NCBI GenBank assembly: GCA_038858525.1 | Contig: JAWCFL010000010.1 | Coordinates: 30,001-62,000, forward strand | Reading direction: 5' to 3' | Source of the DNA: Candidatus Jordarchaeales archaeon | GTDB lineage: Archaea; Asgardarchaeota; Jordiarchaeia; Jordiarchaeales; Freyrarchaeaceae | DNA length: 32,000 nt | In this document: positions 1 through 32,000 of the stretch, piece after piece | Layout: each line of letters begins with the position of its first letter | How positions within the stretch are numbered: the first letter of the stretch is position 1 | Position numbers and translations under genes: made by a program | Notes under the pieces: model-generated | What the model was told of the DNA's origin: nothing | The model's input: the letters and a program-made list of their open reading frames with translations, nothing else | The model's database searches: none

Positions 1-1
1 A

Positions 2-310
2 CAAATAAATGCGGCTGGAAAAAGCCTCGTAGAAGAACTGATAAAAGACGCGACAATAGAGAAAGTGGCTCTTTTAGCGAAGAGGTTCACTATGGAAACA
101 GGGTTAATGACGAAAAAAGTAGAGGAAGCGATTCTTGCACTTGAAAAAGAAGGGTTTGAATATTGTGGTATGATAATGCTGGGTGAAAGTGTCTTCTGCA
201 TCACCACCAAGAAAAAGGCAAAAAAAGCATATAGGGTGCTTAGAAAATGTATGCCTCAAGGCTTCATTAAGATTTGCAAAATAGATTTTAGAGGAGCAAG
301 ACTGGTGTAA
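2..310 (+). CDS. Pantoate kinase (GHMP-kinase family), C-terminal part; 5' end lies outside the window
   Basis: The frame is open from base 2 (QINAAGKSLVEEL...). The C-terminal pattern RFTMETGL...MIMLGESVF matches archaeal pantoate kinases, and the gene lies directly upstream of phosphopantothenate synthetase. Confidence 0.8.
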   Translation, partial: QINAAGKSLVEELIKDATIEKVALLAKRFTMETGLMTKKVEEAILALEKEGFEYCGMIMLGESVFCITTKKKAKKAYRVLRKCMPQGFIKICKIDFRGARLV

Positions 311-330
311 AGCCAGTAGAGGGAAAAAAG

Positions 331-1128
331 ATGGACGAAATTCCGCCAGGTCACCCTAGGGCTGAGTCATTAAGAATAAGGCATAAGTTGATTCATGGAA
401 TGGAGAACAAAGTTGTGGCTAAAGCAGGACTTATCGCGCATGGTAGAGGAGAAGCGTTTGATTATCTTTTAGGCGAGAAAACCCAACCACCAGCAATGGA
501 AGCGGTACGTGCTGCTGTTTCAGCTCTCCTGCTAGCAAAGTACCCTGTTATAAGTGTTAATGGCAACCTGGCGGCTCTATCACCAAGAGAGGTCGTGGAG
601 CTTGCTAAAGAAGTAAACGCCAAAATAGAGATAAATCTCTTCTACAGAAGTCAAGAAAGAATTGAAGCAATAAGGAAAGTTCTGGAGGAAGCAGGGGCAA
701 AGGAGATCTTAGGGGTAGGAGAAACCGCCGATGGAGAAATTCCAGAAATATCAAGTGTTAGGAGAGTTGTTGACCGGCGAGGTATAATGATAGCAGATGT
801 AGTCCTCGTTTCCATTGAGGATGGTGATAGAACGCAAGCACTTAGAAAACTGGGAAAAACGGTTATCGCTATAGATCTAAACCCGCTTAGTAGGACTGCA
901 AAGTACGCTAACATAACAATAGTCGACAATATAGTTAGATGTATGCCTCTCCTCGTAGAAGAAGCAAGAAGGCTCAAAGGATACCCAAAGGAGCGACTGA
1001 AAGAGATTGTAGAAAAATACGATAATAAGAAGGTTCTGGCAGACATGTTAAGAATAATAAGAGATAGGTTAACAGCAATAGCTGAAGCTGGAGGAACCAT
1101 ACCTGACGACTTTGAAAAAGCACTTTAG
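331..1128 (+). CDS. 4-phosphopantoate--beta-alanine ligase (archaeal phosphopantothenate synthetase)
   Basis: Motifs HPRAESL, GLIAHGRGEAFDYLLGE, VISVNGN, EDGDR and IDLNPLSRT are characteristic of the archaeal PPS family. Confidence 0.93.
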   Translation: MDEIPPGHPRAESLRIRHKLIHGMENKVVAKAGLIAHGRGEAFDYLLGEKTQPPAMEAVRAAVSALLLAKYPVISVNGNLAALSPREVVELAKEVNAKIEINLFYRSQERIEAIRKVLEEAGAKEILGVGETADGEIPEISSVRRVVDRRGIMIADVVLVSIEDGDRTQALRKLGKTVIAIDLNPLSRTAKYANITIVDNIVRCMPLLVEEARRLKGYPKERLKEIVEKYDNKKVLADMLRIIRDRLTAIAEAGGTIPDDFEKAL

Positions 1129-1160
1129 AATTCAGAAAAAGACTATCAAAGGGGTACAAG

Positions 1161-2114
1161 TTGAGAGTTGCAGTCTTGGGAGCAGGAGCTATAGGAAGCC
1201 TTTTCGGGGGAATGCTAGCAAGAACCGGTGTTAAGGTAATACTGATAGGCCGGAAAGAACATGTGGAAATGATAAGAAAAAGAGGATTAAAGATAATAGA
1301 GGAAAGCGGGGAGGCTTTTACAGTTAGAGTGGAAGCAACGACAAACCCACTAGAGGCGGGTAAAGCAGATACAGTCTTCTTAACTGTTAAGGCATACGAC
1401 ACTAGGAGGGCAGCAATGGATGCTAGGCCATTGTTAAAAGAAGACAGTTTAGTTGTTTGCATGCAAAACGGGTTAGATACGGAGAAAGAAGCTGCTGATG
1501 TCCTAGGAAAGGAAAACGTTTTTCGAGGGGTAACTTCTGAGGGGGCTCAGCTCGTGGAGCCGGGAGTTGTGCGTCATGCTGGTAGAGGAGAGAGCTTAGT
1601 GGGGTCTCCTTTCGGTATCTCGCTGCAAAGAGCAAAGAGCGTTGCCGAGATTCTTAGAGAAGCGGGCTTTAATGCAAATGTCACGGACAACATTGAAAGA
1701 GAAGTTTGGGGAAAGGCGCTCGTTAACGCCGGAATAAACCCTATTGGGGCTATAACGGGACTTAGAAACGGTGAGATACTTGAGCATCCACCCCTCTTAG
1801 AAGTTATGAAGAAGCTTATTGCGGAGGGGAAAAAAGTTGCTAAGAAGCATAATATCACATTGACGGAGGACCCCTTCACTAAAGCTGTCAAGATTGCAGA
1901 GATGACTGCCACTAACAAGAACTCCATGCTTCAGGATATAGAAAAGGGCAAAAAAACTGAAATAGACTATATTAATGGTGCGATAGTTGCTTATGGTAAA
2001 AGGTACAATGTGAAGACACCCGTAAACTTTACAGTAACCGCAATAATCAAAACATTAGAGACGAAGGCCCATCAAAGGAAAGGCGTGATCTCTAATGAAG
2101 CTGAGAGGAATTAG
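1161..2114 (+). CDS. panE: 2-dehydropantoate 2-reductase (ketopantoate reductase)
   Basis: Rossmann GAGAIG, TVKAYD, MQNG, WGKALVNAGINP, SMLQD and TEIDYING motifs; TTG start. Confidence 0.92.
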   Translation: MRVAVLGAGAIGSLFGGMLARTGVKVILIGRKEHVEMIRKRGLKIIEESGEAFTVRVEATTNPLEAGKADTVFLTVKAYDTRRAAMDARPLLKEDSLVVCMQNGLDTEKEAADVLGKENVFRGVTSEGAQLVEPGVVRHAGRGESLVGSPFGISLQRAKSVAEILREAGFNANVTDNIEREVWGKALVNAGINPIGAITGLRNGEILEHPPLLEVMKKLIAEGKKVAKKHNITLTEDPFTKAVKIAEMTATNKNSMLQDIEKGKKTEIDYINGAIVAYGKRYNVKTPVNFTVTAIIKTLETKAHQRKGVISNEAERN

Positions 2115-3291
2115 TGCTAAGGAAGTCCTGAGGGAGCTTGAAGAAAGACTAGTATCAGATATGAGCTATCATTCTGGAAGAATATTAGGGAGTATGTGTA
2201 CTCTTCCGCACCCATTAGCAAGAAAGATATTTTCTAGGTATCTTGAAAAGAATCTAGGTGACCCAGGCCTTTTCCCTGCAACCTTCCAGTTAGAGAGAGA
2301 AGTTATCAGCATGCTGGGGGAGCTTTTAGGAAACTCTAACGCTTCAGGAATAATAACGAGCGGGGGAACGGAGGCGAACATTTCTGCAATGCGCATAGCC
2401 AGAAACGTTTCACGTAAAAATGGTAGAAAGGGGAAAACAATAATAGTTCCCGAGTCAGCTCACGCATCATTTGACAAGGCAGCAGACTTGCTTGACGTAA
2501 AAATAATTAAAGCTCGACTTGATGAGGAATACCGGGTTGATGTGGACGACGTCCAAGAAAAAGTGACAAGTGACACGTTCGCTATAGTTGGCATAGCCGG
2601 AACAACAGCTCTGGGGACAGTAGACCCGATAGAAGCTCTCTCCGACATAGCAGAAGACAAAGGGATATACTTGCATGTCGATGCTGCATTTGGAGGGTTC
2701 GTATTACCCTTCCTAGAGAAGGCTGGATTCAGAGTTCCAAGTTTCGACTTCAGAAACGAGGGCGTATGCTCTATAACAGTGGACCCGCATAAGATGGGAA
2801 TGGCCCCCATACCTGCTGGAGGATTATTGCTTCGAGACGAAAAGCTCTTTATTGAAAACAGCTTTGAAATACCATACCTAGCAGGGGGAAAATATAACCA
2901 TCCAATAATACTGGGAACACGTTCGGGAGCAACTGTCATTGCAACGTGGGCCTTGCTTAATCATCTAGGAGTTGAGGGATACACTAAGATAGTTAAGAGA
3001 TGCATGAGGAATACTAGGATCTTAGAGAGGGGAATCCAAAAAATAGACGGCCTAAGATTACCGGTAAAACCAACAATGAACATAATTGGAATTTTATCAG
3101 ATATTGTCGACGTATGCAAGCTAGACTTAGAACTTAGAAAAAAAGGCTGGGCTCTAGGCAAGTTTCCAGAATTTCTAAGAATAGTCGTGATGCCGCATGT
3201 TAAAAAGAGACATATTATAGAGTTCTTAAGTGAGCTTGAAAGTGCCGTCCAAATACTTTTGGCGAGCAGAACACTCACAAGCTCAATCTAA
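2095..3291 (+). CDS. mfnA: Group II PLP-dependent decarboxylase, MfnA family (tyrosine/aspartate decarboxylase)
   Basis: ILGSMCT, NLGDPGLFP, SGGTEAN, HVDAAFGG and the PLP lysine in SITVDPHKMG. Confidence 0.88.
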   Translation: MKLRGISAKEVLRELEERLVSDMSYHSGRILGSMCTLPHPLARKIFSRYLEKNLGDPGLFPATFQLEREVISMLGELLGNSNASGIITSGGTEANISAMRIARNVSRKNGRKGKTIIVPESAHASFDKAADLLDVKIIKARLDEEYRVDVDDVQEKVTSDTFAIVGIAGTTALGTVDPIEALSDIAEDKGIYLHVDAAFGGFVLPFLEKAGFRVPSFDFRNEGVCSITVDPHKMGMAPIPAGGLLLRDEKLFIENSFEIPYLAGGKYNHPIILGTRSGATVIATWALLNHLGVEGYTKIVKRCMRNTRILERGIQKIDGLRLPVKPTMNIIGILSDIVDVCKLDLELRKKGWALGKFPEFLRIVVMPHVKKRHIIEFLSELESAVQILLASRTLTSSI

Positions 3292-3319
3292 GAAGAAAGA
3301 TGAATAAAGAAACAAAAAA

Positions 3320-3856
3320 TTACTTTTGGGTTGCAGTCCTATAGATTATCTCTGCTATTTTTTGGAAGGCTTCCTTTACCCCTGCTCCTGTAAAGGCACT
3401 TGTTTCGAAGTATGGCAACCCACCGAGGCGCATGGCAAGTTCTTCTCCCATTTCATGAGTCACTTTACGGTGCTCCTCTAAATCGATTTTGTTGGCAAGG
3501 AGTACACCCGGCACTTCACCGCATTCCTTCACGAGCTCGTTTTTCCAGTTTACTAAACTGAGGTAGCTTTCAGGCCGGCAGACGTCATAAACATAGATTG
3601 CACCTGCAGCACCTCTATAAAAAGACGAGCGTACTTCTTTAAACTGTGGCTGCCCAGCTAAGTCCCACAATTGAAGTTTAATTATAACGCCATCTACTTC
3701 AACATTCTTAACGGCAAAGTTCGCTCCTATGGTCATTATGTAATCTGACTGAAACTTCTCTTCGGTGTACTTTTTAATCAAGCTGGTTTTTCCTACAGCA
3801 CCGTCTCCCACAACAACTATCTTAAAAATGTACTTTGCTTGGCTCAAGTCTAACAC
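3320..3856 (-). CDS. Rab-like small GTPase (Ras superfamily)
   Basis: G1 GDGAVGKT, G2 TIG, G3 WDLAGQ, G4 NKID, G5 ETSA. RabF-like IGANF, KLQLW, FYRGA, YVYDV. No C-terminal cysteine. Confidence 0.9.
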   Translation of the reverse strand: MLDLSQAKYIFKIVVVGDGAVGKTSLIKKYTEEKFQSDYIMTIGANFAVKNVEVDGVIIKLQLWDLAGQPQFKEVRSSFYRGAAGAIYVYDVCRPESYLSLVNWKNELVKECGEVPGVLLANKIDLEEHRKVTHEMGEELAMRLGGLPYFETSAFTGAGVKEAFQKIAEIIYRTATQK

Positions 3857-4135
3857 CTTGTAACTTTAAAGTGAACCTTAACGTTTTCAGTAAGTAATTG
3901 CAAAGAGCGCTAAATAATAATTTTCTGGTAAAACTTTTTAAATTTACTGGCAACAAATTATGAAAGCTTATAGATAAGTAGGATAGTGTTCAGAAAAAAC
4001 GAAGCAAAATTGCCTATAACTAAATGACAGAACAGAAATGTTGAACATTTATTTTTGATAAAAACCAAATTTTAACAAGAAACATACAGATGTTTTCTAT
4101 ACGTTGTTAGACTTCCTTACTTTTAGAAGGTTAAC

Positions 4136-5179
4136 TTACTTTATTTTAGTAAGAGCCTTAACGAGCAATCTTATCGTATTTTCTATATCTGACAGGTCGG
4201 CTACTTCAACCGGTGAGTGGGCGTACCGTACGGGAATACAGAGTGGACAGGTTGCCACACCTTCTCTAGCAAGCTGGATTGCCGTAGCGTTAGTTGTCCC
4301 CATGACGACACCTATTTGGTATGGTATCCCGTTTTCCTCTGCTACTTTAATTAGGAATTCTTTTACTGACCGGTCTGCAACAAACATTCGGTCAGCCGCC
4401 CTTATTACGGGACCTTTTCCAAGAACAACAGACGAGATGAAGGGTTTGACTCCAGGGTAGTCTGCTGCTCCCGTTGTATCGAGGGGAATAGCTATTGTAG
4501 GATTCACTCTGAAGGCGACAGGTTTTGCTCCTCTAAGTCCTCTTTCTTCTTCTACACTAAATGAAAAGAAGATGTCGGCGTTTAGGGGTTCTTTGAGGTT
4601 ACGTAATTCGTATAACGTCTTTATTGCCACAGCACAACCTAACTTATCATCAAAGCCGTATCCACAAATGCGTCCTCCAACCAGCTCTTCTAACCCGCCC
4701 TCAAAGGATACTGGGTCAGAAATGCGGATGCCCACTTCGTAAGCTTCCTCCCTGCTTGATGCACCGATATCTATGAACAAGTCATCAATACTAGGCATCT
4801 TTTCGCGTTCTTTCTCTGAGGTGAAGTGCGGGGGAACAGCTGCAATGACGCCTTTAATTTTCCCCTTCGACGTATGCACTACAACTCTTTGAGCCAATAA
4901 AATCCGGTTATCTATTCCTCCAAGAGTCGTAAAGCGGAGAAAGCCCTTTTCATCGATAGCCTTAATGATTAATCCAACCTCATCCATGTGGGCATCTACA
5001 AGAACCCTTTCTTTGCCTCCGCCTTCGACTCTCGCTACAACGTTTCCCACCCTGTCAACTTCCACTTCGTCGGCAAACTTTTCTATGAGCGACGTTATAA
5101 CCTCGGAGAACTCATCCTCGAAACCGGAAACGCTGGAAACAGAAAGAAGCTGCCTAATTAGGGAGGAGGTCTCCATCAA
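4136..5179 (-). CDS. M42-family (TET/FrvX-like) metalloaminopeptidase
   Basis: Metal-ligand motifs DAHMDE, FDDK, VEEERG, LDTT and RYAHS. Confidence 0.9.
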   Translation of the reverse strand: MMETSSLIRQLLSVSSVSGFEDEFSEVITSLIEKFADEVEVDRVGNVVARVEGGGKERVLVDAHMDEVGLIIKAIDEKGFLRFTTLGGIDNRILLAQRVVVHTSKGKIKGVIAAVPPHFTSEKEREKMPSIDDLFIDIGASSREEAYEVGIRISDPVSFEGGLEELVGGRICGYGFDDKLGCAVAIKTLYELRNLKEPLNADIFFSFSVEEERGLRGAKPVAFRVNPTIAIPLDTTGAADYPGVKPFISSVVLGKGPVIRAADRMFVADRSVKEFLIKVAEENGIPYQIGVVMGTTNATAIQLAREGVATCPLCIPVRYAHSPVEVADLSDIENTIRLLVKALTKIK

Positions 5180-5274
5180 CCAGGATCAACCCCTGCCACT
5201 TGCTATCTACACAAAATTTAACATAACTAACCCGTTTAAACTCTTTTGAATAACTGAAGGAAGGAAGAAGCCAG

Positions 5275-5727
5275 ATGGATGAAGTTGTTTTTAAGCCGAT
5301 AGGCTACGTGAAAGTGATAAACGAGAAGGAGGCGGAACTCGTCTTAAAACCAGAACTTAGAGACGCACTAGACGGCATAGATGGGTTTTCTCATGTTTTC
5401 GTGATATACTTCACGCATAAACTTTCCGGGGCCAAAGTGCCAGATAAAGTTCACCCCAAGAGGGACACGAAACTCCCATTAATAGGTGTGCTGAGTTCGA
5501 GGTCTCCTCTAAGACCCAATTTGATAGGGCTCAGCGTTGTAAAACTAATTGAAAGAAAAGAGAATATTTTGAAAGTAACGGGGCTAGACGCATTGGACGG
5601 AACGCCCATACTTGACATTAAACCCTACATACCTGAAAGGGACAGTGTACCTGACGCAACCATACCGGAATTCCTTAAACGTGCAGAAGGAAGCAATACA
5701 GATACCTTCAAAAAGCAATTGACGTGA
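5275..5727 (+). CDS. trmO: TrmO/TsaA (YaeB)-family SAM-dependent tRNA methyltransferase
   Basis: FKPIGYV, LDGIDGFSHV, RSPLRPNLIGLS and LDALDGTPILDIKPY. Confidence 0.85.
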   Translation: MDEVVFKPIGYVKVINEKEAELVLKPELRDALDGIDGFSHVFVIYFTHKLSGAKVPDKVHPKRDTKLPLIGVLSSRSPLRPNLIGLSVVKLIERKENILKVTGLDALDGTPILDIKPYIPERDSVPDATIPEFLKRAEGSNTDTFKKQLT

Positions 5728-5786
5728 TTTTATTTTAGGATCGAACAGATTTCAATGGTATTTTATCAGACAAGGGAGGTTTTAAG

Positions 5787-7253
5787 TTGGTGGGACGTGA
5801 GGAGGCAATAGCTGTTTTTGACGTGGGAACAACAGGTGTTCGTGCTTTGTTGTTTAACCTTGAAGGTTCCATCTTGGGAGGAGCTTACGAGGAGTACCCT
5901 ACTATTTCTGAGCATCCAGGGCAGTCAGAGCAAGTTCCCGATGTTTGGTGGGAGGCTTCATGTAGGACTATTCAGTCTGCATTGAAGAACGCACATGTTT
6001 CTCCATCAGATGTGGTTGCCGTTAGCGTCTGCACACAGAGGGCGACAATTTTTCCTGTCGATAAGAGTGGGAGACCGCTTTACAGGGCATTAACTTGGAT
6101 GGATACACGAATGTCTCCTTCAGCGAAAAAGCTAAAGAAGGTGATAGGGCAAAGAGAAAGCTTGAATAAGGTCCTCTGGATAAAGGACAATGTTCCTTCA
6201 GTCTTCGAGCAGACATTTAAGTTCCTTTTCGTTGACTCCTACTTTTACTTTAAGTTAGCAGGAGTTTTTGTGTCAGATCTTTCCAATGCGTTTTATGGTC
6301 CATTTGATGTTGAAAAACTGTCTTGGAATGAAAAATTAGCTGATGAGGTAGGAGTTCCCCTAGACAAGTGGGTTGAAGTTTACCCGTCGGGAAAGGTTGT
6401 CGGCGAGGTGACAGTGGAGGCTGCAAGGGAAACCCAGCTTAAAGCTGGAACACCGGTAGTCGTTGGTGGGGGAGACCAGCAGTGTTCATGCGTCGGAGTT
6501 GGGGCAGTGAGACATGGAATAGTTAAAGTAACCACTGGAACAGGGACGTTCGTAGATGCACTTATAGATAAGCCGATTTACGACCCGTTCGGCATACTTT
6601 TCACGTTACCCCACGTCCTAGAAGGAAAATGGGTTGTTGAGGGAGTCATTCCGGGGACTGGAAGCATTCTCAGGTGGTTCCGCGACAATTTTGGGCATCT
6701 AGAAAAGAAGGTGGCAGAAGACGTCGGCGTGGACGCGTACAGCATACTTGAAGACGAGGCGGAAACAGTTAGCCCTGGATCTGACGGGTTGCTTGTAATA
6801 CCGTTATTCAATTTCGGTAAGGGCGCTATTTACAATTTGTCTTTTGCACATAGCAGAAGACATATAATCCGAGCGATAATGGAGTGTAACGGGTTTGGAA
6901 TAAGGGGACTCTTAGATATTATTTCGGGAATGGGAATTGCCGTCGAGGAGCTTAGGATAGATGGAGGAGGCGCCAGATCCAAACTTTGGAGGCAAATACA
7001 GGCTGACGTAACGGGTAAACGGATTTCCGTGCCCTGCATTGAGGAAGCTGGAGCGCTTGGGGCGGCGATTCTAGCATCGAAAGGAGTTAAGTTGTTCCCA
7101 TCTGTAGAGAAAGCGGTAGAGAGCATGGTTAAAATTTCAGAGGTAAGAGAGCCAAGACACGAGAACAAGAGGGTCTATGACGAAATGCACCCTGTCTTCA
7201 TGAAGCTCCTGCTTTCTAGCTACTCCGAGATTACAGGGCAAAGTCAAAACTGA
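5787..7253 (+). CDS. FGGY-family carbohydrate/polyol kinase (YgcE-like)
   Basis: DVGTTG, TQRAT (not the glycerol-kinase NQRET), GGDQQC, TTGTG and DGGGARS. GGAGG Shine-Dalgarno upstream of a TTG start. Confidence 0.85.
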   Translation: MVGREEAIAVFDVGTTGVRALLFNLEGSILGGAYEEYPTISEHPGQSEQVPDVWWEASCRTIQSALKNAHVSPSDVVAVSVCTQRATIFPVDKSGRPLYRALTWMDTRMSPSAKKLKKVIGQRESLNKVLWIKDNVPSVFEQTFKFLFVDSYFYFKLAGVFVSDLSNAFYGPFDVEKLSWNEKLADEVGVPLDKWVEVYPSGKVVGEVTVEAARETQLKAGTPVVVGGGDQQCSCVGVGAVRHGIVKVTTGTGTFVDALIDKPIYDPFGILFTLPHVLEGKWVVEGVIPGTGSILRWFRDNFGHLEKKVAEDVGVDAYSILEDEAETVSPGSDGLLVIPLFNFGKGAIYNLSFAHSRRHIIRAIMECNGFGIRGLLDIISGMGIAVEELRIDGGGARSKLWRQIQADVTGKRISVPCIEEAGALGAAILASKGVKLFPSVEKAVESMVKISEVREPRHENKRVYDEMHPVFMKLLLSSYSEITGQSQN

Positions 7254-7308
7254 GAGCAGAAATAATGGAAAAATGGTAAAATATTGTTGTTAAATAAGGA
7301 TTTTTGAG

Positions 7309-8952
7309 ATGGTGGTCATGGAGGATTACGATGTTATAGTTATTGGTGGAGGATCAACGGGTACCAGTGTTGCGAGAGACTGCGCTATGCGTGGCTTTAG
7401 AACCATTCTCTTCGAGAGAGGCGACCTTGCGTCGGGCGCTACGGGTGCATGCGCTGGCATGATTAGTGGAGGAACAAAGTATGTGCTCCAGGAGCCGGAG
7501 TTCTCGGAGATGTGCACAAGGGAAGTTGTAACGCTCTCCCGGATAGCTGGGCACATAGTTTTCAGGACACCCATAATAACGGCAATATTGACTGAGGAGG
7601 AAATTAAGCTTAGGGCTAGCTTCGTTGAGAAGTACGGTGCGTTAACAGAGAAGAGGCAGGCAAGCCCGATTCTGATTTTATCTCCTCAAGAGGCTAGGAG
7701 CCTTGAGCCCAAATTGAGCAATAATATTATTCTGGCAGCTTATTTTGACGAGATGTTCATTGATCCATTTAGGCTGACTGTTCTCACAGCCCTCTCCGCT
7801 AAGCAACACGGGGCAGAGATAAGAACGTACACTGAGGTCGTCGATGTTCTTCATAGGGACGGAGAAGTTTATGGAGTTAGGGTTAAGGATAGGTTAACCG
7901 GCAGGGATGAAGAGATAAGAGGCAGAATTGTAGTTAATGCCGCTGGAGCGTGGGTTCCGGAAATCTCGAGAATAGTGGGAATCAAGCAGACGTTAAGGCT
8001 TAACAAGGGGGCGCATGTCGTCTTCGATAGGAGAATTACGAGGTTCGGGATAATATGCCGAGCATTAGATGGGAGAACAGTATACTTATTCCCCCACGAG
8101 ACCGGGTCAATTTTGGGCACGACCGCAATAGACATATTCACTAGCCCGGATGAAGCTGAAGCGACTTATGATGAGATCGAGTACTTGATTTCAAGTATGG
8201 AGATGGCTGTGCCGTCAGTGAGAGATGCACGCATAGTCAGAGTCATGTGTGGAGTTAGACCGCTAATAGCTCAATGGTGGGTGCCTGAGGGGGATGTAAC
8301 AAGAAATTTCAGGGTGATTGACCATGAGGAACGTGACGGTGTTAGGGGTCTGGTAAGCGTTGAAGGGGGAAAACTTGTTGTCTGCCGAGCTATGGCCGAG
8401 AAAATAACTGACCTGGTTTGCGAGAAGCTTGGAAGAGAAGCCGAGTGCAGAACTCACCTAGAGCCTCTGCCGGGGGCAGACGGAAAAGTTAACGTGGAAG
8501 AGATAGCTTCAAGGTATCACTTTTCACCGCACACTGCTGGGCGGCTTATCTCAAGGCAAGGCACTTTATCCAGTATTGTCCTATCGGAAGCAAGTAACGA
8601 AAGAAGTCTCCTTTCAAGTGTTTGTCTATGCGAGGCTGTTACTGAGGCTGAGCTACGACACGTCATAAGGAACGAGTGGGGGGTGACTCTAGACGCCCTG
8701 AGGAGACGAACTAGGATGGGTATGGGTCCATGCCAAGGATTCTCCTGCGGATTTAAAGCTATGGCGATTCTAGCTGAGGAGAGGGGGATGGGAGTTGAAG
8801 AGGCTTTTAGAGAGCTTGAAAGGTTTCTAGCCGAAAGATGGAGAGGGCACATTGTTGTTTTAAGGGGAAGCCAGCTCAGCGAGTATGAGATGACGCAGGC
8901 GGCTTATGCCTGTGTTGGGTCAATCGACATGAAAGTCGGTGAGGAGGAGTGA
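7309..8952 (+). CDS. glpA: Anaerobic glycerol-3-phosphate dehydrogenase subunit A-like flavoprotein
   Basis: GGGSTG FAD motif, GVRPL, GGKL, and a C-terminal BFD-like CLCE...RRRTRMGMGPCQGFSC domain. Confidence 0.85.
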   Translation: MVVMEDYDVIVIGGGSTGTSVARDCAMRGFRTILFERGDLASGATGACAGMISGGTKYVLQEPEFSEMCTREVVTLSRIAGHIVFRTPIITAILTEEEIKLRASFVEKYGALTEKRQASPILILSPQEARSLEPKLSNNIILAAYFDEMFIDPFRLTVLTALSAKQHGAEIRTYTEVVDVLHRDGEVYGVRVKDRLTGRDEEIRGRIVVNAAGAWVPEISRIVGIKQTLRLNKGAHVVFDRRITRFGIICRALDGRTVYLFPHETGSILGTTAIDIFTSPDEAEATYDEIEYLISSMEMAVPSVRDARIVRVMCGVRPLIAQWWVPEGDVTRNFRVIDHEERDGVRGLVSVEGGKLVVCRAMAEKITDLVCEKLGREAECRTHLEPLPGADGKVNVEEIASRYHFSPHTAGRLISRQGTLSSIVLSEASNERSLLSSVCLCEAVTEAELRHVIRNEWGVTLDALRRRTRMGMGPCQGFSCGFKAMAILAEERGMGVEEAFRELERFLAERWRGHIVVLRGSQLSEYEMTQAAYACVGSIDMKVGEEE

Positions 8953-10282
8953 AAAATTGATTGAGACAGAGATCCTCGTTATAGGTGGCGGAGTGGCTGG
9001 GCTACTAGCCGCAACCAAAGCTACAGACGAAAAATTGGAAGTGACGGTCATCGACAAGGGTTCAGGAGCCAGTTATCAGTCGTCTGGAGTAATTGACGTT
9101 ATGGGGTGCCCTCTGGGAGAAGCCACCTTAAAACCCATTGAGGGGATCGCTCAGGTAATCGAGTGTTCGCCGTCGCATCCATACTCTGTTATTTCGAGTG
9201 AGAGGAACGTAACTAACGTTATTAAGGACGCTATCAGATATCTAACGAGCATGGCTTCTAATCGTGGAGTCGAATTTAAAGGAGAAATTGAGAGAAACGT
9301 TGTTCTTCTAAATACCATTGGTAGTTTTAAGTTAACCTGTTTTTACCAATCAACGATGGACAGGGGAGTATTGCATAAATTGGAGGGGGCATCGTTACTC
9401 GTCACAGGCTTTAAGGGCTTAGTTGGATTTAACGCGCGCTTTTGCTCCTCTAGCTTCAAGCACTTCGCATCAAAATTTAACATTGAGCTAAGAAAGACGT
9501 CTAGTACTGAACTTTCGCTTCCAAGTTTAAGAGAATTCAACTTGACAATTATAGAATTAGCAAGAATGATGGATGAAGATGATTTCAGGAAAGATTTGGC
9601 TAAAAAACTGGAAACTGAAATAGCCGTAAATGACGTCTCACATGTAGCTCTCCCAACACTTGGACTAAAGAAGCCCTACGAAAACATGAGGATATTTGAG
9701 GAGGAGACGGGTACTAGCGTATTTGAACTTGTTTCGCCACCCCCATCGGTACCAGCCCAGAGACTAATGGAGGCGCTTGAAGAGGAAGCTATTGAAAGAG
9801 GCGTAAGAATTTTTAGAGGCTACAAAGCGGTTGGGTTTGAAGGGGAAGGAAGAAGCATTAAGAGCGTTACACTCGCGTCAGGAGAGAAGCGTTTTCCTGC
9901 AAAAGCTAAAGCCTACATTTTGGCTACGGGAAAATTCATCGGAGGAGGAATAGTAGAGGAAAGAGACAAAGTAAAGGAGACTGTGTTCAACTTGCCCTTA
10001 TACGATGAAAAAGGGGAGCCGCTCAAGAGACAAAATATTTCGCGGCTTCTCGCTAAGTCTCCCTTTCCACGAGAAGGACACCCCCTCATGGGGTGCGGAG
10101 TGAAAGTTAACGCCCAGATGAAGCCTGTGGTGAATGATGAAGTCGCATATGATAATCTTTTTGCTGCAGGATCAATAATTTCAGGCTACAATTACGTGAG
10201 GGAGAAAAGCGGTATGGGCGTCGCGGCAGTTACAGGCTACATAGCGGGGATGAACGCGGCAACACATGTAGAAGGCGGGTGA
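8939..10282 (+). CDS. glpB: Anaerobic glycerol-3-phosphate dehydrogenase subunit B-like (start probably TTG at 8957)
   Basis: GGGVAG, PPSVPAQRL, ILATGKFIGGG and NLFAAGSII...SGMGVA; lies between glpA and glpC. Confidence 0.85.
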   Translation: MRRSEKLIETEILVIGGGVAGLLAATKATDEKLEVTVIDKGSGASYQSSGVIDVMGCPLGEATLKPIEGIAQVIECSPSHPYSVISSERNVTNVIKDAIRYLTSMASNRGVEFKGEIERNVVLLNTIGSFKLTCFYQSTMDRGVLHKLEGASLLVTGFKGLVGFNARFCSSSFKHFASKFNIELRKTSSTELSLPSLREFNLTIIELARMMDEDDFRKDLAKKLETEIAVNDVSHVALPTLGLKKPYENMRIFEEETGTSVFELVSPPPSVPAQRLMEALEEEAIERGVRIFRGYKAVGFEGEGRSIKSVTLASGEKRFPAKAKAYILATGKFIGGGIVEERDKVKETVFNLPLYDEKGEPLKRQNISRLLAKSPFPREGHPLMGCGVKVNAQMKPVVNDEVAYDNLFAAGSIISGYNYVREKSGMGVAAVTGYIAGMNAATHVEGG

Positions 10283-11505
10283 GTTCTATGAGGAGGAAGG
10301 AGCTTGAACATATAGACAAGGTTCTCGCCGAGGAAAAAATAGTAGTTTTTTCTCCTTATGAGGATGAAATTTATAGTGAAATAGAAAAATGCCAGAATTG
10401 CTCTTTGTGCCTTACGTTTTGCCCCGTCTTCGAAGCTACAGGCGAGTTTTACCCTGGACCGCGGGGGATAGCTGACGAACTTTCTAGAGATGTAAGAGAA
10501 TTCTGGAGGGCGAGTAGTATAGTCTACATGTGCACTTTATGTGGCCGCTGCCAGGAAAGGTGCCCAGTTAACGTCCCAATACCTGAAGTAGTCATGCTTC
10601 TCAGGTCGAAAATATTCGTTCAGAGACCTGACCTTGTGCCAGAGGGACTTAAAGTTCTCCTAGAAAACGTTTCAAGGTACGGCTACATTTTTGAGCCCAT
10701 GAATCCTGAGGAAAGGGAGGAAAGTCTTAGGGGGAGACTGGAAAGGATCGGTTTACCTTTAAGAGGCGATCCGCCTCTTAGGAGTGGACTGGTAGCTTAC
10801 TTTCCGGGCTGTCAGGCTGAAACTAGGTTGCTTGAAGTTAAAGAGGCTGGGAAACTTGTTCTAGAAGCCTTCGACGTGGATTATGGGATCCCTGAAAAGT
10901 GGAAATGTTGCGGTCTTCCTGTAAGGTTGATTGGTGACTCAGCAATGGCTGACGAGCTTCAGCGTAGCTTTCTCGAAGAAATGGAGAGAATGAACGTGAC
11001 TGATGTTGTTGTTACTTGCGCGGGGTGCGCTTCGGAGTTAAAATCGGCAACTAAGCGGCTGGGTTCAGGCATCCGTGTAAGGCACCTAGTTGAGCTTCTT
11101 TTCGAAGAAGTAGGTGTTGAGACTATAAGCAGGAAAGCTCGTGTTAGCGACAAAGTTAAAGTTACGCTTCATGAGCCTTGCCATTTAAGCAGACACATTG
11201 GAAGGTATACTATCGATTACGCGGAGGAAATACTCAGGGCTTTGCCGAATGTTGATTACGTCGGCATGCGGGGGGCTGACGAGTGTTGCGGCGCTGGGGG
11301 ACTTCTTAAGTTTCACAATCCATTCGTTTCTGCAACTATAAGGAACAAAAAACTTGAGAAAATTTCAAGATCTGGAGCTGAGGTTGTGGTGGCTCCATGC
11401 CCTCTTTGCTCGGTCAACATATCCGAGGGGGCCGCTAGAAAAAGGGTTAGTGTTGGAGTGGATGACCTTGCAGTCTTCCTAGCTAGAAGGATATACTCGG
11501 AGTAG
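10279..11505 (+). CDS. glpC: GlpC-like Fe-S subunit (2x4Fe-4S plus two CCG domains)
   Basis: CQNCSLCLTFCP, CTLCGRCQERCP, YFPGC, KCCG, TCAGC, HEPCH, ECCGAGG and PCPLC. Confidence 0.82.
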   Translation: MSSMRRKELEHIDKVLAEEKIVVFSPYEDEIYSEIEKCQNCSLCLTFCPVFEATGEFYPGPRGIADELSRDVREFWRASSIVYMCTLCGRCQERCPVNVPIPEVVMLLRSKIFVQRPDLVPEGLKVLLENVSRYGYIFEPMNPEEREESLRGRLERIGLPLRGDPPLRSGLVAYFPGCQAETRLLEVKEAGKLVLEAFDVDYGIPEKWKCCGLPVRLIGDSAMADELQRSFLEEMERMNVTDVVVTCAGCASELKSATKRLGSGIRVRHLVELLFEEVGVETISRKARVSDKVKVTLHEPCHLSRHIGRYTIDYAEEILRALPNVDYVGMRGADECCGAGGLLKFHNPFVSATIRNKKLEKISRSGAEVVVAPCPLCSVNISEGAARKRVSVGVDDLAVFLARRIYSE

Positions 11506-11517
11506 GAGGTTTAAGTT

Positions 11518-12951
11518 TTGAGCAACAAGAAGTTGGGTGATTTCTGGAGGAACGTTGTCTATGAAGAGCTAGTCAGCATAGTGGGGCAAGAGAATGTTCA
11601 CTGCGATGACGCAGATTTACTTTGTTATTCACGCGACACGTGGCAGCTGACTGTCCCCTGGATTAAGGGGGGAGGAAAGCTTCCCGAACCTGACTTTATA
11701 GTACATCCTGAAAGCGCGGAGCAGGTATCGGAAATAGTTAAGTTAGCTAACAGATTCAAAATACCTCTTATACCCTTCGGGGGAGGAGCTGGAGTCTGTG
11801 GCGGAACGATCCCAGTCTATGGAGGAATCATAGTTGACCTAAAAAAAATGGACAAGATAGTTAGGGTTGACCACAAATCGCTACTAGTAACTGTTCAGCC
11901 GGGCATCCTAGGGGAGATTCTGGAAAGAGAACTGAACAGGATGGGTTACACGTTCCCTCACTACCCTGCATCCATGTATTGCTCAACGGTAGGCGGCTTC
12001 GTAGCTTGCCGCTCGGCAGGCTCGCTTTCATCCAAATATGGAAAAATAGAGGATATGGTTGTTGGGCTTGAAGTCGTCATACCAACAGGTGAGATAATAA
12101 GAATAAAACCTGTTCCCCGATCATCCACGGGGCCGGACTTAAAGCAATTATTCATAGGATCAGAAGGAACGCTTGGAATAATAACGGAGGTTACATTAAA
12201 GATAAAGCTTCTCCCAGAGGAAAGGAGATTCAGGGCATTCATATTCAAGGACCTTCATTCAGGGATAGAATCGGTCATTAAGATCTTCCGGAGAGGGCTG
12301 AAGCCATGTGTAATACGCCTCTACGACTATCTTGATGCGCAGTTCACCCTTAAAGGAAAAGCAGAGATCCCTGAGGGAGGCTCGTACTTAATATTGGGTT
12401 TCGACGGCATGAAAGAAATGGTTGATTTAGAGGAAAAAACGGCTACAAGGATTTGTTTGGATGAAGGAGGCGCCGAAGTGGACAGAGAACTAGCAGAGCA
12501 CTGGTGGAAACACAGGTATGACATGTACTACCCTGACGCTTTCAAGTCGTCTTATAGCATAATAGCCGACACTGTGGATGTTGCGGCACCATACGACAAG
12601 CTCGAAGAGCTCTACTGGACCATTAAAAGGACTGTTGAGTCGAGGAATCCAGGTGTGACCATGATGGCGCATTTCTCACACTTCTATGAGGATGGAGGTT
12701 CGATATACATGATCTTCTTCACTCAGCAGCAGAACCATGAAAAGGCAGTGAGAGTTTACAGCTCTGTTTGGAGAGACGCTCTAGAGGCATGTCTAAAAGT
12801 TGGCGGGACAATAAGCCACCACCATGGTGTAGGACTAGTTAGGGCGGGATGGATGCACAAGGAGCACGGAGACGCTTTTAGTGTTCTGAAGGCAATTAAA
12901 AGGGCATTGGACCCAAACAACATTATGAATCCCGGGAAGCTTGGACTATAA
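11518..12951 (+). CDS. FAD-linked oxidase (VAO family), alkyl-dihydroxyacetonephosphate-synthase (AGPS)-like
   Basis: PFGGGAGVCGG, STVGGFVA, SSKYGKIED, GSEGTLGIIT, HFSHFY...GGSIY, SHHHGVG (12814-12834) and MNPGK. Confidence 0.8.
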   Translation: MSNKKLGDFWRNVVYEELVSIVGQENVHCDDADLLCYSRDTWQLTVPWIKGGGKLPEPDFIVHPESAEQVSEIVKLANRFKIPLIPFGGGAGVCGGTIPVYGGIIVDLKKMDKIVRVDHKSLLVTVQPGILGEILERELNRMGYTFPHYPASMYCSTVGGFVACRSAGSLSSKYGKIEDMVVGLEVVIPTGEIIRIKPVPRSSTGPDLKQLFIGSEGTLGIITEVTLKIKLLPEERRFRAFIFKDLHSGIESVIKIFRRGLKPCVIRLYDYLDAQFTLKGKAEIPEGGSYLILGFDGMKEMVDLEEKTATRICLDEGGAEVDRELAEHWWKHRYDMYYPDAFKSSYSIIADTVDVAAPYDKLEELYWTIKRTVESRNPGVTMMAHFSHFYEDGGSIYMIFFTQQQNHEKAVRVYSSVWRDALEACLKVGGTISHHHGVGLVRAGWMHKEHGDAFSVLKAIKRALDPNNIMNPGKLGL

Positions 12952-12969
12952 GGAAAAGGGAGGCAAAGG

Positions 12970-14082
12970 ATGAGCGCAGACCCTATAGTTTTATGTGGAA
13001 TAGAATGTATGAAGATGTGCCGCTTTGTTTGTGTCGCCGCGAACCAGCTTAAGCTTGAAACGGTAACTCCCTACGGGAAATGCTTCTTAGCATACTACTT
13101 ACGCAAGGAAGCGATAACCGGAAGGGGAAGAGTTGCGGAGGCTATGTATCAGTGCGCGACTTGTGGTTTGTGTAAGGAGTGGTGTTTGCCGAAAGTTGAT
13201 ATTCCAGAAATAGTTAAGGAGGTAAGGGCGAAGCTAGTTAAAGATGGAAATGCTCCTGAGCCCACGCTCGAAATAGGCAAGAAGACGAAGAGCGAAAAGA
13301 ACCCCTATGGTGAGCCGCATGAGAAAAGATTCGCTGCACTTAACAAGAAAGGTAAAAGTAAAATGGGAAGCGTAGCTTACTTTGTCGGCTGCACCTCGGC
13401 TTACAGGCAGCTGAACATAGTAAATGCTATGGCTAAAATACTTGAACACACTGAGGGAGAATTCACATTAATAGATGATGAGTGGTGTTGCGGGGCTCCA
13501 CTTTTGTCGACGGGACATATAGAGCTGGCTAGTGAGCATGCTGAGCATAACAAGAAGGCGATCGAGGACTCAGGATGCAGCGTTGTCGTTACGTCATGCG
13601 CAGGATGCTACATGGCGCTCTCCCGGTATTACCCAAAAATGGGGTTCCCGCTAAAAGTCGAGGTCGTGCACCTAAGCCAGTACTTGTGGAGTGCGATAAG
13701 CGAGGGGAAACTTAAATTGAAAAAATCGGGGAAAGGTGGTGTGAAAGTGACTTATCATGATCCTTGCCATCTGGGGAGACACATGGGTGTCTACGACGAG
13801 CCGAGAAGCGTTCTGAGTAGCATACCTGGCGTTCAGCTTGTTGAAATGGATTGGAACAGGAGAAATTCGAAGTGTTGTGGTAGCGGCGGAGGGCTCCAGC
13901 TGAACTTTCAGGAGCTGGCTCGAAGGATAGGCATAGAGAGGATTAGTGAGGCCGTGGCGACAGGAGCAGAATTTTTAGTCACGGCATGCCCGTTCTGCAA
14001 AAATCAGCTTGAAAGCGTAGCGGAAGGAAAAATAAGGGTTTACGACCTCGCCGAAATAGTCGTTGAGCACTTGAAGGTCTAG
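12970..14082 (+). CDS. Fe-S oxidoreductase subunit (GlcF/GlpC/HdrD-like, CCG domains)
   Basis: CMKMCRFVC, CATCGLCKEWC, YFVGC, WCCG, SCAGC, YHDPCHLGR and KCCGSGGG. Confidence 0.82.
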   Translation: MSADPIVLCGIECMKMCRFVCVAANQLKLETVTPYGKCFLAYYLRKEAITGRGRVAEAMYQCATCGLCKEWCLPKVDIPEIVKEVRAKLVKDGNAPEPTLEIGKKTKSEKNPYGEPHEKRFAALNKKGKSKMGSVAYFVGCTSAYRQLNIVNAMAKILEHTEGEFTLIDDEWCCGAPLLSTGHIELASEHAEHNKKAIEDSGCSVVVTSCAGCYMALSRYYPKMGFPLKVEVVHLSQYLWSAISEGKLKLKKSGKGGVKVTYHDPCHLGRHMGVYDEPRSVLSSIPGVQLVEMDWNRRNSKCCGSGGGLQLNFQELARRIGIERISEAVATGAEFLVTACPFCKNQLESVAEGKIRVYDLAEIVVEHLKV

Positions 14083-15029
14083 GTGAAGAGGATTTCTGAA
14101 AGTTTCCTGAGCTTGTCTATTCCTCTTATTTCCGTTTCAAATAGAGGCACCTCAGTTATGTTAAAGTCGTCGTATATCTCTCTTATATCTTTCAAATTTT
14201 CCTGTTGCATCTGTCTTCTTGCACGGCAGAATGGACAGTTCGGCACGTCGGGATAGATCATGTTGACGATTATGTGATCGCATGGGATCTCGTATTCTAT
14301 TAGGGAGGAGAGGAGACGCTCAGTTTCGTAGATCGCCATGACTTCTGGGATCATTACTATCACGAAGGCTGTTTCATTAGGATCTTTAAGTGTCTCCTTA
14401 GCCACACCTATAGTCTCTTTTAGTTTCTCTAGGACATCAAGTGTCCTATCTTCTTCATCTCCCCGCCCAATGAGTCGCTTGAAGAGGCCTGTTAGTTTGC
14501 TCATGTAAACTCTGATTTTTATGAGGTTCACAACCCAGCTGTTCAATATGTCAGGCAGGCTTAGAAGACGCAGAGTGTGGCCCGTTGGAGCAGTATCGAA
14601 AACGACTAAGTCGTACTCAGGGTTTTCGATGAACTCGAGAACTTTCGCGAAAGCAATTGCTTCGTCGGTCCCTGGAGGAGTCATACTAGAGAGATCTCCG
14701 AGCTCCCGGAGAACCGATTGAGCCTGCTCTTCGAAATTCTCCGTCTCAGAGAGCTTTTTTCGATATTCTTCGAAGGCTTTTCTGGGGTCAAGCTCTAAAG
14801 CTGAAAGACCGCTACATCCTTCTACCTTCTTTATTTCTCCTCCTATTTGCTGGTCGAAACTATCACTTAAACTGTGAGCAGGATCAGTACTTATTATGAG
14901 GGTTTCTTTCCCATGCTCGGCTGCCCAGAGAGCTGACGCCGCAGAGCAACTAGTTTTACCTACACCGCCCTTCCCACCAAACAATAAGAAAGAAACACCC
15001 CGATCCTCCAAAAGGTCAGTTAAAGTCAA
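14079..15029 (-). CDS. Single-domain ArsA/Get3 (TRC40)-family ATPase
   Basis: GKGGVGKTS, STDPAHSLSD, PGTDEA, DTAPTGHTLRLL and a C-terminal CPFC (14226-14237). Confidence 0.9.
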   Translation of the reverse strand: MTLTDLLEDRGVSFLLFGGKGGVGKTSCSAASALWAAEHGKETLIISTDPAHSLSDSFDQQIGGEIKKVEGCSGLSALELDPRKAFEEYRKKLSETENFEEQAQSVLRELGDLSSMTPPGTDEAIAFAKVLEFIENPEYDLVVFDTAPTGHTLRLLSLPDILNSWVVNLIKIRVYMSKLTGLFKRLIGRGDEEDRTLDVLEKLKETIGVAKETLKDPNETAFVIVMIPEVMAIYETERLLSSLIEYEIPCDHIIVNMIYPDVPNCPFCRARRQMQQENLKDIREIYDDFNITEVPLFETEIRGIDKLRKLSEILFT

Positions 15030-15120
15030 ACGTTACACCGCCAATCGAGTTTTTGACTTTACTTCAAAAAAACAAGTAGGCACTTAAGAATGTTTCTGGC
15101 TCGAGTTGGACTTCAACTTT

Positions 15121-15444
15121 TTACCAGAATATGACGAGCCAGAGTAGAAACAGCACGACGCATCCCCCTATAAGGAAAGTAACAACCACTATGCGTGAAT
15201 ACTTCGCTTTTAAAGCACCCAGCACTAGAAAGACCAACGCTAGGCCACATAAGGCCATAAGACCATAAGGGGATGCTAAAAGAACCATGTTCGCGTAGTT
15301 TATGTAAAAGGGGAACAAGCCGTTCCAGTATGATTCCAGGATGTACCCTATGACGCATACAAAGCCGAGAAAAAGCAACGTTGCAAGACCGCCCACTTCA
15401 CTTCTTTGCTCTTCTTGATGCTCTTCTTGACTCAAAAACAGCAA
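15121..15444 (-). CDS. Small membrane protein (about 3 TM helices), function unknown
   Basis: 107 aa with a charged N-terminus and three hydrophobic segments; co-oriented with and 91 bp upstream of get3. Confidence 0.65.
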   Translation of the reverse strand: MLFLSQEEHQEEQRSEVGGLATLLFLGFVCVIGYILESYWNGLFPFYINYANMVLLASPYGLMALCGLALVFLVLGALKAKYSRIVVVTFLIGGCVVLFLLWLVIFW

Positions 15445-15549
15445 CCACCGGTCACAGTCATCTCAGAAGGCTACTTCCGTATTCTTCGATAAAAACACTT
15501 CGCAAGCATCTTCAAAAAATGATTTAAAGAAATTCGTGTAATTTTAGAA

Positions 15550-16287
15550 GTGGAAAAATTTTTAATGGTGGCTTTTCGGATGAGCGGGCTGATGACATTT
15601 CAGGGTTCGATGAGCCAAATGGCTTCCACTCTTTTAAGCGTAATGGGTATAGATCCACCTAGGAATATTCCGCCAAAAATTAATTTACCGGAAAAGTTCA
15701 CTTCGAAGCGTATTGTAACCATAATAATAGACAACTTTGGCCTGCTGGAATGCACATATTATAAGCCCCGTTTTATAATAGGCAAATCTGAGGCGATCAT
15801 AACGCTTGAATCCAAAAATCCGTATACGCCTCACGTTCTCAAGGAGATCGTTTATGGAGGGGACAGCTCTGACTTTAACCTATTCAGCTTTCTATCGTCT
15901 CTTGGAAAACGAGCTGTAATGATAGGTAGGAAGGAGGATCTCGCAGTAATAAACGGTAAGGGAGAACAGAAGGTGAGTGATTCAGACAACAAGAGCTACG
16001 TGGAAACCGTTAAGGTGCTTAACAGGACGGATTTTCTCTGGGTTCACTTTCTAGACTTTGAAGAGCTTTACAAGCAATACAGCTTCCAGCCTCCTAAGGA
16101 GACAGCCCAGAAACTCATCCTAAGAACTGACAGCTGGATAAAGGTGCTCTACAGACAGGTGCAACCAGACACTCTCATAACGATAATAGGAACATACGGT
16201 AGGACAGAGGCACCAATTACATATGAGGGAAAATACGCGACGTGGCAGAGGGCCAGTCTCCCTATAGCCCTCATAATCAAGAAGTGA
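15550..16287 (+). CDS. Alkaline-phosphatase-superfamily fold protein with degenerate metal site; true start may be a downstream ATG
   Basis: MASTLLSVMGI, RIVTIIIDNFG, DFLWVHFLDFEE and DTLITIIGTYG correspond to the core strands of the AlkP superfamily. Confidence 0.55.
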   Translation: MEKFLMVAFRMSGLMTFQGSMSQMASTLLSVMGIDPPRNIPPKINLPEKFTSKRIVTIIIDNFGLLECTYYKPRFIIGKSEAIITLESKNPYTPHVLKEIVYGGDSSDFNLFSFLSSLGKRAVMIGRKEDLAVINGKGEQKVSDSDNKSYVETVKVLNRTDFLWVHFLDFEELYKQYSFQPPKETAQKLILRTDSWIKVLYRQVQPDTLITIIGTYGRTEAPITYEGKYATWQRASLPIALIIKK

Positions 16288-16292
16288 AAAGA

Positions 16293-17597
16293 TCAGCAGG
16301 AGAGATGGGAGAAGTCCTTTCTTCCAAGTGCTTCGGATATCAACTTCATCGCGCAATACTCACCACACATGGTGCATACCGATTCCTTTGGAGAGTAACG
16401 TTCACGGAGGGAACGTGCCTTTTCAGGATCAATCGCGAGGCTAAGCTGTTTATCCCAATCCAAGTTCACTCTAGCCCTTGCCATTTCATCATCCCATTCA
16501 ACCACGTGACCACCGAGCTTCGCTATGTCAGCGACGTGAGCCGCTATCTTGGCAGCTATAACCCCCAGCTTGACGTCTTCTTCGCTGGGCAAGCCTAAAT
16601 GCTCTGCTGGGGTCACGTAGCACAGGAAGTCTGCTCCCTCTAGTGCCGCTATTGCTCCACCTATTGCTCCAACAATGTGGTCATAACCCGGAGCGACGTC
16701 AGTCACTAATGGTCCGAGAACATAGAATGGAGCTTCTTTGCACATGGCTTTTTGAAGCTTTATGTTTGCGGCGATCTCATGTATGGGCACATGGCCCGGC
16801 CCTTCAACTATAACTTGCACTCCTTTCTCTCTGGCTCTCTCAACTAGGTGTCCTATCGTTACCAGTTCGGATATCTGGGGTACATCTGTAGCGTCGTGAA
16901 TGCAGCCAGGCCTTAAACCATCACCTAAGCTTAGTGTCAAGTCGTACTCTTTAGCTATTTCAAGCAGGTAATCATAATTCTTGTAAAGTGGGTTTTCTTG
17001 GTCATGATGCAGTATCCAGGCAGCGTGGAATGTCCCGCCCCTACTCACCATCGGAATTATCCTTTTACTCTCAACAAGTTTTTTCACGTTTTCCTTAGTT
17101 ACGCCGACGTGAACGGTCACGAAGTCCACGCCGTCATCAGCGTGTTTCTTTATGGTGTTGAACATGTCGTCTTCATCCATGTCAACTATCGCACCTTTCT
17201 TCTTAACGGCCTCTATGCCTGCTTGGTATATGGGAACGGTGCCTACGGGAACATTAACCAACTTTAAGATCATTCTCCTTATACGGTCTATATCACCTCC
17301 CGTGCTGAGATCCATCAAAGTGTCAGCGCCATAATCAACGGCCACCTTAGCTTTCCTGAGCTCTAACTCGACATCGTAGATCTTGGGAGAAGATCCTATG
17401 TTAGCGTTGATCTTAGTTCTTAATCCTTTCCCTATACCTAGAGGCTTCACTTCGCGAACCACATTTCTCACTATGACTACTTCTCCCCTCCCCAGCCTTC
17501 TCGCCAACTTTTCTGGTGAGATTTTTTCCTCCTCAGCGACAGCCTTAACTTCATCTGTTAAAACTAACCGGTTCGCTGCTTCCATCCTTGTTGTCAA
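16293..17597 (-). CDS. thiC: Phosphomethylpyrimidine synthase; probable TTG start at 17597 (MTTRMEAA)
   Basis: KINANIG, MDLSTGG, VSRGG, LGDGLRPG, EGPGH, CYVTPAEHLGLP and CTMCGEYC. GGAGG lies 8 nt upstream of the TTG. Confidence 0.93.
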   Translation of the reverse strand: MTTRMEAANRLVLTDEVKAVAEEEKISPEKLARRLGRGEVVIVRNVVREVKPLGIGKGLRTKINANIGSSPKIYDVELELRKAKVAVDYGADTLMDLSTGGDIDRIRRMILKLVNVPVGTVPIYQAGIEAVKKKGAIVDMDEDDMFNTIKKHADDGVDFVTVHVGVTKENVKKLVESKRIIPMVSRGGTFHAAWILHHDQENPLYKNYDYLLEIAKEYDLTLSLGDGLRPGCIHDATDVPQISELVTIGHLVERAREKGVQVIVEGPGHVPIHEIAANIKLQKAMCKEAPFYVLGPLVTDVAPGYDHIVGAIGGAIAALEGADFLCYVTPAEHLGLPSEEDVKLGVIAAKIAAHVADIAKLGGHVVEWDDEMARARVNLDWDKQLSLAIDPEKARSLRERYSPKESVCTMCGEYCAMKLISEALGRKDFSHLSC

Positions 17598-17809
17598 AAG
17601 CAATTCCTCCAGAAAGAGAGACAAAGTCACCATTCATACTTCGACAGTCAATGTTTAAAAGGTTAACTTAGCTGGAGCTGCCAAAAGCACTCTGTTGAGT
17701 CAAGAATCGAGAAGTCTAGGAGAGATGTGACGGGCGGTTGGAGGGCAAGTTTTTTAAATGGTAGATATGCATTTTTTCGGTAAGCACGAGTATTAGAAGG
17801 GAGAATGTT

Positions 17810-18067
17810 ATGTCGGGAAGTCAGCCTCTCACAATATTACAAAAAGCGATTAATAACTTAATTTTAGTAAAATTGAAGGATGGAAGAACAATTCAAGGGA
17901 GACTTTCGAACATAGATGCCTACATGAACCTGTGCCTAACCAACGCTGAAGAGCTGGATGAAGACGGACCGATCGCCAGATACGGGGAAGTCTTCATTAG
18001 GGGAAACAACATACTCTTTATCAAGCCGGACTTAACAGAAGAATTCTCCTCCAAGGAAGAAAAATAG
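17810..18067 (+). CDS. Sm-like archaeal protein (SmAP/Lsm)
   Basis: Sm1 VKLKDG...G.L...DAYMNLCL and Sm2 GEVFIRGNNILFI. Confidence 0.92.
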   Translation: MSGSQPLTILQKAINNLILVKLKDGRTIQGRLSNIDAYMNLCLTNAEELDEDGPIARYGEVFIRGNNILFIKPDLTEEFSSKEEK

Positions 18068-18113
18068 ACGAATACAGATCGGACTGAGGATACCCTTCTT
18101 TCAAGTATGATGT

Positions 18114-20138
18114 TTAAGTTAATCCTAGTTCTCTCTCCATTCGGTAATCTTCAAGTAGCTTTTCTAGTTGTCTTTTCCGTTTTTCTCGTTCAGCCTTCTC
18201 TTTTTCTTCAAAGTAACGCGAAAGTAGAGCGTCGAATTCTTTCTTGTCGACCACGGCAAACTCGTCGATTTGTTTCACGTTAACCTCGTCCGAGAAGAAA
18301 ACAGGTATGTTTGCTTCCAAGAAAGCTTCAAGCGCCATGTGAGACATGGCGGTCTCGGAAATAACGGCTTTAACTCCTTTCTTTATTAGGAGATCCGCAG
18401 TAGCCCTACCGCCCCCGCTTCCATCCAGCAGGAACACTATATCACCTTTGTTTATTCCGACTGCTTCATCGGTTTTATGTATTTCATTCTGGGTGAATCG
18501 CTTTATAACCTTTAGAGGATAAACTACTCCTCTGATCTCCATCATTCTCATTCTTTTCATATTAGTAATTTCATGCCGAGCCTTAGAAAGCTCTTCTTTT
18601 AGATCGAAAATCACGCGTTTAAGAGCTTTAATTTCTTCCTTGTAACGTTCAAGTATTCTTTCAGAATCCTCTGGCTTAGCACAGACACTAACGTTCTCTA
18701 ATACGTCTCTGAGACGCTGAAGCTCCTCTTCCAACCGACCCTTTTCTGCAGCCAAAGTAGCATTCTGTTCTTTAACGCGAATAAGGCTTCGCCTCAACTT
18801 TTTAATTTTAACCCTATACGACTCCAATTTATTGAGCAAAACAGCTAAGTTTATTTGTTGCGGTGGCCGTTCCTCTTTAACTTCTTCTGTCGCTTTTGGT
18901 TGTGAAAGCGTACTTATTGCCTCCGAAACGGAGAGACCCTTCAACAGCATTATTTTTAATTGGTCGGATGGAACATAGTACCCCATGGACCTAGCTCTAG
19001 CCTCAGCCCTTTCAAACTTATTTTTGAATGCTAAGAAAGCTTTAAGGGCGGAGGCTAAGGCATCCCTTTGATGCGAGTCTTGAACTTTAATATGTCGCTC
19101 TTCAACGAACTTTTGCACAAGCTCTCTTTTCTCGGAGATAGTAAGGCTTCTCGGTGGATAAAAGACTCTCGAGTTAAGGATGCCTGCTAGCTTATCAAGA
19201 AGGCTTGGAGGAGGATTCACGTCAGACGCAATTATAGTAGGCACGCCGAGGGAAGTAAGTTTTCTGACGAGAGCCATTCTAGATAGGTCTTTCTCGCTTT
19301 CTAGCAAAAGAAGGTTGCCGTTGAGGTCTAGCACAGCAATGCCACACGTAACTCCTGGGTCTAAGCCAACAATCAACCCTTTCTTTGGAGCGGGCGCGCT
19401 GGGGATTTGGGAAAGCGGGATCCACTCCAGACGCTCAAGTAGTATAGGCTGAACAGCCACAATTACGTCTCCTCGATAAGACTTAACAAGCCGTTCCACA
19501 ACGCTTCTTTCAGCGTAAACAGTAAACTTACTACGCTTAGCTCCACCCTCTACTTCCTCCACGTATAGGTCATACTCCAGTCCAGCATCGTCAAGCCGCT
19601 TTTGTATTTCCTTTGTCGTCTGGAGGACAAGGTTATACACGCGTCTTCTAAACCTCTCCGAGCTCCACCCCCCATGACCTGGACAGCGCCCCCTCGCAAT
19701 TATTATTCTGGTTTCGTTCTCGAAAACGCGTACAACATACCCAACCCCTCTAGACGCTAGCTTAGCGCATATTTCAGCTGTTTTAACAGGTGAAAGCTCC
19801 CCTACTTGGATGCCGTTTTGAGAGGCGACCACGGAAAGAGGTAAAGTGCCGTTAACCGGGGAGCCAGTTACCTGCACCAGCCTTGTGAATGAAGGGCAGC
19901 TAGCTATGAAGGAAATGATGCCCTTCTGGTTTGAGGCGAGCTCAAACACGTTATCTAGGGCGACTACATCCGGTTTAATGGAATTTATGAGGGCTATCAG
20001 CTCTCGCTTACTAAGGCGATCATAAGTGCGCTCTTCTCCGTTATTCAGTAAGAAAGCAGCGTATTTTGGGGGGGTCTTAGACGAGGGAGAACTCGTGGGT
20101 AGAATATCGACCCCAAGCACCCGCTTAAACATCTCCAT
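18114..20138 (-). CDS. DUF460-domain protein (COG2433-like): RNase-H-like domain plus long coiled coil
   Basis: GVDIL, VALDNVFELA, IVGLDPGVTCG, IASDVNPPP and HQRDALASA, followed by a heptad-rich C-terminal region. Confidence 0.75.
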   Translation of the reverse strand: MEMFKRVLGVDILPTSSPSSKTPPKYAAFLLNNGEERTYDRLSKRELIALINSIKPDVVALDNVFELASNQKGIISFIASCPSFTRLVQVTGSPVNGTLPLSVVASQNGIQVGELSPVKTAEICAKLASRGVGYVVRVFENETRIIIARGRCPGHGGWSSERFRRRVYNLVLQTTKEIQKRLDDAGLEYDLYVEEVEGGAKRSKFTVYAERSVVERLVKSYRGDVIVAVQPILLERLEWIPLSQIPSAPAPKKGLIVGLDPGVTCGIAVLDLNGNLLLLESEKDLSRMALVRKLTSLGVPTIIASDVNPPPSLLDKLAGILNSRVFYPPRSLTISEKRELVQKFVEERHIKVQDSHQRDALASALKAFLAFKNKFERAEARARSMGYYVPSDQLKIMLLKGLSVSEAISTLSQPKATEEVKEERPPQQINLAVLLNKLESYRVKIKKLRRSLIRVKEQNATLAAEKGRLEEELQRLRDVLENVSVCAKPEDSERILERYKEEIKALKRVIFDLKEELSKARHEITNMKRMRMMEIRGVVYPLKVIKRFTQNEIHKTDEAVGINKGDIVFLLDGSGGGRATADLLIKKGVKAVISETAMSHMALEAFLEANIPVFFSDEVNVKQIDEFAVVDKKEFDALLSRYFEEKEKAEREKRKRQLEKLLEDYRMERELGLT

Positions 20139-20174
20139 TTTAACCCATCCTTAACCTATCCGAGAGCGGATAGC

Positions 20175-21053
20175 CTAGCTTTCCGTGACATAGTTTAGAG
20201 CTTCTGACAGGCTTAATTTAATACCGAACTTTCTTTTGAAGAAGGATAGGACGTTATGCAAGTCTCTTTCGAGCAAATAGCGTGACGAGACGTGCTTAAC
20301 AGGAACATACTGTGGCCAATCGATCAAAAAGACGCCGGATTCAGGGGACACGATCACGTTGTACTCGCTTAGGTCTCCATGAATAACGCCGCATTGGTAG
20401 GCTAGCTTTACATTTTCAAGTATCAATTCTAAGACATCATACGGTTCCGATAGTGACCTGCAACTGACCAGTTCTTCACCTTCTATGAAGCCCATAACTA
20501 ATATGTGCCTGTTTAAGTAGACTGGCTCAGGAACTGCAACACCGTTAGAGTGGAGTATTTTAAGGGCAGCATATTCTCTTTCAGCGGACTTACAAGAAGC
20601 CGGGAACCAATTTGACCTGGTAACTCCTCTCTTAACATAGCTCCGTGCTCTCTTCACATGTACGAAGCTCGTCCTACCAATCCTGTGGGCTTTAACGGCA
20701 ACCCGTCTACCGGAGGGAGTCAAAGCTTCATAGACATCCGACTCTTTTCCAACGCCGAGTTTAGAGCCGAAGAACTCTATTGTGCCTGAGTCTGCGAGAA
20801 CATTTAGAGCTAAAGCGTCGTAGCCGTGAACCGTTAACCTGTAGCCTACATAGTCAGCTATCTGCCGCGTGACAAGCTTAAAATCATGAAGTCTTTTAAG
20901 AATACTCGAAGCTCTCTCCTTACGGAGAGATGAGTAACGAGCGATAAGGTCTACGGGAACAAACTCGTATGTTTTCATGCCTTTTTCGAGTGCATGTAAA
21001 ACCTTGTAGTCATGTGCACTGAGGTTACGGAGACTTCTCGCCAGCCACTTCAT
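20175..21053 (-). CDS. rio2: RIO2-family atypical protein kinase
   Basis: N-terminal winged helix (GYDALAL), GVGKESDVY, HGDLSEYN and IDWPQ. Confidence 0.92.
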   Translation of the reverse strand: MKWLARSLRNLSAHDYKVLHALEKGMKTYEFVPVDLIARYSSLRKERASSILKRLHDFKLVTRQIADYVGYRLTVHGYDALALNVLADSGTIEFFGSKLGVGKESDVYEALTPSGRRVAVKAHRIGRTSFVHVKRARSYVKRGVTRSNWFPASCKSAEREYAALKILHSNGVAVPEPVYLNRHILVMGFIEGEELVSCRSLSEPYDVLELILENVKLAYQCGVIHGDLSEYNVIVSPESGVFLIDWPQYVPVKHVSSRYLLERDLHNVLSFFKRKFGIKLSLSEALNYVTES

Positions 21054-21267
21054 CTAGTCACCTAGAAGCTTATAGAATTCAGAAGCTTTTATTTTTTCTC
21101 ACCGATTTACAATTTGAAGCTACACTTAGCATCATGATTAAATTTTTTTCTTATTTAAATGGAGAAAAAGTTCTAATTTTCTTTTTATGTAAAACAGTAT
21201 AGAAAAAATTTATAAGTTATTAATGTTTTATTCTTCTGCGGATTAACGCTGAAGGAGGAAGCGGACG

Positions 21268-21564
21268 TTGACTGTGGAAACAGGCGAAGAGGAGCTTGTG
21301 GTAAGCGATAAAAAAGCCATAGAGATAGCAAAGGCGCTCTCCTCTGAAACAAGATGGGAGATAATCAAGATCATATGTGAGAGGAAAATGGATGTGAGCA
21401 GAATAGCTGAGACCTTAAATCAGACAGAAGCCAACATATCGGCGCAGATAAAAATATTGGAGAAGGCAGGACTAATAAGAAGCTATTATTCTCCGGGCCA
21501 GCACGGCGTAAAAAAGGTCTGCGAACCTGCTGTTAAGCGCGTAGTAATAGTTTTATCTGATTAA
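21268..21564 (+). CDS. ArsR-family HTH transcriptional regulator
   Basis: KALSSETRWEII...VSRIAETL...NISAQIKILEKAGLI. Confidence 0.82.
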   Translation: MTVETGEEELVVSDKKAIEIAKALSSETRWEIIKIICERKMDVSRIAETLNQTEANISAQIKILEKAGLIRSYYSPGQHGVKKVCEPAVKRVVIVLSD

Positions 21565-23066
21565 GTTTGCCGAAATGTTTCGCTTGCTTCAAAGCGTTTA
21601 GCTGCATCCTCCATAGTTTCCTCATAAGTTGAGGGAGATGCCTTTTTCTCTCTGACTTTTAGGAAGAGGGGAGCGTTAACTGCACTACCAACTATTAGTG
21701 CTTCTCCTACGGGGAGGTCTGCTATCATGCTAAGAGTCTCGCGGGTGATCATTTCGGAGGAGAGTTCTATGGCTTTCAGGTCATTTGGGTTGGTCACTCG
21801 CAGTATGATGTGGGTATTAGCCTGACTGAGGACGCTTGTTGCAAGCCTCACTGGGCGCTGAGAAATGAGGCAGAGTGAAAAGTGGAACTTTCTTCCCTCT
21901 CTCGCTATAGTTTCGATTATGCTTTTTGAGAGAGCTAGCTCCTGCTTCGCCTCGGGGCAGAATTGGTGTGCCTCCTCGAGTATTACGAGGGACGGTGGAA
22001 TAGTGCCACGCCTCCTCAGCTCAAATAGTCTCTGGAGAACGTAGGCAACTATCATCTGCTTTTTCCTCAGGCTTAGGACGTCACTAAGGTCAAGTATTGC
22101 TGCTCGGCCGGGTTTGGCTTCTTCTGGAAGATACGGGTTTTCCTCTACTCCGAAGAGCTGCGTATCCTCCAGTTCATAGAGCCAGCCTAACAAAGCTTCC
22201 TTCGTTCTAGGATTCATTTTTTCATCTTCCTCAAGAAGCGAGACAACATCAGATAGAGAGTAAGTTTCACCTCTTGCCTTTCTTACCTCAGAAAGTAGGC
22301 GGCTTAGCTCACGCATTTGAACAGGGCTCATCTCAGGCTGAAACATGGCTAACTGTCTCTCTGTGAATAGTGGCGTGGCGAATTGAACGTAGGAACCTTT
22401 TATTACAGACACTGCCCGAGCAAGCTCCCAGCTGCTATCTTGAGATAACGCCGTATACTCGCCGTGAACGTCAACCACCAAGGAGAATATTCTTCCTTTA
22501 TCTCTACTTCTCGAGAGAACCTCCTCTAGAAGAACCGTTGCAAGGTATGACTTTCCGGAGCCGCTCATAGCAAGGATGGCCAAATGTTTTTGTAATAGAC
22601 GCGTCATGTTGAGCTTAACTGGTACGTTATGATACCTCATGAAGCCTATCTCAAGCCCGTTTTCCTCGTCGAACCCGAAGAATCTTGAAAGAACGTTTCT
22701 TTCCGCCAGGTAAACCTTCTCTCCAGGGGAGGGGGGAAAGTTTATCTTGTCAAAACCTTCTTCTCTAAGAACGCCGAGAGGTTTGGCTGTTGCGATTAGC
22801 ATGTCCCACCTATCACATGGGAAAATTGATGAAAGCATCCTCCCGCTTCTCTCAAGCTCTTTAACAGCCTCGGCATGATAATAGAAACGGTTTGTCTTCA
22901 TTACTTCCTGCACAACTGCTAACAGTAAGCCATCCTCGGTTTCGAGTTGGACAAGTTGCCCTCTCCTTACAGGAACTACTTCAGAAGACGTAACGACGAA
23001 CGTAAACTCGGAGGTAGTCGGCCCCCGGTCGGTGCATATTACTGTTCCAACAGACTGCATTTCCAT
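21561..23066 (-). CDS. herA: HerA/FtsK-family helicase-ATPase
   Basis: N-terminal HAS barrel, Walker A SGSGKS, DVHGEY, Walker B ILEEAH, REGRKF and SQRP. Confidence 0.88.
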   Translation of the reverse strand: MEMQSVGTVICTDRGPTTSEFTFVVTSSEVVPVRRGQLVQLETEDGLLLAVVQEVMKTNRFYYHAEAVKELERSGRMLSSIFPCDRWDMLIATAKPLGVLREEGFDKINFPPSPGEKVYLAERNVLSRFFGFDEENGLEIGFMRYHNVPVKLNMTRLLQKHLAILAMSGSGKSYLATVLLEEVLSRSRDKGRIFSLVVDVHGEYTALSQDSSWELARAVSVIKGSYVQFATPLFTERQLAMFQPEMSPVQMRELSRLLSEVRKARGETYSLSDVVSLLEEDEKMNPRTKEALLGWLYELEDTQLFGVEENPYLPEEAKPGRAAILDLSDVLSLRKKQMIVAYVLQRLFELRRRGTIPPSLVILEEAHQFCPEAKQELALSKSIIETIAREGRKFHFSLCLISQRPVRLATSVLSQANTHIILRVTNPNDLKAIELSSEMITRETLSMIADLPVGEALIVGSAVNAPLFLKVREKKASPSTYEETMEDAAKRFEASETFRQT

Positions 23067-23072
23067 CCCCCT

Positions 23073-24254
23073 TCAGATAGGGAGCATCTTGTCCCTTGGC
23101 TTTAAGAAGCTTGGCGGGATACCTATCTTGTGAGCAAGCTGGTCACATATAAAATCCATCTCTTTCTCGGCAAGCTTCGCCTGCGCGTGGGCTTCAAGCT
23201 GCACCGATGGAAGAGCATACTCCGGATGATGCATAGAGAGAGCCATTATGGCGGACGCCACCTTTCTAACTTCACCTGTAGGGTTTCCTGTAGCGAGAAA
23301 CTCGACTCTTATCGGTCGGTCTAGCTCCGCCGGCTTAAGATAAGTTATGTAGAAACGGTCACGCCAATCCTTGCTCACGTCCTTTAATACGGGATGCACA
23401 TTCGGGTTATCTGAGTACCTTAAGATCATGCTCCTTTCACCCTTATCCAGCAACCTGAAGAAAAGTTCTGAGTCAAGCAGGCTACGTATAAAGAGACGGT
23501 AATCAAAGGAGAGTATTTCCCTGAACGCCTTGTTTTTCTCCACTAGGGTGGGTATAACGCTTGAAAGTAGCTGGACGAAACGCGTACTACGTGTGTCCTT
23601 AACTACTCCGGCGAGCGATACACCGTTCTCAACACATGACCTGTAAAGCTTTTCAAATAACCCTAGAACCTTCAAGTACTTTGCTTCTAATCCGGGAGTG
23701 TAGGGTTTATCGCTCGCCTGCGGAAGTAGGCTTCCATCTAGGAGAAGCAGGTCTATGTCGTATTGTTTCTGTACATTGATGGCTACCTCTAATTCGTATG
23801 ATAGCCTTTCGAGCCCCGCTGAAACATCAAAGTCCATCTGTGAGAAAGGGTCAGCGTTAAAAGTGATCTTTGGTGGAGGATGCTCTTCGGGATAATAGTA
23901 GGCGCTAACCCGGCCTCCGACTTCGTATTTAAATATAACAGCGACAGCCCTCACGGCGATTACATCTATTAACCGAAGGCTCCTGCTAATCAGTCCTCCA
24001 TCGACGCTAGCAACCTTTAACCCCGTTAGGTCTGCCGGAGGGGATGGATAAGCAAGCTTGCTTTCAACTATGTCGTTGAAGGCCTTTTTTATTTCCTCGT
24101 CAAAGATCTCTTCTCCCTTAAAACGCCTAAGGACGCTTACAAGCATGTCTCTTCCCTTCTCTAGGCGTTTAACTTCAGAAGCTATGCTCTCCAGTTGCTT
24201 CTCCAAGTTCCAAGCAAAGCCCAACTTCTTATGTCCCCTCCGCAAATACGCCAC
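23073..24254 (-). CDS. nurA: NurA 5'-3' nuclease
   Basis: ASVDGG, LLLDGSL, GVVKDTRS, DSELF, RVEF and YALPSVQLEAHAQAK; directly upstream of herA. Confidence 0.85.
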   Translation of the reverse strand: MAYLRRGHKKLGFAWNLEKQLESIASEVKRLEKGRDMLVSVLRRFKGEEIFDEEIKKAFNDIVESKLAYPSPPADLTGLKVASVDGGLISRSLRLIDVIAVRAVAVIFKYEVGGRVSAYYYPEEHPPPKITFNADPFSQMDFDVSAGLERLSYELEVAINVQKQYDIDLLLLDGSLLPQASDKPYTPGLEAKYLKVLGLFEKLYRSCVENGVSLAGVVKDTRSTRFVQLLSSVIPTLVEKNKAFREILSFDYRLFIRSLLDSELFFRLLDKGERSMILRYSDNPNVHPVLKDVSKDWRDRFYITYLKPAELDRPIRVEFLATGNPTGEVRKVASAIMALSMHHPEYALPSVQLEAHAQAKLAEKEMDFICDQLAHKIGIPPSFLKPRDKMLPI

Positions 24255-24341
24255 TAAAAAGAGTGAACGAAAAAGAGAAATTCTTTTCTGATAAGCAACA
24301 TTAAAAATAGAAAGAGCTGGAGGACAAAAAGGACGTTTGAA

Positions 24342-25358
24342 CTATGTGACTTCTCTTTTTTCCGTTATTATGCAGGATGCTGTTAATGGAACTACCGTAA
24401 GGAGGACGATTACTATTAGCGCCGTGGATGGGTCTACCATTCTTGAGATGATGAACTCCGAGAAGAAGCCGATCATTGTTATGATGTTCCAGAGGCTTTT
24501 GTAGTAGTTGAGGAAGCCGAGAGAGTGGTAATCTATCAGTTGGCTTGCCAGCCCGGGTATGTCGAAGAACCTTAAGTAGGAGGATAATCCTGCTCCTCCG
24601 AAGACGATTAACATGTTGGGAAGTATAGATAGTAATAGTAGAACTATGAGCGATGTTACTCCAGCAATTATTGACCTATCGATTAGTGAGGAGAAAAGTA
24701 TGGTTATGGAGCCCACGGCAAGTATGAAGAGCCACGTGAAGAATATCAGTATTAGTAATAGATTGATGGTTTCTGAGACACCTGTGAAGAAGAGGGATAG
24801 AGGGGCAAGCAGCGTTGCGGCGTATGTGAAGTAGGCTAGAGAATATGTTAGAGCTGTTAAAGCCAAGCTCACTATGGCAAAGGCGAGAAACTTTGAGAGC
24901 ACCAGCTGAGTCCTGTAAACCGGCTTTGAAACGTAGACGGGAAGTGTCCCCTTTTCCCTTTCGGACGCTATGAAGCCACAGGTGAGAAGGGTGACAATGG
25001 CTATTATTGGAATGTTCAGGTAGTATGTGGTGGCGCCTATGGTGTAGCTTATTACACCCCTTTGAACAGTCTGAACTCCCATAGCTGAAGAGAAAATGTC
25101 TCTGAACGTGTCAATGGCACCATTTTCGAATATCCCATTTAAGAAAAACGCTTTTTCGATTTCAGCTAGGAGCTGAGGGTATTGCGTAGTCGCGTACGAT
25201 ATCAGTATTAGCTGCATGGGGAGGAGCATGAGGATGGAGAATATTACGAATGCTCTCGTCTTGTAAAGTGACTTTATTTCCTCTACCACTATGAAGGCTG
25301 TCTGGGAAAGTACTATCTGAGCCTTGTCTGTTAGGGAGAGAGACGCCATAATGGTCAC
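24342..25358 (-). CDS. ABC-2-type transporter permease
   Basis: Multiple TM segments with IASEREKGTL...KPVYRTQLVLSKFLA. Confidence 0.85.
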   Translation of the reverse strand: MTIMASLSLTDKAQIVLSQTAFIVVEEIKSLYKTRAFVIFSILMLLPMQLILISYATTQYPQLLAEIEKAFFLNGIFENGAIDTFRDIFSSAMGVQTVQRGVISYTIGATTYYLNIPIIAIVTLLTCGFIASEREKGTLPVYVSKPVYRTQLVLSKFLAFAIVSLALTALTYSLAYFTYAATLLAPLSLFFTGVSETINLLLILIFFTWLFILAVGSITILFSSLIDRSIIAGVTSLIVLLLLSILPNMLIVFGGAGLSSYLRFFDIPGLASQLIDYHSLGFLNYYKSLWNIITMIGFFSEFIISRMVDPSTALIVIVLLTVVPLTASCIITEKREVT

Positions 25359-26281
25359 CCACTACTGCTTTCAGAAACAAGCTGGAGAAAGACCTCCTGT
25401 AACGCCCCGCCGATCGGGGCAAACTTCACAATGCGTGCGTCCACCTCGGCGAGGACCTTAGGAATAATTCTTCCGACAGAGTCCATGTCGGAGGATGACA
25501 CTATTATTCGTTCACCGTCGATTGATGCATCCACACCATTTTCCTTCAGTAAGACGAGAACTTCATCTTTTTTGTCGACCACTAGCTCGTATCTTCCCGA
25601 CTTGCCGTGGACAAGCTCCTGCACGATGTCCTTTAACTTTCCCTGCCTGAGCGTACGCCCTCTAAAAATGATCCCCACGTAGTCGCTCACCATTTCAACC
25701 TCTGAGAGAATGTGGCTTGATAAAAGAACGGTTTTTCCGTCTCGGACGATATCTCTCACCTTGTCAAGTATTTCCTTTCTCCCGATGGGGTCTAGGTTTG
25801 TCGTAGGTTCGTCAAGTATTAGAAGGTCTGGGTCGCCCATTAACGCCTGAGCCAAACCGAGCCTCTGCTTCATGCCGGCACTCAGCGTTCCTATCGGCTG
25901 GTCTTCCCATCCCTCAAGCCCAACCCAAGCGAGGATTTCTTTCGCAGCTCTTTCAGCTTTAAGAGGCTTCATGTGGTTCAGTATGCCCACATACTTGAGA
26001 AAGTCAACGCATAAAACATGATTATGGTACTCTATTCTTTCCGGGAGGTATCCTATCCTTCGCCTCACGTTGTAGCTTCCCGCCTTCTCGCCAAAAACAC
26101 GCACTTCTCCTCCGCTAGGTTCTAGCAAACCTAGAATGATCTTTATGGTCGTTGTTTTCCCGGCGCCGTTAGGACCCAAAATGCCAAAGCAGACTCCTTC
26201 TGGAACCTCCAAATTCACGTCGTCAAGCGCCGTGAATTTACCAAAGACCTTTCTCAGCCCACTTATCGAGATAGCGCTCAT
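25355..26281 (-). CDS. ABC transporter ATP-binding protein (exporter type)
   Basis: GPNGAGKTT, LSAGMKQR, ILDEPT and SSHIL. Confidence 0.92.
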   Translation of the reverse strand: MSAISISGLRKVFGKFTALDDVNLEVPEGVCFGILGPNGAGKTTTIKIILGLLEPSGGEVRVFGEKAGSYNVRRRIGYLPERIEYHNHVLCVDFLKYVGILNHMKPLKAERAAKEILAWVGLEGWEDQPIGTLSAGMKQRLGLAQALMGDPDLLILDEPTTNLDPIGRKEILDKVRDIVRDGKTVLLSSHILSEVEMVSDYVGIIFRGRTLRQGKLKDIVQELVHGKSGRYELVVDKKDEVLVLLKENGVDASIDGERIIVSSSDMDSVGRIIPKVLAEVDARIVKFAPIGGALQEVFLQLVSESSSG

Positions 26282-26971
26282 CTACTTCTTCCTCCTGATT
26301 TTCGGTATAGAGAAGAAGAAAGCGACGAGAGACGGGATAAGGCTGAAGGGCAAAATAACTCTAAAATAGTAGTTCTTGGAAATGCTCAATTGCGCTCCCA
26401 GCACTGACTGTAAACGGTAGACAGTCACAGAGTCTCCTTGCCTGACCTTTAAGTCCATCAGGAAACCGCTTCCCTTATCGTACTTAGCCACCGAAACAGT
26501 TTCCCCATCACCGTAGAAAAGTATGACCGCGCTCCTCGCAAGCTGGTTAACCCACTCATCGCATTCTCCAACTACAATGAACGAGTTTCCTTCAACGTCC
26601 ACAGTAAACCCTAAAGGCAGCGCGGGAGGAACCCACCAAAGTATACCTCCCTGAGAGGCGTTATTCTCCCTCGTGAACAAATCCACCTCAACCGCCCGAA
26701 CGTCGCCCAACCCATCCCTCACCGAGAGAGTGATCGACGTGCCGTTGAACGAGGAGGACCAGACCGCCACATACGAAATGGAATTAAGCGTCGCTGTACC
26801 GTTCTCTTGAACCACGTAATTTTCCTTCAAATAGTAGAGAAGAAAGGGGCTAGTGGGTAAAGAGGCTGACGGGGAAGGAGAAACATAGACCCACATGCAA
26901 AGAGAGGCGACGACCACGCCTATTACTGCAAGAGCTAAAAGGAGCTTGGCTGTCTCTCGAGCTGAACTCAA
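26282..26971 (-). CDS. Membrane-anchored protein of unknown function
   Basis: N-terminal TM, beta-rich middle, and a C-terminal TM with basic tail KIRRKK; abuts the ABC ATPase gene. Confidence 0.7.
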   Translation of the reverse strand: MSSARETAKLLLALAVIGVVVASLCMWVYVSPSPSASLPTSPFLLYYLKENYVVQENGTATLNSISYVAVWSSSFNGTSITLSVRDGLGDVRAVEVDLFTRENNASQGGILWWVPPALPLGFTVDVEGNSFIVVGECDEWVNQLARSAVILFYGDGETVSVAKYDKGSGFLMDLKVRQGDSVTVYRLQSVLGAQLSISKNYYFRVILPFSLIPSLVAFFFSIPKIRRKK

Positions 26972-27630
26972 CCATGAACCCTCCCACTAAACTTCTTCTT
27001 AACCAGCTTGTTAATAGACACAACCACCAAAGGAAGAAGGAAAGAGCTCAAGTAGCAGGCAACCATGAAATTTCTCGCTTCAGGGGGCAGCTCCCCCGGG
27101 TTTGGCATTATGAAAGAAGACACCGCCTCATCAGACTTAAGGTGAACATCCTTTACACTCCCATTAGAATAAGTAACGGTCACTACCAAGTCAAAGGAAA
27201 AAGACACAGGCAACCCCGCCGTATCCTGCCAGACCACTAGAAGCTCGGAGACATAGATGGGTGAAAAACCAATAAGCGTAGAGTTGAACGCCTTATCAGA
27301 CAAGAAGGCATCCCGTGCAGGAACCAAGAAGCCCCTTGAAACAACACTCCCATTACTCGTCCCTCTCAGCATCAGACTGTTCACTCCAGCTGTCGGAGCA
27401 GGTGAAGCAGTCATCATGAGCGACCAGCTTCCTATTCCTCCCTCGATCAGGATGCCAGTATCTACTGTGACGTTGAAATTAACGCCACTTCCATCAGCGT
27501 TAGGAAAAGTGTAGGTATGTCTCACTGGCTGAGCACTAACTGGGCCTGACGTGAAAACAGCGCATGGAGCAACCAATGCTAAAACTAAAAGAAAGACCAG
27601 CAGTCCAACAACGCGACGTTTGCTGAGCAT
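26968..27630 (-). CDS. Secreted or membrane-anchored protein of unknown function
   Basis: Signal peptide (MLSKRR plus hydrophobic core, AQP) and C-terminal TM with KKK; 4-nt overlap with the next gene. Confidence 0.7.
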   Translation of the reverse strand: MLSKRRVVGLLVFLLVLALVAPCAVFTSGPVSAQPVRHTYTFPNADGSGVNFNVTVDTGILIEGGIGSWSLMMTASPAPTAGVNSLMLRGTSNGSVVSRGFLVPARDAFLSDKAFNSTLIGFSPIYVSELLVVWQDTAGLPVSFSFDLVVTVTYSNGSVKDVHLKSDEAVSSFIMPNPGELPPEARNFMVACYLSSFLLPLVVVSINKLVKKKFSGRVHG

Positions 27631-27679
27631 GACGCCCCCGCCAAATATGTCGGTCTAAGATACATTCCGCAGCCACCCA

Positions 27680-27697
27680 TTTATATAAGTGTTTTCA
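27680..27697 (-). promoter_or_regulatory. Candidate BRE/TATA promoter for the ABC-exporter operon
   Basis: The minus strand reads GAAAAC-AC-TTATATAAA about 50 nt upstream of the ATG at 27630. Confidence 0.4.
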
Positions 27698-27917
27698 TCA
27701 TGGCAAGCCAACTAGCAACAACCAAAGATCCAGAAGAAAAACCTGCGTCTAGAAAAAAATCGCGCCGTGCATTACCTCAAAAGCCAAGCTCCTATCCAGC
27801 CCATTTAATTCCATTCCTATTCCTTGAAAGTCTTCCCTTTACACCATCAACGAACGACACAAACACCCAAAAGACAAAGCAAAGCGACTAGAAAGGAGGA
27901 AAACAAGTTAACACGCC

Positions 27918-27943
27918 ACGACAAGACTAAACGACAAGACTAA
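27918..27943. repeat. Perfect 13-bp tandem duplication (ACGACAAGACTAA x2)
   Basis: Read directly at 27918-27930 and 27931-27943. Confidence 0.85.
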
Positions 27944-27988
27944 AAAATCGTGTAAACAGTAAAAGCACACGCAAAAACGCGGAGAAAC

Positions 27989-28004
27989 CCAGAATTTATT
28001 TAAG
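27989..28004 (+). promoter_or_regulatory. Candidate BRE/TATA promoter for mat
   Basis: CCAGAA-TTTATTTAAG about 75 nt upstream of the TTG start; GGAGGGG Shine-Dalgarno at 28066-28072. Confidence 0.4.
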
Positions 28005-28079
28005 GGCTCCGAGCCTGAATGAAGCTGAGGAAACCTATAGGAACAGATACCTCACACGAAACATGGGAGGGGCAACGCG

Positions 28080-29291
28080 TTGAACGTAAGAGTTAGCAGG
28101 CTATACAGTCAACCGGTTGAAACCCTCGAGGTCGAAATCGTCGAGAGAAAGGGGATGGGGCACCCAGACAGCCTTTGCGATCACGCCGCCGAAGCTGCAA
28201 GCGTAAGCCTATCAAAGCATTACTTGGAACAGTTCGGGGAAATCCTGCACCACAACGTCGACAAAGCGCTTCTAATCGGAGGAAGAGCCAACGTGAAGTT
28301 CGGCGGAGGAGAAATTCTCGAGCCGATAACGTTCATCCTCGCAGGCAGAGCCACAACGGAAGCAACCACAAAGGAAGGCGTAAAAACTATTCCAGCCGAG
28401 AAAATAGCGATTAAAAGCATCAAGGAAGAGCTCAGTAAATGCCTACGATTCCTAGACGTAGAAAAACACACCGTCATCAAAGCCATACTACGCCCAGGAT
28501 CAACCGACCTACGCCACATATTCGAGGAAGGAAAAAAAGAGGTGCCATTATCAAACGACACAAGCCTAGGCGTCGGATTCGCCCCCCTAACCGAAACAGA
28601 AAGAATAGTCTTAGAGGGAGAAAGATACCTCAACTCCAAAAAAACCAAGGAAAAGCTTCCAGAAGTCGGAGAAGACATAAAAATAATGGCCCTCAGAGAA
28701 AAAGAAAAAATAACGCTAACCGTAGCCGCAGCAATAATAGCCCCCCTCACACCCGACAAAGACCACTACATAAGCGTCAAGGAACAAGTAGAAGCAGAAC
28801 TAGCTGACCTCGCCTCGACATACACAAACAAAGAAGTAGAAGTAAAAGTAAACGTAGGAGACAACTACGAAAAAGGGATATACTACCTCACACTAACAGG
28901 AACATCCGCTGAAAGCGGCGACGACGGACAAGTCGGAAGAGGAAACAGATGCAACGGGCTAATAACTCCTAACAGGCCTATGAGCATGGAAGCAACAGCA
29001 GGAAAAAACCCTTACAGCCACATAGGAAAAATATACAACATCCTAGCAGGCTCCATAGCAAGCAGAGTAGTGATAGAAATAGGAGAAGTAAAAGAAGCGT
29101 ACGCATACGTTCTAGGACAAATAGGAAGAAAAATAAACGACCCATTAATGGTCAACCTGCAACTCATAGTAGACCCAGCCGCTCCATGGAACAGCATACA
29201 AAACGAAGCCCAACAAATAGCAAAAGAAGAAATATCTAAAGTGACAAACATAACAAAACTAATCCTAGAAAAACAAACACCACTATTCTAA
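28080..29291 (+). CDS. mat: Archaeal S-adenosylmethionine synthetase
   Basis: [38 protein letters not shown] and [14 protein letters not shown]. Confidence 0.95.
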
Positions 29292-29386
29292 CAACACACT
29301 AAACCACCCAAAAACAATAAAAATAAAAAGCAAAAAAAGACACTATAGCAATGTGCGGCCGTCGTCTAGCCTGGACCAGGACGTAG

Positions 29387-29403
29387 ACCCGACAGGGGCG
29401 AAT
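29387..29403 (+). other. tRNA intron 1 (17 nt, position 29/30, relaxed BHB)
   Basis: A-CCC(GACA)GGG-GCGA-AT. Central helix ACGT/GCGA (3 of 4 pairs), bulges AG^A and AT^G, outer helix GG/CC. Confidence 0.7.
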
Positions 29404-29426
29404 GCCCTCCAAGCCTGCGACCCGGG

Positions 29427-29454
29427 TGACGCGCTACGACGGCGCGTCCGGGAA
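29427..29454 (+). other. tRNA intron 2 (28 nt, position 53/54, canonical BHB)
   Basis: T-GACGCGC(TACGACG)GCGCGTC-CGGG-AA. Perfect central helix CCCG/CGGG, bulges GG^T and AA^T. Confidence 0.88.
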
Positions 29455-29760
29455 TTCAAATCCCGGCGGCCGCATCATCACTATTAATTGACTTAATTTT
29501 TATGTAAGCCTTTTTAACGTAGTGTCGTCCACATTTATCTATCTTTGAGTTTGTATGTTCTGTCGGCTTTTATTGTGACGGGTGCTCGTAAGGAGGTTTG
29601 CCATAGAGAAGTTTTTATGTTAAAAATTGAGAATTTAGAAGGAGGTGTGTTTTTTAGGGTATTATTATGCGGAAGTGTGAGGTTTAAGGGTTGAACCCAG
29701 AGCAGTTGGCTGTCGTGATTGCTTCTACACTCCAAATTATTGCCGAAGCGTGTTTTTCGT

Positions 29761-30756
29761 TCAGATTTCTTGCATGGCTTTTCGGAGTATTTCTTCCGCC
29801 ATCTGTCTTGTTGTAGCGTTGCCGCCCAGGTCAGGGGTCACTTTCACTCCTTCAGCTACCACGCTTAACGTGGCGTTTCTGAGCTTTTTGGCCTGGGTGG
29901 TGTATCCTAAGTGATCGAGCATGAGCGCGGCTGCCAGTATTATGCCTGCCGGGTTCGCTATTCCTTTGCCCGCTATGTCTGGTGCGCTTCCATGTATTGC
30001 TTCAAACATCGCGTGCTTGTCTCCTATGTTAGCGGAGGGGCATAATCCTATGCTTCCCACAATACCGGCGCATAGGTCCGAGAGGATGTCTCCGAACATG
30101 TTTGTCGTTAGAATAACGTCGAAGCGCTTTGGGTCAAGGACTATATTCATCGCTGCGGTGTCTACGTGCATTTCCTCAGTCTTGATTTCAGGGTAGCGTG
30201 AAGCGACTTCAAGACATGTTTCCCTAAAGAGGCCGCATGTCTCTTTCATCACGGTTGCCTTGTGTATTATGGTAACCTTGCGTCTTTTCATCTGTGACGC
30301 CATTTTGTAGGCGTACTCGGCTATTCTTCGAGACCCTTCGCGAGTTATCACGCGCACTCCTATGGCGACGTCGCGAGACACCCTGTATTCGATCCCCTTG
30401 TATAGGTCTTCGGTGTTCTCTCGGACTAGAATGACGTCCATCTTTCCCGGATACTGGAAGGGGCGCACGTTAGCGTAAAGGTCCAACGCCTGTCTTAACG
30501 TGACTACTACGCTTTTCGGGCTTTTGGGACCAGGAGGCGTCTCTGTTGGACCCTTAAGCACAGCATCGCAGGACGCTGCGAGCTCTATTGCCTCCTCTCC
30601 TATGAGGAGGCCGCGCCCAGTTTTCTTCATGTAGTCCAAGCCGGCCTCTATAGGGATGAACTCTACCTGTGGTACTATCTTGCTGAGAATTTCAATTGTT
30701 ACGGGGACTATTTCGTGCCCTATGCCGTCCCCTTCGATGTATCCTACTTTTGCCAT
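29761..30756 (-). CDS. leuB: 3-isopropylmalate/isocitrate-family beta-decarboxylating dehydrogenase
   Basis: [38 protein letters not shown] and [18 protein letters not shown]. Exact substrate not determinable from sequence. Confidence 0.85.
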
Positions 30757-31279
30757 GGGAATCGCCCATGTTTCTTGTAGTATTCCGACAGCCCTCCTGA
30801 CTCTACGATCTCCATTAGGAAGTCAGGTATAGGGTTAGCGCGTAACTCAACGCCACGTGTTATGTTATATATGCGTCCTGTGCTCACGTCAACCTCCAGC
30901 TCGTCTCCTTCCTCAACAGCCTTGGTTATCCCTCTGCATATGAGGAGGGGGAGACCGACGTTGAACGAGTTGCGGTAGAATATTCGAGCGAAGCTTTCAG
31001 CTATGACCATTGAAACGCCTGCATACTTGAGAACCAGTGGTGCCTGCTCCCTGCTTGACCCACAACCAAAGTTTTTCCCGGCAACTATAATGTCTCCTTT
31101 CCTCACTTTCTTAGAGAATTCAGGGTCTATGCCCTCCATGGCATGCCTGGCAAGCTCATTCATATCGAGCGTCTTAAACTTGTACTCTCCGTGTAGCCCG
31201 CGAGGCGAGGCTACATTCCAGGTATGATGTAATCCGTGTTGACGTCATCCGGAAACTTCCAAACTCTACCTTTAATCAA
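30744..31279 (-). CDS. leuD: 3-isopropylmalate dehydratase/homoaconitase small subunit, interrupted by a 29-nt insert; join(31279..31216,31186..30744) gives 168 aa
   Basis: The TTG start overlaps the leuC stop and has GGAGG 7 nt upstream. Exon 1 is [21 protein letters not shown] and exon 2 is (K)[16 protein letters not shown]...[11 protein letters not shown]...SFARIFYRN. Confidence 0.85.
31187..31215 (-). other. Candidate BHB-type intron in leuD mRNA (29 nt)
   Basis: Insert TGTAGCCTCGCCTCGCGGGCTACACGGAG forms a hairpin and contains an in-frame TAG; its removal restores the frame and IIPGKY. Confidence 0.65.
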
Positions 31280-32000
31280 GACTTTTCCTCCCTTGGATCG
31301 CTTATTTCTCCGGTTACCGCCGCCAGAGCAGCGGTGTGGGGTGATGCGAGGTATATTTCAGCCTCATCGCAACCCATTCTCCCTTTAAAGTTTCTGTTCG
31401 CCGTCGAAACGACAACATCGCCAGGAGACGGAATTCCCTGGTGGGTTCCTACGCACGGACCACATCCCGGATTGCAGACCGTGGCGCCTGCCTTGATGAA
31501 TGCTTCTATCAGTCCTTCCCTTAGGGCTTTAAGGTAAACTTCTCTGGATGCAGGCACTATTATCGTTCTCACCTTAACCTTTCTGTCCTTCATTACTCTT
31601 CCAGCTATTCTGAGGTCTTCTATCCGCCCATTAGTGCAAGTTCCTATGAAGACTTGGTTTACAGGAGTTCCTTCAACTTTCTCTATTGGTTTAACGTTGT
31701 CTACGGAGTGGGGGCATGCAACAACTGGAACCAGGTTCCCGGCGTCGATTTCAAGCTTCTCGCTGAACTCAGCATCCTCGTCGCTCGCCAACAGCTCGTA
31801 TCCCTCAGTAATTTCCCTCTCCTTGAGGAAGCCCACCACCTTTTCATCTGGAGCTACGAGACCGGTTTTGCCTCCCATTTCCACAGCCATGTTGCAGAGT
31901 GTCATCCGGCTATCCAAGCTGAGCTCCTTCACCGTACTCCCCGTGTACTCAACTGCCATGTAAGTGGCTCCGTCAGCTCCAACCTTGCCGATAACAGTTA
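31276..32000 (-). CDS. leuC: 3-isopropylmalate dehydratase/homoaconitase large subunit, C-terminal part; 5' end lies outside the window
   Basis: The frame is open to the window edge (TVIGKVGADGATY). RMTLCNM, FIGTCTNGR, PGCGPC, STANRNF and YLASP. Confidence 0.92.
   Translation of the reverse strand, partial: TVIGKVGADGATYMAVEYTGSTVKELSLDSRMTLCNMAVEMGGKTGLVAPDEKVVGFLKEREITEGYELLASDEDAEFSEKLEIDAGNLVPVVACPHSVDNVKPIEKVEGTPVNQVFIGTCTNGRIEDLRIAGRVMKDRKVKVRTIIVPASREVYLKALREGLIEAFIKAGATVCNPGCGPCVGTHQGIPSPGDVVVSTANRNFKGRMGCDEAEIYLASPHTAALAAVTGEISDPREEKS

Follow-up and report, generated by a model that had tools for sequence, protein, structure and literature searches.

Comparative evidence for a spliced tRNA-type intron in a leuD-family gene of a Jordarchaeales archaeon

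A leuD-family gene of a Candidatus Jordarchaeales archaeon is interrupted by 29 nt that very probably represent a genuine spliced intron of the tRNA type, gained on the stem lineage of its family, cut by a heteromeric endonuclease and joined by RtcB. The gene is located in a stretch of 32,000 nt (hereafter the window; positions 30,001 to 62,000 of contig JAWCFL010000010.1, assembly GCA_038858525.1) from a metagenome-assembled genome of 2.09 Mb. The initial annotation of this DNA had already read the insert as a spliced intron, and this reading of the sequence is strongly supported by comparison with relatives. The case is built on the anatomy of the insert, the conservation of its cut geometry, intron-less orthologues, selection on the exons, the genes for the enzymes and fellow introns in the same genome.

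Before splicing, CUGG (the Pro-Gly codons of exon 1) would pair with ACGG from the 3' end of the intron to form a central helix flanked by two 3-nt bulges, with the intron folded into a hairpin and the exons held together by a short helix. A heterotetrameric splicing endonuclease would cut after the second base of each bulge and RtcB would join the exons, and the joined mRNA should read ...IIPG-K-YKF... and encode a normal subunit of 168 aa. The intron seems to have been gained in the ancestor of the window's family, after the split from the sister family, and to have persisted through speciation. Actual cleavage and ligation, as well as the enzymes that act, are what we infer here.

Architecture of the interrupted gene

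Exon 1 (31216..31279, (-)) starts with TTG and comprises 21 codons plus the first base (A) of a Lys codon, while exon 2 (30744..31186, (-)) supplies the last two bases of that codon, 146 codons and the stop. The insert between them (31187..31215, (-)) has the coordinates and sequence described initially. Read unspliced, exon 1 runs for 21 codons to ...NTDYIIPG and continues into ATG TAG, with the stop after 22 codons, and each unspliced reading meets a stop within a few codons. Excision of 31215..31187 joins A and AG to Lys and yields the proposed open frame of 168 codons with ...IIPG|KYKFKTLD at the junction; the corresponding spliced RNA junction is predicted to be CCUGGAA|AGUACAAG. The list of open reading frames begins the remainder of the gene at 31163 (Met30), in another frame than exon 1, as had been noticed before, and the reported Shine-Dalgarno motif is present, with GGAGG preceding the TTG at 31279. 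Relatives carry ATG or GTG at the position of this start codon (31277-31279).

Exon 2 covers positions 26-156 of the 157 positions of NCBIfam model TIGR02087 (184.8 bits), and the N-terminal 25 positions therefore come from exon 1. The name leuD stands only in part: the gene belongs to the LeuD/DmdB archaeal small-subunit subfamily, and it is used here as a family label only since the NCBIfam models cannot tell isopropylmalate isomerase from homoaconitase. Exon 2 alone reaches 173 bits on the leud model (cut-off 245.85) and 169.7 on HacB2 (cut-off 230), passing solely the subfamily model TIGR02087.

The flanking genes were rightly described as intact, and both are co-directional with leuD in 5/5 genomes of the family. 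Upstream, the 3' part of a large-subunit gene (leuC/hacA family, NCBIfam hacA_fam / IPMI_arch; 31276..32000, (-)) overlaps the start region of exon 1 and leaves the window; a large-subunit gene precedes leuD in all 11 genomes of the order. Downstream, a dehydrogenase gene (leuB/aksF family, NCBIfam LEU3_arch; 29761..30756, (-)) overlaps the leuD stop region; its counterparts in the four other genomes of the family run in the same direction and share 77-90% identity. In the sister family (loci L007-L012), the gene 3' of leuD is LeuB-like but lies on the opposite strand, with an identity of only 44%, so the two families do not share the leuC-leuD-leuB operon. A search of the genome found no further copies of the leuD intron, which is present as a single copy.

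The bulge-helix-bulge (BHB) layout drawn initially is found base by base. On the exon-1 side (31218..31224, (-)), the outer helix strand UAC (31224-31222) precedes the central helix strand CUGG (31221-31218), which consists of the Pro-Gly codons, followed by the bulge AA^U (31217-31215). The 3' side (31183..31192, (-)) comprises the central helix strand ACGG (31192-31189), the bulge AG^A (31188-31186) and the outer helix strand GUA (31185-31183). Between the two sides, the intron hairpin (31193..31214, (-)) pairs GUAGCC (31214-31209) with GGCUAC (31198-31193) across a loop of 10 nt. The intron consequently contains the third base of the 5' bulge, the hairpin, the 3' strand of the central helix and the first two bases of the 3' bulge.

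On its own, the fold of this sequence convinces only modestly. Three pairs and one mismatch make up the central helix (C-G, U.G, G-C, G.A), which is the relaxed form of the motif, and the outer helix has just 3 bp. The fold z-score of the single sequence is -1.83, with 9 of 200 shuffles folding equally well, and the BHB conformer lies 1.9 kcal/mol above the minimum-energy fold, in which the bulge U pairs with the mismatched A and which would suggest a frame-breaking register of 30 nt. It is conceivable on these grounds that the intron is real in the family while splicing of this particular allele is inefficient or uses the wrong register and the allele is heading for loss: the mismatch is the only one in the central helix among eight leuD alleles and the alternative fold with a 3-bp helix is the more stable one. 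However, a purine-purine mismatch occurs at the equivalent position of the central helix in the aIF5B intron of this genome, which needs the equivalent register to restore GHIDHGK|T, so the enzyme must accept such a geometry for an essential gene. In addition, dN/dS between this genome and its nearest relative is 0.05, and we consider decay of the allele very improbable. The G.A pair, raised initially as a caveat, is thus softened by the aIF5B case. C occupies this position (CCGG) in a relative with 96% identity in the called LeuD product (exon 2), hence the A is a recent C-to-A change.

Insert alleles across the order

The GTDB order of the window contains 11 species in two families, with five genomes in the window's family and six in its sister. 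An insert is found at the identical leuD codon in 5/5 genomes of the window's family, and three extra alleles were obtained from independent public run assemblies by protein search and contig look-ups; near-identical leuD alleles occur in the Logan runs SRR25243437, SRR24425229 and SRR32459161-3. As five genomes assembled independently and three additional run assemblies all have the insert, an assembly artefact, which the initial annotation had wished to see checked, is excluded. The eight distinct alleles measure 23, 25, 27, 27, 27, 29, 29 and 30 nt, with the length variation confined to the hairpin, where length and sequence of the loop differ while the base of the stem is kept.

All eight alleles share a central helix of four positions, two 3-nt bulges and an inner hairpin, and a strict BHB (two 3-nt bulges, 4-bp helix) is formed by seven of them, with central helices of CCGG/CCGG, CUGG/CCGG or CUGG/CUGG; the strand ACGG is found in this genome alone. 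The inner stem has 5-9 bp throughout and the outer helix 3-4 bp (93-96% paired), the central helix is 95-97% paired across alleles, and overall 93-96% of the cells are paired vs 20-42% in a control with the partners slid. When the alleles were folded together without guidance, the consensus showed the central helix, one 3-nt bulge and the inner stem. In individual genomes, the full motif is the minimum-energy fold once (G004), lies within 1.1-1.9 kcal/mol of it in three others and 4.9 kcal/mol above it in G001. The proposed rule of cutting after the second base of each bulge holds without exception: it produces the Gly|Lys-Tyr junction (...IIPG|KYKF...) in 8/8 alleles, matching the intron-less orthologues. 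Eight alleles at the same codon that all keep the fold make the comparison decisive where the single sequence is not. The compensatory stem changes suggested for relatives were found in part, with two pairs altered on both sides, but they are few because the stems are mostly conserved within the genus, and covariation proper is weak: the observed score was reached by 4 of 500 shuffles in one alignment (A1) and 19 of 500 in another (A2), with sequences that are few and related.

The varying lengths also bear on translational recoding, in which the mRNA is never spliced and the ribosome bypasses the insert from a GGA take-off to a downstream GGA landing codon, shifts frame or reads through the stop. 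The layout has some resemblance to gene 60 of phage T4, where ribosomes bypass a short coding gap after GGA with a nearby stop and a hairpin: here, a stop and a hairpin closely follow GGA, another GGA lies 29 nt further along, and the exon-2 frame is open back through the insert. Unlike gene 60, the leuD alleles vary in both gap length and take-off codon, and lengths of 23, 25, 27, 29 and 30 nt would demand a different event per species. Instead of matched take-off and landing codons across a fixed gap, we found gaps of 23-30 nt and two alleles with a GGC take-off that could land only on GGA. As the lengths fall into all three classes modulo 3 and GGC occurs in two alleles, no single frameshift, read-through or hop fits. 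Moreover, hopping in this genome would give IIPGEYKF where every intron-less orthologue has K, and recoding does not account for the fold and cut rule that eight other genes share with leuD, which renders it extremely unlikely.

Intron-less alleles, for which the initial annotation had proposed an alignment of relatives, exist in all six genomes of the sister family. These lack the insert and read IIPGKYKFKTLD, i.e. exactly the junction predicted, so that sister-family leuD equals the predicted spliced product letter for letter. Among 190 LeuD-family loci from genomes and metagenomes, only the five of the window's family have no in-frame N-terminal part, apart from three others that end at contig ends; the control loci are at most 63% identical, as the lineage itself is absent from these collections, and served as intron-less controls only. 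No full-length (spliced) protein at least 79% identical was present in the protein collection, which is a weak negative since one would need an assembled transcript. One full-length homologue with 72% identity bears the name Candidatus Jordarchaeum in NCBI.

Selection on the exons

Relaxed selection on the exons had been named as a sign of a pseudogene, but the reverse was observed. Pairs of intron-bearing alleles have dN/dS of 0.04-0.07, with dS ranging from 0.7 to saturation, and exon 1 alone has pN of 0.02-0.06 vs pS of 0.32-0.97. Such strong purifying selection with synonymous sites near saturation, exon 1 included, implies that leuD is not a pseudogene. A disruptive insertion with one of two paralogous small subunits taking over would agree with the unspliced reading that ends after 22 codons and with the two further LeuD-like genes of this genome (C22:16781-17173 and C15:41553-41939). 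However, the paralogues are retained also in the intron-less sister family and are therefore not replacements, the insert has been retained at one codon in two genera, and the neighbouring genes are intact. We give this explanation next to no credence.

It is somewhat less far-fetched, though still very unlikely, that the protein is split, i.e. that exon 1 yields a peptide of 22 residues that works together with a separate product of 139 residues beginning at Met30, or that only the latter is made. Met30 is conserved and gene callers predict exactly the 139-aa product. Codons 23-29 (KYKFKTL[D/N]), located between the insert and Met30 and without a start codon in most alleles, are nevertheless conserved at the protein level with synonymous changes, and the N-terminal strand that would be missing is part of the family profile (positions 1-25). 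A split protein also leaves unexplained why alleles of different length retain one fold and cut geometry. All public gene calls of this leuD lineage (P0002-P0011) are 131-151 aa long and start at Met30 or at an ATG within the intron; nr lists one of them as Bathyarchaeota. N-terminal truncation affects all database proteins with at least 79% identity, and automatic annotation and completeness estimates for this lineage are therefore systematically wrong at such introns.

Splicing machinery

The genome encodes two EndA subunits and a ligase. The catalytic subunit (C3:81808-82389) has the Tyr/His/Lys triad and matches the C-terminal repeat of two-domain enzymes, while the structural subunit (C43:5666-6262) is without the His and matches the N-terminal repeat as well as a beta-subunit model; RtcB is located at C1:35280-36587. 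Judged by these matches, the predicted arrangement of the endonuclease is (alpha-beta)2. Asgard and TACK archaea are reported to have (alpha-beta)2 EndA with a loop tied to broad specificity and the cutting of relaxed motifs (PMC5829648). By analogy with the breadth described there, the predicted endonuclease of this genome should be able to cut relaxed motifs outside tRNA.

Further introns in the same genome

The initial annotation had proposed scanning the genome for other frameshifts repaired by BHB excision, and eight further mRNA introns were verified. They interrupt cbf5 (C1:177182-177211; 30 nt, canonical, at the catalytic Asp codon of GTLDP), the gene for EF-2 (C4:81118-81146; 29 nt, splitting DTPGHV|DF), the aIF5B gene discussed above (C1:147521-147549; 29 nt, splitting GHIDHGK|T), rpl44e (C1:178227-178256; 30 nt), dnaG (C21:14222-14252, (-); 31 nt), hypD (C44:4886-4901, (-); 16 nt, CG|THE, detected by a motif scan), a gene for an Fe-S cluster protein with a C..C..C...CP motif (G000:C2:18526-18552, (-); 27 nt) and a membrane-protein gene (G000:C3:105835-105865, (+); 31 nt). 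All eight genes are repaired by the excision rule seen in leuD. In cbf5, EF-2, aIF5B, rpl44e, dnaG and hypD, the cut after the second bulge base restores a conserved motif. All nine mRNA introns checked, leuD included, have A-R^N as their 3' bulge.

We screened by homology against ORFs from 78% of the genome of the sister-family member Freyarchaeum; a lenient threshold gave many false hits, and a case was kept only if identity was strong to the left and right of the junction. Intron-less Freyarchaeum orthologues confirmed 5/8 of the further introns. The genes for leuD, EF-2, aIF5B, dnaG, rpl44e, the Fe-S protein and the membrane protein are continuous in Freyarchaeum and interrupted here, each with a BHB at the exact junction. 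A de novo BHB scan with open-frame and codon-usage filters was tried as a counting method and dropped because real introns did not stand out from background: similar numbers passed when the 3' cut was moved by 1-2 nt (303 vs 269-316). The scan also missed the EF-2 and aIF5B introns since their outer helix is unpaired.

Two side observations concern other patterns of interruption. Across the order (loci L197-L211), cbf5 is continuous in some species, whereas in others, from both families, its match is split or contains an in-frame TGA, which suggests that its intron was gained or lost within the order. A dehydrogenase-like gene (G000:C15 near 37605-37662, (-)) carries a 74-nt insert relative to its Freyarchaeum orthologue, flanked by an 11-nt direct repeat (GTGCCAGGAGC) and unlike the small hairpin introns.

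The leuD intron likely belongs to a larger set of obligatory tRNA-type introns that interrupt protein-coding genes throughout the genome in the window's Asgard family. This proposed set would span the essential translation factors EF-2 and aIF5B, cbf5, primase-like DnaG and a ribosomal protein, together with hydrogenase maturation and amino-acid metabolism, with several members, leuD included, gained after the split from the sister family. If so, close prokaryotic relatives of eukaryotes would be actively inserting endonuclease-dependent introns into coding sequence, and a large share of their proteome would depend on EndA and RtcB.

Comparison with known systems

To our knowledge, for more than 20 years no archaeal protein-coding gene other than cbf5 has been known to depend on the tRNA-splicing endonuclease. 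With leuD as a second host gene, unrelated to cbf5 and with a gain that can be dated, the phenomenon would not be peculiar to cbf5; the leuD gain can be dated because the intron is present in one family and absent in its sister. In an Asgard host with tRNA genes already known as unusually intron-rich and at least eight other interrupted mRNAs, intron gain in coding sequence becomes testable among the prokaryotes closest to eukaryotes.

The cbf5 pre-mRNA intron was described in Crenarchaeota (Watanabe 2002; Yoshinari 2006; Yokobori 2009, PMC2738675). As in that case, the leuD intron is short, lies in a coding region, has a BHB of the often relaxed kind, restores the frame on excision, is linked to a hetero-oligomeric splicing endonuclease and occurs in some lineages but not in others closely related to them. 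In contrast to cbf5, its host encodes a subunit of a metabolic enzyme and not an RNA-modification enzyme, the lineage is Asgard (Jordiarchaeia), and the genome has at least nine such mRNA introns instead of one. Reviews to 2020-2025 cite cbf5 as the sole coding-region case (PMC7714728, PMC12397907), and our literature search found no reports of coding-region BHB introns beyond it. A 5'-UTR BHB intron of Haloferax volcanii, HVO_1309, is an mRNA substrate of the splicing endonuclease in vivo and in vitro (PMC7714728). Unlike the leuD intron, it is located in an untranslated leader, so that the protein is independent of its excision, and the host is a euryarchaeon with a homodimeric enzyme.

The leuD intron resembles HAC1/XBP1 of eukaryotes in being short, frame-changing and non-spliceosomal, with structured cut sites and, as predicted for leuD, exons joined by a tRNA ligase. 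In HAC1/XBP1, Ire1 cuts stem-loops under stress regulation and tRNA ligase (RtcB in animals) joins the exons, whereas the leuD intron has a BHB in place of stem-loop sites and is predicted to be cut by EndA and not by Ire1.

The closest counterparts within the lineage are tRNA introns. Freyrarchaeaceae, Jordiarchaeaceae and Atabeyarchaeia have non-canonical, multiple tRNA introns, and the first two families, both within Jordiarchaeia, an extreme tRNA intron load (PMC11291895; bioRxiv 10.64898/2026.10.13.758758); both texts deal with tRNA genes only and make no mention of mRNA or coding-region introns. Lineage, size class and architecture are the same as in the leuD intron, and all are presumably cut by the same enzymes. 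One strand of the leuD central helix is made of codons, however, and is therefore under protein constraint, unlike in tRNA introns.

The window itself contains an interrupted tRNA gene, tRNA-Gly(UCC), at about 29354-29476 (+), 1.7 kb from the leuD intron, with introns of 17 nt and 28 nt. ARAGORN reported no tRNA in the window and recognised tRNA-Gly(UCC) only once both inserts were removed. The 28-nt insert (about 29427-29455) is located at the T-arm and has a central helix of CCCG/CGGG and a hairpin, much like the leuD intron.
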